Assembly (NCBI GenBank): GCA_938045545.1
Contig: CALIBN010000008.1
Span: 32,001 to 96,000 of the forward strand
Reading direction: 5' to 3'
DNA length: 64,000 nucleotides
Source of the DNA: an uncultured archaeon
Lineage (GTDB): Archaea > Thermoproteota > EX4484-205 > JAAOZP01
The notes beneath the pieces were generated by a model. That model worked only from the letters and a program-made list of their open reading frames with translations, made no database searches and had not been told where the DNA came from. How positions within the stretch are numbered: position 1 is the first letter of the stretch; each line of letters opens with the position of its first letter. This document shows, in pieces, positions 1 through 64,000 of the stretch. The translations under genes and the position numbers were made by a program.

Positions 1-1545
1 TTTTTGAACACTCTCTAAACCTGAGGAGACGTTTTCAAGCATCGGGGTGACGCTGGTCAGATTGCTCCCCATCATCATGTTTGCCTCGCCGATAAGCTTT
101 AAAGCTGAGCCCATCTCGGCTAGCGCTGACGATGTTTGTGACAATGCTGAGGCACCTAAGCCTAGGCCTGAGCTCATCTCTACAATTCTGGAGCCATATT
201 CCTCCAGCGTGTTTATGAAGGATTCTAGGCTTTCGAACAGATGGTCCAGTTGAGGCCCGGCTGATTCGAAATAGCTTTCAGCGAGGCTTAAGCGGCTGTA
301 CAGATTGTTTATCCTCCGTGTGGCGTTTTCCAAGAGGCTTATCTGGTCAGGGTTAGTCAAATTGTTTCTGACCGCCGTTAAAGTATTGTTAATCTCCAAG
401 AGGCCCTGTTTCGCGTCTACAATCATCCTGTAGGTTTCGTTTAGGATTAGGCCGGCTGCCTGTCGAGAGGAGTTCAACCCTTTCCTAAGCCTGTTGAAAT
501 CCACTTTGGAAACGTTTTCAGCGATCGCGGAGAATAGTGAAGCCGCCTGGGAAAGCTGGGATGCTGCCGAGCTGAGTCCAAAGCCTATTGCTTTCAATGC
601 TTCACCGATCATAATGGTTTGATTACCAGTTGTCTCCAAGCCGTAGCTCAGGTTTCCAAGCATATTCTTCATCAGGTTAATGAAACCAGTAAGGTTACCG
701 ATGGGTGTCAGAATCATATTCATCATGCGGATCGACGTGTTCAACCCGTTCAACTGTGAACGTATAGACTCTCTAACGGATTCTCCAATCGGGGAGGAGG
801 AGATCGATATCGTGGTCAACGGGATGGTGCCCCAGTCGTCAAACCCGTCTACAACCGCTTCAACTCTGATCTCCGCCTCCCCCCTCAGTATGAGCATCCA
901 TGAAACCGAATCCTTTTCAAAGGGGCTAGTCATGTTTGCGGGAGGGTTGAAAACAATATTTCTAAAATATTTTTGAGGAATATTCATCGTCATGGAGACG
1001 AACACCGGGGGTTTTGAAGAAGCGTTCGTCAACGGGTCTAGGAGAACCGGATTATTGTTCTTGAGCCTTACCACCCATTCTGCAGAATCGCCCTCCTTGC
1101 ATTTTACGAAGAACACTCCGTATGCTGAACTATAGTTCGGCACCGCTCCGTTTACCCTTAGGCTTGCTTCAACAGTGAGTGGAAGCCAAAGAGACTTGCC
1201 GCTAAGCTCGAAGATTCTTGTACCCGGCTTAGCCTGAACATTCCATTCAATAACGCATGAGTCTCCTGAATAACTTAGGAGACGTGCCTCCGGGGGCAAT
1301 ACTAGGCTTGAAGAATCAACTCCGGATAGCCTTTGAGTGAAACGGTACTGGATGGTTGACTGACCCGTGTTTTTAACCGTCACTGTTGATTTGAATTCCG
1401 TCGTCGAGTTACCGATCAACGGGTTTAGATCTAGGAAATAGGTGATGTTTTCGCTTACAGTGACTCGGGTTTCCTCCGGGGAGGCTTGGGTCGCCAAGGG
1501 CAGCATCAGCATCAGTATTAGGAGAAAGGCTTGGGCGCGTCTCAT
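1..1545 (-). CDS. Secreted/surface protein: signal peptide, beta-rich N-terminal domain, long amphipathic helical/heptad region; runs off the window edge (partial)
   Basis: Not in the ORF track because it is open to position 1. ATG at 1545 overlaps the TGA of the ABC ATPase (ATGA). Hand translation: MRRAQAFLLILMLMLPLATQASPEETRVTVSENITYF... later ...GLSSAASQLSQAASLFSAIAEN...GLGASALSQTSSALAEMGSAL...; many N-x-S/T sequons. Confidence 0.8.
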   Translation of the reverse strand, partial: MRRAQAFLLILMLMLPLATQASPEETRVTVSENITYFLDLNPLIGNSTTEFKSTVTVKNTGQSTIQYRFTQRLSGVDSSSLVLPPEARLLSYSGDSCVIEWNVQAKPGTRIFELSGKSLWLPLTVEASLRVNGAVPNYSSAYGVFFVKCKEGDSAEWVVRLKNNNPVLLDPLTNASSKPPVFVSMTMNIPQKYFRNIVFNPPANMTSPFEKDSVSWMLILRGEAEIRVEAVVDGFDDWGTIPLTTISISSSPIGESVRESIRSQLNGLNTSIRMMNMILTPIGNLTGFINLMKNMLGNLSYGLETTGNQTIMIGEALKAIGFGLSSAASQLSQAASLFSAIAENVSKVDFNRLRKGLNSSRQAAGLILNETYRMIVDAKQGLLEINNTLTAVRNNLTNPDQISLLENATRRINNLYSRLSLAESYFESAGPQLDHLFESLESFINTLEEYGSRIVEMSSGLGLGASALSQTSSALAEMGSALKLIGEANMMMGSNLTSVTPMLENVSSGLESVQK

Positions 1546-2420
1546 TGTTTCACCATCAGCTCCTTCTCCTCTATGGATTTTAAAGCTCTCTCATAGGTTT
1601 CCCCGGATATAACCTTGTTTTTGAAAAGCCTTTCAACGTTCTCCCTCTCCAGTTTTAAAAGGTCTAGTTGAACCTGCTTCTTAAGCCTTGTCGACTCCTC
1701 GTCCATGGGAATGCCTTCCAGGAAGCTTCTGGGGGCTTCCTCGAATACTTGGCCATCCTTCATAAACAGGATCCTGTTAGTAACCCGGGCCAGCTCCACG
1801 TTATGAGTTACAATGATAATCGTGTTTCCAAAACTGTTCAGGAGCCTGAAGGTTGCTATTATTTCTGTTGATGAAGCGACGTCCAGGTTGCCCGTGGGCT
1901 CGTCTGCAAGAATGTAGGCAGGATTATTAGCGAGGGCTCTCGCAATAGCCACTTTCTGCTGCTGGCCTCCGCTAAGCCTGCTAGGAGGGTTTCTCAACCT
2001 GTCTTCAGGGAAGCCGACAAGCTTCAGCAAGTAGAGAGCCTTAAGCCTAGCCTCCTTGAAAGAGTATCTTTTAGAAAGGAGCATCGGGAGCATCACGTTC
2101 TCCACGGCTGAAAGGTTTCTGAGAAGGTTGAAGAACTGGAAGACGAAGCCTATCTTGTTCTTCCTGAAAATGGATAGCTGGCTCTCGCTGAGCTTAGTCA
2201 CATCGACACCGTCAACCAGAACCCTTCCCGAGGTGGGCCTATCCAGGGTTCCAGCTATATGGAGCAGTGTTGACTTTCCTGAGCCAGAGGGCCCGACGAT
2301 AGACACGAAATCCCCCCTCCGGATTGTGAGCGAAACGTTCTTCAAAGCCTTCACCTCTATGTCTCTACCCATAACGTAGGTTTTAGAAACATCTATGCAT
2401 TCTAAGGCTGGGCTACTCAT
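1542..2420 (-). CDS. ABC transporter ATP-binding protein (LolD/MacB/FtsE type) with short C-terminal helical extension
   Basis: Walker A GPSGSGKST, GFVFQFFNL, LSGGQQQKVAIARAL, ILADEPTGNLD, H-loop IVTH. Confidence 0.95.
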   Translation of the reverse strand: MSSPALECIDVSKTYVMGRDIEVKALKNVSLTIRRGDFVSIVGPSGSGKSTLLHIAGTLDRPTSGRVLVDGVDVTKLSESQLSIFRKNKIGFVFQFFNLLRNLSAVENVMLPMLLSKRYSFKEARLKALYLLKLVGFPEDRLRNPPSRLSGGQQQKVAIARALANNPAYILADEPTGNLDVASSTEIIATFRLLNSFGNTIIIVTHNVELARVTNRILFMKDGQVFEEAPRSFLEGIPMDEESTRLKKQVQLDLLKLERENVERLFKNKVISGETYERALKSIEEKELMVKQ

Positions 2421-3579
2421 ATCTTAAAGCCTCCACGGGCCTTATCCTGGAAGCGTTCCATGAAGGGAGCAGGCTGCTCAGGAAGCTAGCCGCAACTGCG
2501 ATCATGAGACCGTTTAAAACAGGCTCATAGCTGATTATGAAAGGTAGGCTTATCTGGAACCTGAAGACCCTGGGGAGCAGGTAAGTAACAATAACGTAGC
2601 CCAAGCCCATGCCGAGGGCTGACCCGAATAATCCTCCTGAAATGCCGAGCAGGATCCCCTCGACCAGAAAAATGTAGAGGACCTGCAGGGGTGACGCGCC
2701 TATAGACTTCAAAACCCCTATCTCCCTTATCTTCTCCCTTATGCTCATCGTGATGGTGTTCATGGTTCCAACGCCTGCCACGATTATGCTTATGGCGCTT
2801 ATAGTGAATATTACTGCGTCTATCGTGTCCAGAATAGCCTGGCTCTGCTTCAGAACATCCTCCTCGGTTGAGACTGAGAGGCTAGGGTAAGTAGACCTTA
2901 TAGCATTGACAACGCTGCTCATGACGCTTGAATTATAAACTCTAACGAGGATCATGTCTGCAAGCCCCCTCTTGTTCAGAATCCTCTCCCCCTGCTCAAG
3001 GCTCATTACGACAACCGAGGCTGGACCCGCCAGCGCAGCTTGGAAGAGCCCGCCGATCTCCGAAAGCCCCGTAACCTTGAAGGACACTCCTTCCTGCACG
3101 TATGAAGTCACGATCCTCACGGTCGAGTTGACCGAAACACCTAGTTTCTTAGCCGACTCCTCGGGCATCAAGCATTCTCTAGCGTTTGGAGAGGAAACTC
3201 CTGAGCCGCTTACGATCGTCTGGAATGCTTTTATCTCCTCCACCGGCACAGCTAGTATGAACGCGTTGCTAGACTCCACTAGGCCTGAGCCGATTATGAC
3301 TGGAACAGCCCTTTCAACGCCGGTGATGTTGCTTATCAGGTGGACAACGTAGATCGACATGGGCTCGCTGTTCCTTGTCCTCACTATTATCGACGACCCT
3401 AGTAAAGTGTTTATCTCGCTCTCAACCCTTGCGCGCATACCGAGTGAAACTATGAAGAGCGAGACAAGCGAGGCTATGCCTATCGAAATACCTAATATAG
3501 TAAGGCCTGCTCTGAGCTTTTTACTCGCGATATCCCTGAGCGCGTAGCGCGTCAAGTATAGGAGAGTGATCATCTTCAT
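2413..3579 (-). CDS. ABC transporter permease, MacB/FtsX (LolC/E) family
   Basis: RAGLTILGISIGIASLV N-terminal TM, large extracytoplasmic domain, GTMNTITMSIREKIREIGVLKSIGA, C-terminal PVEALRYE. Confidence 0.95.
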   Translation of the reverse strand: MKMITLLYLTRYALRDIASKKLRAGLTILGISIGIASLVSLFIVSLGMRARVESEINTLLGSSIIVRTRNSEPMSIYVVHLISNITGVERAVPVIIGSGLVESSNAFILAVPVEEIKAFQTIVSGSGVSSPNARECLMPEESAKKLGVSVNSTVRIVTSYVQEGVSFKVTGLSEIGGLFQAALAGPASVVVMSLEQGERILNKRGLADMILVRVYNSSVMSSVVNAIRSTYPSLSVSTEEDVLKQSQAILDTIDAVIFTISAISIIVAGVGTMNTITMSIREKIREIGVLKSIGASPLQVLYIFLVEGILLGISGGLFGSALGMGLGYVIVTYLLPRVFRFQISLPFIISYEPVLNGLMIAVAASFLSSLLPSWNASRIRPVEALRYE

Positions 3580-3615
3580 TCGTGCAGCCGGATGAGTAGA
3601 TAAATATTAGCCTGT

Positions 3616-4449
3616 TTATAATGCTGCGGTGAAAACATATATCATGATGCCGAGAATGCCCGCTATAAGGTTTGAGACAAGGTTTACAACATGGTTGTCA
3701 AAGCCCTTAAACCCTTTCACTAAAACGTATTCCCCCTGCTTCCCGGGCTTTTCACGAAGCCTGCCGTCAGTCTTAGACACGTATGCCTCTTGAACGGTTG
3801 CTCCAAGCAGGCTGTCTACAATCATCCCTAGGAAACCGCCGGCTGAGCACGCTACAAATAGGCCTAGAGCATCACCGACCCCGGAAATGATGCCTGGAGC
3901 ATTAGCCTGCCGGAGTGCCACCGAGACCAACGCTATCACAATTGCTCCTGAAAGCCCTGCGAAAGTGCCCAGCAGGGTGACTCCTCCAGAAACCCCTTTC
4001 TCAACACTCCTCCTAAGGTTTGTTATAAGCCTAGGCTTAGAGCTGCTTAACAGTCCCAGTTCAGTGGCCAGCGTGTCTGCCGCAGCCGAGCAAACTGTGG
4101 TGGTGAAGAAGACGAGAAATATCTCCATCCGGAAAAAATGCTCAAGCATGATGGACATTGCCGCGGGCCCACCGTTTGCGAGAACGTTAACCCAGCTTCT
4201 AACCCCACCCTTCTCCTGGGCCAAAGCATCCAGCTCCTTGTCTTTACGCCTATACTTCGTGGAGGCGACGCCCAAGACTAGGAACGCCAGCATTATTATG
4301 AAGCAATCCCAGCCCCCTAGGAAGAGCACTATTACCCCTAGGAAAATAGAGGCTAGGACCCCGGAAAAGCTTAGGGAGCGCGAGACATATGTTGCTACCG
4401 CCAGCATGACTATCGCGAGCGTTTTAACCAGGGTTTCGGCAATCATCAA
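3616..4449 (-). CDS. DUF92/TMEM19 family membrane protein
   Basis: RSWVNVLANG, AAADTLATELG, GVSGGVTLLG, DSLLGATVQ, DNHVVNLVS motifs; multiple TM helices. Confidence 0.9.
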   Translation of the reverse strand: MMIAETLVKTLAIVMLAVATYVSRSLSFSGVLASIFLGVIVLFLGGWDCFIIMLAFLVLGVASTKYRRKDKELDALAQEKGGVRSWVNVLANGGPAAMSIMLEHFFRMEIFLVFFTTTVCSAAADTLATELGLLSSSKPRLITNLRRSVEKGVSGGVTLLGTFAGLSGAIVIALVSVALRQANAPGIISGVGDALGLFVACSAGGFLGMIVDSLLGATVQEAYVSKTDGRLREKPGKQGEYVLVKGFKGFDNHVVNLVSNLIAGILGIMIYVFTAAL

Positions 4450-4484
4450 AAGCTGGATGACTCTTCTTAAAGGGCTATTTAAGC

Positions 4485-5222
4485 TTAGCCTAGGGAAGTA
4501 AGCCTTTCTATAAGCTCTCTCGTTGAGCCGAGGTTTGACAGTGCCACAACTATCCCGTCAACCTTAGCTATCTCCATAGCAACCGGGTCAAGCTCCTTGG
4601 GGCCGTGGAGAACGATCATCTTAGGCTTAAACGGGTAGAGGTGTATCCCGACCAAGGGGCTTCTACCGTGTTGAACATTCGTGAAGACAAGCGTCCTTAT
4701 GTTCGTGTACCCGAAAACATTAACCAGGTCGTACCATTTGAAGTAAAGTATTGCTTTAACGCTGTCGAGCACCGTGTGGCCGAAAACAAAGTCGTCAAGC
4801 ATGTCTGGAAATGTTTCCACCTTGCCCGCAACAGCCTCAACAACCTTACGCATTGAAACAGGCTTGGAATACTCTTTCATGTCTAGAATTATCCCTTTGA
4901 GAATGGGCTCTGTCTTCAACAGGTCTATCAGATGTGCTCCTCCTCTTTCAGCATCGCTTTCAACAAGGTTCTGAACATAGTGTCTGAGAAAGCCTATTCC
5001 AGGGTTTCTCCTCCTGCCTGTCTCATAGTCACTTATCACTGAGGCTGAAATACCCATTCTGCTGGCTAGGGTTTTCTGAGACACCCCGAACTTCTCACGC
5101 CAGTTCCTCAGGACCATGAAGGGCTGCTCCGCTAGGACAACGTCGCTGATAATCTTCTTCATAGACACTTGCTTGGCTACTGTAAGCAGTTCGCTGAGGT
5201 AGGGAGCAAGTTCATCGCTCAT
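4485..5222 (-). CDS. Archaeal XRE-HTH transcriptional regulator (COG1709-like)
   Basis: LRNWREKFGVSQKTLASRMGISASVISDYETGRRRNPG HTH; C-terminal VFTNVQHGRSPLV motif. Confidence 0.85.
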   Translation of the reverse strand: MSDELAPYLSELLTVAKQVSMKKIISDVVLAEQPFMVLRNWREKFGVSQKTLASRMGISASVISDYETGRRRNPGIGFLRHYVQNLVESDAERGGAHLIDLLKTEPILKGIILDMKEYSKPVSMRKVVEAVAGKVETFPDMLDDFVFGHTVLDSVKAILYFKWYDLVNVFGYTNIRTLVFTNVQHGRSPLVGIHLYPFKPKMIVLHGPKELDPVAMEIAKVDGIVVALSNLGSTRELIERLTSLG

Positions 5223-5495
5223 AGTCGAGACAGGAATTAACTTTAGCCGATACTTAAGCCTTTACTGCTTATCCAACCAGAGACGGTTCCCGTAGACCAG
5301 CTTAAAGGTTGAAAACGAAAGTTCGCCGAGGTGGCGCCAGTTTATTATGATCGCGCGCAGACCCTCATCCTCCCTCTAAGCGGGTTTTCTTTTGCCTGCT
5401 CATTTTATATTGAAAAATATCAAAAACATATCGTCTTCGAAGTTCTGTATCATCATATTTAAAAGAGGTGGGGTGAAGCATACGCCGGCTAAACG

Positions 5496-5918
5496 CTAAA
5501 AGCGACCGCTATAGACTTTTCTAGGGTCGAAAACCTTTTCACCGACCGTTTTAAAGTGGCCGCTTTTAACGATCTTCCTGTAGAAACATGTTTTATAGCC
5601 CATGTGGCACGCGCCAGGACCCTCCTGCTTAACTGTGAAGAGTAGGGAGTTGTTTTCACAGTTAACCCTGACCTCCAGAACCCTCTGCACGAAGCCTGAT
5701 GCTTCTCCCTTCATCCATATTTTCCTCCTTCTCCTAGAATAGTAGTGCATGAAGCCTGTTGAAAGAGTTTTTGAAAGAGCATTCCTATTCATGAACGCGA
5801 CCATCAGGACTTCCCCGTCAACATTCCTCGCCACCACAGGGATCAGGCCTTTTTCAAAATTGAGTTGGGAAATAATCCTCCTGGTTTTCTCAACGCTTGC
5901 TTTAAACAATTGTCCCAT
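5496..5918 (-). CDS. hisI: Phosphoribosyl-AMP cyclohydrolase (variant metal-binding motif)
   Basis: GLIPVVA, VLMVAFMN, YYSRRR..WMKGEASG, GPGACHMGYKTCF; the usual DCDxD reads NCENN. Confidence 0.9.
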   Translation of the reverse strand: MGQLFKASVEKTRRIISQLNFEKGLIPVVARNVDGEVLMVAFMNRNALSKTLSTGFMHYYSRRRRKIWMKGEASGFVQRVLEVRVNCENNSLLFTVKQEGPGACHMGYKTCFYRKIVKSGHFKTVGEKVFDPRKVYSGRF

Positions 5919-6522
5919 CTCCGCAGAGGCTTAAGAAGTTTCTGAGGATTCTTAGCCCCGGCTGCCAGCTTTTTTCAGGATGGAACTGCACGCCGAAAAC
6001 GTTTTCCTTCTCGAACACAACTGGGAACCTTATGCCTCCGTATCTGGCGTAGGCGGCAGCATCATCCTCAGCGTAATCCAAGGGAGCGTAGGAGTGTGCA
6101 AAATACATGTAAGAGTTGTTCTCTAAACCTTTGAGAATAAGGGATTTACCGGCTATTTCTATGCTGTTCCAGCCTATGTGTGGAAGCCGTTTAACAGGAA
6201 TCTTTTTAACAAATCCTCTGAAAAACCCGAGGCCCTCTTCACCCTGCTTCCCCTCTTCACTTCCGTTGAACATGAGTTGCAGGCCTAAGCATATTCCAAG
6301 CACTGGGCGACCCTCCTCCACGATACTCATGATTCTTCGCCTTTCCTCATCGACCTTCTTGAAAGCGGCGGAATAGCTTCCGACTCCTGGAATAACTAGG
6401 CCGTCGAAACCCTCCTCCAAGACTATTGACGAGACTATTCTAGGTTCGGCTCCTACTTTTTTCAGGGACGCGCTTATGCTTGCAAGGTTTCCGACTCCGC
6501 AATCAAGAATCATTATCCTCAT
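5902..6522 (-). CDS. hisH: Imidazole glycerol phosphate synthase glutamine amidotransferase subunit
   Basis: GNLASI, PGVG, LGICLGLQ, PHIGWN, YFAHSY, QFHPEKS. Confidence 0.97.
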   Translation of the reverse strand: MRIMILDCGVGNLASISASLKKVGAEPRIVSSIVLEEGFDGLVIPGVGSYSAAFKKVDEERRRIMSIVEEGRPVLGICLGLQLMFNGSEEGKQGEEGLGFFRGFVKKIPVKRLPHIGWNSIEIAGKSLILKGLENNSYMYFAHSYAPLDYAEDDAAAYARYGGIRFPVVFEKENVFGVQFHPEKSWQPGLRILRNFLSLCGDGTIV

Positions 6523-6803
6523 CGGTGTCTGCGCCTTCTCTCAAGCTCCCTTGCGACTTCCTCAAGCTCCACTCCGGATGCTGCCAGCACTATTAGGTAA
6601 TGGAAGAGAACATCGGCTGCCTCCGCAACCTTGTCACCATTACCCTGGACCGCTGAGGCGAATTCGAAGGCTTCCTCCCCGAATTTTCCGAGAACCCTGT
6701 CCATCCCTCCTTCGACGATGCTCGCCACGTAAGACCCCTTCGGCTTCTCGCGCACCCTGCTTTTCACGACTTCAAACAGTTCAGCCAAGTACTCCAGGGT
6801 CAA
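6519..6803 (-). CDS. hisE: Phosphoribosyl-ATP pyrophosphatase
   Basis: [28 protein letters not shown]; overlapping start/stop codons within the operon. Confidence 0.95.
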
Positions 6804-7567
6804 AGCCTTACTTCAACCCCCCTCTCCTTCAACCATTTCTTAATTTGTAAGACACTGTACTGTTCATAGTGTAGGAGTGAAGCGATGAGTGCAGCGTCAG
6901 CACCCCCTTTCGTAAGGGCCTCGTAAACGTGTTGCAGCGAGCCGGCTCCGCCCGAGGCTATTATAGGGATGTCGACGCTTCTTCTCGCCGCGTGCAAAAG
7001 TTCAACATCGTAGCCTAGTCTGGTGCCGTCCGCATCTATGCTTGTTAAAAGTATTTCGCCAGCACCCTCGTATTCACACGTTTTAATCCATTCAAGCGCG
7101 TCCAGTCCAGTCGGCTCCTTCCCAGCTTTAACATACACCTCCCACCCTTTCTCAACTCTTTTAGCGTCGACAGCAACAACGACGCATTGATGCCCGAAAA
7201 TACTGCTAGCCCTTCTAATCAGGCTCCTATCCTTGACGGCTGCAGTATTGACTGAAACCTTGTCTGCACCTGCTCTAAGAAGCTTCCCAAAATCCTCTAC
7301 GCTTCTAACCCCTCCCCCGACGGTCAGAGGGATGAAAAGGTTTTCAGCGGTCCTCTTAACCACTTCCACCATGGTTTCCCTCCCCTCCGGCGTGGCGGAG
7401 ATATCGAGGAAAACTATTTCGTCAGCACACTGCTCCATGTATTTAACAGCGAGCTCCGCAGGATCCCCTATCCTCTTAAGGTTTGAAAACTTAACGCCTT
7501 TAACCACGACGCCGTCGTAAACATCAAGACACGGGATTATTCTCTTGGTTAAGCCCATTTCTTTCAC
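6800..7567 (-). CDS. hisF: Imidazole glycerol phosphate synthase cyclase subunit
   Basis: [57 protein letters not shown]. Confidence 0.98.
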
Positions 7568-8145
7568 AAAACCCCCTTTTCGCTAGGGATTGTTGAACCT
7601 GTTACTGCAACCGCCTGTTTGAAAGCAAGGCCCGCGGCTTTAAAAACGGCTTCAGCCAAGTGGTGCGGATCACCGTTTCTAAAGATCAGGACGTGAAGAG
7701 TCACACCGGATGAGTTTGAAAGGCTTCGGAAGAAGTGTGGAATCATGCTGGTCCCCATGTTCCCAATGGTTGTCTGTTTAAACCGCATGTTGTGGGAGAA
7801 GAACGGTCTTCCGCTCAAGTCTAGTGAAACGCAAGCGAGCACCTCGTCCATAGGGACGATGGAATAGCCGAACCTGTTCACTCCCCTTTTTTCGCCGAGA
7901 GCCCTCCTTAAAGCCTCGCCAAAAGCTATTGCAACATCCTCGATTAAATGGTGCTCATCGCATTCAACCGTGTTTCTAGCGTTGAGCCTAAGGTTGAAGC
8001 CTGAGAACCTGATCATGCTTCCGAGCAGGTGGTTGAACACAGGGTAAGGCGTCTCTATAGTGTGCGCGCCTTCACCGTCCAAGGTGAGCTCCAGCTCAGC
8101 CACTGTTTCAGCAGTCTCTCTACGAACCATGGTTGTTCTAGTCAA
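7564..8145 (-). CDS. hisB: Imidazoleglycerol-phosphate dehydratase (monofunctional)
   Basis: [43 protein letters not shown]. Confidence 0.97.
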
Positions 8146-8864
8146 TCCTCAACCCTCCTTAAATCCTCTAGGCTTAGCAGCCCGTTGTATAAAGCTTTCC
8201 CGATGACCACGCCTTCCACACCAGTCTTTTTCAAAGTCAAGATGTCTTCCAGTGAAGAGACTCCTCCAGCGTACATGAGCCCCAAGCCTGTTTCCCTAAG
8301 TATTGATAATAGGGAAAGCGTTTCACGGCGCAACCCTGCTAGCGAGCCCTCTCTTCCAACATCGGTTAGAAGTATTCCCTTCAAACCTATTGCGTCGTCA
8401 ACCTTTAAGACCCAGGTGGCAGCCTTCTCCTCACTGATGACGATGCTTTCCTTACCGATGCCTCTAAACATGTTTCTCCCCAGGTAGTCTATTCCTAGAA
8501 CGATTTTATCCAATCCTGAGAAATCGCTTAGGGCATTCGTCGAGCAGGGCCTTGGTCTCACAACAATCCTTGAAGCGCCGTTTGAAAGATAGTCTTCAAC
8601 CTGCTTCCTACTCCTGATTCCGCCCGCGACTTGAACCGGTATCTTGACTGAGCGTATAATCCTCTTAATAATGCTAGCGTTACTTCTCCCAGTGTTCAAC
8701 GCAGCATCTATATCGACCACGTGGACCATGCTTGCACCAGCCTTCTCCCAGTATGCTGCTATTTTAACGGGGTCAGAGCCTTCAAGAGCCTTGTCCACAA
8801 CATGGCCTATTACCTCAACCCTCTTTGAATCCATTAGGTCTATCGATGGAATTATCCTCATCAA
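8142..8864 (-). CDS. hisA: ProFAR isomerase (divergent)
   Basis: IIPSIDL, HVVDIDAA, QVAGGIRS, TDVGREG, AGGVSSLEDI, GVVIGKALY; position in the his operon. Confidence 0.88.
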   Translation of the reverse strand: MMRIIPSIDLMDSKRVEVIGHVVDKALEGSDPVKIAAYWEKAGASMVHVVDIDAALNTGRSNASIIKRIIRSVKIPVQVAGGIRSRKQVEDYLSNGASRIVVRPRPCSTNALSDFSGLDKIVLGIDYLGRNMFRGIGKESIVISEEKAATWVLKVDDAIGLKGILLTDVGREGSLAGLRRETLSLLSILRETGLGLMYAGGVSSLEDILTLKKTGVEGVVIGKALYNGLLSLEDLRRVED

Positions 8865-9775
8865 ATAATCACCTTGTCGATGTTTAGAACGAGAATGTCC
8901 CGAGCACCCTTGTTTTTAACGTTGTAAACCACTTCGAAAACCTTATCTGAATCAACGACGGTTATGACTTCCCACATGGGTTCCTTAGACTCTACTTTAG
9001 AGATCGTTGGGCCGCTCATGCAAGGCAGACAGCTAACAACTTCCTTCAAGCATTCTTCAGGCACATTCATCATAAGAAGCTTCTTTCCCTGTGCCATTTG
9101 GGTTGCTTGAATAATTGATATGATGCTTCCAATAATGGGTTGCTTTTCAGGGGTTTTAAGGCTGTTCCTGTTTCCTATTAGAACTGCTTGCGAATCCATG
9201 ATTGTTGAAAGAACCTTCAGTCCGTGTATTAGAAGCGTTGTGCCGGTGCTCATCACTGAGACTATGCAGTCGGACAAGCCGAGGTTCGGCATTGTTTCAG
9301 AGGCCCCCTCGACATTTATGATTTCAGCATTAGCATTCAGGCTTTGGAAGAAGCTTCTCGCTATGTTTGGAAACTCTGTTGCCACTTTGAAACTCTCTCT
9401 TTTAAGCAGGTCGCTAAGTTCGCTGAATCTCGAGGAGGGTGCCGCGAGCACAAGCTTAGCGTGACCGTAGTTGAGTGGAAGAACCTCCTCAACGTCTACG
9501 CCTGATTCCTTGACGAGGTCCCTCCCAGTAATGCCTAGGTCTACAACACCGTTTTCAACCATCCTCGGAATATCTGCAGCTCGGTTGAAAACCACTACAA
9601 GTCCTTTTAAACGGGAGAGCGCTTGATAACTCCGATCATTAGGGAAATAAGTTATCAGCCCGGATGAGCCCAGTAGTTCAAGCGAAGGCTGGAACAGCCT
9701 CCCCTTGCTGGGAAGAGCTAGGAAAACTTGGCTGTTCAACTTGCCAGGGCCCTCCTTAAGGCCTGTAGAAACCAT
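8861..9775 (-). CDS. hisG: ATP phosphoribosyltransferase, long form with C-terminal regulatory domain
   Basis: LALPSKGRL, RAADIP, DLGITGRD, VATEFPNI, STGTTL, C-terminal GPTIS...GARDILV. The true start may be near 9737, coupled to the hisC stop. Confidence 0.96.
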   Translation of the reverse strand: MVSTGLKEGPGKLNSQVFLALPSKGRLFQPSLELLGSSGLITYFPNDRSYQALSRLKGLVVVFNRAADIPRMVENGVVDLGITGRDLVKESGVDVEEVLPLNYGHAKLVLAAPSSRFSELSDLLKRESFKVATEFPNIARSFFQSLNANAEIINVEGASETMPNLGLSDCIVSVMSTGTTLLIHGLKVLSTIMDSQAVLIGNRNSLKTPEKQPIIGSIISIIQATQMAQGKKLLMMNVPEECLKEVVSCLPCMSGPTISKVESKEPMWEVITVVDSDKVFEVVYNVKNKGARDILVLNIDKVII

Positions 9776-10725
9776 TTCAGCTCAATCATGGTTCCAACAG
9801 TGACTCTTAGAAACGATCCCTCGATTCCTCCCCATTCAGATGTTACTGAACGCACCCTTATGTTTTCAGCGAGAAGCTTCTCAAAGACTCTTTGAGCGTC
9901 TTCCACGTAGACTGGGACGTAATTCGCCTTAGAATCACATGTCTTAACACCGTCAAGCCTGTTCAACTCGTCAACCATGTAGGCCTTGTTAATGGAAGTT
10001 GATTCGACAACCATTCTAAGCCAGTCTTCGTCTTCAAGAGCTGCCTTAGAAGCCTCCACAGCCGGAGTGGGGACATCGAAAGGCCCCATTGCTTTCTCGA
10101 CTTCTCTTAAAACAGAGCTTTCCCCTAAGAGATACCCGGATCTTAAGCCTGCTAATCCGTATGCTTTAGAAAAAGTCCTGACTAGCACAAGGTTGTTGAA
10201 GCCGCGTAGAAATGAGACGAAGCTTTTACCATAGTACTCGGCATAGGCCTCATCCATAATAACCATTCCGAATTCCTCCAGAAACCTTCTTACAGTGCTC
10301 TCTTCAACAACCTCCCCCGTCGGATTGTTTGGTGACCCTAACAACAGGACGGCGTCGCTGCCTGAAAGTCTGAATACAGCGTCCCAGCCCCTGCCCAGCC
10401 AGGAGGGTGGCTGCTCAACCCTGTTGAAGAAAAGCCTGGAGAAACGCGTGTACATCAGGAAGGCTGGTGAAGGTATTACGATGCGCGCATATTTTTTCGA
10501 CAAGCATTGCAGCAGGGTCTGCAGTCCTCTGTCGCTACCCGGGGTTGGAAGAACCTCCTGGGGCTGCAGAGCTAGACGGCTGGAGATGAACTCTCTGTAC
10601 TCGACGTAATCCGGATACCTGTTTAGGCGCATGGCTGTCTTAAAATAGGCCGTTATTGCTCTCGGAGACGGGCCGAACGGGTTTTCGTTCGTGTCTAGAC
10701 GAATAGGCTTTGGTGGGAATATCAT
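9736..10725 (-). CDS. hisC: Histidinol-phosphate aminotransferase
   Basis: RLDTNENPFG, NRYPD, SPNNPTG, DEAYAEY, RTFSKAYGLAGLR, LRVTVG. Start reassigned to the ATG at 10725 because the ORF-track start at 10851 overlaps the divergent gene. Confidence 0.95.
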   Translation of the reverse strand: MIFPPKPIRLDTNENPFGPSPRAITAYFKTAMRLNRYPDYVEYREFISSRLALQPQEVLPTPGSDRGLQTLLQCLSKKYARIVIPSPAFLMYTRFSRLFFNRVEQPPSWLGRGWDAVFRLSGSDAVLLLGSPNNPTGEVVEESTVRRFLEEFGMVIMDEAYAEYYGKSFVSFLRGFNNLVLVRTFSKAYGLAGLRSGYLLGESSVLREVEKAMGPFDVPTPAVEASKAALEDEDWLRMVVESTSINKAYMVDELNRLDGVKTCDSKANYVPVYVEDAQRVFEKLLAENIRVRSVTSEWGGIEGSFLRVTVGTMIELKWFLQALRRALAS

Positions 10726-10751
10726 GGGAATGAAGTTCCATTGGAAACCCA

Positions 10752-10768
10752 CATGTTTATAAGCTTTT
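10752..10768. promoter_or_regulatory. Candidate bidirectional TATA box shared by hisC and the divergent AbrB-ACT gene
   Basis: TTTATAAG at 10756-10763 lies about 31 nt from both ATG 10725 (-) and ATG 10795 (+). On the minus strand it reads AAAAGCTTATAAAC (BRE/TATA-like). Confidence 0.6.
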
Positions 10769-10794
10769 CCCAATCCTCCTAAGATGAGGCGAGC

Positions 10795-11211
10795 ATGCCG
10801 AAGACATACCTGCTTAAAATAGACGATAGGGGTAGAATCCTGATTCCTCAAGCCGTTAGAGACCTTATGGGGCTTAGGCCCCAGTCTGAGACAGTTGGAA
10901 CATATGACTCTGAGAGAAACGTTTTCACGCTCATGCCCGCCCGCCAGGGCGGTAACTTCGTCAGGATAGTTTTTAAAATATCCGATCAGCCTGGCTCTTT
11001 GGCGAAGGTTGCTAACTCGCTTGCACTATCGGGAATAAATCTTGTAGCAACAAGCTCAACGACCCTGGTGCCCGGTAAACTGGCTGAGTGGGAGGTTATC
11101 GCGGATGTTGAAAAGAACTATCCGTTGAAGGAGCGCTTAAAAGGGGTTGTCGATAGTCTCAGGGGCATCGTGTTCGAGTTTAAAGTTGAGGAGGCCAGGG
11201 TTGAAACCTGA
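10795..11211 (+). CDS. AbrB/MazE-type DNA-binding domain fused to an ACT domain; putative amino-acid-responsive regulator
   Basis: N-terminal KIDDRGRILIPQAVRDLMGL (swapped hairpin); C-terminal DQPGSLAKVANSLALSGINL (ACT). Confidence 0.85.
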   Translation: MPKTYLLKIDDRGRILIPQAVRDLMGLRPQSETVGTYDSERNVFTLMPARQGGNFVRIVFKISDQPGSLAKVANSLALSGINLVATSSTTLVPGKLAEWEVIADVEKNYPLKERLKGVVDSLRGIVFEFKVEEARVET

Positions 11212-11283
11212 GGTCCCTTTTTCCGGCACGGTGGAAAAAGGTTTTTAAGCATCCCAGAGAATCTTTTACCGAATAAAACGTAA

Positions 11284-11604
11284 ATGGTAGGGATAGAGGA
11301 AACGTTAGGTGAAAGGATAAAGCCGTTTGACGACAAGGAAATTTTCGAGGAGCTAAGTAAGGAGGAGCAGATAATAACCATAAGGCTTGAAGTGACCAGG
11401 TGGAACAAGCAGATGACTATAATCGAAGGCATTGATCCGAAGGAGGTGGACTTAGCCAGCCTTGCTAAGAAGCTTAAGGCTTACTGCGCATGCGGCGGGA
11501 CTGTTAAGAATAATGCTATAATGCTTCAGGGTGACCATAGGCAGAAGGTCTACAGCTATTTGTCTAAAAACGGCTTCTCGGAAAGAAACATAACAATACT
11601 CTAG
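11284..11604 (+). CDS. sui1: Translation initiation factor aIF1/SUI1
   Basis: TIIEGID, LAKKLKAYCACGGTVK, LQGDHR. Confidence 0.95.
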   Translation: MVGIEETLGERIKPFDDKEIFEELSKEEQIITIRLEVTRWNKQMTIIEGIDPKEVDLASLAKKLKAYCACGGTVKNNAIMLQGDHRQKVYSYLSKNGFSERNITIL

Positions 11605-11706
11605 CCTGAGAACAAGCTAAACTGATGGGGAGAATGGTTTTCTCTTAGACTGGAGTAGGCTTGTCGATAGAAAACCTTATCTTCAACAGTAAAGTTTTCT
11701 TAAGCG

Positions 11707-12228
11707 TTGGACGCGTTTGAATGCATCTCGAAAAGGAGGAGCGTGAGGTCGTTTTTAAAGAAACCGGTTCCTAAAGAACTAGTCGACAAGGTTCTTGAAG
11801 CAGCCCTAATGGCTCCCTCAGCAGGAGACATACATCCTTACAGGATAGTTGTCGTAACGGATGAGGGTAAAATAAGGCGGATCGCTGAGGCTGCTTTAAA
11901 CCAGACATTCATATCTCAAGCCCCAATAGTGATAGTGTACTTGGTTTCGCTGGAGGAGGCTTCAGCATACGGCAAGAGGGGAGTTGAACTCTACAGTATT
12001 CTGGACGTAGGCGCGTCCATGGAGAACCTTATGCTGGCGGCCACAAGCCTAGGGTTGTCAACATGCTGGGTTGGGGCCTTCGACGAGAGGCGGGTTGAAG
12101 AGATTCTCAACGCTCCCAAAGGATATAGGGCGGTTTCACTCACCCCCTTGGGTTATTCGGATTCAGCAGCCCGCGGGAGACCGCCGCCGGCTAGAAGCAT
12201 GAAGATCCTATACGAGGGGTTCCAGTAA
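11707..12228 (+). CDS. Nitroreductase family protein
   Basis: RRSVRSF, APSAGD, NLMLAATSLGLSTCWVGAF, PLGY. Confidence 0.93.
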   Translation: MDAFECISKRRSVRSFLKKPVPKELVDKVLEAALMAPSAGDIHPYRIVVVTDEGKIRRIAEAALNQTFISQAPIVIVYLVSLEEASAYGKRGVELYSILDVGASMENLMLAATSLGLSTCWVGAFDERRVEEILNAPKGYRAVSLTPLGYSDSAARGRPPPARSMKILYEGFQ

Positions 12229-12229
12229 T

Positions 12230-12865
12230 ATGGGTGCCAAAGGGTTCAGGGATGTGGCTGAGGTGCTAAACCGGTTAAGCGTGTTGGGAGAGCAGGATGC
12301 TGTCCGGGAGATGGCTGCCTTGTTTAAAAAGGTTGACGCCGATTGCCTCGAAACCCTTCTCAGGATAATGAGGATGGATTTCGGAGAGGCTTCGCGGCTT
12401 ATCGGGACACACTTGTTGAGGAGAATAGTTTCAGAAGCCGTGGCCGAAATAACTCTTCTTAGACAGGATGAGGCTGAAGGATTAGTGCAATCCGGAAGGC
12501 TGAGGGATGTTTTAAGCAGGAGGAGCAGCATACTTCTCGAAAAAGGATTGAGCATAGACCAGGCTTATCTGGGAATGCTCGAAGCTTGCAGGATGAGTGG
12601 GAAGAGCAGCATCGGCTTCAAGGTTAAAAGCTTAATAGGGCTTCTCAATAAAGCTTCAGACGAGGAGGCTTTTCTCATCGTAAACATGCTGATGGGTAGG
12701 CAGGAGCCTGTGGATGACAGACTTATTTTAAAGGCTTTGGGCGAAGCATTCCATGGTTCAGCCGCCGCTGGCATAGGAATGATGGGCGGGGAGGCTGGCC
12801 TGAAAGACATTTATAAGGTGGCGCTACAGGTGGTTAAAAATGCGGGACGAGCCGACTCAGGCTAA
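12230..12865 (+). CDS. Stand-alone protein resembling the N-terminal DNA-binding domain of archaeal ATP-dependent DNA ligase
   Basis: LSIDQAY..LEACRMSGKSSIGFKVKSLIGLLNKASDEEAFLIVNMLMG..VDDRLILKALGEAF parallels the ligase pattern LTVxxV...IAxxxGxGSxxxKxxLLxxLxxxAxxxEAxYLxRxxxxxxRxG...DAIAxAF; no KxDG adenylation motif. Confidence 0.65.
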   Translation: MGAKGFRDVAEVLNRLSVLGEQDAVREMAALFKKVDADCLETLLRIMRMDFGEASRLIGTHLLRRIVSEAVAEITLLRQDEAEGLVQSGRLRDVLSRRSSILLEKGLSIDQAYLGMLEACRMSGKSSIGFKVKSLIGLLNKASDEEAFLIVNMLMGRQEPVDDRLILKALGEAFHGSAAAGIGMMGGEAGLKDIYKVALQVVKNAGRADSG

Positions 12866-13043
12866 AAAAGAAGCATGTGAAAGGATTGAGCAGACAATAA
12901 AGTGTGCTGAAGAGTTATCAAAGATTGTTCAGAGCCTGAATACTGCTTTATCGCGTGGAGACTTCGAAGAGCTAAGGGAAATATTAAGCAAGGTTAAACT
13001 GCGCATATCGGAATTGGAAAGCCATCTAAACATGCTTGACTAA
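12840..13043 (+). CDS. Small helical/coiled-coil hypothetical protein
   Basis: 67 aa, heptad-like charged/hydrophobic pattern; start overlaps the upstream gene. Confidence 0.55.
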   Translation: MRDEPTQAKKEACERIEQTIKCAEELSKIVQSLNTALSRGDFEELREILSKVKLRISELESHLNMLD

Positions 13044-13132
13044 AACTGAATTTTGTTTCAACTTGAAGAGGACATGCTTTTGCCACGCGTCCTCTCCGAG
13101 TAAAATTTAATAGGTTTCCAAGATTTTTTAAA

Positions 13133-13414
13133 ATGGTGGTCTCAATGTCTGAAGTTGAGGCAAAGATTGATGAGTGCATAGCTGAGTTGAAGCCTTACAG
13201 GATGTTCTCCTCAGAGGCCAGTAGCGCTATAAAAGGCTTAGAAAATCTTAAGGAACAGTTGAAAAACATTACAAGGGAAAACATTGATGAAATTATAAAG
13301 GGTGTAGAGGAAGGATACCGGGGAAGCCTGGCGTATGCGAATTATATCCCTAAGACGGTTGAGAACCTCAGGTTCATAAAGGAGTATCTTGAGAAGATGA
13401 AGGCCTCCCTCTAG
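13133..13414 (+). CDS. Small helical hypothetical protein
   Basis: 93 aa, Glu/Lys-rich, AT-rich promoter-like sequence upstream (TTTAATA near 13106). Confidence 0.7.
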   Translation: MVVSMSEVEAKIDECIAELKPYRMFSSEASSAIKGLENLKEQLKNITRENIDEIIKGVEEGYRGSLAYANYIPKTVENLRFIKEYLEKMKASL

Positions 13415-13522
13415 TTGTAGCGACAAGACTGTAAAGCCCAGCCTTTTTTTAATTACGTTCATACATGGGTCGCAAGGAGAAACAGTTTAAGCTTTTTAAG
13501 CCTGTTTCCAAGTGAAGATTCT

Positions 13523-14566
13523 ATGAGGCAGGTTAAGTTCGGCGTAGCTGGTGCCGGAGTTGGTGCCAACTTTGCCCTCCGCGCCATGAAGCTCCTGGAG
13601 GAGAAGGAGGGTATTGTCAAAGCAGTTGCCGTATGCGACGTTGTTGAGGATTTAGCTAAAAAGACGGCTGAGGAGTTCGGGGTAAAGTATTTTATCAACT
13701 ATAGGGATTTATTAGTCAAGGAGAGGGTTGACGCGGTTTTCATTTCAACACCACACTATCTGCATTTCCCCATGACTTTAGAGGCCCTAGAGGCTGGTGT
13801 AAACGTGCTTGTTGACAAACCCATGGCCATAAACGTCAGGGAGGCTGATGAGATGATAAGGAGGGCTAGGAGGGCTGGTGTGAAGTTGGGTGTAAACCTT
13901 CAGGGCAGGTTTGACCCCAGTGTTATCAAGATAAAGGAGGCGGTGGACAGCGGTAGGCTGGGCAGGCTTTTCTACGGGGAGGCAACCGTCAAATGGTTCA
14001 GGACGAGGGAATACTATGATAAAAGCCCTTGGAGGGGGAGATGGGCTACCGAGGGGGGTGGGGCACTGATAAACCAGGCCATTCACACTCTAGACCAGCT
14101 TGTCTGGATCATGGGTCCTGTTGAATATCTTTGGGCCCAGTGCAGCACTGTTTTCCACAACATAGAGGTTGAGGACCTGGCTGTTGCCACCCTAAGGTTT
14201 AAGAACGGCGCTTTAGGCCTTGTTCAGGCGAGCACAGCCCTTTATCCCGGTTTCCCAACTGGGCTTGAGTTCTACGGGACGAATGGCACAGCCATCTTAG
14301 AGGGGGAGGTGATTAAACTATTAGACATAAAGGGGGAGAAACCGTATTCTGAGAAGGAGGCTAAGGTAGGACTTGAGACCTGGGCTAGGCCGGAGGCAGC
14401 GCCCCCGTTGAACCACGCCGCATCTATAAGGGACTTTGCCCAAGCCATCCTTGATGACAGGGAGCCGAAGGTTTCTGGCGAGGAGGGGAGAAAGTCTATT
14501 GAAATCGTCAACGCTATCTACAAGTCCAGTAAGAATAGCGAGGCAGTGAAGCTCCCGCTGACGTGA
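13523..14566 (+). CDS. Gfo/Idh/MocA family oxidoreductase
   Basis: GVAGAG, STPHYLH, VDKPMA, WRGRWATEGGGALINQAIHTLD. Confidence 0.93.
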   Translation: MRQVKFGVAGAGVGANFALRAMKLLEEKEGIVKAVAVCDVVEDLAKKTAEEFGVKYFINYRDLLVKERVDAVFISTPHYLHFPMTLEALEAGVNVLVDKPMAINVREADEMIRRARRAGVKLGVNLQGRFDPSVIKIKEAVDSGRLGRLFYGEATVKWFRTREYYDKSPWRGRWATEGGGALINQAIHTLDQLVWIMGPVEYLWAQCSTVFHNIEVEDLAVATLRFKNGALGLVQASTALYPGFPTGLEFYGTNGTAILEGEVIKLLDIKGEKPYSEKEAKVGLETWARPEAAPPLNHAASIRDFAQAILDDREPKVSGEEGRKSIEIVNAIYKSSKNSEAVKLPLT

Positions 14567-14590
14567 TTTAAACCGTTAGGGATTCGAGGC

Positions 14591-15487
14591 TTATTCCAAG
14601 TCGAGCTTCAAGACTCTCGCAGCGTTTCTATACATTATTTTATCATAGGTTTTTCGCGATATTTTTCCTTCTTCTCTCAGGCTGCGAAGGTATTTCAGTT
14701 GGGGTATGTTTTGATCCGGCATGTCTAAGTCTGTTCCAAACATCAACCTATCCTGAAACTCCTCTAAGAACTGGACTCCGAACTCCGGGTCTCTAGAGAT
14801 AGCGTTGTATCCGCTGCCAGCTGAAAGATCCCCGTAAAGGTTTTGATAGGTTCTGAACAGGTCGACGACCCTGCCGCCTGGAGCAACCCTGCCAGCTGGG
14901 TAACTGTTCCTCTCCTCCGGCTTAACGTCTCCAGATATCTCCGCCCAGAATGGTTGAGAGTGTCCTATGAATATCAGGCTTGGAAACATTTTTAAACACT
15001 TCTCAAGCCTAGGCAGGCCGGGTTCGTCAACAAGCCCGTAGCAGCCACCCAGGTGGGGACCGATATGGAATATTACGGGGAGCTCTAGTTCCTCACAAAT
15101 CCTGAAGAGGCACAGGGCCCTCGGGTCGTCAAAGTATATGTTGGCAGTTATTTCGCCAACGCCTTTGCATCCTTCGCTTTTATACTCCTCGATTATGAAT
15201 CTCAGGCTTTTCTCCGAGCCAGCGTTTAGCCTCGGATCCGGATTGCAGAAAGGGATTAGCCTACCCCCATATTTCTTGCAGAACTCCATAACATCTCTGT
15301 TGGTCACAGGCTCTATAGTGCTTTCCGGGCTTGGCAGTGGGAGAATCACCGTCATGTCTATCCCCTCTTCCTCCATCCTTTTAACGAGTTCAGACACCGT
15401 TATCCATGGTATGTACTGGTCTTTAACCGGATCGTAGGTAAGCCAGCTTTGTTTAGGGGAACAGTGCGCGTGAATATCAATAATCAT
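14591..15487 (-). CDS. Amidohydrolase_2 family metal-dependent hydrolase
   Basis: MIIDIHAH, GVGE, LPVIFH, FIGHS, LMFGTD; start set at ATG 15487. Confidence 0.9.
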   Translation of the reverse strand: MIIDIHAHCSPKQSWLTYDPVKDQYIPWITVSELVKRMEEEGIDMTVILPLPSPESTIEPVTNRDVMEFCKKYGGRLIPFCNPDPRLNAGSEKSLRFIIEEYKSEGCKGVGEITANIYFDDPRALCLFRICEELELPVIFHIGPHLGGCYGLVDEPGLPRLEKCLKMFPSLIFIGHSQPFWAEISGDVKPEERNSYPAGRVAPGGRVVDLFRTYQNLYGDLSAGSGYNAISRDPEFGVQFLEEFQDRLMFGTDLDMPDQNIPQLKYLRSLREEGKISRKTYDKIMYRNAARVLKLDLE

Positions 15488-15689
15488 GTTCACAGTCTGG
15501 CGAAGCAACTTATTTAAGCATTCGGTCTGAAGTTTCAAAAGAAGATGCGCACATCCCTAGGTATTGTTTTCAGGCACCTGTGAATGCTGGTCGCCTTCAG
15601 AATCGCAGTATTCGCGATCAGGGTGAAAGAAATGGGAGCGGAAATATTTAATATCTGCTGAAGCAGTGTAACGATTGTTTAAAGGTAGG

Positions 15690-17013
15690 GAAGCGGCTTA
15701 GCTCTCTTAGGAGGTCCGAAGACTGTCAGGTCTGAACATGGAGACATATTCGCTTGGCCAATTATAACTAGCGAGGTTGAGAATGCTGTTTTAGAAGTAC
15801 TTCGCGCCGGGAAAATGTCAAACATAGATGTGACTCAAAAATTCGAGGGGGAGTTCGCCCTATGCTGGGCTTGGAATATGCGCTTGCACATAGCACTGGA
15901 ACCGCTGCTCTACCCAGCGCGATGTTAGGCATAGGGATAGGGAAGGGGGACGAGATCATTTGTCCAAGCATCACTTACTGGGCCTCCTGCCTACAGGTCT
16001 ACTCGCTCGGTGGAACAGTCATCTTCGCCGACATTGATCCCGAAACGCTCTGCATCGATCCTGAGGATATTGAACGCTGGGTTACTCCGAGAACTAAGGC
16101 GATAATGGTTGTCCACTACTTGGGAATGCTGGTAGATATGGATGGATAACGAAGATAGCTGAGAGAAACGGCTTGATGGTGATTGAGTATTGTTCTGACA
16201 CTCACGGTGCTCTCTACAAGGTTAGAATGGCTGGAACTTGAGATGCTGCAGGCTTCTCACTAATGTCCGGAAAATCACTGCCTTGCGGCGAGGGAGGAAT
16301 GATGACTACGAACGACAGGCGGGTTTATGAAAGGGCTTTGGCCTTCGGCCATTACGAGCGCCACGGGTTCGCCTTAGCGGTGGAAGACCTTAAATGTGGA
16401 GCAGGGCTGCCCTGGGGAGGATACAAGTATTAGGATGCACCAGTTGACTTCGGCAGTCGACGTGTCCGGTTGAAGCATTACCCGGAGCTTATGGCTGAGA
16501 TAGATAAAGCCATGAACTACTTCTGGGACCTGCTTGAAGGAGTCCCCGGAATCAGGAGCCATAGGCCTCCGAAAGACTCCGGGTCAACCAAGGGTGGGTG
16601 GTACGCACCCCACGGCATCTACCGTCCGGAGGAGTTGGGAGGCCTATCTGTTCAAAGGTTCTGCGAAGCAGTAAGGGCAGAGGGAGCCCCATGCTACCCG
16701 GGCTGCAACCTCCCGCTGCATTTACACCCATTGCTCAACGAGATAGATGTCTACAACCAGGGTAGTCGACGCGCATAACGAATTCTCCCCCGGGTGTTGA
16801 CGTGAGGCAGCCGCCGGGTAGCCTACCGGTTTCAGAGAGCGTGCAGGAACGGGTGTTACCGTCCCATGGTTCAAGCATTACAGGCCTAAGATCATTGAAG
16901 AGTATGCTCAAGCATTCAGGAAGGTTGCTGAAAACTACACGGATCTTCTGCCGGGTGACTCTGCACGCGGCGTGCATATCGGATGGAGCACCTTCTGGAT
17001 GGCAGGGAGGTGA
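15690..17013 (+). pseudogene. DegT/DnrJ/EryC1/StrS family PLP aminotransferase, multiply disrupted
   Basis: Fragments across frames: LALLGGPKTV..WPII, HSTGTAAL..GDEIICPSITYWAS..ADIDPETLCIDP..TKAIMVVHYLG, FSLMSGKSLPCGEGGMMTT, GGWY, C-terminal AFRKV; several stops and frameshifts. Confidence 0.85.
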
Positions 17014-17111
17014 AGCAAAAACCGGTAATCAGCGTGATAAACAGGTGAAGTGGAAACAAGGATCCGAATGAAGATGGTTGCATTCTGGGGCATTATGGTT
17101 CTCCACTAAAG

Positions 17112-17912
17112 TTAATACCAGCCTACTCTTTTCATCACTTCAAGCAAGTCGTCTCCACGTATAACGATTGTTCGAGCGTCAAGGCGTTCTATGCCCGGCG
17201 TTCTGAATTGAATATCCGCGTAATTCGGATGTGAATACTCGATTTTCAGAGTCACAGGCGGGTTGATTCTGAAAGGCTTAAAATCTTCAGCGTTTCGAAC
17301 AGCCTTCTCAGCGGTTTCTCGGATAAGCTTCCTGCTCCGGGCTGGCGGCAGGCAAGCCGCAAAGTTTCTACTAAACCCTTCTTTCACAACAACGGTTTCA
17401 ACCCTGCCTAATAGAGTCTTAGCCTCCTGGGCTGCCATTCTGCAACCGCTCACCAGACCCACGGGCACTTCGAAATACCCCAGTATAGCTGCGTCTATCC
17501 CGATTTCGCCAACCCGCTTCTCGTTTATGTAGGCGTTGACTATTACCCTAGTGGCCATCGTGTGGTCTAGAACCGCACCCTCTGTCCCAGCCATAGCGTG
17601 GTAGCCTATCATGAACGCTAGGCTAAAGCTCCTGTCGAGCCCAGCCATTCTACATGGCCTAGGTCCTCCTGTAACGTATTTCGCCTCCTCGTGCAGCTCC
17701 TCCGGCACAAGGTTGAAACCGTTTCGCGCCCCATGCAGGTCGTTAACAAGGACTTCTGAAGCACCTCCCTCCAAGGCTCCTTCAACAGCAGCGTTCACGT
17801 CTCTAGTTAGAAGGAGGCATGCCTCCTCGTACTCTCTGCTCCCGGGTTTAGTCTGCTGCTCGCGGACCACGTAGCTGGCGCCCTCCATGTCGGCCAGAAC
17901 GTAAACCTTCAT
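17112..17912 (-). CDS. dppA: M55 family D-aminopeptidase (DppA-like)
   Basis: MKVYVLADMEG, VNDLHG, IGYHAMAG, LDHT, GEIG. Confidence 0.9.
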   Translation of the reverse strand: MKVYVLADMEGASYVVREQQTKPGSREYEEACLLLTRDVNAAVEGALEGGASEVLVNDLHGARNGFNLVPEELHEEAKYVTGGPRPCRMAGLDRSFSLAFMIGYHAMAGTEGAVLDHTMATRVIVNAYINEKRVGEIGIDAAILGYFEVPVGLVSGCRMAAQEAKTLLGRVETVVVKEGFSRNFAACLPPARSRKLIRETAEKAVRNAEDFKPFRINPPVTLKIEYSHPNYADIQFRTPGIERLDARTIVIRGDDLLEVMKRVGWY

Positions 17913-18002
17913 ATAAACCACCAATTATAATGTTTTTCGAAGTATTTAAGGGTTTGTGAGGCTTGATGAAAATTTAAGCCGGCTGTCAGCATGAGTTAAA
18001 AC

Positions 18003-19400
18003 TCAGGTAGAACGCTTAATCTTCTGAATTAGACTGGTTCTTAAGGCTCGCTTTTTATACAGGATTGCTGCTGCGCATGCGGCGAAACATATTAAGGCTA
18101 TTGTCAATAGTTTAACGTAATCTATTCTCCAAACAGCCTTTATCATCCTAGACTCGTCAACGTAGATTTCAACAGTCCTCTCGTCTATAATCCTGTCCTT
18201 AGGGCCCAGTCCTTCGAAATGGTCGAAAACATAGAAGCCCCAGCTTGTAATATTAATCCCTACAGGTGCATAAGTACCCTCGTCATACCAGCCTGCGCCG
18301 AAAGCGTTTCCATATTCAGTCTCAACAGTAACATAGTGCTTCTCAGAGATCAACGCGTTTAAAAGCTCTGTTCTCCACTCTCCCTTATCTGGGTCGTAGG
18401 CTCCGAAGCCTGCACAGAACTCCCAGTAGCACCAGGCTATTCCCCTCTTCTCCGCCTCTCTCGCAACGAAACGTGTCCATCTCACTCTCGAATCCATGTC
18501 TGCTTTACTGTATGCTCCGAACTCGCCCATTAAAAGGGAAACGTTGCCGTGCTGCATCGCCCATTCGACAGCCATGTTCAACTCATCCGTAATCTGTTTC
18601 TTCTCACCCTGGGTTCCAAGCCATTTCCTGCCGACGGCGGGAGAGGGACTGACCCATTCCGCCCCCTGATGGGTAAATTCGAAGGGGGTGTAAAAGTGGA
18701 AGGTGACGATAATGTTCTCGTCCTCGGGAATCACTAGTCCCTTAAGATTGTAAACGCTGTTCCACCCTGTTGGACCTACGATTATTTTTCTCGTAGGGTT
18801 AGTTCTTCTTATTATTTCGACAGTCTCCCTGATAAGCATGTTCCATCTCTCATCAGTCAGCTCGCCGTAAGGCTCGTTTAGAAGCTCGAAGAAAAGCGTT
18901 TCAGGATAATCCTTATAATGTTCAGATATCTGGCTCCACAAGGCTTTGAAACGATCTCTGTGGCCCAAGGGGTCTTGCATTATCTCCTCATAGTGGTGAA
19001 TGTTTATTATGGTGATAAGACCCTGTTCCAGGGACCTGTTCACAACCCTATCCACCCTGTTGAAGAAGTCTTTATCGATCCCATAAGGCGGGTTGTTCTC
19101 AGCATGAGCCGACCATCTTATTGGTATTCGAACAGTGTCGAAGCCGGCTTCTCTTATTATCCTGAAATACTCGTCCCTAATGTAAACTCCCCACTCACCC
19201 TCCCTGGGTGCTTCCAAAGCATTCCCAATGTTTATTCCCCTGCGCATCCCGGATTCCACAACGGCTTCTTCAAACCGATAATCGTAAGCTGGCTGCGTTT
19301 GCTCACCATCTCTCCTCGTGCTAACAGGGTAGAATATTGTTAAGAAAAGTAAACTAAACAATAAGACGTATGATTCAAGCCTCTTTTCAAGTAGGGCCAT
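18003..19400 (-). CDS. GH5 endoglucanase/mannanase (Thermotoga Cel5A-like) with N-terminal signal/TM, C-terminal repeat domain and membrane anchor
   Basis: RGINIGNALEAP, VRIPIRW, NIHHY, ELLNEP (acid/base), HFYTPFEFTHQGAEW, MGEFG (nucleophile), YWEFCAGFG; hydrophobic N- and C-terminal segments; start set at ATG 19400. Confidence 0.95.
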   Translation of the reverse strand: MALLEKRLESYVLLFSLLFLTIFYPVSTRRDGEQTQPAYDYRFEEAVVESGMRRGINIGNALEAPREGEWGVYIRDEYFRIIREAGFDTVRIPIRWSAHAENNPPYGIDKDFFNRVDRVVNRSLEQGLITIINIHHYEEIMQDPLGHRDRFKALWSQISEHYKDYPETLFFELLNEPYGELTDERWNMLIRETVEIIRRTNPTRKIIVGPTGWNSVYNLKGLVIPEDENIIVTFHFYTPFEFTHQGAEWVSPSPAVGRKWLGTQGEKKQITDELNMAVEWAMQHGNVSLLMGEFGAYSKADMDSRVRWTRFVAREAEKRGIAWCYWEFCAGFGAYDPDKGEWRTELLNALISEKHYVTVETEYGNAFGAGWYDEGTYAPVGINITSWGFYVFDHFEGLGPKDRIIDERTVEIYVDESRMIKAVWRIDYVKLLTIALICFAACAAAILYKKRALRTSLIQKIKRST

Positions 19401-19425
19401 CTCTAGACTTCTCTGCTGAAAATCT

Positions 19426-19797
19426 TTAAAAATCTTGTTCTCGGGCAATGAAAGATATTTTCTCAATTCTTCCAGCATTCGGATTAATATTCACATTCAC
19501 CACCACTTCTTTTTCTGCATAGTAAAAATATGCTTTGAAGTATCGGCTTGTTTCATCGAAAGGGTATTTCTCCGTCATGACCAGGACTACCTGGAATTCG
19601 TATTCTATAGGTCTACTTGTAAGCCTGTTCCTACTTAATACCTGCACGATTCTCTGCCCCAGCTCGCTCGTCGCGTTAATAATCGAGACCCTTACATATG
19701 TACTTGGTAATATCCAAATATTTGACGCGTTATTCTTTAACCATGCTTCACCCATACTGTAAGTATATCCTGGATCATACGGGCTTTTTAGTTCCAA
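19426..19797 (-). pseudogene. Probable fragment of a degraded hypothetical gene in an AT-rich segment
   Basis: 123-aa ORF without a convincing start; upstream 19800-20030 has stop-riddled frames. Confidence 0.35.
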
Positions 19798-20530
19798 CTA
19801 TCGTACTTACAATAAACCCATCACCATATTTATAAATATATGTGCAAACTCTATCAGTCTTATTCCCTCCCTGAGGAATAACTGCAGCTCCCTTGACGCG
19901 TTAGAATTAGACACCAACTTATAGGTTTCTTTAAGAGTTAAGAGCATGATGCTTCAATCCCATCAACCAGCAGTTCTATTAGGAGAAAACAAAGCTGAGA
20001 ATATTATGCGGCGAATATGATTCACGTTTACTACCTACTCTGTACGAGTATCACGAATAGTTAAAAAAGCTGAATGTTGAACACGAATTCGTCATGGTAA
20101 AGGAAACGGGACATGATTATCGAGAAATATTTGAGGGCTATGGGCAAGGTGTTTTCACATTCTGGACCAACCCTTTAGAGACTTGAGGTAATAACTTAAA
20201 GTATTGCGCGCCAAACCGAGTATTTTCAATCCTCCGTGCAGATTGCTCTTAAGAAACCCGAATCGGTACATGACATGGTTGTCGGCGAGGACCGTATGCC
20301 TGCAAAGGTGCTCTAGCATGGACGTGAGCAAGAAGCGAAAATACAATACCTTCCCGATGCAAAACAGTGAAGCAGGTTCAGGGTAAGTGGGTCGATGAAT
20401 TTCAGGCATTTGAGAAAAGATCAGATGCACCATATATAGATGGGGGGCTGGACTAAAGAATCCCTGAACATTCACCTTAGACTCGATTAATCTAAGGCTG
20501 TTGAAGCCTTCGCGGTTTCTGAGCTAGTTG

Positions 20531-22258
20531 TTAACCCAGTGTCCCGAAGGGAAATACGCCTGCTGAAACCCAGGCGAACAGGAGCGCGTTAAAAACTGTG
20601 CCCGTGCCTATGGATGAGGTAAGCCGGTGAAACCACCATGAGCAAGCTGTTGAGATGATGAACAGTACTGTTATGAGTGGAAGGAACTCTATCAGGAAGC
20701 CGAGGAAAGAGGTGAGCGGCTTAAATTCGAACAGGAACATCGGGATGTACTGTATTCCCATTACGAGAATGTAGGGTGTAATCTTGATCCCGATGGTTCT
20801 ACCCATCTCTAAGGCTTCCGGGAGAAACCCGTTTTTCCCACCTCCCCTACGCAGAACATGGAGGTAAATTCCTTCTACGTAAAAGAAGACTAGGAAGAAC
20901 GGTATGAAGGTCAGAAACAGGGTGATTCTCGCCGGAATTCTGAGAACTTTGAAAATAGGCACGAAAATCCAGAGGTTCACGCCTAAAAATAGATCTATAA
21001 GGTAAACAATGATATACAGCATGAGGAACAGGCTTATCGCGACACAGGTCTCCCTCCATGTGAAGGATTCAGATGCCAGTCTCCTAATTCTCAGCCTAAC
21101 ACCTGAGAACCTAGGCATGACGAGCAGGATGAGGAAAACACCGGCTATAGCAACCATGAGCAGCCACCAGGCGATAGACGAGCCGAATAAAACCGGTGGG
21201 AAGGATAGGCTGAAGCCCAGTATGAATGTTGGTAGGAGCAGCACTATGCTCAGGGCCCCCCAAATAACCATAATCTTCCAGTCCTTAAGAGAACCATGCT
21301 TCATACTACTCTTATTCGAAGGCTTGCGCAGCAAGATTAGCAGGGAAACCGGGAATGTTAAACCCACCAGTGAGAAAACGCTCAGGAGCATCATTGTTTC
21401 ACGGTAGGGGTATGTTAAGCCTTCTTCCAGCCGCCTGATTTGGCTGGTTTCGCCAGGCCTGAGAGCGCTGCCCATCCAGACGACTGTTTCGGAAACAATG
21501 GTCGGGTCAAGGGGTTCAAGCAGATGAGTTGTAGCCGGTGCTACTAGTTTCCTCGCAGTCCCAGAGTTGAAATCGCCGTATAGTCTTCCAGGAGAAACCT
21601 CCTGAACCCCGAAAACCGGGGGTAGCCATTCCTCAGTAACTTGGTCAAGGTTGAAAAGCACGTCCTCCCTACCTATGGCTACCAGCAGGTTCTTTGGGAA
21701 AGTAGTGTTGAGAACCCCGTATTCCAACGGGCTGGAAGCCATTCCGCCTAAGCCTCCCGCTATGAGCACGGTTGCTTTAACCCGCCGGTGTGCGGCGGCA
21801 GCAGCCCTGACCGCCCCAGCCCCCAAGCTGTGCCCAACTAGGCCGAGTGAAGAAGCGTTAACATACGGCAGCGTTTCAACGTATCTTAAGGCTGCAAGAG
21901 CACCGAGGCTGGGATCCTTAGTTGCGCCGAGCCGCCCGCCGGAATCACCATGACCCACAACGTCTATCGATAAAGCGACGAAACCCCTTCTAGCGAGCTC
22001 CAAAGCTATGCTGCTCATGGATTCTTTAGCACTACTAATACCGTGCACAAGGACTACGGCCGGCAAAGGGTTTTCCTCAGCGGCTTCACGCGGACGATAC
22101 AGTACCCCGCTTATGTAATGTTCGCCGTCCGGTATTTTAACGGTTTTTACTTCAAGCCTTCCAAAGTCATTGTTTATGATGAACGCGGCAGCTGTTCCAG
22201 TAAGGAAAACAACGGCTAAAGCAATCAACGCCAAACAGCCTGTTCTTGCTGGTCCCAT
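20531..22258 (-). CDS. Alpha/beta hydrolase with N-terminal signal/TM and multi-pass C-terminal membrane domain
   Basis: PAVVLVHG, GHGDS, nucleophile elbow GHSLG, candidate Asp (EDVL) and His (TTHLLE); about 8 C-terminal TM helices. Confidence 0.88.
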   Translation of the reverse strand: MGPARTGCLALIALAVVFLTGTAAAFIINNDFGRLEVKTVKIPDGEHYISGVLYRPREAAEENPLPAVVLVHGISSAKESMSSIALELARRGFVALSIDVVGHGDSGGRLGATKDPSLGALAALRYVETLPYVNASSLGLVGHSLGAGAVRAAAAAHRRVKATVLIAGGLGGMASSPLEYGVLNTTFPKNLLVAIGREDVLFNLDQVTEEWLPPVFGVQEVSPGRLYGDFNSGTARKLVAPATTHLLEPLDPTIVSETVVWMGSALRPGETSQIRRLEEGLTYPYRETMMLLSVFSLVGLTFPVSLLILLRKPSNKSSMKHGSLKDWKIMVIWGALSIVLLLPTFILGFSLSFPPVLFGSSIAWWLLMVAIAGVFLILLVMPRFSGVRLRIRRLASESFTWRETCVAISLFLMLYIIVYLIDLFLGVNLWIFVPIFKVLRIPARITLFLTFIPFFLVFFYVEGIYLHVLRRGGGKNGFLPEALEMGRTIGIKITPYILVMGIQYIPMFLFEFKPLTSFLGFLIEFLPLITVLFIISTACSWWFHRLTSSIGTGTVFNALLFAWVSAGVFPFGTLG

Positions 22259-23001
22259 GCGTATTCGTGTTTCCCCTTAAGCCTATATATCTGTTTTCTC
22301 CACACCCCAAGTATTGTTCAACTTTTCATGGGTGCATCAAACCATTTCTGCTTAAGACTGATTTCGCCTTTTTGCCTATGTTCTCCATACTTAAATCCTT
22401 ATATGTATTATCGGGGGCAGAATTAGAAGTAAGGGTGTAGAAAGAAGGTCGGTCGAAAGGAAATTAAAAGCTTCTTTTAATGGTACCAGTGCTTTCGAGC
22501 AAAAGAACTGCCGGCTGAGTAAGAGATGGAACGGATGTGACGGCACCGGTAAATTTAAACTAATAGTTGGAGAAGCCTCCAGGGGGAATACAGGCTTTAC
22601 AAGACTATCTGAAATCTAAAGGTTACGGCATGCGGGTTGACAATAGTGGATGATAGCGGTGAACCTTGAGCGGTTAAAGAGGGTGGAAACCGCTTACCTG
22701 CATGAGTGTTCAGCAAAACCAGTACTGCTAGAGCAGGCGTGCTTGATATAAAGGACTCATGATCCTTTCTATTTCGCGAAAGAACATTACAGGGATAGAG
22801 GGCAGCTGGGTGAAGACGCTGTAGTTTCCAGACAAAGAACATTTGCAGGATGGGTTGTACGTCTTCCTTTCACACTGCTCTGGCCGCGTGCGGGTTACCT
22901 ACACAGAATATGTGAAACCTTAACCATAATGGAATCAGGGGAAAGCATGAATAAATGTTTTGCAAGATAAAAATATTTGTTCTCTAAAGGGTTTCATTCC
23001 G

Positions 23002-23490
23002 TCAGCCCTCCGGCGTCCTTGTTTTTCTTTCAACGGCTGTTTTAGCTAGAGTCTCTCCAAGCCTCTTCAACTCAGACAAGTCCTTTTCAAAAGGAGCCCC
23101 ATCTCCCTAAGACCCCAGACAACGCCTCCAGTAGCCTTCTCCATTTTGAAAAGCTGGGAAAATCCTCTTTGTGCTCAGCAGCGCTGAGTCGCTTGAACTA
23201 CCTGCGCATGTGAATGCTGCCGCCGGTTTCCCCGCGATCTTCTCCCTTACGCTTCAGGCTCTGTCGAAGAAATCCTTCAACAATCCCGCCATGTAGCCGA
23301 AATAGTTGGGTGAGCCGAATGCTACAGCGTCGCACGATATAGGGTCTTCAACAGTAGCGTAGTCTACGCGTTCCAGCTCAGCGGTGGCTCCTTCAACCTT
23401 CTCCACGCCCTGGGCAACCGCCTTAGCTAAGGCTTAAACGTTCTCTTCTCGAGAATAGTAAAGTATTAAAACTCTAACCTGTTCCCAAGC
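23002..23490 (-). pseudogene. Flavodoxin-like (WrbA/NAD(P)H:quinone oxidoreductase) pseudogene
   Basis: Hand translation: VRVLILYYSREENV*ALAKAVAQG..CDAVAFGSPNYFGYMAGLLKDFFDRA*SVREKIAGKPAAAFT; in-frame stops at about 23434 and 23254, then frameshifts to ELKRLGETLA. Confidence 0.85.
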
Positions 23491-23611
23491 CTCCTGCTGT
23501 TAACCCTCCCCTAATAAAAATATTTTACTGTGAAAGCGTCTATGCTGAACTTTTGGATTGCCAGAACTATGGAAATAAAGGTTAAAAAGGCGGCTGAAGA
23601 AGTTTTTTATC

Positions 23612-24784
23612 ATGGAAAACTTCCAGTTTCAATGTCCCACTAGAATCGTTTTCGGCAGGGGTGTTGAAAACCTGGTTGGGGAAGAGGTGAAGAAATACAG
23701 CGATAAGGTTCTTTTCCACTATGGTGGTGGAAGCATAAAGAGAATAGGTCTCTACGACAGGGTTGTCGAATCCTTGAAGAGTGCAGGCGTCAGGTTTATC
23801 GAGCTTCCGGGTGTTAAGCCTAATCCCCGTTTAAGCCTTGTTAGAAAGGGAATAGAGGTCTGCAGGAGTAGTGGTGTAGACTTCATACTGGCGGTTGGGG
23901 GCGGGAGCGTCATAGACTCTGCTAAAGCCATAAGCGTGGGCGTCCCGTATAAGGGTGACGTGTGGGATTTCTACGTTGACAGGGCTGAGCCAGCGGAGGC
24001 TTTGCCCGTCGGGGTGGTTTTAACTATACCGGGGGCGGGTAGCGAGGCGAGCAGCAGCTCCGTTATTACGAACGAGGAGGATTGGCGTAAGCTTTCACTA
24101 ACAACCGAGCTCTTACGCCCCAGGTTCGCGTTGATGAATCCTGAGGTTACTTTTTCAGTGCCACCCTACCATACTGCTTGCGGAGCAGCCGACATAATGT
24201 CTCACGTCATGGAGCGGTACTTCACCAATGTGCGGCATGCTGATCTGACGGATAGGCTTTGTGAAGCTACTTTAAAAACAATGATCAGGAATGTTCCAAT
24301 CGCCTTAAGGGAGCCTGAGAACTATGATGCTCGGGCTGAAATAATGTGGGCCAGCACTGTTGCGCACAACGATCTTCTTGGAACAGGCCGGATAGGGGAT
24401 TGGGCTACGCACGTAATAGAGCATGAGCTCAGCGGCCTATACGACGTGCCGCACGGCGCTGGGCTGGCAGTATTGTTTCCAAGCTGGATGAGACACGTGT
24501 ATAAGCATCGCGTAGACATATTCGTGCAGTTCGCCGTTAGAGTCTGGGGTGTTGAGCCTGATTTCCAGGATCCTGAGAAAACAGCTCTTGAAGGCATAGA
24601 GATGCTGAAATCTTTCTTCAAGCGGATAGGGCTTCCGACGACGCTCAGGGAACTGGGTGTTCCTGAAGACAGGTTGGAGGAGATGGCGCTCCGGTGCACC
24701 GACTCAGGCCGCTCTAAAATAGGAAGCTTCGTAAAGCTGGGTAGGGAGGATGTCCTGAGTATTCTGAGAAACGCCAGAGGATAA
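23612..24784 (+). CDS. Iron-containing alcohol dehydrogenase (BdhA/butanol dehydrogenase type)
   Basis: GGGSIKRIG, NPRL, AVGGGSVIDSAKAI, DIMSHVMERY, HVIEHELS, HGAGLA. Confidence 0.95.
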   Translation: MENFQFQCPTRIVFGRGVENLVGEEVKKYSDKVLFHYGGGSIKRIGLYDRVVESLKSAGVRFIELPGVKPNPRLSLVRKGIEVCRSSGVDFILAVGGGSVIDSAKAISVGVPYKGDVWDFYVDRAEPAEALPVGVVLTIPGAGSEASSSSVITNEEDWRKLSLTTELLRPRFALMNPEVTFSVPPYHTACGAADIMSHVMERYFTNVRHADLTDRLCEATLKTMIRNVPIALREPENYDARAEIMWASTVAHNDLLGTGRIGDWATHVIEHELSGLYDVPHGAGLAVLFPSWMRHVYKHRVDIFVQFAVRVWGVEPDFQDPEKTALEGIEMLKSFFKRIGLPTTLRELGVPEDRLEEMALRCTDSGRSKIGSFVKLGREDVLSILRNARG

Positions 24785-24789
24785 TTCGA

Positions 24790-26004
24790 CTAACGTTTCC
24801 TCTTTAAGAGCCCGTTCGCCCTGTCGATTGGATCCTGGTACTTTGAAATCCTCCCGTTGAGAACATCCTTATACCTTACGGCTGCACGTAGCTTAGCCGA
24901 CTCATATATGGCTTCGGCTATTGCCTTGGCCCTCATCCCGTCTTCGCCGTCAACCTCAGGCCTCCTCCTTTTCTGAACGGCTTCGAGAAAATCGTAGCAC
25001 TCTAAAGTAATCCCGTCGGTAAAACCATGTGGAAAAAGCCTGTTCCTACCCTCCTCGCCTATACTCCTAAGGAATTCTTCTCGAAGCTCAGGCATGGTGC
25101 GCTGTGATCCATCTTTTAGAATGAGCACCGCATTATCGAAGGGACCGTGGAAGACATCGCCCGAGTCTAGGAGACACCCCTCAGACCCATAGTAAACAAC
25201 CTTCGTGAAAGAATGGCCCGGCGCGGCCATCGTCCAGCTCCATGTTCCGACGAGACCGTTTTCAAAGCTTATTAGCGCAACCCAGCTGTCCTCCACTTCG
25301 CTGTAAACGGTTTCCCCATTCTTATCATGAGGCCATTTTTCAAACTGTCCTACGAAAGCGTAAACCCTATCGACCTCTCCGAAGAAGTACCTCATCGAAT
25401 CGCAGAAATGTGCCCCACTATCCAGAACCAGGCCTCCCCCGCTCAGGTTCTTCTCAATCCTCCAATGCCACCTCCTAGGCTTCAACGGGTCGTTCCAGGA
25501 AGCGTGGATCGCGTAGAACATTCTTGGCTTGCCGATCAGCTTAGCCTCGTTAATCAGCCAGTGCATAGTCCTCTGGTTCACACCGCGGCGTATGTTCTCC
25601 GCAGTCGCAACAATCCTACCGTGTTTCTTCCCTGCAGCTATTATCATCTTGCTAGCCCTCAGCGTCACCCCTAGAGGTTTCTCAACCATAATGTCCGCCC
25701 CAGACCTGATGCATTCCAAAGCAACCCTATGGTGTTCAGAATGCGGTGTACATATGTCGACTGCCCCAGGCTTAGCCTTCCCCAGCATTTCCCTAATGTC
25801 TAGGAAAACAGGGGGCCTGTAGCCCAGCAGTTTCTCAGCCTCATCTGCAAAGGCTTCAGCAGACTCTTTCGAGACATCGTTTAAGGCGACAAGCCTGAGT
25901 TTCCCTGGTTCTTTCTCGTTGATCCTCGCATAAGCCGTAAGGTGTGCACGGGCTATTCCTCCGCAACCAGCTATTGCGAGTTTAACCTTCCTGCTTTCTC
26001 CCAT
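24790..26004 (-). CDS. Gfo/Idh/MocA family oxidoreductase
   Basis: AGCGGIA, CTPHSEH, VEKPL, SGGGLVLDSGAHFCD. Confidence 0.92.
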   Translation of the reverse strand: MGESRKVKLAIAGCGGIARAHLTAYARINEKEPGKLRLVALNDVSKESAEAFADEAEKLLGYRPPVFLDIREMLGKAKPGAVDICTPHSEHHRVALECIRSGADIMVEKPLGVTLRASKMIIAAGKKHGRIVATAENIRRGVNQRTMHWLINEAKLIGKPRMFYAIHASWNDPLKPRRWHWRIEKNLSGGGLVLDSGAHFCDSMRYFFGEVDRVYAFVGQFEKWPHDKNGETVYSEVEDSWVALISFENGLVGTWSWTMAAPGHSFTKVVYYGSEGCLLDSGDVFHGPFDNAVLILKDGSQRTMPELREEFLRSIGEEGRNRLFPHGFTDGITLECYDFLEAVQKRRRPEVDGEDGMRAKAIAEAIYESAKLRAAVRYKDVLNGRISKYQDPIDRANGLLKRKR

Positions 26005-26270
26005 GGGTCCTTGTGTTAAACGCGTCTTAAAAACATATTCATTTTTCCTTATTGTTTAAGAAATTCCCTTTAGTTTGATGATGCTGGAGTGTTTAAGCCG
26101 TTTTAACAAGCGCTAAGAGATCATTAGAGCCTTTGAAGAGTCTAGTTTCCCATGGTTTTCCTAGGCTTAGGTTTATCGCACCCGCTGTGCCCATAGGAGC
26201 CAGCCACCAGAAGTCCCGTTTAAAAAGGTTTTCTAAACAGCCGTAACCTTAATATTCTCCCTTTTAGCGG

Positions 26271-26705
26271 ATGGGGATACTGAAAGTAAGGTCTAGAGAA
26301 AAAATGGACACGATAGTGTTTAGAGAGGTCGATTCGCTCGGCAGATATTATGAGGAGGCTCTTAAGAATGTTGAAACCAGTAAAAACGTTAAGACCGGTG
26401 GGGCTCTCGTCACCTTCCCAGATAAAGAGCGGAAGGTTTGCGAGCTTTCAGCAACCTACCTGGTGAAGCTGGGCAGGTTTTCAAAGGAGCAGAGAGTGGT
26501 GGTTACTCTAACGTTCAATAGGGATGCTAGTGGGGTTTACGTGGCGAAAATCGATGACTCCGTTTTCCACGTGGTTCAGGAGGAAAAGGGGGGTCTGAAA
26601 GAGGTTTGGAGTGGAAGGCTTGCGGAAGCAATGGATAAGCTGGGGGACGTGGCTAGGATTCATGTAAACGTAATGTCCAATCTCTCCCGTAAGTCTTCAT
26701 CCTGA
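26271..26705 (+). CDS. Hypothetical protein
   Basis: 144-aa ORF (may start at ATG 26304) with normal codon usage and an upstream TATA-like CTTAATA. Confidence 0.7.
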   Translation: MGILKVRSREKMDTIVFREVDSLGRYYEEALKNVETSKNVKTGGALVTFPDKERKVCELSATYLVKLGRFSKEQRVVVTLTFNRDASGVYVAKIDDSVFHVVQEEKGGLKEVWSGRLAEAMDKLGDVARIHVNVMSNLSRKSSS

Positions 26706-26799
26706 TTGAAACATTAATTTGCAGCATGCAGTAGGCCAGCCTCCTCGTTTAGACTTGGAGAGGCCTATCGTTTTTTGATTTAACGCTAGTGCGAAGCGT

Positions 26800-27222
26800 C
26801 TATGAAAACCTGTCTTTAAGAGACACTATTTTCCTAAAAAGTTCTTCCTCACCATGGCAGTCGGCGGTAAGCTTTTCAAACGGGCAAACGTCATTCCTTT
26901 TTCTGTTCAGGATTTCAGGGACCAGTTCTTCATATTCAACCCTTACGTCTTTCTCTCTCAAAGCTTCTAAACCTTTCCTACTTACTACTTCAGCATATAC
27001 TTCAGCAATATTGGCATACAGGCAGAGCATCGCCGCTGCCCTGCCAACGACCCTGTCGGCCACAGCCGCCCCGGATAGTTCCGAACCATAGTTTTCAATG
27101 GCTTCAACAAGCCCTATGACACCGTACTTCCTAGTAGCGTGAAAAAGCGTTCCGGGTTTAACTATAACTAGGCTAAAACCATGGTCTTTCAGCATTCTCC
27201 TAGCTGTCTCTAGACCCTTCAT
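26800..27222 (-). CDS. DUF1893 (TM1506-like) protein
   Basis: VADRVVGRAAAML, ILNRKRNDVCPFEKL. Confidence 0.9.
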   Translation of the reverse strand: MKGLETARRMLKDHGFSLVIVKPGTLFHATRKYGVIGLVEAIENYGSELSGAAVADRVVGRAAAMLCLYANIAEVYAEVVSRKGLEALREKDVRVEYEELVPEILNRKRNDVCPFEKLTADCHGEEELFRKIVSLKDRFS

Positions 27223-27359
27223 TTTTTCAAGTCGTATTGTTTTGTTTCAGTCTCGGTGCGATATAAGGCTGTTGTTCAACTTGTGGCCTCATGGTCGGAA
27301 AACGGTTCCAAAACGTTCTAAACAAAATTTATAAGGTTTACCCCTCTATCCGTGAAGGC

Positions 27360-28496
27360 ATGAAGTATAGGCGGTTTGGGAAGCTGAACTTGCAGGTGTC
27401 TGCGCTCGGCTTCGGATGCATGAGGCTCCCGGTAATAGGCAACGACCATTCTAAGGTTGATGAGCCTGAGGCCATCAGGATGATAAGGTACGCCATAGAC
27501 CATGGCGTCAACTACGTGGATACTGCTTACCCTTATCACGGTGGGAATGGTGAGATCGTTGTTGGAAAGGCTTTAAGAGACGGCTACAGGGAGCGGGTTA
27601 GGCTGGCAACCAAGATGCCCATCTGGAACATTAATTCTAGGGAGGATATGGATAGGATTTTTGAGGAGCAGCTTAAGAAGCTTCAGACAGAATACGTGGA
27701 TTTCTACCTTCTTCACGCGCTGAATAAAAACAGCTGGCTTAAGATTAAAAACCTGAATGTTTTCGACTGGGCTGAAAGGGTTGTTTCCGAGGATAGGATA
27801 AAGTATTTAGGTTTCAGCTTCCACGACGACTATGAGGTTTTCAAGGAGATTATAGACGCGTATGACAAGTGGGCCCTCTGCCAAATACAGTATAACTATG
27901 AGAATGAAGAGGATCAAGCCGGGACAAGAGGGTTGAAATACGCTGCTGGGAAAGGGCTTGCCGTGGTTATAATGGAGCCTCTTTTAGGAGGGGCTTTAGC
28001 CAACCCGCCTCCGGCTGTGAAGCAGATCTGGGATGAGGCTGGTAAGGATCCTGTGGAAATGGCCCTACAATGGCTTTGGAACAAGCCTGAAGTCTCAGTG
28101 GTCCTAAGCGGCATGAGCACGATGGAGCAGGTTAAGCGAAACATTGAGTTCGCCTCAAGATCGGGTGTTGGGCTGCTTACTGAGGAGGATCTTAAGCTTA
28201 TAGCTAGGGTTCACGTTAAGTATAAGGAGCTCCGCCCAATTCCATGCACGAAATGCGGCTACTGCATGCCGTGCCCGAACGGTGTGGATATACCTTGGAA
28301 CTTTGAGGTTTACAATAATGGTGTCGCCTATAACTCGATTGGCTCAGCCAGATGGACGTACAATAATATCCCTGCTGAGAAGCGGGCGAGCGCATGCGTT
28401 GGCTGCAGGAGCTGCGAGGAGAAATGCCCTCAGAGGATTCCGATCAGCGAATGGATGCAGAGGATCGATAAGGAATTAAGATTCCAGCCGCCTTGA
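27360..28496 (+). CDS. Aldo/keto reductase with C-terminal 4Fe-4S ferredoxin domain
   Basis: LGFGCMRLP, DTAYPYH, LATKMP, MEPLLGG, CTKCGYCMPCP, CVGCRSCEEKCPQ; start set at ATG 27360 downstream of TTTATAAG. Confidence 0.93.
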   Translation: MKYRRFGKLNLQVSALGFGCMRLPVIGNDHSKVDEPEAIRMIRYAIDHGVNYVDTAYPYHGGNGEIVVGKALRDGYRERVRLATKMPIWNINSREDMDRIFEEQLKKLQTEYVDFYLLHALNKNSWLKIKNLNVFDWAERVVSEDRIKYLGFSFHDDYEVFKEIIDAYDKWALCQIQYNYENEEDQAGTRGLKYAAGKGLAVVIMEPLLGGALANPPPAVKQIWDEAGKDPVEMALQWLWNKPEVSVVLSGMSTMEQVKRNIEFASRSGVGLLTEEDLKLIARVHVKYKELRPIPCTKCGYCMPCPNGVDIPWNFEVYNNGVAYNSIGSARWTYNNIPAEKRASACVGCRSCEEKCPQRIPISEWMQRIDKELRFQPP

Positions 28497-28739
28497 ACAT
28501 GACGCTTTAAAACTCTAAACCGGGGGGCCGGGTGCAGTTTATATCTTGCACAGGATTTTCTACTGCGATATGTTTATGGGTGAGGCGGCGCTTTGGGTCC
28601 CGAGGTTCTGAGAAAACTACTGGTTTTCTTATACTTCTTCAAATAGCGTTCGTGAAAAAGGGTGTTGCAGTCAGGATGCTTGAAACATTTGTCGTTAGGG
28701 ATGATGATGGAAACATCATTAGGGTTGAGCACGCGCTAG

Positions 28740-29045
28740 CATCCTGAGTATGGGTGCAGAAACTCATGCTTAACAGCACAGCCCCATTGGTTTACATGTC
28801 TGTGAACATTGATTCTTAGCATACACCGCCTTCGAAGGATTGAAAATATCTCCCTACCCGGGATCCTGGAGCGGCTTCAAGGCCTGAAGGGTCTTAGGAG
28901 TGACGTACGATATTTTCGTTAAACTTGTTTGAAAGGGTAAGAGGGTTTCGCTCAAAGTGAATGGTAAACATGTTCACAGCGACGTAGTTCCGCTTCCAAC
29001 CGAAGATGCGACGAGCATGGAAGTATGGGTCGCGCTCGAGGACAA
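28740..29045 (+). pseudogene. 3' remnant of a GH94 glycoside (cellobiose/cellodextrin) phosphorylase
   Basis: HPEYGCRNSCLT (compare GH94 ..NSWLTGTAAW), then EGLKISPYPGSWSGFKA*RVLGVTYDIFVKLV*KGKRVSLKVNGK..VVPLP; in-frame TGAs at about 28885 and 28930. Confidence 0.65.
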
Positions 29046-29121
29046 TAGTTCTGCTTACTCGGAGCCCAGTCTGTTCCAGCAAAGTTTAAATTAAAATTTA
29101 AATGGTTCAAACCTGTAAAAG

Positions 29122-30210
29122 ATGAGGAGGTTTCTTAAACTCCCCACGGATCCGATTGACGTCAATCCGGATAAAAAGATTAGTCAGCTGACTGATGAAA
29201 TGCTGTTTACAGGTTTTCAGGGTAGGAAGGTTGCTGAGGTTGTTCAAGTATGGTCGAGAATGCTTAAGAAAAGGAATATCGTAATATGGTTCGGCTTGGC
29301 CGGCGCCATGGTTCCAGCCGGGATGAGGAGGCTAATCTCATACCTGATTGAAAGGAGAATGGTCGACGTGGTTGTCTCGACTGGCGCAAACCTTTACCAC
29401 GATCTTTTTGAAGCCCTAGGCGGGAAACATTATGTTGGAACCCACCTGGTAGATGATGTCAAGTTGAGGAGGGAGAGGGTTGACAGGATTTACGACGTTT
29501 TCGCAGACGAGAACAAGTTCTACGAGACTGATCTCTGGATAGAAAAGGTTTTCGCTAGGACGCTTAGGGACGATTACCCATATTCCTCCCGTGAATTACT
29601 CTATCTTCTCGGGAAGCTTTTAAGCAAGAATGCTAAGGATAAAGACTCCATTCTTGTAAGCGCCTACAGAAGCGGCGTCCCGATATTTTGCCCCGCGTTC
29701 GGAGACAGCTCCCTGGGTTTCTCAATAATGTTCTCTAACAGGAGGGAGAGGGTTACAAGCGTCAATGGGAAGAAGGTTGTCCTTAAGAAGAAGAGGATAA
29801 TCGTCGACTACCTAAAGGATGTCGACGAGAGCTCTAGAATAACTGAGAAAGCGAAGCAGACCGGGGTGATATACATAGGTGGAGGCGTGCCCAAGAATTT
29901 TATTCAACAAACTGCCGTGATAGCGAGCTACCAGACTAGGCACGACAGAAGCCATGGTTTTGCGATACAGATCTCCACGGACGTGCCGCAGTGGGGGGGC
30001 TTATCGGGATGCACGTTCGAGGAGGGTCAAAGCTGGGGGAAAATCGGGTTCCGAGCACAGAGGGTGCAGTGCTACGCTGACGCCACCATAGTGCTTCCTC
30101 TCGTAGTTCATTCTTTAAGCGAAAAGTTCAAGAGGCTTAGAAGAGACATCCCGATTTTCGAATGGAAGGGTAGTGATTTGAAGATAACTTATGAGAGGAT
30201 GAGGCTTTGA
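29122..30210 (+). CDS. dys: Deoxyhypusine synthase
   Basis: GFQG, AGAMVPAGMR, STGANLYHD, RIYDV, IGGGVPKN, GGLSGCTFEEGQSWGK, DATIVLP. Confidence 0.93.
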   Translation: MRRFLKLPTDPIDVNPDKKISQLTDEMLFTGFQGRKVAEVVQVWSRMLKKRNIVIWFGLAGAMVPAGMRRLISYLIERRMVDVVVSTGANLYHDLFEALGGKHYVGTHLVDDVKLRRERVDRIYDVFADENKFYETDLWIEKVFARTLRDDYPYSSRELLYLLGKLLSKNAKDKDSILVSAYRSGVPIFCPAFGDSSLGFSIMFSNRRERVTSVNGKKVVLKKKRIIVDYLKDVDESSRITEKAKQTGVIYIGGGVPKNFIQQTAVIASYQTRHDRSHGFAIQISTDVPQWGGLSGCTFEEGQSWGKIGFRAQRVQCYADATIVLPLVVHSLSEKFKRLRRDIPIFEWKGSDLKITYERMRL

Positions 30211-30212
30211 CA

Positions 30213-31613
30213 TTAGACGATAGCTTCCCCCCTTTCGGTTAGGGAATAATACTCTCTCTTCCTACCCATGATCCTCTTGGCCTCCACTCTTTTAACATAC
30301 CCTTTTTCAACGAGATCGGAAAGATGCTGGTAAACCGTTGGAATCCTCACGTTCATGCCGTATTTCTCCCTCAACCCTCTCCAAACTTCGTAGCCGTACA
30401 TGTTTTTTTCAGACAGCAGCCTCAGGATGGCTGTCTTAGTAGAACCAAGTCTAACACCTCCGCTCAACTCCTCTATCAACACGCCTAGGCTAGACTTACT
30501 GTAGGCTATTTCCTTCATAACCCTAGGATCCTTGAGGCCGCTTCCAGTTACGACGCAAACCACTTTGGCGTCTCTCCTCACCTCTCCGCTTTCAACCAGC
30601 TTCATCAAGCCTGCTAGAGGAAGGCTTCCAGCCGGTTCTGCAAGTATCCCTTCTTTCTCAGCCAGTAGGCTCAGGGCTTCAAATATCTCTTTTTCGCTGA
30701 CGGATACTGCTAGCCCATCCGTCTGTCTTATTGCTCTGAGGGCAGCGTTTCCGAACCTGGGATTGGCCACGTTCAGGTCGAATATTCTGCTTCTCGGCTC
30801 GGCTTCAGCCTCGACAGCATCGAAGCCTTTTTCAAAAGCCCTCACTATAGGCTTACAGTCCTCCGTCTGGACTCCGACTATTCCTACGCTGCCCCCAGCG
30901 ACGCCAAGCTCCCTCAGCTCTCTCATCATTTTATAGGTTGCGTAGACGAGGCCTCCCTCCCCCATTGGGAGGACCACGTAGTCAAGTGGGCTCCCACTGA
31001 GCTGCAGGAGTATTTCAAGCATGATTGTTTTCTTAGCCTCGTTTATCAACGGGTCGTGCTCCGCCGCGACGATAGTTCCCCTTGAGGCGCGTTTCCCGAA
31101 GGAGTTGACTACGCTAACCTCCGCACCATATATTATCATCTGGTAAAGTTTCCCAACGTCTATCGTGGGCTTAACCTGAACATGCGTCTTTAAACCGGCT
31201 TTAGAGGAGTATGCTGCCAGCGATGCGCCAAGGTTCCCGGTTGAATAGGTGGAGATCCTTCCGTAACCTAGACTTAGGGCAACCGACACGAATAAGGCTG
31301 AGCTCCTGTCCAAGTATGAGCCCGTTGGTTCAACGGTCTCATCCTTAATCCATAGCTCTTCAACACCTATGCTTCTCCCGATTCTTAAGCCGTGTTGGAG
31401 CATTGTGTATCCCTCTCCTAAGGAGACTCTGAACTTTTTCTCAACAGCCGGAAGTATTCCGCTGTGCCTCCAGATTCCGTGCTCTCCCGGCTCCTCTAAA
31501 AAGGATGGTTTCATCTCCAGCGTTAATCCCTGTCCACACTTTTCACACAGCTTTCTTTCAACGCTGAAACTGTAGGCTGCCCCGCAGCTCGTGCATCTGA
31601 GAGCATGATTCAA
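30213..31613 (-). CDS. Threonine-synthase-like (fold type II) domain lacking the PLP lysine, with N-terminal Zn ribbon, fused to a C-terminal PadR-type winged HTH
   Basis: CTSC..CEKC, VSLGEGYT, KDETVEPTGSYLDR (canonical NPTGSFKDR), STGNLGASLAAY, EGILAEPAG, TGSGLKD; C-terminal ILRLLSEKNMYGYEVWRGL..IPTVYQHLSDLVEKGYV..RKREYYSLTERG. Confidence 0.9.
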   Translation of the reverse strand: MNHALRCTSCGAAYSFSVERKLCEKCGQGLTLEMKPSFLEEPGEHGIWRHSGILPAVEKKFRVSLGEGYTMLQHGLRIGRSIGVEELWIKDETVEPTGSYLDRSSALFVSVALSLGYGRISTYSTGNLGASLAAYSSKAGLKTHVQVKPTIDVGKLYQMIIYGAEVSVVNSFGKRASRGTIVAAEHDPLINEAKKTIMLEILLQLSGSPLDYVVLPMGEGGLVYATYKMMRELRELGVAGGSVGIVGVQTEDCKPIVRAFEKGFDAVEAEAEPRSRIFDLNVANPRFGNAALRAIRQTDGLAVSVSEKEIFEALSLLAEKEGILAEPAGSLPLAGLMKLVESGEVRRDAKVVCVVTGSGLKDPRVMKEIAYSKSSLGVLIEELSGGVRLGSTKTAILRLLSEKNMYGYEVWRGLREKYGMNVRIPTVYQHLSDLVEKGYVKRVEAKRIMGRKREYYSLTERGEAIV

Positions 31614-31624
31614 GCTATGTTCAA

Positions 31625-31638
31625 CCCTATATATAGGG
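31625..31638. promoter_or_regulatory. Perfect 14-bp palindrome CCCTATATATAGGG, candidate operator
   Basis: Lies between a TATA-like run (about 31646-31655) and the start (31613) of the ThrC-like/PadR gene. Confidence 0.55.
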
Positions 31639-31809
31639 GGGTACTTATATATATTTCTCCGCGCTTTTAAGATGGTCGGTTTCCCGCAGAGGCCGCTGCA
31701 CTTGATTCTTGAGTAACCAAGGTATTGAACGCTTCCAAAAATCCCTTTTCAAGGCTGATCACAGTATCATAGTAATGTTTTATAGATAGTTCGGGAAAGA
31801 TGCCTAGGA

Positions 31810-32880
31810 ATGGCCAAGCTGGATTTAAGGATTCTCCTCCTGCTAGCAATACTTATTACAACGGTTTCCTGCATAAGCCTGCTTATGATGCAGCAGCCTG
31901 GGAGAAGGGTGTTGCAGGGAAACTCAAGCAGTATCGAAGAGTATTTCAAAACAGTTCCCCTGGAGAGATTGGAGGTTAAGTTCTTCGGGTGGGTTACGCC
32001 CGACGATGAAAGCGTTAACAGCTTCTTGACTAACGCCGGCAAGTTCACCTGGGTCTCTCCAACAGGTTCGGTAATAGATGCAAACGGAGTTTTTACTCAA
32101 AAAGTAGACAGCAGGGTTGTCGAGGCCGCTAGAAGGAGTAATGTTAGCATTGTTCCACTCGTGGCAAACTCCGGCTTCGACAGGAGTTTGGCTCACAGGA
32201 TCCTGACGGATCAGGATGTTAGAAGACGCACGATGGAAAGCATAGTTCGCTTCATCGTTGAGAACAATTTCTCAGGGGTTAACATAGATTTCGAGAATAT
32301 TCCTCCGGAGGATAGGGGAGCGTTGAACTCCTACATGAGGGAGCTGGCTTCAATCCTACATTCCCACGGTAAGATTGTCACGATAGATGTTTCAGGTAAA
32401 ACTTGGGACGACACCTCGGGTTGGGGCGGGGCATGGGACTATAGGGCCTTAGGAGAGATCTGCGACTATGTTTGCATAATGTGTTACGACTACCACTGGT
32501 CTGGAAGCGAAGCAGGCCCAATAGGACCGTTAGGCTGGCTCAGGCAGGTGGTTGAACACGCGCTTTCAACAATACCAAGGGAGAAGATAATAATCGGGAT
32601 TCCATTCTACGGTTACAGGTGGCTTGGTAGGAATGGTGTCGGCCTAACTTTCAAACAAGCATTGGAAACTGCTAAAAACGTTGATACGCAGGTTTTTCTT
32701 AGCGAGAAGGATGGTGAATACCACTATTCCTACGGATCGTACGAGGTTTGGTTCCAAGGCGCGAAGTCGGTTGAGCTTAAGGCTTCCACAGTGCTTTCAT
32801 ACGGGATAGACAAGATAGCTGCCTGGAGGGTTGGACAGGAGGATCCAAGAGTCTGGGAGGTTATAAGCAGGAAGCCTTAG
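31810..32880 (+). CDS. GH18 glycoside hydrolase (YaaH/chitinase-like), N-terminal membrane anchor
   Basis: FSGVNIDFE catalytic motif, IMCYDYH, AGPIGP, KIIIGIPFYGY, AWRVGQED. Confidence 0.92.
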   Translation: MAKLDLRILLLLAILITTVSCISLLMMQQPGRRVLQGNSSSIEEYFKTVPLERLEVKFFGWVTPDDESVNSFLTNAGKFTWVSPTGSVIDANGVFTQKVDSRVVEAARRSNVSIVPLVANSGFDRSLAHRILTDQDVRRRTMESIVRFIVENNFSGVNIDFENIPPEDRGALNSYMRELASILHSHGKIVTIDVSGKTWDDTSGWGGAWDYRALGEICDYVCIMCYDYHWSGSEAGPIGPLGWLRQVVEHALSTIPREKIIIGIPFYGYRWLGRNGVGLTFKQALETAKNVDTQVFLSEKDGEYHYSYGSYEVWFQGAKSVELKASTVLSYGIDKIAAWRVGQEDPRVWEVISRKP

Positions 32881-32885
32881 CCCTC

Positions 32886-33440
32886 TCAAGCAGACCCCGT
32901 TTCAACTCCGGAATCCTTGTTCTCCCTGATTATTCTGATAAACTCCGTGAGCAGCAGTATTACTAGAAGGGCAATCAGCACTATTCTGCCGAAACTCGTG
33001 TTGGCCAGCAGCAGGATGAAGCCGACCAAGTGTATTTTTATCCCGACCCATTTCCCAACAATGTCCTCAGCGCTTGGATTATAACTGTCTGGATAAGCAT
33101 TGTAATCCCCCTTCGTAACATACCGCTGGCCGCCATACTGGTCCGCTTTAACTCCTATTATGCGGTGTACAATATTCTTCCCTGAGTATGGGTTTCTATA
33201 GACGACTACATCGCCCACCTGTAGATTCTCCTTCCCGCTTAAGAGCAGCAGGTCCCCTGGGAACAGGGTTGGATACATGCTGCTGACATACCAGGGGCTC
33301 ATGTCTATCTCCACGACTGCCAGCGGGCTGCTGGTGCCCATCAGACTGTTTAGAAGAGATATTGCCACCGCTATTATTACTACTGGAAGTATGATTGTAG
33401 TAAGGAATACGTTTAAAGTTTCTTTAAACCTCTTATCCAT
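32886..33440 (-). CDS. Archaeal signal peptidase I (Sec11/SipW type)
   Basis: SSMYPT (Ser), GDVVVY, IVHRI (His), TKGDYN..D; N- and C-terminal TM helices. Confidence 0.92.
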   Translation of the reverse strand: MDKRFKETLNVFLTTIILPVVIIAVAISLLNSLMGTSSPLAVVEIDMSPWYVSSMYPTLFPGDLLLLSGKENLQVGDVVVYRNPYSGKNIVHRIIGVKADQYGGQRYVTKGDYNAYPDSYNPSAEDIVGKWVGIKIHLVGFILLLANTSFGRIVLIALLVILLLTEFIRIIRENKDSGVETGSA

Positions 33441-33454
33441 TTTCTAGAGCCCGT

Positions 33455-34129
33455 CTAGTCCTCCTCTACCTCCACATATCCTGTTTCAAAATTCCCCCCG
33501 GCTGCTTCAGGCCGAGCCCCTTCAGCCTCTCTTCTAAGCCTGATCAAGGAGTATACAAGGATCGCGAGTCCAGCTGCGAAGCCTACGGACGGCCCCACTG
33601 TTCTCAGAATGTCAACCTGCTCCTCCCATTCAGTGGCCCTGAGGAACCACGACTCCGTTATTTTGAACGTTGCTTCGACAGCACTATTACCAGGGGTGGT
33701 AGCGTTCAACACGTATGTGCCGTTAGCACTTATCATTAGATCCCTAGTATGGTTTCCAGCGTTGAAACTGGTTTGATTAATACTGGTACTGTTCTTCGCG
33801 AATACTAGGATGTTGATCGTACCGTTAGTTTCAACGTTAAGGCTCACTTTATACTGTTCCCCTCTCGCCGGGTTTAAAGGAACCTCTATTATCTTCTCCA
33901 TGCCGGTTATAACCTTGGAGAGTGGCCCATATTCCTGGGGTTGGGACGGTATTAAAACCTCCTTGGGGGTAAGCATGGTGATGGGTTTTCCGTTGAAAAG
34001 CATGTTAACTACGAAGGGTGATGAAACGGATGCGAGTACCACGCCTACGATAGCCATGATTAAACATTTCTTCCCAACATCCATTTCTCGCTCACTCCGA
34101 TACTTTCTCCAGCCTCCCGTTTCTTTCAA
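33455..34129 (-). CDS. Membrane protein with two TM helices flanking an extracellular beta-rich domain
   Basis: Hydrophobic N- and C-terminal segments, many N-glycosylation sequons; real start probably near 34084. Confidence 0.75.
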   Translation of the reverse strand: MKETGGWRKYRSEREMDVGKKCLIMAIVGVVLASVSSPFVVNMLFNGKPITMLTPKEVLIPSQPQEYGPLSKVITGMEKIIEVPLNPARGEQYKVSLNVETNGTINILVFAKNSTSINQTSFNAGNHTRDLMISANGTYVLNATTPGNSAVEATFKITESWFLRATEWEEQVDILRTVGPSVGFAAGLAILVYSLIRLRREAEGARPEAAGGNFETGYVEVEED

Positions 34130-34412
34130 CTAGTAAGAATATGTGTTTACTGTCAACTTGGCTGTATTTTTCTGAGACGATGCGTCTAGTTTCCTCCATG
34201 TGTCTTCGCGCATACTCCTCGCTCTTAAAGATTATCTTTACTGAATAAGGGTCGCCTTCCTTCATCCTCTTCTTGAGCTTCTGCCTGAATATTTTTGCCT
34301 CCTGCTCGTCAGCCAGGTAAACCTTACCGCTGGCAATCTCACCGTCGCCATATATTATGCTAACGACCCTGGTATACTTATCGGGCTGTCCCATCTCAAC
34401 TATTTTCAGCAA
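34092..34412 (-). CDS. Hypothetical protein
   Basis: 106-aa charged ORF, co-oriented and adjacent to the downstream genes. Confidence 0.7.
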   Translation of the reverse strand: MLKIVEMGQPDKYTRVVSIIYGDGEIASGKVYLADEQEAKIFRQKLKKRMKEGDPYSVKIIFKSEEYARRHMEETRRIVSEKYSQVDSKHIFLLVERNGRLEKVSE

Positions 34413-34617
34413 AGGCTCCCCCGAAGTGTTGAGGCGGTGTGGATTTAAGGTTTACGGTGGAAACTAAAACTGTTTTACAGAATTAAAAAACTCTTTCTAA
34501 GCAGGGCCAATGCTTTACACAGGATTACGTCTCCAAATGTTCTTCGACGCTCGGTGAACCTCGCATCGGCCTAAGCATCAGGTTTATATATCTTATTGTT
34601 GTCATAATCCTGCCACT

Positions 34618-35874
34618 ATGAATTCCTCAGAAATATTTGAAGCTGCTTCTAAAAGCCGACTTTTAAAAGATCCCTACGTGGAAAAAATATGGAGTTTGAT
34701 GAATGATGAAAGCCTTTTCTCAAAGTCTCCGGATTATCTCAGTAAATTGAGGAAGAGCCTTTTTAGAGACGCGTTAAACTATTTTTCAAGACATAGTGAT
34801 TATTACCGTGAGCTTTTCGAGAGGCTTGAAGTAAACCCCAGGGATGCTGAGCTTGAGGATTTAGCTAAGCTTGCAGTCCCATCCGATATTCTGAGGGGGG
34901 AAGGCCATAAGCAGTTTCTGATCAAAGACGTGGAGGAGAATGGAGAGTATTTCATGTCAAGCGGCACTACCAATCCTAATCCTGTAAAGGTCTATAGGAG
35001 CCCTCTCGACTTGGCGATCATGATAAAGGGCAATACTTTTCTTTTCGAATACGTCTACGGGAAGGAGGTTGAAAGCGAGAAGGGGATCGCGCTTTTCATG
35101 GCTGCCCCGGAGCTCAGATACAGGCTTAACTTCGTTGCTTTCGTGCATCTTACTTTAGAATCGAAGAAAATCCCTCTTCTCTACGGTATGAACCTGGTTG
35201 AAGGAACTACGGATGGTAAGCCTTGGCAGAAACTCGTCCCCAACCAGGAGAATGTTCTCCGTTTCCTGAGAAGCAGGGAAGAGCCGAAGCTCCTTTTCAC
35301 CGCACCCGCCGGCGTCTATTTGCTGTCTAAAAAGTTTGAGGATATGAACATTGTTCAACGGCTACTCTATAGGCTGATTAAAATCCTCCCGATAAACCTT
35401 GGAAAGGGTGGTGTAGTTGTAACAGGAGGTGGGACCAAGGGTTTTGACCTGCCGCCCTACGATAAGATTGTAGAGTTCTCAAGGAAATATTTTGTTTCAC
35501 GCGGGCATGATGGGAGTGCTCAGGCTGTTCCATTCATGGATGTTTACGGGATGACTGAAACATTAACCGCTATGCTGGACAAGTTTGGAGAAATGGATAA
35601 GATACCGCACCCGCTTTCAGAAGTTTTCATTCTGAACCCTAAAACCTTCGAGTTAGCCAGAGGGGAGAATGCTGAGGGTGTTGTCGGAATATTTAATCCT
35701 TTCACGACATCTTGGCTTGAAATATTTTATCCTGGAGACATTATGCGCAGCCATCCTTCCAACAGGTATTACGGGAGGGAGTATGTTTACGTGAGGAGGC
35801 TGAGCGTAGACGAGGGCTGGAGTCTTCAGAGGGCGTGCGGCGGAACCCTTGAGGAACTAATGGGTAGAGGCTAG
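34618..35874 (+). CDS. LuxE-like acyl-protein synthetase (ANL adenylating family)
   Basis: P-loop FMSSGTTN, TGGG.KG, DVYGMTE, GD motif, C-terminal QRACGG Cys; TATA TTTATATAT near 34584. Confidence 0.8.
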   Translation: MNSSEIFEAASKSRLLKDPYVEKIWSLMNDESLFSKSPDYLSKLRKSLFRDALNYFSRHSDYYRELFERLEVNPRDAELEDLAKLAVPSDILRGEGHKQFLIKDVEENGEYFMSSGTTNPNPVKVYRSPLDLAIMIKGNTFLFEYVYGKEVESEKGIALFMAAPELRYRLNFVAFVHLTLESKKIPLLYGMNLVEGTTDGKPWQKLVPNQENVLRFLRSREEPKLLFTAPAGVYLLSKKFEDMNIVQRLLYRLIKILPINLGKGGVVVTGGGTKGFDLPPYDKIVEFSRKYFVSRGHDGSAQAVPFMDVYGMTETLTAMLDKFGEMDKIPHPLSEVFILNPKTFELARGENAEGVVGIFNPFTTSWLEIFYPGDIMRSHPSNRYYGREYVYVRRLSVDEGWSLQRACGGTLEELMGRG

Positions 35875-37335
35875 TTGAACATCATGCTTGAGCTTAAGCC
35901 TTTTTGCAGCCACAGGCATACTGTTGTGGAGAAAACGCAGAATCGCTACAGAATCCTGGAGATCAGCAGTGGAAGCATGAGGGAGATCATTAACATGTCT
36001 CCAGCGATTCAGGAAAGGCTTTCGAGCATAGGGATTCAGGAAAGGCTTGGAGTAATTGGTGAGATTGGTAAAATTTGGAGGGAGAAGCTCAACGATGGCA
36101 AGCTTGAAGAGTTGAAAAAAACTATCGCTAGAACAACAGGGTACAGTGAGAAGCTTATAGAAATGGAGTTCTCCCTAATCCCTATGGTTTTAAGCAAGGA
36201 AAGCCTTTGTGAAAACCTCGCGTGCTCCCCAGCCGGAAGTATTCTTGCGTTTGAAAGGTTCGTCGAGATAAAGAACGGCGAGAGCTTTAGAATTGCTCCA
36301 GCCGGGCCGGTGTTCATCATAAGCTCGGGGAACTCGCTTCTCCCAGCAATAATTCCTTCAACAATATCCCTCGCAACCGGCAACCTAACTATAGTAAAAC
36401 CCTCGCTTTCAAACTACTTGGGGGTTGTTGAAACATATGGAGCTTTATCGGAAATCGCTTCAAACTGCGAGGAGGCGGGAACCCTTAGGGACGCGCTTGT
36501 CATAAGCTACTTTACGCATGATAGTGCCTCCCTAAAATACCTTCTTAGCGAGGCTGAACTCGGCGTGGTGAACTTTTGGGGTGGTGAGCCGGCTAGAACC
36601 AGTGTTGCGAGAATGGTTTCGGAAAATCCTCATCGACCTAAACTTGTTGTGAATGGGCCTTTAACTGGATGTGCCCTTATAGATGAAAAGTCCGCTGACG
36701 AGAAAACGGCTGAAGGCTTAGCTAGAAACATTATCCTCTATGATCAACAGCTATGCAGTTCCCCAACCTCAGGGTTTTTCATCGGCTCCTGGCAGAACGC
36801 TCTTTCCTTCGCCAGTATGGTTGAAAGGTTTCTGAACGAAATTGGTTCAGATTTCGATTCTGACTTCGACGATGCCAGTATTTTTCTAACACAGTCTGCT
36901 AGAAAGGTCTTCCAGTTGAAAGGCTCGCACGTACTATCTTCGAAAAACCCTAGGAATTTTTGGACTCTGGCAGTGTCAAAGGAGAAAAGGGTTCTGGACG
37001 AGGTGGTCAATTCTCTTCCAGCCTTCAACATCTATGCTCGCAGAAGATTCTTGGAACTGGTGGTTGTAGGCTCCGTTGAAGAAGCATTGGAGCACGTTAG
37101 GAAGATTCCCGGATCACCCGCCTTCAAAGACGTTGATGGTGTTCAAACAATCGGGTACTCTATGAGCATGGATGAAAAGGTTCTTGAAAAGCTTGTTTCC
37201 CTTAGAGTATTCAGGGTTGTGCCGTTAAGCGACATGTTCATGAGGAGTCCCATTGAGCCCTACGACGGCGTCCCCATGCTCTCCGCGTTTACAAAAATAG
37301 TTTACCATAGGGATTTACAGCTGTTCAAGCCATGA
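35875..37335 (+). CDS. LuxC-like acyl-CoA/acyl-protein reductase (ALDH fold)
   Basis: GPVFIISSGN, IVKPS, FWGGE, NGP, YDQQLCSSP (catalytic Cys), C-terminal PYDG. Confidence 0.85.
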   Translation: MNIMLELKPFCSHRHTVVEKTQNRYRILEISSGSMREIINMSPAIQERLSSIGIQERLGVIGEIGKIWREKLNDGKLEELKKTIARTTGYSEKLIEMEFSLIPMVLSKESLCENLACSPAGSILAFERFVEIKNGESFRIAPAGPVFIISSGNSLLPAIIPSTISLATGNLTIVKPSLSNYLGVVETYGALSEIASNCEEAGTLRDALVISYFTHDSASLKYLLSEAELGVVNFWGGEPARTSVARMVSENPHRPKLVVNGPLTGCALIDEKSADEKTAEGLARNIILYDQQLCSSPTSGFFIGSWQNALSFASMVERFLNEIGSDFDSDFDDASIFLTQSARKVFQLKGSHVLSSKNPRNFWTLAVSKEKRVLDEVVNSLPAFNIYARRRFLELVVVGSVEEALEHVRKIPGSPAFKDVDGVQTIGYSMSMDEKVLEKLVSLRVFRVVPLSDMFMRSPIEPYDGVPMLSAFTKIVYHRDLQLFKP

Positions 37336-38327
37336 AGATACTCGTAACCGGCGCGTCTGGCTTTCTAGGCGGCCATCTGGTTGAGGAAATGGTTTCAAAG
37401 GGGTTTAGTGTAATCGGCATGGTTCGGAAAAGCAGTGACACGAGTCTCCTTAGAAGCATAGGTGTGGATCTGAGGATTGGGGATCTGACTGATCCTGAAA
37501 GCCTAAGCCGGGTTACTGAGAACATTGATATCGTCATACATCTTGCCGCATACTACACTTTCTTCGGGAAGAAAGAGATGTACAGGAGGATTAACGTGGA
37601 GGGAACTAGGCTTCTTCTAGAAGCGGCTTTAAGAAACGGTGTGAAAAGATTCGTATACTGCAGCTCTACTGAGGCCATAGGTCCTGTTAAGAGCCCGCCG
37701 GCTGAGGAAGATTCCCCACCGAACCCTTCCTACGAGTACGGAAGGTCTAAACTCGAGGCTGAAAAAATAGTTAGGAGTTACGGTGAGAAAGGTGTCGAAT
37801 ACACGATCCTCAGACCATCCGGAATATATGGTCCAAGGAATGTTGACGACATATCCTACTGGTTTATCACTGCTTTCGCTAGAAACGCTCTCCCAACGAG
37901 GATTATAGTCGGAGACGGGAGGAACCTTATACAATTCGCGTATGTGAAGGATGTGGTTCAGGGTTTCCTCTTGGTTTTGGATAAGCCTGACATATCTAGA
38001 AACCAGACGTATTTCATAAGCGAGGACAAGGCATACACCTATCTGGAGGTCTATGAAATATTGTCTGAGCTCTGCAACAGGGCTCCTCCTAGGATTCATG
38101 TTCCCCCTGTTCTTGCAAAGACGTTTGTGGCTCCGGTGGAATTTTTAAACAGGCTAAGGGGGAGAACTGTTTTCACTTGGAAAACCAGTACTGTGAACGA
38201 TCTGACGTGTGACAGGGCATACAGCATCATGAAAGCGGTGAGGGAGCTAGGGTTTAAGCCAAAATACGATCTTAGGACTGGCTTACGGGAGACCTTGGAA
38301 TGGTACAGGGAGAACGGCTATATCTGA
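37332..38327 (+). CDS. Extended SDR, NAD-dependent epimerase/dehydratase (3-beta-HSD/OleD-like)
   Basis: TGASGFLG, HLAA, NVEGT, SSTEA, YGRSK, LRPSGIYGP; ATGA overlap with the luxC-like stop. Confidence 0.92.
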   Translation: MKILVTGASGFLGGHLVEEMVSKGFSVIGMVRKSSDTSLLRSIGVDLRIGDLTDPESLSRVTENIDIVIHLAAYYTFFGKKEMYRRINVEGTRLLLEAALRNGVKRFVYCSSTEAIGPVKSPPAEEDSPPNPSYEYGRSKLEAEKIVRSYGEKGVEYTILRPSGIYGPRNVDDISYWFITAFARNALPTRIIVGDGRNLIQFAYVKDVVQGFLLVLDKPDISRNQTYFISEDKAYTYLEVYEILSELCNRAPPRIHVPPVLAKTFVAPVEFLNRLRGRTVFTWKTSTVNDLTCDRAYSIMKAVRELGFKPKYDLRTGLRETLEWYRENGYI

Positions 38328-38407
38328 TGGTGAGCATGCAGGTCTTATAAGCTCTGGTTAAAGCAATAAGGTTTATCTTAAGCAGACCGAACCCCACTAC
38401 AATCACG

Positions 38408-39100
38408 ATGAGGATAAGAGTGCTGTTTGGAACCATCGACAGCTCGCTGCTCCGCTCTGATGCGGTTATTGCTATAGATGTTTTACGCTCGTCTACAACC
38501 ATTCTAACAGCCTTGGCAAATGGTGCTGAAAGCGTTATTCCTGTCGCATCTGTAGATGAAGCTCTAACGGTCGGAAATAGGCTTCAAGCAGTGATTGGCG
38601 GGGAGGTGAACAGTGTTAAGCCCCTTATGTTTCACCTTGGGAACTCTCCGCTTGAATACGTTCGGGATAAGATAGGCGGTAAAAAGGTTGTGCTCTACAC
38701 GTCGAGTGGAACAAGGCTCTTAAGGTTTCTGATGGCTGTTTCGAAAAAAGTATTGGTGGGAGCGATTGTCAACGTTTCCACGCTGGCGGAGTACATTGCT
38801 GAAGAAGGTTTTGAAAACGTGGCGATCGTCACAGCCGGTAAAATCGGCTTACCTGCTCTTGAAGACTCTTATTGTGCAGGGTTGATCGCTAAAAACCTTC
38901 CTTGGGAGGAGTGCGATGGAAACGCTGAGATCGTGATGAAGATGGCTGAGCTTAACATAGGTGTGGTGAAGAGGTCGCTTCACGCTTTGGAGCTTGTTAA
39001 ACTAGGCTTGGAAAGGGATGTCGAGTATTCTCTTAATCCCGACAGCATCAGGATAGTGGCTGGCGCGGATCCTTTCAAGGGATGTATCCAGCTCCTTTAA
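38408..39100 (+). CDS. comB: 2-phosphosulfolactate phosphatase family protein
   Basis: IDVLRSSTTI, GGE, LGNSP, TSSGT, ALEDSYCAG. Confidence 0.85.
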   Translation: MRIRVLFGTIDSSLLRSDAVIAIDVLRSSTTILTALANGAESVIPVASVDEALTVGNRLQAVIGGEVNSVKPLMFHLGNSPLEYVRDKIGGKKVVLYTSSGTRLLRFLMAVSKKVLVGAIVNVSTLAEYIAEEGFENVAIVTAGKIGLPALEDSYCAGLIAKNLPWEECDGNAEIVMKMAELNIGVVKRSLHALELVKLGLERDVEYSLNPDSIRIVAGADPFKGCIQLL

Positions 39101-39377
39101 CAACTCCTTTCTTCAACATTTTTCTCTGCTCCTTATTCTGCTCATACATCCTCACAGCCAGCGAGTGTGAACACATTCTCCTCCTCAAATAGCCTAGGCA
39201 GCTGCAGTTATAATTGCCATATGCATCTCTAGAAACTATGTAAACCCCGTGATCGCCTTTAACCTCGTAGCTTGATTTGTCCAGCTGGCTGATCCTCTTC
39301 TCTTTAAGAATTGTCTTCGCCTTCAGCACCAGTTTCTCGACTCCCGTCGCATCCCTTTTCCCGCTTTCTTCGCCCAT
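39075..39377 (-). CDS. SWIM zinc-finger protein
   Basis: Y.V..CSC...RRMCSHSLAV. Confidence 0.8.
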   Translation of the reverse strand: MGEESGKRDATGVEKLVLKAKTILKEKRISQLDKSSYEVKGDHGVYIVSRDAYGNYNCSCLGYLRRRMCSHSLAVRMYEQNKEQRKMLKKGVVKGAGYIP

Positions 39378-39495
39378 CTCTTCAAGACCCTGCCTAAAGA
39401 GTCTTATCCCGCGTTTTTAAGATTTCCATGCCTTTTGACATGCGGGTAACCAGGTTTTGAAAGCCTAAATTACCCTGGGGAGCCAAGCATAATGT

Positions 39496-40788
39496 TTAAG
39501 ACAGGCTGGTCAGGCCCTCTGGAAACTCCAGCCCGAAGTCTGAAATCCTCTTCTTAACCATGCTCATTATCTTCTTACCGCTTAGCCTCCTAATGCTCGT
39601 GGGCTGCAGTATCCCTATGTCTGTTACAATGGCCGTTATGAACCTTGGCGGTGTCACGTCGAAAGCAGGGTTGAAAATCCTAACCTGCTTCCTATCAGGC
39701 TCACGCGTCACAATGCTTTCCGAAGGAGGCCACTCCTCCAGGGCTTTCTCGGAAACCAGCCCCCTGCTCTTCATGTCCTTCGCGATCAGACTATAGGGAT
39801 ACGTTACCTCATCTATGCTCCTCTCTTCAATCTCTATATTCCTCCCCTTTTTAACGTCCAGCGATATCGTAGAGTAAGAGGTAGCATAGTAGAAGGGTGA
39901 CTTGAAATACTTGAAAAGCCGCGCGATGTCAGCCGAGCCAACCTTATTGGCCACTGAGCCATCTCTAGCCACTCTGTCAGCCCCGAGAATAGCCTTGTTC
40001 ACCCCTAGCCTTTCGAACGATATTGAAACCATATTGTCGGTAATTATTGTCGTAGGAACCCCTACCCTGTTCAGCTCCCACACGGTTAGCCTATATCCCT
40101 GGCTCCTTGGCCTCGTCTCCTTAGAGACAACCTTAACGTCAACACCGTTCGAGTATGCTTCCTCTATTATGCCTAGAGCATGCCCCATGAGTGTGGAGGA
40201 GAGGCTTCCACCGTTGCAGTGCGTCATGATCACGTCGCCGTTTCTGACTATCCTTAAGCCGTAACTACGCATATAGTAGTTTAAAGCCATGTCTTGGGCA
40301 AGTATGAAGTCCGAGATTTTTCGCAGGGCATCAATGGTTTTCTCCAGGCTTCCAGTCTCGTCGTAAAACTTCCTACAATAGTTGTAGGCTAGCATCGTGG
40401 CCCAGGCCAACGGGGCTGCGGTGGGCCTCGCGTAAGCTATTTCCCGAGCCATCTTGCTTAACTCTCCGAGCGGGTCTGAGGCATGCTTAGCCTGCGAGGC
40501 GCCTACTAGCAGGGTGTAAGCACCGGCAACACCTATTGCCTGCGACCCTCTTACAACCATGTTTTTTATCGCTTGAACCCCTTCCTTCCAGTCGCCTATT
40601 TCCCGTGTGGCGACCTCAAAGGGAAGCTTATTCTGATCTAGAAGGATGAGCCTGTTTTTCTCATGGTTATACCAGAGGGTTACCGGGAGGCTTGTCTTCC
40701 TGTGTAGCGGGAGGCCAAGCGCAGGATCCTCCTCAAGCCCAAGCTTGTCTGAAACATGTTTCAAATACTCCAATTTCAGGGTTTTCAA
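39496..40788 (-). CDS. mtnA: S-methyl-5-thioribose-1-phosphate isomerase (eIF-2B alpha family)
   Basis: LDQNKLP, MVVRGSQAIG, ARPTA, MTHCNGG, ETRPRSQGYRLTVWEL, GADRVARDGSVANKVG, NPAFDVTP. Confidence 0.9.
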   Translation of the reverse strand: MKTLKLEYLKHVSDKLGLEEDPALGLPLHRKTSLPVTLWYNHEKNRLILLDQNKLPFEVATREIGDWKEGVQAIKNMVVRGSQAIGVAGAYTLLVGASQAKHASDPLGELSKMAREIAYARPTAAPLAWATMLAYNYCRKFYDETGSLEKTIDALRKISDFILAQDMALNYYMRSYGLRIVRNGDVIMTHCNGGSLSSTLMGHALGIIEEAYSNGVDVKVVSKETRPRSQGYRLTVWELNRVGVPTTIITDNMVSISFERLGVNKAILGADRVARDGSVANKVGSADIARLFKYFKSPFYYATSYSTISLDVKKGRNIEIEERSIDEVTYPYSLIAKDMKSRGLVSEKALEEWPPSESIVTREPDRKQVRIFNPAFDVTPPRFITAIVTDIGILQPTSIRRLSGKKIMSMVKKRISDFGLEFPEGLTSLS

Positions 40789-40832
40789 ATGTTCCGGAAG
40801 TTTTTATCTTTATCCCTCACTAAGCATCACGT

Positions 40833-41534
40833 ATGAGGCGCGACGCTGGAAGGCAGGGAGCCGGGGTCTTCAAGTCTGCCGAGATGATAGTTGCCTCAGG
40901 AGTGAGGCCTGGTGTTAAGCTGAGCGACATATACGAGGTTTGCACGGAGGCCTTGAAACACGGTATTAGGGATGTCTGCATACCCAGCGTATACCTGGGG
41001 GAGGCTGCAACCGTCCTTGAGAATACTGGTCTAAAGTTGTCTACAATGATATCTTTCCCAACCGGTTTGGCGCCTGTCGAGCTGAAAATGATGGAGGTCA
41101 GGCTCGCCTCTGAGCATGGTGCTGAAGAAGTCTACTTCTACCCGAATTTGGGGAACTATCTGGACAGTAGGGTCGTAGAGTTCGAATCGGAGCTCTCCAG
41201 AATGGTGGAGGGCTCTCAGCTACTCGGCTTGAAAAACGTTAAACCGGTCGTCGAGATAGACCTGGTTTCAGAGAAGCAGTTGAGAGAGCTCACCAGTATT
41301 TTCGAAACATCTGGTTTCGACACGGTGGTTTTCTCAACAGGCTTCGGCTTGAGGAACGTGAGTCTTAAAGAGCTGAGGATTCTCAGCACTGTCGAACAGG
41401 ATGTTATGGTTGAGGCTCACTGCAGGCTGGGTTCCATACGGGATTTGCGTAACCTGTTTGAAAACGGGGTTCGTAAAGTATGCACGGTGGACTACAGGGT
41501 CGTTTTGGAAGAAGGTTCTGAAAAAACGGCTTGA
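40833..41534 (+). CDS. DeoC/deoxyribose-phosphate aldolase-like TIM barrel lacking catalytic lysines
   Basis: VCIP, ISFPTG, K..E...A...GAEE, KPVVE; FDTVVFSTGFG (canonical ADFVKTSTGF); VEAHCRL (canonical VKASGGI). Confidence 0.75.
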   Translation: MRRDAGRQGAGVFKSAEMIVASGVRPGVKLSDIYEVCTEALKHGIRDVCIPSVYLGEAATVLENTGLKLSTMISFPTGLAPVELKMMEVRLASEHGAEEVYFYPNLGNYLDSRVVEFESELSRMVEGSQLLGLKNVKPVVEIDLVSEKQLRELTSIFETSGFDTVVFSTGFGLRNVSLKELRILSTVEQDVMVEAHCRLGSIRDLRNLFENGVRKVCTVDYRVVLEEGSEKTA

Positions 41535-41587
41535 AGAGTAGTCTGGCGGAAAAACATATATCCGGACCCCTAGTGGTCAACATAGCT

Positions 41588-42760
41588 TTGTCACCGTACA
41601 GGGTTGCTTTAATGCCTGGCGATGGGATTGGGCCCGAGGTGGTGAGGGAGGCTGTTAAAGTGGGAGGAGGCCTACTTGAAGCCATGGGTATTCCGATGTT
41701 TTTCGAGGAGTTTCCCAATGGCGCTAACCATTACCTTAAAACCGGTGAAACACTTTCAGACTATACTTTGAATAGGCTGAAGGGTTTCGACGCGATTTTC
41801 TTCGGGGCCGTCGGGGACCCTAGGGTTAAACCGGGGGTTCTCGAGAAAGGTATTCTCCTAAGGATGCGCTTCTCGCTGGATCTTTACGTTAACCTCCGGC
41901 CAGTCCGGCTTCTTAAAGGTGTTTCAACACCTTTGAAAATACCTGAGAATAGTAGTGTCGACTTCATAGTCATACGTGAAAACACTGAGGATTTCTACGT
42001 AGACATGGGTGGAAGGGTATGTGAAGGATGTTCGAGCGTCTTCGAATACACGGTTGAAACCGGCGGGGCTAGGGGGAGCAGGTACAGGGTTGAGGTTGAA
42101 AGCAAGCACGGCGAGGCTTTTCAAATAGGTGTGATATCGGCTAAGGGCGCTGAAAGAATAGTGAGATATGGTTTCGAATACGCTGTTAGAAAAGGCTTGA
42201 AACTCTTAACCTTCGTCGACAAGGCTAACGTGCTTACTGAAGCATATGGTCTATGGAGGGAGGTTGCTGAGAAAGTAGGCGAAGAGTATGCTGACAGGGT
42301 TAGGATAGAATTCATGTATGTCGACGCTGCGGCGCTCCACATGGTTTTAAACCCTTGGCGTTTCAAGATAATCGTTGCACCGAACATGTTCGGAGACATT
42401 TTAACGGACTTGGGGGCTGCGATCCAGGGCGGCCTCGGTTTCGCGCCGAGTGGAAACATTAATCCCGAGGGCGTTTCAATGTTTGAGCCTGTTCATGGAA
42501 GTGCTCCCGACAAGGCTGGCATGAACATAGCTAACCCTGTTGCGGCAATACTCTCGTTCTCCCTCATGCTTGAACACTTGTGGAGCAGAAGCGGGGATAA
42601 GCGTCTGCTAGAGGCCTCTAGGATAATTGAGAATGCTGTGGAGAATGTTTTGGCAAGCGGCAGGTGCAGGACTCCGGACATGGGTGGAGACTCTAAGACG
42701 AGCGAAATGGGAGACGCGGTTCTAGAGGAATCCAAACGCTTATTGTCAGATGCGGGATGA
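41588..42760 (+). CDS. leuB: 3-isopropylmalate dehydrogenase (isocitrate/isopropylmalate dehydrogenase family)
   Basis: PGDGIGPEV, FGAVGDP, LYVNLRPV, RENTED, VDKANVL, NMFGDILTD, FEPVHGSAP, ANPVAAILS; likely TTG start at 41588. Confidence 0.85.
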   Translation: MSPYRVALMPGDGIGPEVVREAVKVGGGLLEAMGIPMFFEEFPNGANHYLKTGETLSDYTLNRLKGFDAIFFGAVGDPRVKPGVLEKGILLRMRFSLDLYVNLRPVRLLKGVSTPLKIPENSSVDFIVIRENTEDFYVDMGGRVCEGCSSVFEYTVETGGARGSRYRVEVESKHGEAFQIGVISAKGAERIVRYGFEYAVRKGLKLLTFVDKANVLTEAYGLWREVAEKVGEEYADRVRIEFMYVDAAALHMVLNPWRFKIIVAPNMFGDILTDLGAAIQGGLGFAPSGNINPEGVSMFEPVHGSAPDKAGMNIANPVAAILSFSLMLEHLWSRSGDKRLLEASRIIENAVENVLASGRCRTPDMGGDSKTSEMGDAVLEESKRLLSDAG

Positions 42761-43872
42761 AGAGCCTAGTATTCAAGAAGGATGGGCTTCACAGGCTTAG
42801 TGCAAGCTACATTCCTGAAAGAATTCCCAATAGGGAGGCACACCAGCTTGAGATATTCAACACTGTAATAGGCTTCCTAGAAGGCAGGCTCCCACTGAAA
42901 GCCATGGTTGTAAACGGTCCAAGTGGCTCGGGTAAAACCGTCACTGTGAAGAAGGCTTCTGAACAGGTTTTAAAATACTGCAGCCAGAGGAGTATTAAGC
43001 TTGAATACAGGCATTTAAACACTAGGTTTGCTTCCTCAGACTTCACTCTTGCACAGATGATTGCGCTCAGCCTAATGCCCAACATACCTGGCAGGGGATA
43101 CAGTAGCAAGGAGCTCCTGTTCACAGTCTTCGACTATCTTGAAAAATCAGGCAGTAGCTTCCTGCTCGTCCTGGATGATTTCGACAGTTTCCTTAGCGGT
43201 GTTAGAAGCAGGTTTTTCACTGATCTTTTAAAGATTTCAGAGGAGTATGAGGACAGGGTTAAGTTAATCCTGATACTCATCGGGATAGAGGATGTTTCCC
43301 TTAAGGTTAAAGACTCTTGGGCAACCTCCTTCTTCTGGAAGATAGGCAGGAGCTTCAAACCATACAGTGCTGAAGAAATATCGGTCATACTTAAGGATAG
43401 GGTGGAGCTCTCTTTCAACGAAAACAGTGTCGACGATTCCCTCGTATACTTTATAGGTAGGCTGACTGAAAGATTCGGGTACGGTTCAGCAAGGTATGGC
43501 ATTGAGCTCCTACTTGCAAGCGGGCTTAACGCGAGCTACGAGGGGTCTTCCAGAGTGGTTCCCGAACATGTGAGAGAGGCCCAGTTCAGAATTGAAAGCA
43601 TTATTACTCCGGAGGATTTGAAAACGGTTTTCTCTCAGGATCCTGAAATACACAGGCTTGTCGAGAGGCTTCTACGCGTTTTCGAGTCTTGCGAGGAGCC
43701 TTTCATAGGCTTCAAGACACTTGAGGAGTATGGTGTTCGAACGAGGGATAGCAGTGTTGTTGATAAGCTTAAGAGGCTGCACTTAGAGGGGCTGCTGGAC
43801 TATAACCCGTCTCGGAGAGAGGTTGCACTGATAGGGATGCCCCTCCGTCTTCTTCAACAGGCTTTCGACTAG
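42757..43872 (+). CDS. cdc6: Cdc6/Orc1 family AAA+ ATPase (divergent paralog)
   Basis: YIPERIPNRE, GPSGSGKT, P.RGYS, LVLDDFD, FKPYSAEEISVILKDR, GSARYGIELL. Confidence 0.85.
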   Translation: MKSLVFKKDGLHRLSASYIPERIPNREAHQLEIFNTVIGFLEGRLPLKAMVVNGPSGSGKTVTVKKASEQVLKYCSQRSIKLEYRHLNTRFASSDFTLAQMIALSLMPNIPGRGYSSKELLFTVFDYLEKSGSSFLLVLDDFDSFLSGVRSRFFTDLLKISEEYEDRVKLILILIGIEDVSLKVKDSWATSFFWKIGRSFKPYSAEEISVILKDRVELSFNENSVDDSLVYFIGRLTERFGYGSARYGIELLLASGLNASYEGSSRVVPEHVREAQFRIESIITPEDLKTVFSQDPEIHRLVERLLRVFESCEEPFIGFKTLEEYGVRTRDSSVVDKLKRLHLEGLLDYNPSRREVALIGMPLRLLQQAFD

Positions 43873-44509
43873 TCTTCTTCCTGCGGGAAACCAGTATTAG
43901 TAACACTACTGCTATAAACGTCGCGAGGAGCAGGTAGTTCAGCAGAGTAACATTCCCCTCGCTGATGCTTGTTCCAACCTTCTCACCCATATAGCTGTAG
44001 AAGAGGGCTCTTGGAACCGTCCCTAAGAAGGTTGCGACGGTGAACGATGCTAAGGCTATTCCAGTCGCCCCAGCGAAGTAGGATACGGCGTCGAAGGAAA
44101 TCCAGGGTATGAATCTGGCCGCGAAAATTATTTTATACCCGTGCTTTACGAAAAGATTCTCCACTTTCTCCAGCTGTTCCCCGTTCACCAGCCTTTCAAC
44201 CAGAGGTCTTCCAAACTTTAAGCCTATCGCATAGTTTATCAGGGCGCCGCTCATCAGGCCGAGTGTCCCCGCTGCTGAGGAGGCTTCGAAGCCGAAAGCA
44301 GAGCCACCCATAATCAGCACTGCTTCAGCGGGTATAACTGCTATAATCGATTGGATAACCATGAGCAGGTAGAAGCCGAGCAATCCTCCTTTCAGCATTG
44401 CCTCCTGAAGCTGGTTGAAATACTCGGAGAAAACCCTGGGGGCAACGTTAACCATGATGATCGCTATAACCAGGATTATTGAAAGCAGCAGCTTAACGTC
44501 CAGCTTCAA
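43769..44509 (-). CDS. TVP38/TMEM64 (DedA/VTT) family membrane protein
   Basis: IPAEAVLIMGG, GALINY.IG...GRP, ARFIPWISFDAVSYFAG. Confidence 0.9.
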   Translation of the reverse strand: MKLDVKLLLSIILVIAIIMVNVAPRVFSEYFNQLQEAMLKGGLLGFYLLMVIQSIIAVIPAEAVLIMGGSAFGFEASSAAGTLGLMSGALINYAIGLKFGRPLVERLVNGEQLEKVENLFVKHGYKIIFAARFIPWISFDAVSYFAGATGIALASFTVATFLGTVPRALFYSYMGEKVGTSISEGNVTLLNYLLLATFIAVVLLILVSRRKKTSRKPVEEDGGASLSVQPLSETGYSPAAPLSAAS

Positions 44510-44627
44510 CTCCAGGCCTCCCTAGCCTTCTGCACAGAGCCCTTATTAATGCTTAGCCGGCGAGGAAACCTTTAAAAAACTTTCTTAAGGAAGACGCTTA
44601 TTCCCAAGAGGCAGAGGAGGATAACGG

Positions 44628-45758
44628 TTGAAGCCTGAAGCGTGTTCAAACAGCATTTCGATGCTTGACGATGTTGAAGCAATCAGGATGGTCGACAAGG
44701 GAAACATGGGGATGATGATATCCTCGTTCCCAAGGCTGTTGAAAGAGGCGGTGACACTATCCCGGGGCCTGGCTCTCCCCGGGGACTACAGGAACGTCAA
44801 GGAGATTGTTGTGTGCGGAATGGGCGGTTCAGCCATAGGCGGGGATCTTTTCAAAGACCTTTCTCAAAATAACATCCCTTTAAGCGTCTCCATAATCAGG
44901 GACTACGACCTGCCTCGGCACGTGGATGAGAACAGCCTGGTGGTAGCGGTAAGCTACTCCGGAAACACTGAGGAAACCCTGGAGGCTTTCAAGCAGGCTT
45001 ACGAGAAGGGTTCACGCATTGTTGCAATCGCCTCCAACGGTCTGCTGGAGAAGTCTTGCTTCAAGCTTAGAATACCGTTCCTAAGGGTTCCATCGGGGTA
45101 CACGCCTAGGTCAGCTCTCCCCCTGCTCTTCATACCTTTGTTGAAGGTGGCTGAGGAAATAGGTTTTCCACTTGTGGGCGAGGGTGAGCTGGCTGAAGCC
45201 CAAAGGCTGGTTGAAGAGTATAATAATAAGCTTACCCCGGAGAACCCTTTAAGCCGGAACCCTGCTAAACAGCTGGCTGCCAGGCTACATGGGAAACTCC
45301 CCATCATATACTCCATGGGCCACTTGAAGTCTGTAGCCCTGCGGTTTAAGGATCAGATTAATGAGAACGCTAAGATGAGGGCTATGTGCGACCAGCTTCC
45401 GGAGGCAAACCACAACGAGGTTGAAGCATGGGAGAAGATTGATTTCAAGGAGCTTCTCCATGTTGTCTTCATCGACAGCCGTTTCAAAAACCCTTATCTT
45501 GCTGAAAGCTTCAACCAGCTTGTTTCAACGATTGAACGAGAGGGTGTTGGGTTAAGCATGGTTAAACCGCTGGGCGAAACGATGCTTGAGGAAATGCTTT
45601 CAGCAATAATCATGGGGGACTGGGTGAGCTACTATCTTGCAATACTCCGGGGGATTGACCCTGCCCCCGTCAGGCTGATAACCGAGCTGAAGAGGAAGCA
45701 CGATGAGAAAATGAGGTATTCTGAAAAGTTTGAAGAATGGCTGTTCAAGTCTGGCTGA
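44628..45758 (+). CDS. Bifunctional phosphoglucose/phosphomannose isomerase
   Basis: GMGGSAIGG, SYSGNTEET, PRSALP, QINENAK, PEANHNE, DPAPVRLITELK. Confidence 0.95.
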   Translation: MKPEACSNSISMLDDVEAIRMVDKGNMGMMISSFPRLLKEAVTLSRGLALPGDYRNVKEIVVCGMGGSAIGGDLFKDLSQNNIPLSVSIIRDYDLPRHVDENSLVVAVSYSGNTEETLEAFKQAYEKGSRIVAIASNGLLEKSCFKLRIPFLRVPSGYTPRSALPLLFIPLLKVAEEIGFPLVGEGELAEAQRLVEEYNNKLTPENPLSRNPAKQLAARLHGKLPIIYSMGHLKSVALRFKDQINENAKMRAMCDQLPEANHNEVEAWEKIDFKELLHVVFIDSRFKNPYLAESFNQLVSTIEREGVGLSMVKPLGETMLEEMLSAIIMGDWVSYYLAILRGIDPAPVRLITELKRKHDEKMRYSEKFEEWLFKSG

Positions 45759-45768
45759 GGGATGAGGC

Positions 45769-46524
45769 CTAGAGATACTTTTTAATACCGTTCTTCTCCA
45801 AGCTTCTCTCGCTTGCAAGTATCTTCGTCAAATCGAGCATACTGATCCTCCTAAACTCAATCCTGTTTCTCCTAAGCATTCTCTCAGCCTTCTCCGTCAC
45901 GCCTGGGGCTAAGAGCACGATCCTGACGCCTGGGCCAATGCCTCCAGCATATCTTGTCAACTGTCTAACAGCCTCCAACCCCGCCCTGTCCTTCTTTATT
46001 TCCACTATTGTTCTACGGTTGTTCGCGTCAACCCCAACGATGTCAACAACCCCGGTTTTCTCCCTTGCTTCCGCAGATGTTACTCTAAACCCTTCCTCCA
46101 CAAGCTCAGGGTGCGTGCGGAGAATTTCAGAAATCTCCTTCTCGCTCAAGTACATTTGGAATCCCCCCTTATCCTCGAGCCTTCCTGAGAAAATACTTCT
46201 CACTTTGTGTATTTTCACTACGACTTTCTCTGGCTTCCTCACCCTTTTAACGGTGAGGACAATATGATCCCCTTTGACGGTAACCCCAACGTAATTCGGG
46301 GGAGGCTGCCAGTTAACGGGCTCAAGCCCGCGAGGCCTGTGGATCAGGAAGGAAGTGTCCTCCTTGATAATTAGGAGTCTCTCACCATTCTCCAGGGATG
46401 ATCTTGCTCTTCCAACGTAGTCCGCCTCACACAGGCAGACTAGCGCGATGAACTCCTTAGTGCTAACCGCCTTCTTAAGCTGTTCCGCCACCTCCTCCAA
46501 GTCGAGTTTAACCATCAGCCTCAT
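45769..46524 (-). CDS. nucS: Mismatch-specific endonuclease NucS/EndoMS
   Basis: YVGRARS, LLIIKED..LIH..PVNWQPP, VDIVGVD, VEIK, QLTRY. Confidence 0.93.
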   Translation of the reverse strand: MRLMVKLDLEEVAEQLKKAVSTKEFIALVCLCEADYVGRARSSLENGERLLIIKEDTSFLIHRPRGLEPVNWQPPPNYVGVTVKGDHIVLTVKRVRKPEKVVVKIHKVRSIFSGRLEDKGGFQMYLSEKEISEILRTHPELVEEGFRVTSAEAREKTGVVDIVGVDANNRRTIVEIKKDRAGLEAVRQLTRYAGGIGPGVRIVLLAPGVTEKAERMLRRNRIEFRRISMLDLTKILASERSLEKNGIKKYL

Positions 46525-46722
46525 AAGCGGCTGACAGCATTTATTTCTTTTTTCAACATTCTGTCGCTGTTCGAATCAAGGTTTTAAACTGTTTCGCAAA
46601 GTTTATGTACGAATGCTTTTTAACCGTTTCGTTTCACGAGAATTGACGGTGAAACTTAATAAACCCCCTCTTGGAAAATCTTTTTGGTTGAAAACTGTGG
46701 ATAGGAGGGGAGATGCTGAGCG

Positions 46723-48990
46723 TTGAACGATAAGAAGGAGGGTTTTCCAAACGACTCTGGAAGAAGGAAGGATCAGCCTGACTATGTTTATCTGCGTGTC
46801 GCCGAGGCTCAGCCCACCGACGTGGGGCGGGGCTACGCCAGGATAGATCCGGAGGTTGCGAAGCTTCTGAACCTTTCACCTGGGGACGCTATTGAGATAG
46901 TTGGCAGAAGGAAGACTTATGCTCTCGTGTGGCCCGCGTCGGCCAAGGATAGGGGTCTCGGCCTGATCAGGATAGATGGTTACACAAGGGAGAATGTTGG
47001 CGTCAGCCTCGACGATAAGGTTAGGATCAGAAAGGTAACGGCTAGGTACGCTACTACCGTTGTTCTGGCGCATACCGAGCAGCCCAGGATGGTTAACGGC
47101 GAGGAGTTTGTGAAAAGCATAATGATAGGCAGGATAATAAACAGGGGAGACATTATTCCCGTGAGGATAATGGGTAAGATTGTTCAACTGGTCGTCGTAT
47201 CCTATCAGCCTGCTGCTGAAGCAGTAATCGTTACTGAGGACACTGTGGTTAAGATTAGTGAGAAAATATACCAGATTAAGAAGCTTCTCCCGAGGGTGAC
47301 CTACGAGGACATAGGCGGCTTGGAGGAGGCTATTCAGAAGATCCGGGAGATGGTTGAGCTCCCCCTTAGGCACCCTGAGCTTTTCGACAGGCTGGGAATA
47401 GAGGCTCCCAAGGGTATTCTTCTCTACGGGCCGCCTGGCACAGGCAAGACCCTGCTCGCGAAAGCCGTGGCGAACGAGACTAACGCGCACTTCATAAGTA
47501 TAAGCGGGCCTGAGATAATGAGCAAGTATTACGGTGAGAGCGAGCAGAGGCTGAGAGAAATATTTAAGGAGGCTGAGGAGAACTCTCCGAGCATAGTTTT
47601 CATAGATGAGCTCGACTCGATAGCTCCTAAGAGGGAGGATGTTACCGGGGAGGTTGAGAAAAGAGTTGTAGCCCAGCTTCTCTCACTTATGGACGGTCTG
47701 CAGACACGTGGAAAAGTCGTTGTGATAGGCTGCACGAACAGGGTTAACGCGATAGATCCTGCTTTGCGCAGGCCCGGGAGGTTCGACAGGGAGATAGAGA
47801 TAGGAGTGCCCGATAAGAAGGCGAGGCTGGAGATACTTCAGATCCACGTAAGAGGTATGCCGCTCTCTGAAGACGTCGATCTAAAAAGGCTGGCTGAGCT
47901 AACCCCGGGCTTCGTCGGCGCTGATCTCGCAGCACTAGCCAAGGAGGCTGCCTTAAGATGTTTGAGGGAAATCCTTCCAGAGATAGACCTTGAAACCGAA
48001 GTCATACCGATAGAGGTTCTGAGCAAGCTAGTGGTTAGGATGAAGCATTTCATGGATGCTTTGAAGGAGATAGAGCCATCAGCGTTGAGAGAGATAATGG
48101 TTGAGAGTCCCAACGTGCATTGGGATGATATTGGTGGTCTGGAGGATGTTAAGAGGGAGCTAATAACCTCGATAGAGTGGCCGCTAAGATTCCCGGAGCT
48201 TTTCAAAAAGCTTAGCATAAGGCAGCCTAAGGGTATTCTTCTCTACGGGCCGCCTGGCACAGGCAAGACCCTGCTCGCGAAAGCCTTGGCGACTGAGAGC
48301 GAGGCCAACTTCATAAGCATCAAGGGTCCGGAGCTGCTTTCAAAATGGGTCGGCGAGTCTGAAAGGGGGATTAGAGAAGTCTTTAGGAAGGCTAGGCAGG
48401 TTGCCCCCTGCATAATCTTCTTCGACGAGATTGATTCAATCGCTCCCCTCAGAGGCAGGGATGTGAGCAGCGACGTTACTGAGAGGGTTGTCAGCCAGCT
48501 TCTAACCGAGATGGATGGACTGCAGGATCTAAGAGGAGTCATAGTCATAGGTGCGACGAACAGGCCCGACATAATTGATCCCGCCTTGCTCAGGGCTGGA
48601 CGGTTCGACAAGCTTATAGGCTTAAGCTGGCCCGATAAGGAGACGCGTAAGAAAATATTCCAGATACACTTAAGGGGGAAGCCTATTGCTCCAGACGTGA
48701 ACATTGACGAGCTGGCTTCGATGACTGAAGGTTTCTCTGGGGCTGACATAGCTCAGTCTTGCAACGACGCTGGCCTCATAGCGATAAAAGAGCTGCTGCA
48801 GATGACGAGCGACGAGGAGAAGGTTATGAGGATGACTGAGAAGCTCGTCATTCAGAAGAGGCACCTTATGGAGGCAATAACAAAGATAAACATCCCGTCT
48901 CCAGATGAACGCAGGGCCTACGAGCTGATGATGTCGAAGTTCGCTGGAACAGCGAAATCGACGATAATGGCTTCGCCGACGCTTGTTTAA
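46723..48990 (+). CDS. cdc48: CDC48/VCP family AAA+ ATPase
   Basis: N-domain ([10 protein letters not shown]) plus two AAA modules with [33 protein letters not shown]. Confidence 0.98.
47410..48285 (+). repeat. Exact 57-bp direct repeat (47410-47466 and 48229-48285) encoding both Walker A regions of CDC48
   Basis: aagggtattcttctctacgggccgcctggcacaggcaagaccctgctcgcgaaagcc occurs twice, identical at all synonymous positions. Confidence 0.9.
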
Positions 48991-49049
48991 ACAGGTTTAG
49001 AGGAGAAAACATTTATTTATTTCAGGCGTAGAGACTAGTCGAGCAAGCC

Positions 49050-49904
49050 ATGTGTGCGAGCGTAAGGTACAGGCCTCCTGAAACAGCTGAAATCGGTATT
49101 TTCGGGGGAACAGGCAACTACGATCCTTCTTATCTCCAGGACGCTAAACAGTTTAAAGTATACACGCCCTACGGGCCGCCCTCAGACCTCGTAACAGTAG
49201 GGTGGGTTAAGGACAGGAAGGTTGCCTTCCTGCCTAGGCACGGCAGGCACCACACAATACCGCCCTACAGGGTTAACTATAGGGCGAACGTCTGGGCTTT
49301 CAAAACAATGGGCGTAACAAGGATAATAAGCCCAGCGGCCGTCGGAAGCCTTCAGCCGGAGTTCATAAAACCCTACGAGTTCGTAGTAGTAGACCAGTTT
49401 TTCGACAGGACGACGAACAGGAGGAGCCTCTCCTTCTACGAGGGCGGGGTCGTTGGACACGTGCCCTTCAGCGACCCGGTCTGCCCGGAGCTGAGGAGGA
49501 TATTCCTGGACTCAGGTAGGAGGGTGCTTCCCGACGTGAAGATTCATCCGACGCCGGAGGAGGAGGCTGAGGGAAAATCGTTCACCTACGTAACTATTGA
49601 GGGCCCAAGGTTCTCGACAAGGGCTGAATCCCTCTTCTACAAGAGCCTAGGGTTCTCGGTCGTAGGTATGACAGCCGTTTCTGAAGCATACTTGGCTAGG
49701 GAGGCTGAGATATGTTTTCTAAGCATAGCGCTCATCACTGACACGGATGTATACGGCTTAATGCCGGTTACGGCTGAAAGAGTCGCTAAAAGCATGAGGG
49801 AGAATGTTGCGAACGTCAATAAGCTTATCTATGAGACGATCCCCATCATACCTAGGGAAAGGAAGTGTGGTTGCGGTACTGTGCTGGATGTTTCACTCTA
49901 TTAA
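49050..49904 (+). CDS. mtnP: S-methyl-5'-thioadenosine phosphorylase
   Basis: IGIFGGTG, TPYGPPS, FLPRHG, NYRANVWA, AVGSL, DQFFDRT, IEGPRFSTRAES, GMT. Confidence 0.93.
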   Translation: MCASVRYRPPETAEIGIFGGTGNYDPSYLQDAKQFKVYTPYGPPSDLVTVGWVKDRKVAFLPRHGRHHTIPPYRVNYRANVWAFKTMGVTRIISPAAVGSLQPEFIKPYEFVVVDQFFDRTTNRRSLSFYEGGVVGHVPFSDPVCPELRRIFLDSGRRVLPDVKIHPTPEEEAEGKSFTYVTIEGPRFSTRAESLFYKSLGFSVVGMTAVSEAYLAREAEICFLSIALITDTDVYGLMPVTAERVAKSMRENVANVNKLIYETIPIIPRERKCGCGTVLDVSLY

Positions 49905-49963
49905 GGAGGATGAGGATCCCATAGCTTTGAGGAGGGCTCAGCAGACGGGGGAAACGGATACGC

Positions 49964-51073
49964 GTGTCTAAACGCCTGCCGAAAACCATAGTGGGCTTCG
50001 ACCCAGGGACCACGGCTGGCCTGGCTGTACTAAACCTAAGCGGGGAGCTGCTTCTCCTGAAGAGTCTTAGACACTGGAACAGGAGCAGCATAATTCTTGA
50101 AGCTTTGAGCGTCGGAGATCCTGTTCTGATCGCGACCGACAGGGCTGAGGCTCCTAGAGCAGTCAGGGAGCTAGCTCAGTCGCTGAACCTAGCCGTGTTC
50201 GAAACAGGGAAGGAGGAAGCGTTGGAGGACAAGATCAGCGTTATCAACGAGTATGCTTCTAGAAGGGGTGTCAGCATTGGGGATGACCATCAGGCTTCAG
50301 CGCTCTATGCTGCGCTTAAAGCCTTCAACAGTTTTAAAAACGATTTCAGAAACATTGAGCTGAACGTGGAGAGGCGGATAAGCGACTTTAAGGAGGCTCT
50401 CATAGACGAGGTTAAAAGCGATCTTATCAGGGGGATTCCGCCTGAACGCTCGATTAGGGAGCGGCTATCTCAGACGACTGTTCAAAGCTTTGATGCAAAC
50501 CTTGTGGAGCAGCTTAGGAAACAGCTGCTCGAGGAAAGAAGGAAGGTTGAGGTTCTCACGCTTAAGCTTGAAAGCCTTAAAAGCGAGCTTAGGAAAACGG
50601 AGTTTAAGAAGCCCGCTAAAGAAGCCGGGTTGAAAAGCATCGTAAGCCTCACGCCGGAGGCAAGTAGGCTGACGAGCTTAAGCCCGGTTCTCGGGAGGCG
50701 GGAGAAGGGTTCAGGCGAGCTCCTCCAGGTTGACTTGTTCACAGAGCTAACTTCGAAGAAGGCTAAGAGCGAGGTTAGCAACATGGTTGTGGCTGCCGCA
50801 ACCCTTAAGGGGGATCTGAGGAAGATCTTTAAAGCCCTCTCTTTAAAAGGAGTCAGGATCCTTATACTGGATGCTGACGCTGTAGACGAGGAGGCTGTGA
50901 AGGAGGCTGCCTACCATGGTCTCCTGCTCTGCGACATTAGAAGCCTGCCCTTGGAGAAGCAGGATGAGAGGCTCTACGTGAGGAGGAGCGACATCAGGGA
51001 TCTTTTAAAGAGGAAGAGGAGCCTGCTGACCGAAGCCCTGATTGAAAGACTGACTCAGCTGAGCTTAAAGTAG
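49964..51073 (+). CDS. DUF460 (COG2433) RNase H-like domain protein with coiled coil
   Basis: IVGFDPGTTAGLAVLNLSG, IATD, DDHQASAL.AA; long charged helix. Confidence 0.85.
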   Translation: MSKRLPKTIVGFDPGTTAGLAVLNLSGELLLLKSLRHWNRSSIILEALSVGDPVLIATDRAEAPRAVRELAQSLNLAVFETGKEEALEDKISVINEYASRRGVSIGDDHQASALYAALKAFNSFKNDFRNIELNVERRISDFKEALIDEVKSDLIRGIPPERSIRERLSQTTVQSFDANLVEQLRKQLLEERRKVEVLTLKLESLKSELRKTEFKKPAKEAGLKSIVSLTPEASRLTSLSPVLGRREKGSGELLQVDLFTELTSKKAKSEVSNMVVAAATLKGDLRKIFKALSLKGVRILILDADAVDEEAVKEAAYHGLLLCDIRSLPLEKQDERLYVRRSDIRDLLKRKRSLLTEALIERLTQLSLK

Positions 51074-51077
51074 GCAG

Positions 51078-51338
51078 CTATATCTCTTCGGATCTTCCTA
51101 CGAAAAGGATGTTGCTCCCTCTGACAAGCACCAAGTTGAAGTTGACGGCTTCCCTGTCCCCCTCATACTCCATCGTGCCGCTCATAATAAGGTTCATCTG
51201 AGTATCCACGTTAAGCAACATCCCCCTGTATACCGAGTGATCGTTCTTAAGCCTGAGGAAAACCTTCTTGCCAACCATGCTTCTAAGAACGTTCAGCGGC
51301 CTCTTGTTAACAGTCTCCTCGACACTTCGGTTGCTCAA
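51078..51338 (-). CDS. Sm-like (Lsm/SmAP) protein
   Basis: RPLNVL...GKKVFLRLK..YRGMLLNVDTQMNLIM (Sm1), VLVRGSNILFV (Sm2); start set at TTG 51338. Confidence 0.92.
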   Translation of the reverse strand: MSNRSVEETVNKRPLNVLRSMVGKKVFLRLKNDHSVYRGMLLNVDTQMNLIMSGTMEYEGDREAVNFNLVLVRGSNILFVGRSEEI

Positions 51339-51490
51339 CTCCAGAAAAAACAGCATACTGCTCCCTATATAAAAATTGCTGGATAATTCTCCTTCCACCG
51401 GAAACCCGCGCTGCCTCTTAAGGATAGCGTTACCCATTAAGCGGGCAAGTCTGAAATGTCAAGCCGGCTTCAAAGGGTTCGTCGAGAACA

Positions 51491-52279
51491 CTAGTAGGGA
51501 AAACCCTCGCTAATCTCAGAGTCGGAAAGCTCTTTAATAAGATGGGCAATCCTCTCTACAGCCTTCTCCAGGATTTTCTCTCCCTTCTCCTTGGAGGATT
51601 TCAACGGGTTTCCGAAGCCGGAATTCACGGTTAAAAAAATTCCAGGGCCTGGTAAACCTAGCCCAGGGATAGGTTAGAGACTTAACCTTGGGAGTGTTCA
51701 CAAAGCCCTCCTCCGCATCCTCCATGTGCACGAGATGCGGGAAAAGGGCAAGGCCTATGCTCGTCTCAAACTCGTCAGCATGTTCCCCAGGCTCCTCCAT
51801 AATAATGCTCCTAACTTCTTCAACGGTCTTCCACCAGTCGACCGTCACGATGAAAACTCTAGTCCTGCCGTAGAGGTCCCGCATCAGGGTGTGAAATCAT
51901 TGCCACCGTGGCCGTTCAGAATCACCAGCTTCCTAACCCCGTGGTGTTCGAGCGAGTCCACAATATCTCTGACAACCATGTTCAGCGTCGACTGGTCGAG
52001 GCTTATCGTCATAGGGAAGCCGAGCGAGTTCCTGTTCGAACCGTAGGGTATGGCGGGGAGCATAACCACCTTAGTACCCATCTCCACAGCTTTCTCGCAA
52101 GCCATCTCGGCAACAGCCTTAGCCTGATAGTAATCCATCCCATAAGGCAAGTGGAGGCCATGAGGCTCGGTTGAGCCAACCGGTAGGACAGCAACCTCAA
52201 ACCTTGACTCCTTAACATCCTTAAGCGTAGACTCCTGAAGATTCCAGGCAACCATAAGGTTAATCCTGTTGTCAAACAT
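51491..52279 (-). pseudogene. Creatininase/creatinine amidohydrolase family, two frameshifts
   Basis: PVGSTEPHGLHLP.G.D, NGHGGN; frameshift near 51884 to HADEFETS; second shift near the A-run at about 51635 to SGFGNP.KSSKEKGEKIL ending at 51491. Confidence 0.85.
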
Positions 52280-52488
52280 ATAAATCTTGTAGCTTAGTGT
52301 TGATGAGAAACTTATTTCTCTTTAGCGACTATGCCTTGAACCGCGCCGCATTCCTTGCAGAACACTATCGTAAGCAGCTTGTCGCTCAAAGGATATTCGA
52401 TGAAGGTGAACGAAGCCATCTCTGCACCACACTTGAAGCAAACAGGCCTATTCTTAACAGTTTTACCCCCAGTGCTCAATCTGCATCC

Positions 52489-53496
52489 TCACCTCCCCTC
52501 TATCTTTACGACGAATAGCTCGCTTCTAGAATGCTGATACTGCTCGTCCCCGTCGAACTTCGCGTAGACCTCAGCAGTATCGGAAACCAAATCAGTCTTC
52601 CTAGCCTTCCACTCGATGGCGAAGCCTCCATCCTCGCCTGTCGTACCAGAAGCCAGAAAGTCATCCCTTCCAACATCCCTCTCCATTATCATTATTTTAG
52701 CGTTGGCAATCGGCTTCCCGGTCTCAGCCTCCAGAAGCCTGCCCCTGAACACGAGTGGCGAGCCTATTTTAACCCTGGCCGGGGGTGCCTCCAGTTTCAA
52801 CACGGTTTTGACGGGTTTAACCTGCATGGGAGGCTTCATCTTATGAATAATCTGTGTTACAACGGTCCCGCTAGGTATAAGTATCTCCCTAGTGCCGTCC
52901 GTGGATTCTAATACGAGGTGCATCAGCCTAATCTCCTTGACAACTCCGGTCTGACCGGCGACGGTTATCGTATCCCCGAAAGTATAGGGCCGAGAAAGCA
53001 ATAGGAAGACTCCTGCAACCACATTGGACAATATGGTCTGAGTCGCGAAGCCTACGACGAGTCCTCCGAACGAGCCGACGGTTAGGGCGGCTGCAGGGTT
53101 AGCGTTGAACACAGATGCTATAAGCGAGAGCAAGACGGCGAGTCCAGCGATCCTAGTCAACGTCCGAACAGTTGCGGCAGTAGGATGGTCCGTAAATCTT
53201 CTCATATACGTATACATGACTCCGCTGAGAGCATTCACGATAAGATAGCCTAAGCAGAAAATAAGTATGGCTTGAATATACTGGACATACGGGTTTACGA
53301 GCAGTATTATTCCACTTAAATGCTGCAAGTACGGCGGGATGGTCTCGACAGTGGTCCAGCCAAACATCATGTCGACAACCGATAGGGAGACTGCAAGTAT
53401 AACGATGTAGAGGACCGTCTTAAACCATCCGGCGCGAAGACTCGGAATCTTTCTTTCAACAGCTCTTTCTCGAATCCCTTCGTCGGGAAGCGTCAA
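52489..53496 (-). CDS. MscS-family small mechanosensitive channel fused to a C-terminal Ig-like domain
   Basis: GLVVGFATQTILSNVVAGVFLLLSRPYTFGDTI..GVVKEI..IPSG; C-terminal VFRGRLLEAETGKPIANAKI..TGEDGGF..YAKFDGD. Confidence 0.85.
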   Translation of the reverse strand: MTLPDEGIRERAVERKIPSLRAGWFKTVLYIVILAVSLSVVDMMFGWTTVETIPPYLQHLSGIILLVNPYVQYIQAILIFCLGYLIVNALSGVMYTYMRRFTDHPTAATVRTLTRIAGLAVLLSLIASVFNANPAAALTVGSFGGLVVGFATQTILSNVVAGVFLLLSRPYTFGDTITVAGQTGVVKEIRLMHLVLESTDGTREILIPSGTVVTQIIHKMKPPMQVKPVKTVLKLEAPPARVKIGSPLVFRGRLLEAETGKPIANAKIMIMERDVGRDDFLASGTTGEDGGFAIEWKARKTDLVSDTAEVYAKFDGDEQYQHSRSELFVVKIEGR

Positions 53497-53653
53497 GGCT
53501 CAACACACCTTAAGCAGTAGCGCAAATAACATCCTTAAAGCTTTATCGAGATTAACCTTCCCTGTCCAGACGGTACCATGATGGTCAGCTAGCGCGGCTC
53601 TTATCAAGGCGGAGTCTGAATAGCAAGTGCTGTTAAAAGAGCTAAAGAAGACT

Positions 53654-55101
53654 TTATCCTGCTAAATTCTTGGCTGCCTTCGCTTCTATCTCTGAAAGCC
53701 GGTTGATAACCTGCTTGTCAATAACCGACTCCGGAGGATAATGCTCTCTAATAATCCTTTCTAAGACAGCCTGTGACCTCTTAAGCAGGTCTAGACATCC
53801 TTTCTTCTTCCATCCTATCCAGTCATCCCTGTTGAAAAGGCTCGGATACCAAAGTTCCTCCCGCATTTTCCTCAAAGTATGCTGCTCCTTAAGGAAGCTG
53901 CCTCCACCCCGATTCTTTTTATTACTTCAAGCGCTAAAGTCTCCTGATTTACTTCAAACACTTTAAGTATACGGTTAACATAGTTGAACCACTCGTTATC
54001 GATTACAAGCTGTTCAAGGCTCGCGCCTTGATCTGCTCCCACTATCCCCTGTTGACCTATGCCCTCCGCCCCCGCTGCCAATACCAGAGCACTACTCGCC
54101 GCCTTCTCAAAGCCGGCTTGAAAGTCTGGAGTGTTTGAATCAGTCAGGGCCACATTGGCGAAGCAGCTTAAACCAAGCTCCCTAGCCACCTGGATTCCCG
54201 CTAGGGATGCTAACGTGTTCTCGGGCGCTCCGAAGGAGCATATGGCAGTCCTCTGGTCTAAAACGTGTATTGACGTTGAGAAGCCAACGGGAGAGTCTGG
54301 ATTGATGAGATTGACTAAAACTATGCCTGCCAGAACCTCGGCTGCATGCAGGCTTAACGCGCCAGCTATTGTCACAGGCGCAGTACCCCCAAGGAGGCTC
54401 ATGGAGCCTGACGCGCTTATGGAAAGCCCATACTCCGTCATCTCCATCAGAATCTCTATAGCGTGACGCGAAAGCTGAAGCGGACTCGTAGGCTCAGCTC
54501 CATAGCCGACTAACTTTTTTCTCCTCAGCTCATCCTCTCCCCCAGCCACAGCCTTAGCCATGTCCAGAATATACTTGCAGGATTCAACTGAGTATATCCA
54601 GGCGTAAAACGGTTTACGCGAATATGTGAAGAGGAGCCTATGCTCCCTCACATCCGCCATCCTCACGGGCACGTCGCTGGGCACGACGAAAGGGGATACA
54701 ACACCTACGTTTCCAAGCTCGTTGCCGACGGTTATGGATTTCACGCAGTCTTCAGTCCTACCTGGGCGAAGCTCCATCTTACCATAATCTACGAATTGAA
54801 TCTCCAACCTCATGGTGGCCTTTATGCTCTCGTCTCAAAAGCATACAGCATCACCCTGCGGAGGCTCAACAATATACTGCTTAGGAGCCTTTTTAAGACA
54901 ATCTAGGACAAGTCCTCTGGGAAGCTTTGCAACCTCCCTACTATAGTCTACAATCGCCCCATGCTCCTCAAGGATCTTGAGAGCACCTTTATGTCTGTAC
55001 GCGAAACCAGCCCCTTCCAGTATTTTCAGCGTGTTCTCCTTTATTGCTTCAACACCTTCTCTGGGAAGCAGCTCCAGCCTCCTGTTAAAAGCGAGCCTCA
55101 T
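53654..55101 (-). pseudogene. mttB: MttB-superfamily (trimethylamine methyltransferase-like) non-pyrrolysine methyltransferase, disrupted
   Basis: ILEGAG..ALKILEEHGA..; PTSPLQ, GGTAPVTIAGAL, FGAPE, DSNTPDFQAGFEK, SLEQLVID. In-frame TGA at 54835-54837 and a frameshift near 53905 (restored: GGSFLKEQHTLRKMREELW). Confidence 0.88.
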
Positions 55102-55198
55102 TCTTTCTCCACAGGCTGATTTAGCATTCAATATCAATACTTATATGCCTTCTTAAAGGAGGCAGACTTTTTCCTCCAATGTTAAATTTTAAGCATGC

Positions 55199-56431
55199 TC
55201 AAAAATATTTCTCCGCGACCTCAGAGGCTATTCTCGCCCAGTCCCAGAGGCGTTGAGGCTGATATCTAACAGTGCTGATATCCTTCATATGGATCTCCAC
55301 CACGCAGTTAAACATCTTGGCTTTACTAAGCTTCTCCTCCAGATCCCGACGAACCGCCTCAGGCTGCCAGGTTGATTCAGCCAGTACAGCGGGATTAGGC
55401 TTCCAGGCGAATATGAAGTCACCCCTCACGTTTTCAACAGCCTTGTCGAAATCGATGAACGGGCTCATCGAGATCCTTCGCAGCCTGGGAATATTCCTCC
55501 TCAATACTTCAACCTTATTGTGGAGCGGCTCGCAGCACCCGTAGTAGTTCAACCCCCATTTCTCATACCAGCGCTTCTCATGCTTCAACGCGAACTCTTC
55601 ATGCATAGCCGGGGACACGGCTGAGAAGGCTTGGGCTGCTCCAACCCCCCAAAGCCTCATGGTGGAGTCGCGCAGCAATCCGAGCTTCTCATACTGGTCA
55701 AGCCTGTGAAGCCACGCCTCAACCATTCTTTCAACAAGCCTATGCACATATGCTGGCCTGCGATACATGTCTATCAGGATCTCCTTAACCCCGGTCAGCA
55801 TAACGATCTCGTCCCAGGGGGCGAACCAGAAGGCGCTGACCCCGCGCTTCTCAACAGGCAGAGTCCCGTCGAAAATTTCGCAAAGCCTCTCGAAATCCTC
55901 CTCAGCCTTCTCCGCGTCGAAAAACACTTGAGGCATTCTTATCTTTTCAATATCTTCTTCAGACTTGATTTGAACGTGATAGCGGTGGGAAACCACAGGG
56001 TTCTTCTCATCAGTCCTAACAATATCCTCCTTGACACGAATACCTATACCAGTGTCGGTAACATAATCCTGAAGCGGCTGTTCGACAACCGGTTCTAGAC
56101 TCAGACTGCTGGTGAAACGGGGATCGTCCACCAGCACCCCTAAGCCGTGTCTCCACTTGTAGATCAAACGTCTAAGCCTCTCCTCATATCTCTTGCATAA
56201 CGGGTGCCTAGTTTTCAGCGTTAGCTCATCGTCAACATTCATCTCATGCCAAGGAATCTCGTAAACATAGATCGGAGGCTTCACCATCTCCAGATTAATT
56301 GCTCTTCTCTGAAGTTCAAAATACTCCTCGTTAAGGGGTGAGGCTGCGATTTCAACTATCTGCCTTCCAAGCTCTCGAAGAACCTCTTTATCCTCGCGAG
56401 GTATTCCGCTGCAAGCCATATGTTTCCCCAA
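55199..56431 (-). CDS. URO-D/methyltransferase-like TIM-barrel protein (YYGCCEP family)
   Basis: EIPWHEM, LIDMYRRPAYVHRL, VSPAMHEEF, YYGCCEPLH, ISMSP, WKPNP, MKDIST. Confidence 0.65.
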   Translation of the reverse strand: MGKHMACSGIPREDKEVLRELGRQIVEIAASPLNEEYFELQRRAINLEMVKPPIYVYEIPWHEMNVDDELTLKTRHPLCKRYEERLRRLIYKWRHGLGVLVDDPRFTSSLSLEPVVEQPLQDYVTDTGIGIRVKEDIVRTDEKNPVVSHRYHVQIKSEEDIEKIRMPQVFFDAEKAEEDFERLCEIFDGTLPVEKRGVSAFWFAPWDEIVMLTGVKEILIDMYRRPAYVHRLVERMVEAWLHRLDQYEKLGLLRDSTMRLWGVGAAQAFSAVSPAMHEEFALKHEKRWYEKWGLNYYGCCEPLHNKVEVLRRNIPRLRRISMSPFIDFDKAVENVRGDFIFAWKPNPAVLAESTWQPEAVRRDLEEKLSKAKMFNCVVEIHMKDISTVRYQPQRLWDWARIASEVAEKYF

Positions 56432-56543
56432 CCTCTTCCTCTAGGCTTCTTCTTAAGGTTTTTAAAAAACGTTGCGGGAAGCCTCTAACAAGCCTCGTTT
56501 TCAAACGTCTTCTGGAAACAGATAGATAGGTTTTTAAACGTCT

Positions 56544-57610
56544 TCAAGTCATAGGTGGCGGCGGAGGTAGTGCTGCACGTCTTCTTCTCAACATTGGGAC
56601 GGCTAGCAAGACAACTATCAGTGGAACTCCTGCTATTAAGCCAACAGCCACAATATTTATCTCAGTCCTCCAGCTTGCAACCAGCTTGACGGGCTTTTCT
56701 ACGATGAAGGAGTAGGTCGGTGAAGTTGAAACAATGTTTCCATCAATCCGCCATCCTTCGAAAACATGGTTAGCGAGGAAATCCTCCCCCGTCTGAGTCA
56801 GAGATATTGAAACGGTCGCTGTTTCTCCAACTGCGTACCATCCTGAACCCGCCACGCTTCCCGTCCCGCTGGACACCGTGACCTCATACTCAGTATCCCA
56901 TCTCCCAACTACTCTTTTCGGCTCGTTAACAGTCACCTTGAGAACCTGCTCGCTGCCAGCTAGAGAACCATCCTCAAACCAGCCCTTAAATACTCTTCTA
57001 GTTCCGTTTCCATGGTCAATAAGAGTTTGACCTATTGAAATGGTCGCGGCTTCTCCAGCTCCATACCATTCTGAGCCGGTTACAGTCCCCCAGTCGCTAT
57101 AAGCCTCAACCAAGTATTGCTTCCCCCATTCTGCAAAAATAAACCTGGACTTATCAACCGTTATCGAGAAACTCTGCTCTACGCTTATCAAAGAACTGTC
57201 TTCAAACCAGCCTTTAAAGACCCTCCTAGTACCGTTGTCATGGTCTATGACGACTTGGGATATTGAAACTGTTGCAACCGAGCCTCCCCTGTACCTTCCC
57301 GAGCCCTTTGCTATTCCATATGGGGTTGATACGTTGACGATGAATAAAGATAAATAGGGCTTCATAGAGGGGAAGTTATCCTTATTGTTCTCGTCAATAA
57401 CGTAAGGGATATCGCCAACCCCGTCCTTGTCGGAATCCACGCCCGTGTAATCGCTCCAATAATTCCCCTTAGACCCGTCATCCCAAGTGTTCACACACTT
57501 ATAACTGTCAATCTGCAGTTTATTGCTGACGAAATCGTTGCGGTAAAACTTGTTGTTTGAGGAAGACCCCCTGAGAAAAATGCCGCGCGCTTCCCTGTTG
57601 ACAAGCCTGG
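56544..57610 (-). pseudogene. 5'-truncated NosD/CASH-type surface protein with three repeat domains, TM anchor and poly-Pro tail
   Basis: Frame is open upstream of the ORF-track start (GIFLRGSSSNNKFYRNDF..NTWDDGSKGNYWSDY..DGVGDIPY) until a stop near 57615; no signal peptide. Repeats DHDNGTRRVFKGWFED / DHGNGTRRVFKGWFED. Confidence 0.7.
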
Positions 57611-57719
57611 TCTATTTAGACCGCGTGTAGATTGGGCATGGTTCGCTTTAGAGTTCGACGAGCATAGGGTTGAGAACATGAGTAATGGAACCGGCTGATT
57701 AAGCAATTACTTTAAACGG

Positions 57720-58694
57720 CTACTTTATTCTTCTAATGGCTTCCTTAATTATCGGGTCCTCTACCCAGTAATAGCCTTCTTTCTCTTCTACTATCATGGC
57801 GGAGCAAAGGGTTTCTAAGACTATTTTCACCACCTTGCTGTTCGCATTCAGCGTTTTTTTAACTTCGCTCCATCTGGCTCCATTGCTGACTGTCCTCAAC
57901 GTTTTTACATATAGCTCTCTTCTCCTCCCCTTCAGGAAATTATTGAGTTCCTCTAAAATTATTTTCGAGCCTTCGCTGAGAGTTTCCTTCAAAGCCTCGT
58001 CGTGAGAAAGCCTTCTTATACATCTGAAGTTGCCGTAGTACGTTAGCCAGCCCACGTATCCATTCAGCCTTTCTACAGCTTCCTCTATCTCCTCGTTCCT
58101 TACCCTGACTCTACAGCTTTCTCTGAAACCACTTTCAAGAAATTTTTTCGACACCTCGCGGCTGAACGGCTTCAGTACGAGTTTAGCGGGCTTTCTTCCG
58201 TAGAGGGGTGAAGCCGGCTTCGGCTCCAAGAGCCTGCGCAGAATCCCAACGTATGATCCTGAGAAAACTATCTTTATACCTCTATATTTATCCCAAACGC
58301 TTTTCAAAACCTTTAAAAAATAATATGAGGATACTTCCTGCACTTCGTCTAAAGCAACCACCTTATCCTTGACATGCGAGAAAATGTCTTCTAAGACCCT
58401 GCTCCACTTGACCTGTATGAACTTTAGGTCGAGGCCAACCTCGTCAAGCTTAAACCCGGATTCAGCTGCCAATTTTCTAACTAAGTCCCCAATACTTCTG
58501 GCACCCAACAGATTTACGTAAATTCCCCTGTTTTCATTGGCAAAAGTCTTAAGCAGGCTTGTCTTGCCTGTCATCCTCTTACCAACTACAGCCACCCATA
58601 ACCCTGAGTCTACCAGACGCTTGAGCTCCTGATACTCTTCCTCCCTGTCGAATAGCTCTCTACGGCTTTCTTTAGGCCTGAGGTCGAACAACAT
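57720..58694 (-). CDS. Archaeal ATPase (COG1672/ATPase_2) with C-terminal winged-helix-like domain
   Basis: MLFDLRPKE..LFDREEE, GKRMTGKTSL, ALDEVQE, FSGSYVG, SPLYGR, GYVGWL, DPII. Confidence 0.92.
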   Translation of the reverse strand: MLFDLRPKESRRELFDREEEYQELKRLVDSGLWVAVVGKRMTGKTSLLKTFANENRGIYVNLLGARSIGDLVRKLAAESGFKLDEVGLDLKFIQVKWSRVLEDIFSHVKDKVVALDEVQEVSSYYFLKVLKSVWDKYRGIKIVFSGSYVGILRRLLEPKPASPLYGRKPAKLVLKPFSREVSKKFLESGFRESCRVRVRNEEIEEAVERLNGYVGWLTYYGNFRCIRRLSHDEALKETLSEGSKIILEELNNFLKGRRRELYVKTLRTVSNGARWSEVKKTLNANSKVVKIVLETLCSAMIVEEKEGYYWVEDPIIKEAIRRIK

Positions 58695-58695
58695 G

Positions 58696-58727
58696 GTTAC
58701 CCAGGTAACTAGTTACCTAGGTAACTA
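58696..58727. promoter_or_regulatory. Tandem palindromes GTTACCCAGGTAAC-TA-GTTACCTAGGTAAC immediately upstream of the ATPase start; candidate operator
   Basis: Units at 58696-58709 and 58712-58725; TAGTTACCTAGGTAACTA (58710-58727) is a perfect 18-bp palindrome. Confidence 0.75.
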
Positions 58728-59137
58728 ATAAATTTTAAAACATCTTCCTCAAGAAATGCCTAAACAAGACATGCCTTCCAATCCTCCTGCCCCGCGCGCT
58801 TGATTAATAATTTGGTAAAAGAAGTTTATTGGAATTATATGTTCTCGGAATCCACTTTCTCCACCGATTCTATGCTCCAAGCTCGTTCATCCATCTTTTG
58901 TTTAAAATACCACAGCGTGGTTACTGATAATACCGATAGTTAACATTTATTGTTCTACAAGTATTGCAGAGGAAGTTACTTAGAAAGACACACGCAGTAT
59001 TCTGGTTGGCCTTTCGTAAGCATAATATAGGTGTGATTCACCGCTGCGAACAGTCTAGCGCGTACTCGTTAAGCGGAACCTGTCCACATTTCTCAGCGAT
59101 GGTGCAACCCTAGACCTAGCGGTTTACGAGTGAGCGC

Positions 59138-61120
59138 TTAGGTAAACAATTTCCTAGATTGAATTGCTGAGGAAAGCCGGTTTATTGCGAGACTTACTAT
59201 AAAGACGTCGACGAATTTGACAAACTCGTCTTCGGTTGACAAGAAATGATTCAACGCTTTCCTCATTGATTCAAGCGCCTCCTCATAATCCTCCCGAATA
59301 TACTGTTTAATGGCCTCAAGAACGAGGGTGACGAAAGTATTGTGATGGAGGAGAACTGCGGCAGACCTTTTTTGAACCCCTTCACCGTCCTGCACGATTT
59401 TCTCAAGCTGTTTTCTACTCTCTTTAACGAATTCGATCATTTTCTCCACGTTTTCCGGTTTAGACAAGTATTCCCTGTGCTCATAACTAGTAGTGTCGAT
59501 AAACGAATAGATCTTCTCCAAATACTCTGAAACGAATTCTGCTGAACTGCCGAACGCTGCCTGAAGATAGCTTTTCTTTATGTCTTCTAGACTAACATTT
59601 TTATTCCAAAGCGTTTCAGCAAGTATCTTCATGTTAATTCCCGTCGGATAGAAGGCGCGCAAGGTTTGACACGATAGTAGACCGTTTAATCCAATTTTAT
59701 CCAAGTCACGCAAGTCTCGCCATAATGTTTTTCCTATATCCCCTTTCAAGAAGTCGAAACCGAATGCGAACCATAAGTGGTAATCGAAGAGAAAACTGTC
59801 TGACTTCAAAGTTTTCAGCCAGCCTCTAAGCAGCTGGATAAACTCGTAGTTTGTTCTAGGCGGGGCTATTCTGTTCCTCGAAGGCGCTGCGAGGGAGGCT
59901 GATCCTGAACATTTCTCGTCATAGAGAGAATGAAGGTAGCAACGGCTTATTGGCGCGAACATGAAGATGGTGTTTCCATACTTGTTGTCAACAAATTCCC
60001 CGACTGGAGGCCAAAGAGTGTTTGAATAGCATAGGAAGACGATCCTCGTCTTACAGTTCAATTCTCCAAGCCTATGTGACACAGCGTTTACAAGCTTAGA
60101 ATACCAGTCGGATGGGGATGTTTTCCGGCATTCCGGGCATTCACAGTGATTGTTCATTCCGTCTGAGAGCCAGAAGTGGAGTATATCCACCTCTGGATGA
60201 TCCAACGCATACTGAACGACATGGTCCACAAGCATGTTGAACGCCTTAGGGTTTGAATAGCAGAGCTCAGTGTTAACAGCAATCCCGCCAAACAGCTCTC
60301 TTTTCCCGTTGACCAGAGCCAGAAGCTCCTTCTGCTCATCCTTGATCGAGCCCTTTTCAGGATCCCATCCAAGGCCTTGAATACCGATTGATTCGCAGGT
60401 CCACCCGTGGCCAACCCTTTCAACAATCATTCCTCTTTTTTTCAACTCCATTATCACCCTAGCATCCTGTTTTAGAGCCTCGTCCACAGAAATCTCTGGA
60501 GAGGTTTCTACCATCGGATTGTATTTTCTAGTGTAATACCTGTTATAGAAATAGCGTGAAGTTTTGAACTGTAGGAAAAACTCGTTGAGTCTTTGCTTAG
60601 CCATCCAGTCTACGAAGTCTATAACCATTTCAGGTGTTACGGCCCCTTCAATACATACGCCCCGGTGATCATATGAAGCGGTTTCCTCAATTTCGAAGCC
60701 GTCTGTCCTTGCCTTCTTAATGCTTGGCAACAACTCTCCGTCTTCACCCGGCCACAACCATTCTGCCCCATGCAGCTTCAAATAATAATAGGTGGAGAAT
60801 AGAACACTCCTAGGGTTAGATCCGGAGATAAATAGGCAGTGTCCTACCGACTTCAGAATTATCGTGTCTTTTAATTCGCTCTCTTTCTCCCAGTCGATGA
60901 AGCGAATGCCAGCAAGTGAAAGATCTCTAGGTAATCCCAAGTAAATACCCTCTTCAGCTCTATAAGCATCTATGTTTTCAACACGGCTTCTTCTCCCCGT
61001 CATTTTTTCAAGGTATCTGGACAGTTCTTCAGCCGCAAAACTGACGACAGGGTTTCTCCCAACAACATATATTTTAGTTTCTTCAACCAGACTAGAATCC
61101 TCGCCTTTCATGAAAAACAA
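59138..61120 (-). CDS. DUF4838 protein with GH67/GH20-like N-terminal domain; putative glycoside hydrolase
   Basis: AAEELSRYLEKMTG, ISGSNPRSVLF, WLWPG.DGE, RGVCIEGA, TELCYSNP, LSDG.NNHCECPEC. Confidence 0.75.
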   Translation of the reverse strand: MFFMKGEDSSLVEETKIYVVGRNPVVSFAAEELSRYLEKMTGRRSRVENIDAYRAEEGIYLGLPRDLSLAGIRFIDWEKESELKDTIILKSVGHCLFISGSNPRSVLFSTYYYLKLHGAEWLWPGEDGELLPSIKKARTDGFEIEETASYDHRGVCIEGAVTPEMVIDFVDWMAKQRLNEFFLQFKTSRYFYNRYYTRKYNPMVETSPEISVDEALKQDARVIMELKKRGMIVERVGHGWTCESIGIQGLGWDPEKGSIKDEQKELLALVNGKRELFGGIAVNTELCYSNPKAFNMLVDHVVQYALDHPEVDILHFWLSDGMNNHCECPECRKTSPSDWYSKLVNAVSHRLGELNCKTRIVFLCYSNTLWPPVGEFVDNKYGNTIFMFAPISRCYLHSLYDEKCSGSASLAAPSRNRIAPPRTNYEFIQLLRGWLKTLKSDSFLFDYHLWFAFGFDFLKGDIGKTLWRDLRDLDKIGLNGLLSCQTLRAFYPTGINMKILAETLWNKNVSLEDIKKSYLQAAFGSSAEFVSEYLEKIYSFIDTTSYEHREYLSKPENVEKMIEFVKESRKQLEKIVQDGEGVQKRSAAVLLHHNTFVTLVLEAIKQYIREDYEEALESMRKALNHFLSTEDEFVKFVDVFIVSLAINRLSSAIQSRKLFT

Positions 61121-61284
61121 CCTGTTTATCCAGATTTATATCTTTCTGATAACCCTACTGCGGCTTTAATCCCTTCGCAGATGCAAAAGTGCATCTCGAT
61201 ACTGTAGGCGAACTTCCCGTAAGCTCATTTTTACGCGCTACGTGGAAAAGCCTCTTAAACTCTCGCTAGAAGGTCAGAAATTTT

Positions 61285-62316
61285 TCAAATGCTTCTTTGA
61301 TAGATCTCTGGGTTCAACAGATGCAATGGTTTATCTCCATCTAGGAACCTGAATATGTCCTCGACGATTAAATTCGACTGCCGTTCTACAGTCTCCCGAG
61401 TATTCCCCCCAATATGGGGTGTCACGATAGCGTTGTCCAACTCTAGGAACGGGTTTGACGAGTCGACCGGTTCATTCTCCTGCACGTCTAAAGCTGCGCC
61501 CGCTATCCTGCCTTGTCTAAGGGCCTCTAGAAGAGCCTGGTCGTCAACCGTACCAGGGGACGATGTATTGATTATGACTGCTGACGGCTTCATCATGGAT
61601 ATCTCCTCCTTCCCAATGATATGATAAGTCTCATCCGTGAGCCTTACGTGAAGTGTAATAATATCGGATTGTCTAACTAGCTCGTTCAGGGTAACCCTCT
61701 TCCCGCCGACTGAGAGTATCTTATCGTCGGAAACATAGGGATCATAGACCAGTATCGAAGCCCCGAAAGATAATAGGATTTTTGCGACCCTGGTCCCTAT
61801 GTCTCCCAAACCTATTATCCCCACCTTCTTTCCATGTATCTCTCCACCTTCCAGAGCGTTGTAAACATCTTGAAAATCTCTATCCGTCTCATAGCTTACA
61901 CCCCTCGTGAACATGCGCTGAGCGTAAACCAGTTTCCGCAACAGCGCCACCATAAGGCCTATTGTCAATTCAGCCACAGCCTGCGAGTTTCTCCCGGGCG
62001 CGTGTACAACGGGTATCCCCTTCGCGGTAGCAGCAGCTACGTCAACCGCGTAGGGAGTCCCCCTGCACGCCCCTATAAACCTAAGGTTCGTCCCTTCTAT
62101 AACGTCAGCCGTCACTTGGTCCGCTTCCACCACGAGTATTTCAACCTTGTTCTCATTAATCTTATCAGCAAGTTCGTCTCCAAAGTAAATGCGCCCAGTT
62201 TTCCTCCAGTCTTCATATATGACGTCGGCTCGTTGCGAGAGCCTTGCTAGAGCTTCTTTAGTGAAGGTCGCAGTTATCAAGCATCTCGGCCTTCCAACAG
62301 TTTGTTGTACTGCCAT
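61285..62316 (-). CDS. D-2-hydroxyacid dehydrogenase (SerA-like)
   Basis: PGRNSQAVAE, GIIGLGDIG, YDPY, ALDVQENEP, TPHIGG. Confidence 0.92.
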   Translation of the reverse strand: MAVQQTVGRPRCLITATFTKEALARLSQRADVIYEDWRKTGRIYFGDELADKINENKVEILVVEADQVTADVIEGTNLRFIGACRGTPYAVDVAAATAKGIPVVHAPGRNSQAVAELTIGLMVALLRKLVYAQRMFTRGVSYETDRDFQDVYNALEGGEIHGKKVGIIGLGDIGTRVAKILLSFGASILVYDPYVSDDKILSVGGKRVTLNELVRQSDIITLHVRLTDETYHIIGKEEISMMKPSAVIINTSSPGTVDDQALLEALRQGRIAGAALDVQENEPVDSSNPFLELDNAIVTPHIGGNTRETVERQSNLIVEDIFRFLDGDKPLHLLNPEIYQRSI

Positions 62317-62322
62317 CGGTCT

Positions 62323-63807
62323 TCACTCCTTAGAGTAGGGGAGCCACCACATCCTTCTAGGTTCCCTTATCTTGTTTATGCATATTTGCCTAATGTTCAC
62401 CATCTCTAAAAGCCCGTATCTGGAGGAGTGTCTTCCAAGCCCGCTTCGCTTCACTCCTCCCCAGGGCGCGTGCGGAAACGTCACAGCCACATCGTTTATC
62501 CAGACTATTCCAGACTCTATTCTTCTAGAAAGCCTTATCGCCCTATCTTCATTCTCAGTCCAGATCGAAGCCCCTAGGCCGTATTCAGTAGCATTAGCGA
62601 TCTCAACGGCTTGCTTTTCATCGTGAAAAGGCATCACGGGTGCAACCGGTCCAAAAATCTCCTCGCTCATGACCTTCATCGAAAGGTTCACATCGGTGAG
62701 CACCGTGGGACTATAGAAGAATCCCTTCTTAAATTCTTTTGGAGCTGAGCCGCCGCACATGATTCGAGCACCTGCCAATATGGCCTGCCTCACAGAACGC
62801 GACACATACGATTGTTGCTCTCTGCTTATCAAAGGCCCAATGTCAGTTGAAGGATCAAAACCGTTTCCAACCTTCAGGGACGAGGCTTTTTCTACGAATT
62901 GTTTCAAGAAATCATTAAAAACATTCTCGTGAACTAATATCCTCTTAGCTGAGACACATATTTGGCCTGCTCCGAAAAACCTGCCGTACAAGGCTCCGTT
63001 AACTGCTTCATCCAAGTTTGCATCATCCAACACTATGAAGGGATCGCTTCCTCCGAGCTCTAAGATGGTTTTCTTCAAGCCCTTCGCACAATTCAAAGCA
63101 ACCTGGGCCCCGGCCTTATTGCCACCTGTAAATACTACTGCTTGGACATCAGACTTTACTAGCATTTCTCCAATCCTCCCTCCGCCTTGCACCATGTTAA
63201 ACACACCTTTCGGTAGCCCTGCTTCCTCGAACAGCTCAGCAATCTTCTCGCCTACCATAGCGGTTAGGGAGGAGGGCTTGAAAATCACGGAGTTCCCAGC
63301 CACCATCGCAGGGATGATCGTTTGAATCGGAATTAGAAAAGGCCAGTTCCAAGGGGATATGACTACTACGACGCCAAGCGGCTCAAACACTATTCGGAAC
63401 TCATAGTTTCCAGCTTGAGGGAAATCCATAATCCTGGTTTCTTCCCTCAGCATTTGCTCAGCCTCAGCCACATAATAGTCAACATACATTTGAGCCCCTG
63501 TAACTTCCATGCTGGATTCTACCAAGGGCTTACCATTTTCTAAAGTTATGACGCTTGAAATCTCGTCGAGCTTATCCATCATCAGTTGTCCAACCTTCTT
63601 CAGCAGCTCAACTCTTTCTCCTATGGTCATAGTGCTCCATTGATGGAAGGCCCTCTTCGATGATTCAAGAGCAATTCTTAAATCGGGCATTCGCGCGCTC
63701 GCCACCTCATGTATTACTTCTTCCGTGGCAGGGTTTAATTTCGGGATTTTTACACCAGTGGGCGTTATCCATTTTCCATCGATGAACGAACGAACTATAT
63801 TCAACAC
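62323..63807 (-). CDS. NAD(P)-dependent aldehyde dehydrogenase
   Basis: ISPWNWP, FKPS, FTGG, LELGGSDP, GQICVS, EEIFGPV; start set at GTG 63807 (the ORF-track extension overlaps the divergent gene). Confidence 0.95.
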   Translation of the reverse strand: MLNIVRSFIDGKWITPTGVKIPKLNPATEEVIHEVASARMPDLRIALESSKRAFHQWSTMTIGERVELLKKVGQLMMDKLDEISSVITLENGKPLVESSMEVTGAQMYVDYYVAEAEQMLREETRIMDFPQAGNYEFRIVFEPLGVVVVISPWNWPFLIPIQTIIPAMVAGNSVIFKPSSLTAMVGEKIAELFEEAGLPKGVFNMVQGGGRIGEMLVKSDVQAVVFTGGNKAGAQVALNCAKGLKKTILELGGSDPFIVLDDANLDEAVNGALYGRFFGAGQICVSAKRILVHENVFNDFLKQFVEKASSLKVGNGFDPSTDIGPLISREQQSYVSRSVRQAILAGARIMCGGSAPKEFKKGFFYSPTVLTDVNLSMKVMSEEIFGPVAPVMPFHDEKQAVEIANATEYGLGASIWTENEDRAIRLSRRIESGIVWINDVAVTFPHAPWGGVKRSGLGRHSSRYGLLEMVNIRQICINKIREPRRMWWLPYSKE

Positions 63808-63883
63808 GTTAAAAGAACAATTATGATATTTAAGCTTTAGCGCGATAAAAAAAGTTAAATATCGGAAAAAAGAATGTGAAAGT

Positions 63884-64000
63884 ATGCCGACGAAGGAGCA
63901 GGTGTTTGAGTCCCTCGATGAAATAAGGAAGAGGTTTGAAGACCCGAGTGTCAAGGAGAAGTTTAAAGGTTTTAAGAGGGAGATATGGTTCAAGTTTCCA
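63884..64000 (+). CDS. Partial protein, possibly SCP2 sterol-carrier-like
   Basis: MPTKEQVFESLDEIRKRFEDPSVKEKFKGFKREIWFKFP..., open to the window end. Confidence 0.5.
   Translation, partial: MPTKEQVFESLDEIRKRFEDPSVKEKFKGFKREIWFKFP

Follow-up and report, generated by a model that had tools for sequence, protein, structure and literature searches.

Bacteria possess regulators of the PdxR/MocR/GabR type, in which the fold of a PLP-dependent enzyme has been turned into a sensor and joined to a winged helix; pdxR commonly lies divergent to pdxST and regulates its own expression. In Archaea, GfcR (phosphoribosyltransferase-like) and ThiR are one-component regulators derived from enzyme folds. MocR-type factors that have been characterised are reported to bind PLP and to regulate genes of PLP metabolism (PMC5320631), group A Streptococcus possesses a PdxR-PdxKU vitamin B6 salvage locus (PMC11619246), and the consulted text of a comparative study names only the bacterial MocR-type PdxR and PdxR2 as B6 regulators, with the positive control of pdxST by PdxR appearing in the title of one of its references (PMC9997740). 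Another archaeal one-component regulator built from an enzyme fold is RbkR, which combines a riboflavin kinase with a winged helix-turn-helix (wHTH) and controls genes of vitamin synthesis and transport (PMC5397151); a term look-up in that paper gave no mention of pyridox*, vitamin B6, threonine synthase, or PadR.

We analysed a window of 64,000 nt (CALIBN010000008.1, forward strand, positions 32,001 to 96,000; assembly GCA_938045545.1) from an uncultured archaeon (Thermoproteota; EX4484-205; JAAOZP01). It carries a gene whose product joins a domain resembling threonine synthase (ThrC) to a PadR-type wHTH. The gene is composed of the following features:

30213-31613, minus strand: coding sequence of the fusion protein, 466 aa, TTG start, stop codon included (from the ORF list)
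31524-31601, minus strand: N-terminal Zn ribbon, residues about 5-30, with Cys7, Cys10, Cys23, and Cys26
30543-31427, minus strand: fold-type-II PLP-fold domain similar to threonine synthase, residues 63-357, the presumed module for ligand sensing and dimerisation
31311-31313, minus strand: TTG codon of Leu101, which takes the place of the PLP Schiff-base lysine (from motif and alignments)
30429-30542, minus strand: linker, residues about 358-395, two helices, lower model confidence
30222-30428, minus strand: PadR-type wHTH, residues 396-464 (Pfam PF03551)

Residues 63-357 matched the Pfam PALP family with an E-value of 8e-56, and the best solved sequence matches of this domain in phmmer searches were threonine synthases. 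The C-terminal domain matched PF03551 over residues 396-464 with an E-value of 1.7e-13 and 50.8 bits against a cut-off of 27, and sequence searches connected it to solved PadR proteins (E 1e-6 to 3e-3). No GntR-type domain was detected by Pfam at E-values up to 0.1, the C-terminal PadR-type wHTH being the sole one. Zn-ribbon matches to the N-terminus were weak in Pfam, and each of the four cysteines is at least 90% conserved in 45 relatives. Thus, the Zn ribbon, the STGN (residues 124-127) and TGSGLKD (356-362) motifs, and the in-frame PadR-like wHTH, which the sequence-only reading had described as retained or appended, were all confirmed. The AlphaFold2 model had a mean pLDDT of 88.2 and a pTM of 0.77, with a pLDDT of 54-60 for linker residues 361-390, and its best Foldseek matches were the threonine synthases of B. 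subtilis, M. tuberculosis, and A. aeolicus (target-normalised TM 0.83-0.86). All of the best 120 of 643 homologous protein matches share the PF00291 plus PF03551 architecture. In the recognition-helix stretch, Y428 is found in 194, Q429 in 185, and H430 in 192 of 195 aligned rows.

The fusion protein resembles the MocR-type regulators in the use of a PLP-enzyme fold next to a winged helix, and its family resembles PdxR functionally through its linkage to pdxST (5/80) and to PF07155 S-component genes as candidate B6 uptake genes (57/80) among the best 80 of 592 loci. In MocR proteins, however, a GntR-type wHTH at the N-terminus precedes a fold-type-I aminotransferase domain that has the PLP lysine, whereas the fusion protein has an N-terminal Zn ribbon, a fold-type-II ThrC domain devoid of the lysine, and a C-terminal PadR wHTH. 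While MocR and PdxR are bacterial, the relatives of the fusion protein are archaeal by their record titles, except for two bins labelled bacterial. Archaeal ThrC of the Zn-ribbon type has the fold in common with it, as well as a Zn ribbon at the N-terminus and two motifs, STGN and TGxGLKD, but the fusion protein lacks the Schiff-base lysine and the NPxR arginine, reads GEGGL in place of the GNAGN loop, has an extra wHTH, and groups with the other fusions in a clade apart from nine true ThrCs (support 0.86). It is PadR-like in that its wHTH exceeds the Pfam cut-off and its own promoter contains a palindromic candidate operator, yet the wHTH terminates an enzyme-like module of 390 residues, and dimerisation is predicted to occur via this module instead of a C-terminal helix. 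RbkR is based on another enzyme fold, serves another vitamin, and is still an active enzyme, whereas the fusion protein is without its catalytic residue. The closest database entry is NCBIfam NF004170 (PRK05638, "threonine synthase"), whose 442-position model spans residues 5-465 and includes the wHTH tail, so that the fusion architecture is already deposited under an enzyme name. That name implies catalysis, but the fusion protein scored 251.7 against a cut-off of 421, and none of 14 control (model) genomes contained a protein above this cut-off, so that no model organism for experiments emerged. Judged by the active-site motif, catalysis would not be expected of lysine-less members that bear the name.

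Fold-type-II enzymes need the Schiff-base lysine for turnover. In the fusion protein, residues 96-103 read PTGSYLDR instead of PTGSFKDR; the codon, which is in frame with the TTG start (31613-31313 = 300), and phmmer alignments that place Leu101 opposite the Lys of ptgsfkdr in four solved threonine synthases both verified this initial observation. Lys was absent from all 115 homologs that cover the column among the best 120 of 643 protein matches (58 Leu, 26 Ile, 13 Arg, 10 Met, 5 Phe, and one each of Thr, Ser, and Val). A pseudogene or a sequencing error, such as a misread AAG, was considered and ruled out, because independent assemblies carry a non-Lys residue in 115/115 cases, and the structural model is confident; the Leu codon is hence genuine. 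In a phylogenetic tree with a small outgroup of nine true ThrCs and moderate support values (0.86 for the fusions as their own clade, 0.84 for clade A), all 126 sequences of clade A, which holds the gene studied here, are lysine-less. The sister fusion clade B displays 50 Arg, 13 Lys, and 1 Ser in 64 sequences. The idea that loss of the lysine is general in PALP-PadR fusions was thus borne out for the closest homologs (0/115) and for clade A (0/126), but not for clade B. Sampling was uneven, with proteins representing the best 120 of 643 matches and loci the best 80 of 592. As judged from these alignments, the enzyme function of this protein appears to be lost, with the loss maintained by selection. 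The mixture of Lys, Arg, and Ser in clade B may offer a natural series for how a cofactor site becomes a cofactor sensor.

The ligand pocket was examined in an alignment of 195 rows flagged as fusions, whose identity falls to about 35%, in comparison with the nine true ThrCs. Three residues, Asn127 of the STGN motif and the GxGG-loop glycines 218 and 220, are each kept in 194 of the 195 rows, and Thr356 of TGSGLKD in 192; from threonine-synthase structures, we take these to be cofactor-pocket residues. The phosphate of O-phosphohomoserine is presumably held in ThrC by the NSxNPxR arginine, the Thr following STGN, the Asn of GNAGN, and the Lys. The arginine, the Thr, and the Asn are retained in the nine true ThrCs, whereas the protein described here has AEHDPLI for NSVNPYR, STGNL for STGNT, and GEGGL for GNAGN. 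In this protein, Lys is exchanged for Leu, the Thr after STGN for Leu, the NS of NSxNPxR for Ala/Glu, its Arg for Ile, and the GNAGN Asn for Glu/Leu. Across the fusions, the arginine position is occupied by Ile, Val, Phe, Leu, Ala, or Ser, the lone Arg among the 195 rows belonging to a misflagged true ThrC. This pattern suggests that the cofactor pocket is kept while the O-phosphohomoserine phosphate site is gone. The fusion protein also missed all ThrC equivalog cut-offs (NF004170, 251.7/421; NF006050, 217.3/303; TIGR00260, 130.2/167.1 bits). A true ThrC with PTGSFKDR, NSVNPYR, GNAAN, and the same kind of N-terminal CxxC...CxxC is encoded elsewhere in the genome, on contig C10, beside a second ORF of 346 aa.

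In typical PadR proteins, the wing is followed by a C-terminal helix or coiled coil that serves dimerisation. In the fusion protein, the helix after the wing comprises only six residues (460-465), and the protein ends at residue 466. A two-copy model scored 0.90 (median of three runs) versus 0.00 for the best of three controls, although this pass may merely reflect the likeness to threonine synthases, whose dimers are already solved. The runs shared at least 88% of the contacts, with a partner pLDDT of at least 88. The mark applied was reached by 20/30 solved one-chain pairs and 1/23 solved single chains, a calibration that holds only roughly here because PLP was included and a custom alignment was used. 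The predicted homodimer interface is formed by the enzyme-like domain and the linker (residues 358-384), not by the wHTH.

Upstream of the gene, two elements were recognised, neither of which is assigned to a strand:

31626-31637: candidate operator palindrome CCTATATATAGG, extending to 14 bp as CCCTATATATAGGG (31625-31638), 12 nt upstream of the start codon
31644-31655: TATA-like element AATATATATAAG (minus-strand reading), probable TATA box, 6 nt from the palindrome

The palindrome, situated between the TATA-like box and the gene start, is the only exact copy in the 2.03-Mb genome, and the window contained one match versus 0.09 expected. When the genome was scanned with a matrix derived from 19 foreign sites, the regulator promoter obtained the top score (18.4). 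In 1.18 Mb of sequence from the 80 related loci, 23 near-matches with at most one mismatch were found, 19 of which lie just upstream of the fusion gene. Each of these 19 sites belongs to a clade A locus or to locus L059, which had no class call; an upstream near-match is missing from all 50 clade B loci and from 10 of the 28 clade A loci. A TATA-like element is visible in the 19 listed sites, and its spacing to the palindrome is fixed in seven of seven aligned promoters from different lineages. Based on its distance to the start codons, the AATATATATAAG element is probably the TATA box. The palindrome is itself TATA-like in sequence, but we rejected it as the gene's own TATA box on geometric grounds: some 18 nt separate its centre from the TTG, the distance in relatives is 9-21 nt, and the conserved Cys7 and Cys10 leave no later start. 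The matrix likewise picked up ordinary-looking TATA boxes elsewhere, e.g., before a peroxiredoxin-like gene (named by eye), and two one-mismatch copies of the palindrome in this genome are both inside genes. A sigma-70 scan of positions 30000-32000 returned two promoter-like sequences versus 1.4 expected and no terminators, the bacterial model being uninformative for an archaeon.

The sites in other genomes provide a first connection to vitamin B6. Genome G009 encodes a regulator of 60% identity whose own promoter is without the site, and its single exact palindrome is located on another contig, 6 nt from a TATA-like box and about 30 nt before the ATG of pdxS. In the Thorarchaeota genome G002, a second exact palindrome precedes a TrpB2-like gene (named by eye) by approximately 200 nt. 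No B6 gene was found by tblastn at the sites in G001, G003, G004, G006, G007, and G008; one genic near-match among these six genomes is near an AIR-synthase-like gene.

A second connection comes from the gene neighbourhood. Among the best 80 of 592 loci, an ECF S-component gene (Pfam PF07155) is present in 57, directly adjacent to the fusion gene in 55, and pdxS-pdxT adjoins the fusion gene in five loci of different lineages (Pfam-confirmed in locus L007), so that 62 loci contain one or the other. An AIR-synthase-like gene, whose product resembles thiamine-phosphate kinase and HypE below the respective cut-offs, is a neighbour in 27. PF07155 is named for riboflavin transport, and it is the family of PdxU and PdxU2/HmpT (PMC9997740). 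The S component encoded in the genome under study has a single solved relative, 4HZU chain S (E 2.9e-9), i.e., HmpT, which was earlier thought to carry hydroxymethylpyrimidine and whose substrate was then identified as pyridoxamine (PMC4860826). Its top NCBIfam match was a riboflavin S component (42 bits, below the cut-off of 99), and a hand-read alignment of the alignable conserved HmpT residues showed Glu41 replaced by Asp, His84 by Lys, and Gln87 by Glu. The S component is therefore a candidate, not an established, carrier of B6 vitamers. Its gene is unlinked to the regulator gene in this genome, and its promoter gave a weak match (9.5 versus 18.4 for the regulator promoter); for the AIR-synthase-like gene, the promoter score was -2.2. 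We found no pdxS, pdxT, or pdxJ and no other de novo PLP genes in the genome, and the pdxST segment of the 75%-identical relative (L007) is missing next to the regulator. Owing to the weak S-component site and the lack of pdxS, a B6 regulon is not demonstrable in this organism. Together, the gene neighbourhood and the pdxS-linked palindrome of G009 point to vitamin B6 as the ligand.

Four other explanations were weighed against this assignment. We consider it unlikely that the same pseudoenzyme regulator responds to another ligand of the neighbouring S component, such as riboflavin/FMN or hydroxymethylpyrimidine. The riboflavin name of PF07155, the sub-threshold riboflavin-type NCBIfam match, the sub-threshold resemblance of the AIR-synthase-like neighbour (27/80 loci) to thiamine-phosphate kinase and HypE, and hydroxymethylpyrimidine as the first presumed cargo of HmpT (PMC4860826) would fit such a role. 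The adjacent pdxS-pdxT genes in 5/80 loci of different lineages, the position of the only exact G009 palindrome before pdxS on another contig, the PLP fold of the sensor with its cofactor-contact residues kept, and the pyridoxamine-carrying solved relative of the S component nevertheless favour a B6 vitamer. A sensor of an amino acid from the threonine pathway (O-phosphohomoserine, homoserine, or threonine) that regulates amino-acid metabolism would agree with the descent from ThrC and with the retained STGN motif on the carboxylate side. In eight clade B loci of Bathyarchaeia, moreover, a true ThrC gene is found close to the fusion gene, as its immediate neighbour in five, so that clade B may have a threonine link. 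On the whole, we regard this as quite unlikely: the replacement of every presumed phosphate-holding residue argues against O-phosphohomoserine as the ligand, threonine-pathway genes do not recur as neighbours of clade A among the best 80 of 592 loci, and the genome's own thrC, on another contig, was not among the results of the site scans.

The remaining two explanations concern the nature of the module itself. A dead enzyme domain that binds no ligand and only brings together two copies of a PadR repressor, itself constitutive or under some other control, would account for a predicted interface made of this domain and the linker rather than the wHTH, and for the missing PadR-typical C-terminal helix. 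The conservation of pocket residues outside the interface (Asn127, the GxGG glycines, and Thr356) across about 190 fusions means, however, that a scaffold role alone is insufficient as an explanation, and we judge it to be quite improbable. Hardly credible, in our view, is a protein that is still an enzyme, either with PLP bound without an internal aldimine or with other chemistry: the lysine is needed in fold-type-II turnover, the substrate-phosphate site is gone, the ThrC equivalog cut-offs were all missed, and a true ThrC with the lysine is encoded elsewhere in the genome. What speaks for a bifunctional protein is its intact, confidently modelled fold together with the precedent of archaeal RbkR, described as an active kinase and regulator (PMC5397151).

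On balance, we think it rather probable that the fusion protein is a dimeric, B6-vitamer-sensing, autoregulated transcription factor, which would be PdxR-like in action and outside the PdxR family. Its domain architecture, the pattern of conservation, the linkage to neighbouring genes, and the rarity and placement of the site are direct observations, whereas the nature of the ligand, the binding to DNA, and the direction of control are inferred. The regulator would be a homodimeric one-component factor with a catalytically dead threonine-synthase fold as its sensor. Its pocket, devoid of the Schiff-base lysine, would take up a B6 vitamer in its phosphorylated form (PLP, or PMP/PNP) without covalent attachment, and pocket occupancy would alter the binding of the two C-terminal PadR winged helices to CCTATATATAGG. 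Within the regulator's promoter, this site is flanked by the TATA-like box and the start codon, a repressor position that makes autorepression of the gene probable. The TATA-plus-palindrome module of relatives faces pdxS-pdxT or the gene of a PdxU/HmpT-type ECF S component; seen from that side, the palindrome would be just upstream of the BRE/TATA position, and either activation or repression is conceivable. In the genome studied here, where neither the pdxST segment nor any de novo PLP gene was found, the regulator would retain a single strong site, in its own promoter, and the unlinked S-component gene would be preceded by a weak candidate at best. The sequence-only reading, which had proposed a candidate pseudoenzyme transcription factor, is supported by the conserved loss of the lysine, the separate true ThrC, and the conserved promoter palindrome; its list of ligands narrowed towards vitamin B6, whereas O-phosphohomoserine lost ground with the replaced phosphate residues. 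It had also known of no characterised regulator of this type, and neither a ThrC-PadR fusion nor a B6 regulator from Archaea was described in the literature searched, which included term look-ups in PMC9997740 and PMC5397151.

A wider proposal, which we hold with slightly less than even confidence, is that the lysine-less ThrC-PadR proteins are the missing regulators of archaeal B6 homeostasis, that the AIR-synthase-like gene encodes a salvage enzyme, and that the target has been deleted here. If so, free PLP or another phosphorylated vitamer would be read non-covalently, with no Schiff-base trapping possible, and one TATA-plus-palindrome module would govern pdxST, the PdxU/HmpT-type importer, and the regulator itself. 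The AIR-synthase-like gene that accompanies the importer gene would encode an enzyme whose part in B6 salvage has been overlooked, and the window would hold a regulator that outlived its biosynthetic target in a B6 auxotroph. The gap in B6 regulation in Archaea would then be filled by an independent invention based on a different PLP fold. With a predicted site of 12 bp and few candidate ligands, the hypothesis is within reach of standard assays.

The public names of the fusion proteins are "threonine synthase" or "pyridoxal-phosphate dependent enzyme", and metabolic reconstructions can therefore wrongly assign threonine synthesis to a genome. The fusion family was found in at least 592 genome stretches, and the best 80 of these loci belong, by record title, to Nitrososphaerota, Bathyarchaeia, Asgard lineages, Methanomethylicota, and Thermoplasmata.

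The fusion protein is built as follows.

31613 to 30213, minus strand: open reading frame of the fusion protein, 466 aa, TTG start (ORF call)
residues 7, 10, 23 and 26: four-Cys ribbon (C7, C10, C23, C26)
residues 63-357: fold-type-II PLP-enzyme domain (PALP; Pfam, E 8e-56)
residues 124-127: STGN motif
residues 356-362: TGSGLKD motif
residues 396-464: PadR winged helix-turn-helix, wHTH (Pfam, 50.8 bits vs a cut-off of 27)

Minus-strand translation places PTGSYLDR at residues 96-103, with Leu101 encoded by TTG at 31313-31311. The reading frame, the Pfam matches and the alignments bear out in every detail what the sequence-only reading had described: PTGSYLDR with its TTG-encoded leucine, STGN, the Zn ribbon, TGSGLKD and a C-terminal PadR wHTH. 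Among solved proteins, four bacterial threonine synthases (ThrC; E 2e-39 to 4e-34) are nearest in sequence, and the lysine of their PTGSFKDR motif aligns opposite Leu101. An AlphaFold2 model based on an alignment of 45 relatives (mean pLDDT 88.2, pTM 0.77) has a single low-confidence part, the linker 361-390 (pLDDT 54-60), and its top structural matches are threonine synthases (target-normalised TM 0.83-0.86).

Three runs that predicted two copies with PLP gave a median score of 0.90, and the best of three controls scored 0.00; the runs had at least 88% of contacts in common and a partner pLDDT of at least 88. In calibration, 20 of 30 one-chain pairs and 1 of 23 single chains with solved structures attained the mark; the present prediction departs from that calibration by the added small molecule and a custom alignment. 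Because threonine synthase dimers have already been solved, the pass may merely mirror the likeness to ThrC. The predicted interface is formed by parts of the enzyme-like domain and of the linker (residues 45-168, 315-324 and 358-384), with the wHTH not involved; such a dimer would suit a palindromic site.

A database search yielded 643 homologs at E up to 1e-5, and PALP and PadR occur together in all of the best 120. With five fragments left out, none of 115 among these best 120 has lysine at the Schiff-base column (58 L, 26 I, 13 R, 10 M, 5 F and one each of T, S and V). The closest named homolog among the matches listed is P0044, a 289-aa partial sequence labelled Candidatus Brockarchaeota, with 95% identity; the window may belong to this lineage. 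A wider set of 203 sequences, to which proteins from the best 80 related loci were added, includes 195 flagged fusions, one of them a true ThrC caught by mistake. Here the lysine column reads 69 L, 50 R, 34 I, 14 K (13 in real fusions), 14 M, 6 F and a few others. FastTree analysis of the enzyme-like domain (199 distinct sequences, including nine true ThrCs as outgroup) united the fusions in one clade (support 0.86). Clade A (126 sequences, support 0.84) has neither Lys nor Arg at this column, and the query falls into a subclade of 56 sequences with only L, F or M (support 1.0). The sister clade B (64 sequences, support 1.0) has 50 R, 13 K and one S. Lysine loss, on which the sequence-only reading had built its pseudoenzyme, is thus fixed in the query's clade (126/126) but not universal among the fusions, since 13 of the 64 clade B members have the residue. 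The fusion event probably preceded lysine loss, as judged from this tree with its small outgroup.

The fusion protein misses all NCBIfam equivalog cut-offs for threonine synthase. Its best match is NF004170 (PRK05638; 251.7 bits vs 421); the alignment extends over positions 2-437 of this 442-position profile and over residues 5-465 of the protein, and therefore covers the DNA-binding tail too. The organism's own genome (G000; 2.03 Mb, 51 contigs, 92% complete) holds six PALP genes, one of which, on contig C10, is a normal ThrC with PTGSFKDR, NSVNPYR and GNAAN, adjoined by a 346-aa ORF. The missed cut-offs, the replaced Schiff-base lysine and this normal ThrC uphold the pseudoenzyme proposal; judged by its sequence, the fusion protein is most probably not a working threonine synthase. 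NF004170 is itself curated as "threonine synthase" and includes the wHTH tail, and the public names for fusion proteins are "threonine synthase" or "pyridoxal-phosphate dependent enzyme". Such enzyme naming is likely an over-annotation.

Among the 195 flagged rows, Asp102 and Arg103 are retained in 195 each, Asn127 of STGN in 194, Gly218 and Gly220 of the GxGG loop in 194 each, and Thr356 of TGSGLKD in 192. We take these positions to be the contacts to pyridine O3', phosphate and N1 of PLP in the Thermus thermophilus enzyme. In contrast to true ThrCs, the fusion protein has AEHDPLI for NSxNPxR, STGN-L for STGN-T and GEGGL for GNAGN, positions that presumably hold the phosphate of O-phosphohomoserine in the T. 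thermophilus enzyme; the Arg of NPxR occurs in no real fusion among the flagged rows. Given these residue roles, the cofactor site appears preserved and the substrate-phosphate site turned hydrophobic, which favours a B6 vitamer and disfavours O-phosphohomoserine as the ligand.

To survey the genomic context, one genome per species was scanned, which gave at least 600 pattern matches, at least 592 of them encoding relatives. The best 80 loci were used; by their record titles they belong to Nitrososphaerota, Bathyarchaeia, Thorarchaeota and other Asgard, Aigarchaeota, Methanomethylicota and Thermoplasmata. ORFs were called in all 80 and clustered without prior labels. The commonest neighbour, an ECF S component by its Pfam match (PF07155), is a roughly 245-aa membrane protein present in 57/80 loci and directly adjacent in 55; an AIR-synthase-related protein (PF00586/PF02769) comes second (27/80). 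PMC9997740 assigns the B6 carriers PdxU and PdxU2/HmpT to PF07155. The pdxS-pdxT pair adjoins the fusion gene in five of the 80 loci, divergently in L007, L059, L064 and L075 and downstream in L027; both L007 genes were confirmed by Pfam (SOR_SNZ 7e-102, SNO 1e-52). S component and pdxS-pdxT are found together in 0/80 loci, so that 62 of the 80 have one or the other.

Loci by class of fusion gene
clade A, 28 loci: S component in 17, pdxST adjacent in 2
Arg class, 37 loci: S component in 32, pdxST adjacent in 1
Lys class, 13 loci: S component in 8, pdxST adjacent in 0
fusion gene not called, 2 loci: S component in 0, pdxST adjacent in 2

The AIR-synthase-like gene occurs together with pdxST in L027. 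A true ThrC (409-427 aa, with Lys, NPxR and GNAGN and without wHTH) lies near an Arg-class fusion gene in eight Bathyarchaeia loci (L032, L042, L047, L061, L063, L067, L068 and L070), immediately adjacent and divergent in five of them and one ORF away in three. All eight have an S-component gene, directly downstream of the fusion gene in seven.

Many fusion genes have the palindrome CCTATATATAGG upstream, and ATATATAAG stands before it at a short, constant distance. In an alignment of seven promoters from different lineages, neither the TATA-like and palindrome cores nor the distance between them vary. Allowing up to one mismatch, CCTATATATAGG has 23 matches in the best 80 loci (1,183,673 bases). 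Seventeen lie within 120 nt upstream of the fusion gene's first Cys codon and two more (L018, L059), in loci whose gene call failed, about 40 nt ahead of the matched gene, giving 19/23; the remaining four are elsewhere (L054, L065, L084 and L085). The first 17 are spread over 17 of the 28 clade A loci (18 with L018), and none of the 50 clade B loci has one. The exact 12-mer occurs once in G000, at 31626-31637 of the window and 12 nt ahead of the TTG start (one match in the window vs 0.09 expected by chance), and both one-mismatch copies in G000 lie inside genes. A matrix from 19 foreign sites gave the window site the top score in G000 (18.4). Five other genomes hold one to four near-matches each, similar to the control pattern. 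Clade B (Arg- and Lys-class) fusion genes have no CCTATATATAGG site upstream; a different upstream motif, AACCGATAAAAG, is common to several among L020, L024, L030, L033, L039 and L050.

31644-31655: TATA-like box of the fusion gene

The usual archaeal distance from TATA centre to transcription start is about 26 nt. For this box it predicts a start near 31622, so that the palindrome would cover about -15 to -4. Archaeal repressors at about -15 to -4 block polymerase recruitment, and the regulator, if bound at the palindrome, would probably block polymerase at its own promoter.

The regulator of a relative with a 1.7-Mb genome (G009, locus L008) is 60% identical to the query, and its own promoter has no palindrome. 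The only exact CCTATATATAGG in that genome lies on a contig other than the regulator's and reads CCTATATATAGG, 6 nt, CTTATATAT; the pdxS ATG follows some 30 nt after the centre of this box, and the PdxS is 75% identical to that of L007. In its order of elements, this site is the same TATA-plus-palindrome module seen from the other side. On the side of pdxS or of the S-component gene, the palindrome is situated immediately upstream of where BRE and TATA lie, and the bound regulator could activate or repress from there. Bacterial PdxR activates pdxST and represses its own divergent gene. Positive control of pdxST by PdxR appears in a reference title in PMC9997740. The Thorarchaeota genome G002 has a second exact CCTATATATAGG (L088, C7:30894-33905), about 200 nt before a TrpB2-like gene, a name given by eye for its resemblance to the L006 ORF of this genome, and without an adjacent TATAAG element.

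L007, the closest genomic relative (regulator 75% identical), shares its gene order with the window on both flanks.

window 29122-30210: deoxyhypusine synthase gene (Pfam DS), following the regulator in window and L007
window 31810-32880: glycosyl-hydrolase-18-like gene, upstream of the regulator in window and L007

Between the latter gene and the regulator, L007 carries genes for transaldolase, a 420-aa protein without Pfam match, pdxT and pdxS. This segment of about 4.1 kb (L007:5876-9997) is absent from window 31614-31809, where 196 nt separate the two genes, and the TATA-plus-palindrome module is still present despite its absence. The segment may have been deleted in the window or inserted in L007; the divergent pdxST also present in three distant lineages (L059, L064, L075) favours deletion in the window. 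Profile searches of the 92%-complete G000 assembly found neither PdxS (PF01680) nor PdxJ (PF03740), and tblastn at E up to 0.01 found no PdxS or PdxT anywhere in it. At this completeness, pdxS, pdxT and pdxJ are likely truly absent. The assembly does have an EcfT-type component (C11) and, on C6, one Phos_pyr_kin-family kinase (455-aa frame). From this combination the organism looks like, and probably is, a vitamin B6 auxotroph with importer and regulator.

The fusion protein is very probably a ligand-sensing pseudoenzyme transcription factor, and we regard a B6 vitamer as its ligand and B6 homeostasis as its role as reasonably probable. Of the ligands initially proposed (O-phosphohomoserine, threonine, cysteate-pathway intermediates or PLP), gene linkage and the kept cofactor positions narrow the choice to vitamin B6; O-phosphohomoserine loses ground with its replaced phosphate-site residues. 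Functionally closest is bacterial PdxR/MocR, from which the fusion protein differs in type and position of the wHTH, in PLP fold type and in the missing lysine. It descends from ThrC yet fails three defining features of the enzyme, and it has a PadR wHTH without the usual PadR architecture. Archaeal RbkR demonstrates that enzyme-derived vitamin regulators exist in Archaea (PMC5397151); a term look-up in that text gave no mention of B6. PdxR and PdxR2 are the only regulators named in the text of the B6 comparative study (PMC9997740). A full-text search, covering few subscription journals and no supplements, found no description of a ThrC-PadR fusion or an archaeal B6 regulator, in agreement with the earlier view of an uncharacterised regulator type. 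The principle of a cofactor-fold sensor joined to a wHTH is already known; here it would be realised with a ThrC-derived, lysine-less fold.

In G000 the S component is encoded on a separate contig from the regulator.

C2:104190-104918: S-component gene, convergent with the AIR-synthase-like gene
C2:103151-104200 (L101:3151-4200), plus strand: AIR-synthase-related (PurM-superfamily) protein, convergent with the S-component gene

In the promoter of the S-component gene, the element resembling the palindrome is only weak (score 9.5). The only solved relative of the S component is 4HZU chain S (E 2.9e-9), given in PMC4860826 as HmpT, with pyridoxamine as the substrate extracted with it. The best NCBIfam match, which stays below cut-off, is of the riboflavin type, and those pocket residues of HmpT that could be aligned by hand are not identical; B6 is a candidate substrate. 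The AIR-synthase-like protein scores under the cut-offs for HypE, ThiL and SelD and is a candidate for an unrecognised vitamin-salvage enzyme. A metal ABC transporter (L101:4993-8048, C2:104993-108048) is encoded directly upstream of the S-component gene; its zinc/manganese-type permease, its ATPase and its binding protein each score below equivalog cut-offs, and a DtxR/MntR-like regulator gene follows.

Follow-up and report, generated by a model that had tools for sequence, protein, structure and literature searches.

A LuxE-LuxC-SDR gene cassette of an uncultured archaeon as a candidate coenzyme A-independent carboxylic-acid reductase

Based on family and fold comparisons, complex modelling and surveys of gene order, we propose with moderate confidence that three genes of an uncultured hot-spring archaeon constitute one operon, encoding a two-component carboxylic-acid reductase that operates without CoA or a carrier protein, in conjunction with an alcohol-forming reductase. 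The cassette would then probably reduce some carboxylic acid to the alcohol with no need for coenzyme A. The family and fold assignments, the conservation of the catalytic residues, the joint inheritance of the three genes and, at the level of a model, the interface between the first two proteins are established here. The cassette represents a real, uncharacterised relative of the known LuxC-LuxE acid-reducing type, and a literature search returned no paper on an archaeal LuxE-LuxC-SDR cassette.

Arrangement and distribution of the cassette

The following features were located in the window, i.e. the whole 64,000-nucleotide stretch of DNA that was analysed.

34583-34590, + strand: TATA-box-like TTTATATA, 27 nt 5' of the gene 1 ATG, read from the sequence
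34618-38327, + strand: three-gene cassette, behind the TATA box
34618-35874, + strand: gene 1, LuxE-type ORF, 418 aa, ATG start
35875-37335, + strand: gene 2, LuxC-type ORF, 486 aa, TTG start
37332-38327, + strand: gene 3, extended SDR ORF, 331 aa, ATG start

The stop codon TAG of gene 1 ends at 35874 and the TTG of gene 2 follows at 35875, leaving a 0-nt gap (an alternative in-frame ATG at 35884 would yield 483 aa and a 9-nt gap to gene 1), and genes 2 and 3 share an ATGA overlap at 37332-37335. The three coupled genes behind a TATA box that the earlier note describes are confirmed. TTTATATA is likely the promoter of a near-leaderless three-gene transcript, as predicted from the letters and in agreement with the usual archaeal TATA-to-start spacing, where 27 nt fits such a transcript. 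The neighbouring genes encode a deoxyhypusine synthase, a PLP enzyme fused to PadR, a GH18 protein, a signal peptidase, a ComB-type phosphatase, an IF-2B family protein and an isopropylmalate-type dehydrogenase. No luciferase, LuxD, ACP or FabG gene adjoins the cassette among the window neighbours inspected, and their annotation bears out the previously claimed absence of adjacent luxAB, luxD, ACP and FabG.

Conservation of the trio, on which the earlier proposal had been made to hinge, was found in two surveys and extends over several archaeal phyla. In the first, the LuxE-, LuxC- and SDR-type genes occur in the same order in 26 of 30 loci; since L008 and L058 are one contig, this amounts to 25 of 29 distinct loci, and one of the loci without the full set is too short. 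The second comprised 89 loci, of which 9 had already served in the first and 85 have a LuxE-type gene, and its counts rest on the 61 loci with at least 2600 nt downstream: LuxC adjoins LuxE in all 61, and the SDR is present as well in 56. Its absence from the other five counts against our main reading; in two of these a Zn-ADH lies upstream, at distances of about 1 and 2.4 kb, and in one a classical SDR lies 1.5 kb downstream. The gene order is not a matter of chance, because the same order is found in distant archaea. Many anaerobic archaea carry the cassette, with a patchy occurrence (39/401 and 5/133 genomes). LuxE-type proteins share 55-98% identity across the compared genome loci and 56-91% between database matches labelled with different archaeal groups, and this unusually strong sequence conservation argues for one specific substrate over a broad range. 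Over 25 loci, the three proteins rise and fall together in their identity to the window copies (Spearman 0.84-0.91), with p-values that overstate the effect because the loci are related.

Coupling of the first two genes is also suggested by three genomes, 93-96% complete, that harbour a lone LuxE-type gene. A profile search detected a LuxC-type gene in none of the three, and in all three positive controls using the same profile. Across 124 columns without variation in 19 other homologues, the lone copies deviate 6, 11 and 28 times, compared with 0-5 in leave-one-out controls, and the most decayed one is devoid of Lys274, the Glu of YGMTE and Cys407. These genomes have lost LuxC yet keep a decaying LuxE, which supports coupling of the pair.

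A LuxE-type adenylating enzyme

Sequence and model identify the gene 1 product as a self-acylating adenylating enzyme of the LuxE type. The sections of Tian et al. considered here (PMC9157457) describe as hallmarks of LuxE the lack of a C-terminal subdomain, a tail of about 20 aa with a conserved cysteine (Cys364), and Lys238 in an extended GGGWK loop together with the R354/R355 pair, and each of them has a counterpart in gene 1. The protein displays SSGTT at residues 114-118 and YGMTE at 310-314, and its tail (...LQRACGGTLEELMGRG) bears Cys407. Conserved among its relatives are SSGTT, GGGTK274, YGMTE, PGD374, R393-R394 and C407; of these, GGGTK274 and R393-R394 are invariant or show at least 90% conservation across 22 relatives, and Cys407 is found in 21 of the 22 aligned, the sole exception being a lone, decaying copy. 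The HMMER alignment pairs the VRRL of LuxE with the VRRL of gene 1, Cys407 is located 13 residues past the RR pair as compared with 9 in LuxE, and the Lys274 loop is equated with the LuxE loop by motif only, without residue-level alignment.

The family lies, by sequence, at the detection edge of the Pfam LuxE model (PF04443). Pfam does name gene 1 LuxE, as the earlier note had anticipated, but its 24.9 bits just equal the cut-off of 24.9, which makes this part of the assignment borderline; a precomputed PF04443 match exists for only 2 of 120 listed homologues, and the LuxE family model, run against the source genome, misses gene 1. Similarly, phmmer with gene 1 alone retrieved no match in the PDB. 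A profile built from 22 relatives identified LuxE, 7xc6_E, as its best PDB match (E 0.0028), with the PaaK 2y4o behind (E 0.91).

Structure comparison brings in an ordinary CoA-dependent pair, in which a PaaK-type aryl/acyl-CoA ligase and a CoA-acylating aldehyde dehydrogenase would serve acid catabolism or fermentation, a reading that we consider distinctly improbable. The gene 1 AF2 model (pLDDT 86, with low pLDDT for the last 20 residues) superimposes with residues 30-398 on residues 7-330 of PaaK1 (Z 26.2, rmsd 3.0, 315 aligned). PaaK-type CoA ligases are the top matches listed in three structure searches, headed by PaaK1 (2Y27), BT_0428 (4R1L) and 2-hydroxyisobutyryl-CoA ligase (6HDW) with Z 25-26 over about 315-324 residues at rmsd 3.0-3.1, and the LuxE chain 7xc6_E is not among the matches listed. 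Gene 1 shares with these ligases the large N-domain fold and the SSGTT and YGxTE nucleotide motifs, and JGI names several of its homologues phenylacetate-CoA ligase. However, the alignment covers the N-domain only, and a mere 20 residues extend beyond it, i.e. the fold is that of a PaaK-like N-domain without the ANL C-terminal subdomain, which in PaaK1, according to the portion of PMC9157457 considered, carries the catalytic Lys and gives the CoA site its shape. Gene 1 therefore has neither an equivalent of PaaK Lys422 nor the usual CoA-thioesterification conformation; the place of the subdomain is taken by the near-invariant tail Cys, Pfam AMP-binding and AMP-binding_C do not match gene 1, and the family profile ranks LuxE before PaaK.

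A LuxC-type reductase and its predicted complex with gene 1

The same CoA-dependent reading finds some footing in gene 2, which reaches Pfam Aldedh at 23.4 bits and whose homologues are named acyl-CoA reductase or aldehyde dehydrogenase by NCBI. Both sequence and structure nevertheless place gene 2 nearer to LuxC than to any ALDH, and point to a LuxC family member, more precisely a LuxC-type acyl-protein thioester reductase. The LuxC assignment by HMM proved solid, with 85.7 bits for PF05893 at a cut-off of 21, the match spanning residues 53-473 and profile positions 5-399 of 401. The catalytic residue of Photobacterium phosphoreum LuxC is Cys296, located in YDQQxC; in gene 2 the motif YDQQLCSSP occupies residues 289-297, with Cys294, invariant in 18 of 18 sequences, aligned to the LuxC Cys. 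In the phmmer comparison to 7xc6_A (E 2.7e-12) YDQQLC pairs with YDQQAC, and the family profile reaches the same chain at E 3.3e-20. Foldseek with the AF2 model (pLDDT 88.8) returned 7xc6_A first (E 1.1e-22, TM 0.77/0.78), and ordinary ALDHs are listed below it (TM 0.59-0.71). The worry that PaaK and ordinary ALDHs might fit the proteins better is hence borne out only superficially for gene 1, closest in structure to PaaK over the N-domain, and not for gene 2, which is closer to LuxC.

We rejected gene 2 as an orthologue of the luminescence LuxC, as it fails the LuxC equivalog NCBIfam NF052251 (59.2 bits, cut-off 750) and no luxAB or luxD is adjacent.

Complex modelling supports binding of gene 1 and gene 2 to each other. 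The predicted complex attained an ipSAE of 0.61, with a spread of 0.59-0.61 over three runs, while the highest of 3 controls scored 0.01. Among solved complexes 58 of 80 attain the ipSAE mark, and among mismatched pairs 2 of 110 do. The runs share at least 81% of contacts, with a partner pLDDT of at least 89. The complex model suggested in the earlier note passes its controls, although the result may reflect likeness to 7XC6, because that complex is solved. The modelled interface is formed by residues 395-397 of gene 1, beside R393/394, and residues 333-348 of gene 2, and in the phmmer alignment D332 of gene 2 corresponds to the LuxC Asp that is salt-bridged to LuxE R354 in 7XC6.

The closest known system is LuxC-LuxE of P. 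phosphoreum, likewise a two-protein system in the part of the report considered (7XC6; PMC9157457). Like luminous LuxE, gene 1 combines the missing ANL C-terminal subdomain with a GGGxK loop, an RR pair and a tail cysteine; like luminous LuxC, gene 2 is an ALDH-fold reductase with its catalytic Cys in a YDQQxC motif; and the predicted interface falls in the region of the LuxE R354-LuxC D335 contact of 7XC6. In contrast, the sequences are very distant, as is evident from the lack of a PDB match for gene 1 alone and the LuxC equivalog score of gene 2, and the tail motif is EGWxLQRACGGTLEEMM in archaeal gene 1 and TRxxKGCxLS in luminous LuxE. The archaeal cassette furthermore has an added SDR and no luxAB or luxD, and its hosts are anaerobic archaea without visible fatty-acid metabolism.

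The extended SDR and the proposed reaction sequence

Gene 3 displays TGASGFLGG at residues 6-14 and Y136-G-R-S-K140, and TGxxGxxG, S111, Y136 and K140 occur without exception in the 13 SDR sequences compared, leaving the S-Y-K triad intact. With this YxxxK, all motifs named in the earlier note (also SSGTT, YGMTE, the C-terminal Cys and YDQQLCSSP) are present and invariant or nearly so in relatives. A basic pair past strand 2 (VRK/VRR) is found in 8 of the 13 sequences, and Arg alone (VRP) in 2 more; such a pair is read as NADPH preference in SDRs, and gene 3 is probably NADPH-dependent on this sequence criterion. We regard gene 3 as a candidate aldehyde reductase, with adjacency as the one pointer to action on the aldehyde. 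The Pfam scores are 175 bits for Epimerase and 86 bits for NAD_binding_4 (fatty acyl reductase type). Assignment as HpnA, OleD or SdmB was rejected, as these best NCBIfam scores (165, 132 and 128 bits) stay far under the curated cut-offs (368, 580 and 600).

Gene 3 also resembles sugar-nucleotide epimerases and dehydratases, which counts against the main reading.

Conceivably, though we deem it unlikely, the cassette tailors a glycan or glycolipid, with LuxE and LuxC supplying an acyl or aldehyde unit and the SDR acting as a nucleotide-sugar epimerase or dehydratase, akin to the uncharacterised luxE/luxC of bacterial flagellin glycosylation islands. The Epimerase score, 109 bits for the dTDP-glucose 4,6-dehydratase model and UDP-glucose 4-epimerases among the PDB matches are compatible with such a role. 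However, the top NCBIfam scores, all below cut-offs, are those of the lipid-acting HpnA, OleD and SdmB, above sugar enzymes, and paired basic residues behind strand 2 fit a reductase that uses NADPH more readily than an epimerase that keeps NAD+ bound. The island genes of Aeromonas and Enterobacteriaceae are, in the parts of the reports considered (PMC7874193, PMC4875605), LuxE-LuxC pairs outside bioluminescence and uncharacterised like ours, but they are accompanied by ACP, FabG, a second AMP-ligase and glycosyltransferases, whereas the archaeal cassette has an extended SDR and none of these four. No glycosyltransferase, nonulosonic-acid, ACP or FabG gene is adjacent in the window, nor do such genes appear among the recurrent neighbour clusters with scanned representatives.

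The CoA- and ACP-independent acid reductase of the earlier note draws support from the HMMs, the conservation of the trio and the complex model. Every chemical step, the reaction direction and the role of the SDR are inferred. Gene 1 would adenylate a carboxylic acid with ATP, where Lys274 of the GGGxK loop and Arg393/394 may stand in for the missing ANL C-terminal subdomain, and would then shift the acyl group to its own tail Cys407. Next, the flexible tail would bring the thioester to Cys294 of bound gene 2, which, using NADPH, would reduce it to a free aldehyde, and this reactive product would be converted to the alcohol by the extended SDR. An endogenous fatty-acid pool is not evident, as neither acyl-CoA dehydrogenase nor enoyl-CoA hydratase, i.e. 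no beta-oxidation genes, was found in this genome. The ATP to AMP outlay for acid reduction is a burden on an energy-limited anaerobe and counts against the main reading.

Alternatively, the cassette may run oxidatively, the SDR oxidising an alcohol, LuxC oxidising the aldehyde to a thioester held on the enzyme, and LuxE turning this thioester, with AMP and PPi, into free acid and ATP, which would amount to CoA-free substrate-level phosphorylation; we assign this very little probability. AMP-forming ligases are reversible, the hosts are anaerobes in which acyl-CoA oxidation genes were not found, and an Fe-ADH gene lies 10 kb upstream of the cassette within the window. On the other hand, the basic pair of the SDR suggests NADPH, the use of which is typical of reductive roles, no pyrophosphate-related gene recurs beside the cassette in the neighbour clusters of both surveys, and the patchy spread better fits accessory biosynthesis than core energy metabolism. 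The route of butanol oxidation in Brockarchaeota, with a butanol dehydrogenase and a 'putative aldehyde dehydrogenase', was left unresolved in the portion of PMC8065059 considered, leaving room for an oxidative role, but the characterised LuxCE systems all run reductively in the corresponding portions of PMC9157457 and PMC12041015.

The reductive cassette proposed here would share its overall chemistry with CAR and the alpha-aminoadipate reductase Lys2. These A-PCP-R multidomain enzymes activate a free acid with ATP, hold it as an enzyme-bound thioester and reduce it with NADPH to the aldehyde, without CoA. In CARs, the acyl group resides on the phosphopantetheine arm of the PCP domain and is reduced by an SDR-type R domain. 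Pfam detected no PP-binding domain in the three cassette proteins, and in the archaeal system, unlike CAR, the predicted carrier is the activating enzyme's own cysteine and the reductase is of the ALDH fold.

Layout and conservation of the cassette

The three-gene cassette is real, conserved and hitherto uncharacterised, and the mechanism that we propose for it is well-founded. It lies on the forward strand at 34618-38327, in an assembly of 2.03 Mb in 51 contigs, and is composed as follows.

Features of the cassette
34583-34590, TATA-like box TTTATATA, 27 nt ahead of the first ATG
34618-35874, forward strand, gene 1, LuxE-type, 418 aa, its stop codon TAG ending at 35874
35875-37335, forward strand, gene 2, LuxC-type, 486 aa, with a TTG start directly at 35875 and an alternative ATG start nine bases beyond it
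37332-37335, forward strand, ATGA overlap of genes 2 and 3
37332-38327, forward strand, gene 3, extended SDR, 331 aa

Measured against the usual TATA-to-start spacing in archaea, the distance from box to ATG would be compatible with a near-leaderless transcript. The motifs quoted by the earlier note are all present in the three ORFs, and the reading of ORFs and neighbours bears out the arrangement it described: no luciferase, LuxD, ACP or FabG gene was found among the neighbours of the cassette in the window, the flanking genes being unrelated housekeeping genes.

Homologues are 56-91% identical for gene 1 (best 120 of 187 matches) and 41-96% identical for gene 2 (best 120 of 178 matches), and all named homologues among the matches listed for these two genes bear archaeal labels, i.e. 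Thermoproteota, Nitrososphaeria, Verstraetearchaeota/Methanomethylicia, Methanomassiliicoccales, Archaeoglobaceae, Odinarchaeota, Sulfolobales, Thermofilum and Conexivisphaerales. Zestosphaera, Methanosuratincola and Odinarchaeum also occur among the labels of the matches. The distribution is patchy: in the phylum of the window, 39 of 401 sampled genomes have gene 1 (13 of 161 genera), and in another phylum 5 of 133 genomes do. Public annotation of the homologues is inconsistent, ranging over 'hypothetical protein', 'phenylacetate-CoA ligase' and 'aldehyde dehydrogenase family protein'.

A survey of the trio, as proposed in the earlier note, found the order LuxE-LuxC-SDR in 26 of 30 loci, equivalent to 25 of 29 distinct loci since a single contig is counted twice, as L008 and L058; one of the loci without the full order is too short. 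A second survey covered 89 loci (80 metagenomic and 9 reused), 85 of them with the LuxE-type gene and 61 with at least 2600 nt downstream. LuxC adjoins LuxE in all 61 of the latter, and the SDR completes the trio in 56 (54 via ORF clustering, 2 more via tblastn). In addition, the identities of the three proteins co-vary (Spearman 0.84-0.91, 25 loci), with p-values that are overstated because the loci are related. The cassette is a conserved unit.

Divided genes were observed in a few copies: LuxC is split into ORFs of 343 and 181 aa in L056 (9293-10882), the SDR match falls into two overlapping pieces in L012 (9727-10946), and L064/L066 (G429:C38) carry the LuxE-type gene as two pieces. These copies may be broken, or else represent assembly errors.

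LuxE- and LuxC-type proteins and their predicted complex

Gene 2 is LuxC-type. As the earlier note had anticipated, it matches the Pfam LuxC model, at 85.7 bits and thus well over the cut-off of 21. The LuxC chain of the solved LuxC-LuxE complex of Photobacterium phosphoreum (7XC6), 7xc6_A, is matched by gene 2 in phmmer (E 2.7e-12) and by the family profile (E 3.3e-20), and it is also the top Foldseek match of the structural model (pLDDT 88.8; TM 0.77/0.78), ahead of ordinary aldehyde dehydrogenases. Cys294 is the counterpart of the catalytic Cys296, as YDQQLC aligns with YDQQAC. However, gene 2 is no orthologue of the luminescence enzyme, scoring 59 bits against an equivalog cut-off of 750.

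For gene 1, the LuxE assignment of the earlier note has to be weighed against a PaaK-type CoA ligase. LuxE is the only Pfam family matched, although the match is borderline, at 24.9 bits exactly at the threshold, and the Pfam model PF04443 run on the genome itself misses gene 1, whose similarity to the model is insufficient for this kind of search; queries with a protein or a profile recover it there. Gene 1 alone yields no phmmer match in the PDB. A profile of 22 relatives places the LuxE chain 7xc6_E on top (E 0.0028), with the PaaK structure 2y4o trailing (E 0.91). The nearest structures to the AlphaFold model (pLDDT 86) are PaaK-type ligases (Z 25-26), other adenylating enzymes reaching Z 15.5 or less, and 7xc6_E is absent among the rows listed in three structure searches. 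In the superposition, residues 30-398 cover residues 7-330 of PaaK1, i.e. the large N-terminal domain alone, and just 20 residues of gene 1 extend beyond the aligned part.

According to Tian et al. (PMC9157457), LuxE has no C-terminal subdomain but a tail of ~20 residues with the conserved Cys364; its catalytic lysine, which PaaK1 has in the subdomain, is instead Lys238 of a GGGWK loop, and it has an R354/R355 pair. The corresponding features are all present in gene 1, as a GGGTK274 loop, R393-R394, where VRRL is aligned with VRRL of LuxE, and Cys407 in the tail motif EGWxLQRACGGTLEEMM; they are invariant or at least 90% conserved in the 22 relatives. Gene 1 is LuxE-type rather than PaaK-type.

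The gene 1-gene 2 complex, which the earlier note had suggested modelling, is predicted with an ipSAE of 0.61 (0.59-0.61 in three runs) versus 0.01 for the best of three controls. Among 80 solved complexes 58 attain the mark for this score, as do 2 among 110 mismatched pairs. The runs share at least 81% of their contacts, and partner pLDDT is at least 89. On the side of gene 1, the modelled interface includes residues 395-397, which directly follow the RR pair, and on the side of gene 2 residues 333-348. In Tian et al. (PMC9157457), LuxE R354 is salt-bridged to a LuxC aspartate, with which D332 of gene 2 aligns. As 7XC6 was already solved, the model shows likeness to that complex, a possible source of the score, and is no proof that the two proteins bind.

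Three genomes of one family (G104, G096 and G144) carry gene 1 alone inside the same synteny block, at L053, L054 and L060. A LuxC profile search of these whole genomes (93-96% complete) gave no match in any of the three, while all three positive controls were recovered. At 124 columns invariant in 19 other homologues, taken irrespective of genomic context, the lone copies have 6, 11 and 28 changes, versus 0-5 in leave-one-out controls, and the most decayed copy, at L060, no longer has Lys274, Cys407 or the Glu of YGMTE. Such a pattern is what one would expect to see if gene 1 were functionless in the absence of its partner.

Proposed acid reduction and candidate substrates

In the LuxCE mechanism, the activating enzyme bears the acyl group on its own cysteine, without CoA or phosphopantetheine. 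We propose that the cassette most likely encodes a carboxylic-acid reductase that works without CoA or a carrier, with the SDR then turning the aldehyde into the alcohol. Gene 1 would convert the acid and ATP to acyl-AMP, and the acyl group would then pass to Cys407 in its own tail and from there to Cys294 of gene 2, where the thioester would be reduced with NADPH to the aldehyde, the presumed substrate of gene 3.

Gene 3 is an extended SDR with the TGxxGxxG motif and invariant S111, Y136 and K140. A basic pair after strand 2, which in SDRs usually signifies NADPH use, occurs in 8 of 13 relatives, and Arg alone in two more. Its best named relatives are the lipid-acting SDRs HpnA, OleD and SdmB, all far under cut-offs and with sugar-nucleotide enzymes close behind; the best PDB match is 3WJ7, for which a literature search by code returned unrelated matter only. 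The SDR step is suggested by adjacency and by weak hints of non-orthologous replacement: among the five SDR-less loci, two have a Zn-dependent alcohol dehydrogenase ~1 and 2.4 kb upstream and one has a classical SDR 1.5 kb downstream.

Searches of the host genome (92% complete) turned up neither an acyl-CoA dehydrogenase nor an enoyl-CoA hydratase, and just one AMP-binding ligase. Hence, a fatty acid would come from outside, or the acid would be something else. The strong conservation, as judged from sequence comparison, would argue for one specific acid. A broader reading, which we consider improbable, is that the cassette serves as a general CoA-free route of acid/aldehyde/alcohol interconversion in anaerobic archaea without acyl-CoA metabolism. 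Under this reading, it would, together with an Fe-ADH encoded 10 kb upstream, close the gap in the 'unknown butanol pathway' of Brockarchaeota (butyrate, butyraldehyde, butanol), and in reverse it could even conserve energy, forming ATP from the enzyme-bound thioester, AMP and PPi. A Brockarchaeota study (PMC8065059) describes a butanol pathway that it leaves unresolved, along with a butanol dehydrogenase and a 'putative aldehyde dehydrogenase', and the Fe-ADH of the window may be that 'butanol dehydrogenase'; the link of the cassette to the pathway is speculative. Two oxidoreductase genes were observed 6-10 kb upstream of the cassette:

23612-24784, forward strand, Fe-ADH
27291-28496, forward strand, aldo/keto reductase fused to a 4Fe-4S dicluster domain

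As an alternative of equal standing, the cassette may supply some archaeal lipid that awaits description with a fatty or isoprenoid alcohol. The butanetriol lipid backbones of Methanomassiliicoccales were considered in this connection and dropped, given that these arise by methylation.

To our knowledge, LuxCE-type acid reduction has been studied essentially only in bioluminescence. Literature searches on LuxC/LuxE plus archaea (for the group-name query, the top-ranked portion) retrieved no paper on the archaeal cassette, and the literature found on luxE/luxC pairs concerns uncharacterised pairs in bacterial flagellin glycosylation islands and bioluminescence work only. Acid reduction by the cassette, very strongly conserved across archaeal labels, would extend a rare mechanism to a second biological setting, that of anaerobic archaea showing no sign of fatty-acid metabolism. 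Our picture of archaeal metabolism would gain a missing piece if the substrate were named, the candidates being a fermentation route, a cofactor precursor, a component of lipids or some alcohol, and the cassette could offer biocatalysis compact, thermostable two-protein carboxylic-acid reductases.

Neighbouring genes

Context searches of the compared loci gave no firm fourth partner gene. Of the 12 loci carrying a MenA-like UbiA prenyltransferase gene, 11 have it immediately after the SDR and in the same orientation (L091, L096, L099, L102, L105, L106, L114, L115, L118, L120 and L121), all of one lineage, where gene 1 is ~57-63% identical, a radical SAM gene follows on the opposite strand and a GrpB gene lies upstream of the cassette. 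UbiA relatives occur in 33 of 401 Thermoproteota genomes and in none of the main cassette families (f1, f7, f11 and f28). UbiA was rejected as a core partner, as there is no co-occurrence beyond the one lineage; within that lineage, it might extend the pathway to give a prenylated product. DrrA/DrrB-like ABC-2 genes lie within 8 kb in varied arrangements (ATPase in 22 and permease in 16 of 89 loci). Their recurrence was not counted as evidence, as such genes are so common in these genomes, each of which holds 14-31 related ABC ATPase matches. In 4 of 18 loci, too few to interpret, a HAD hydrolase gene adjoins the cassette, and thiol-redox genes, likewise rejected, are next to the cassette only within the synteny block of one family.

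Four further genes around the cassette were observed in the window:

30213-31613, reverse strand, 466-aa fusion of a PLP-dependent PALP domain (threonine-synthase-like, residues 63-357) and a C-terminal PadR-type winged helix (396-464)
33455-34129, reverse strand, ORF of 224 aa matching no Pfam family
38408-39100, forward strand, ComB-type 2-phosphosulfolactate phosphatase, directly downstream of the cassette and with its own TATA-like box
40833-41534, forward strand, ORF of 233 aa matching no Pfam family

The first of these encodes an enzyme-regulator fusion. A record labelled Candidatus Brockarchaeota, L009, holds a gene 1 copy 99% identical to that of the window; in the set of 12 loci to which it belongs, the position of the ComB-type gene is kept in 10, and in none of the distant loci, and the 224-aa ORF is conserved beside a signal peptidase gene in 11.
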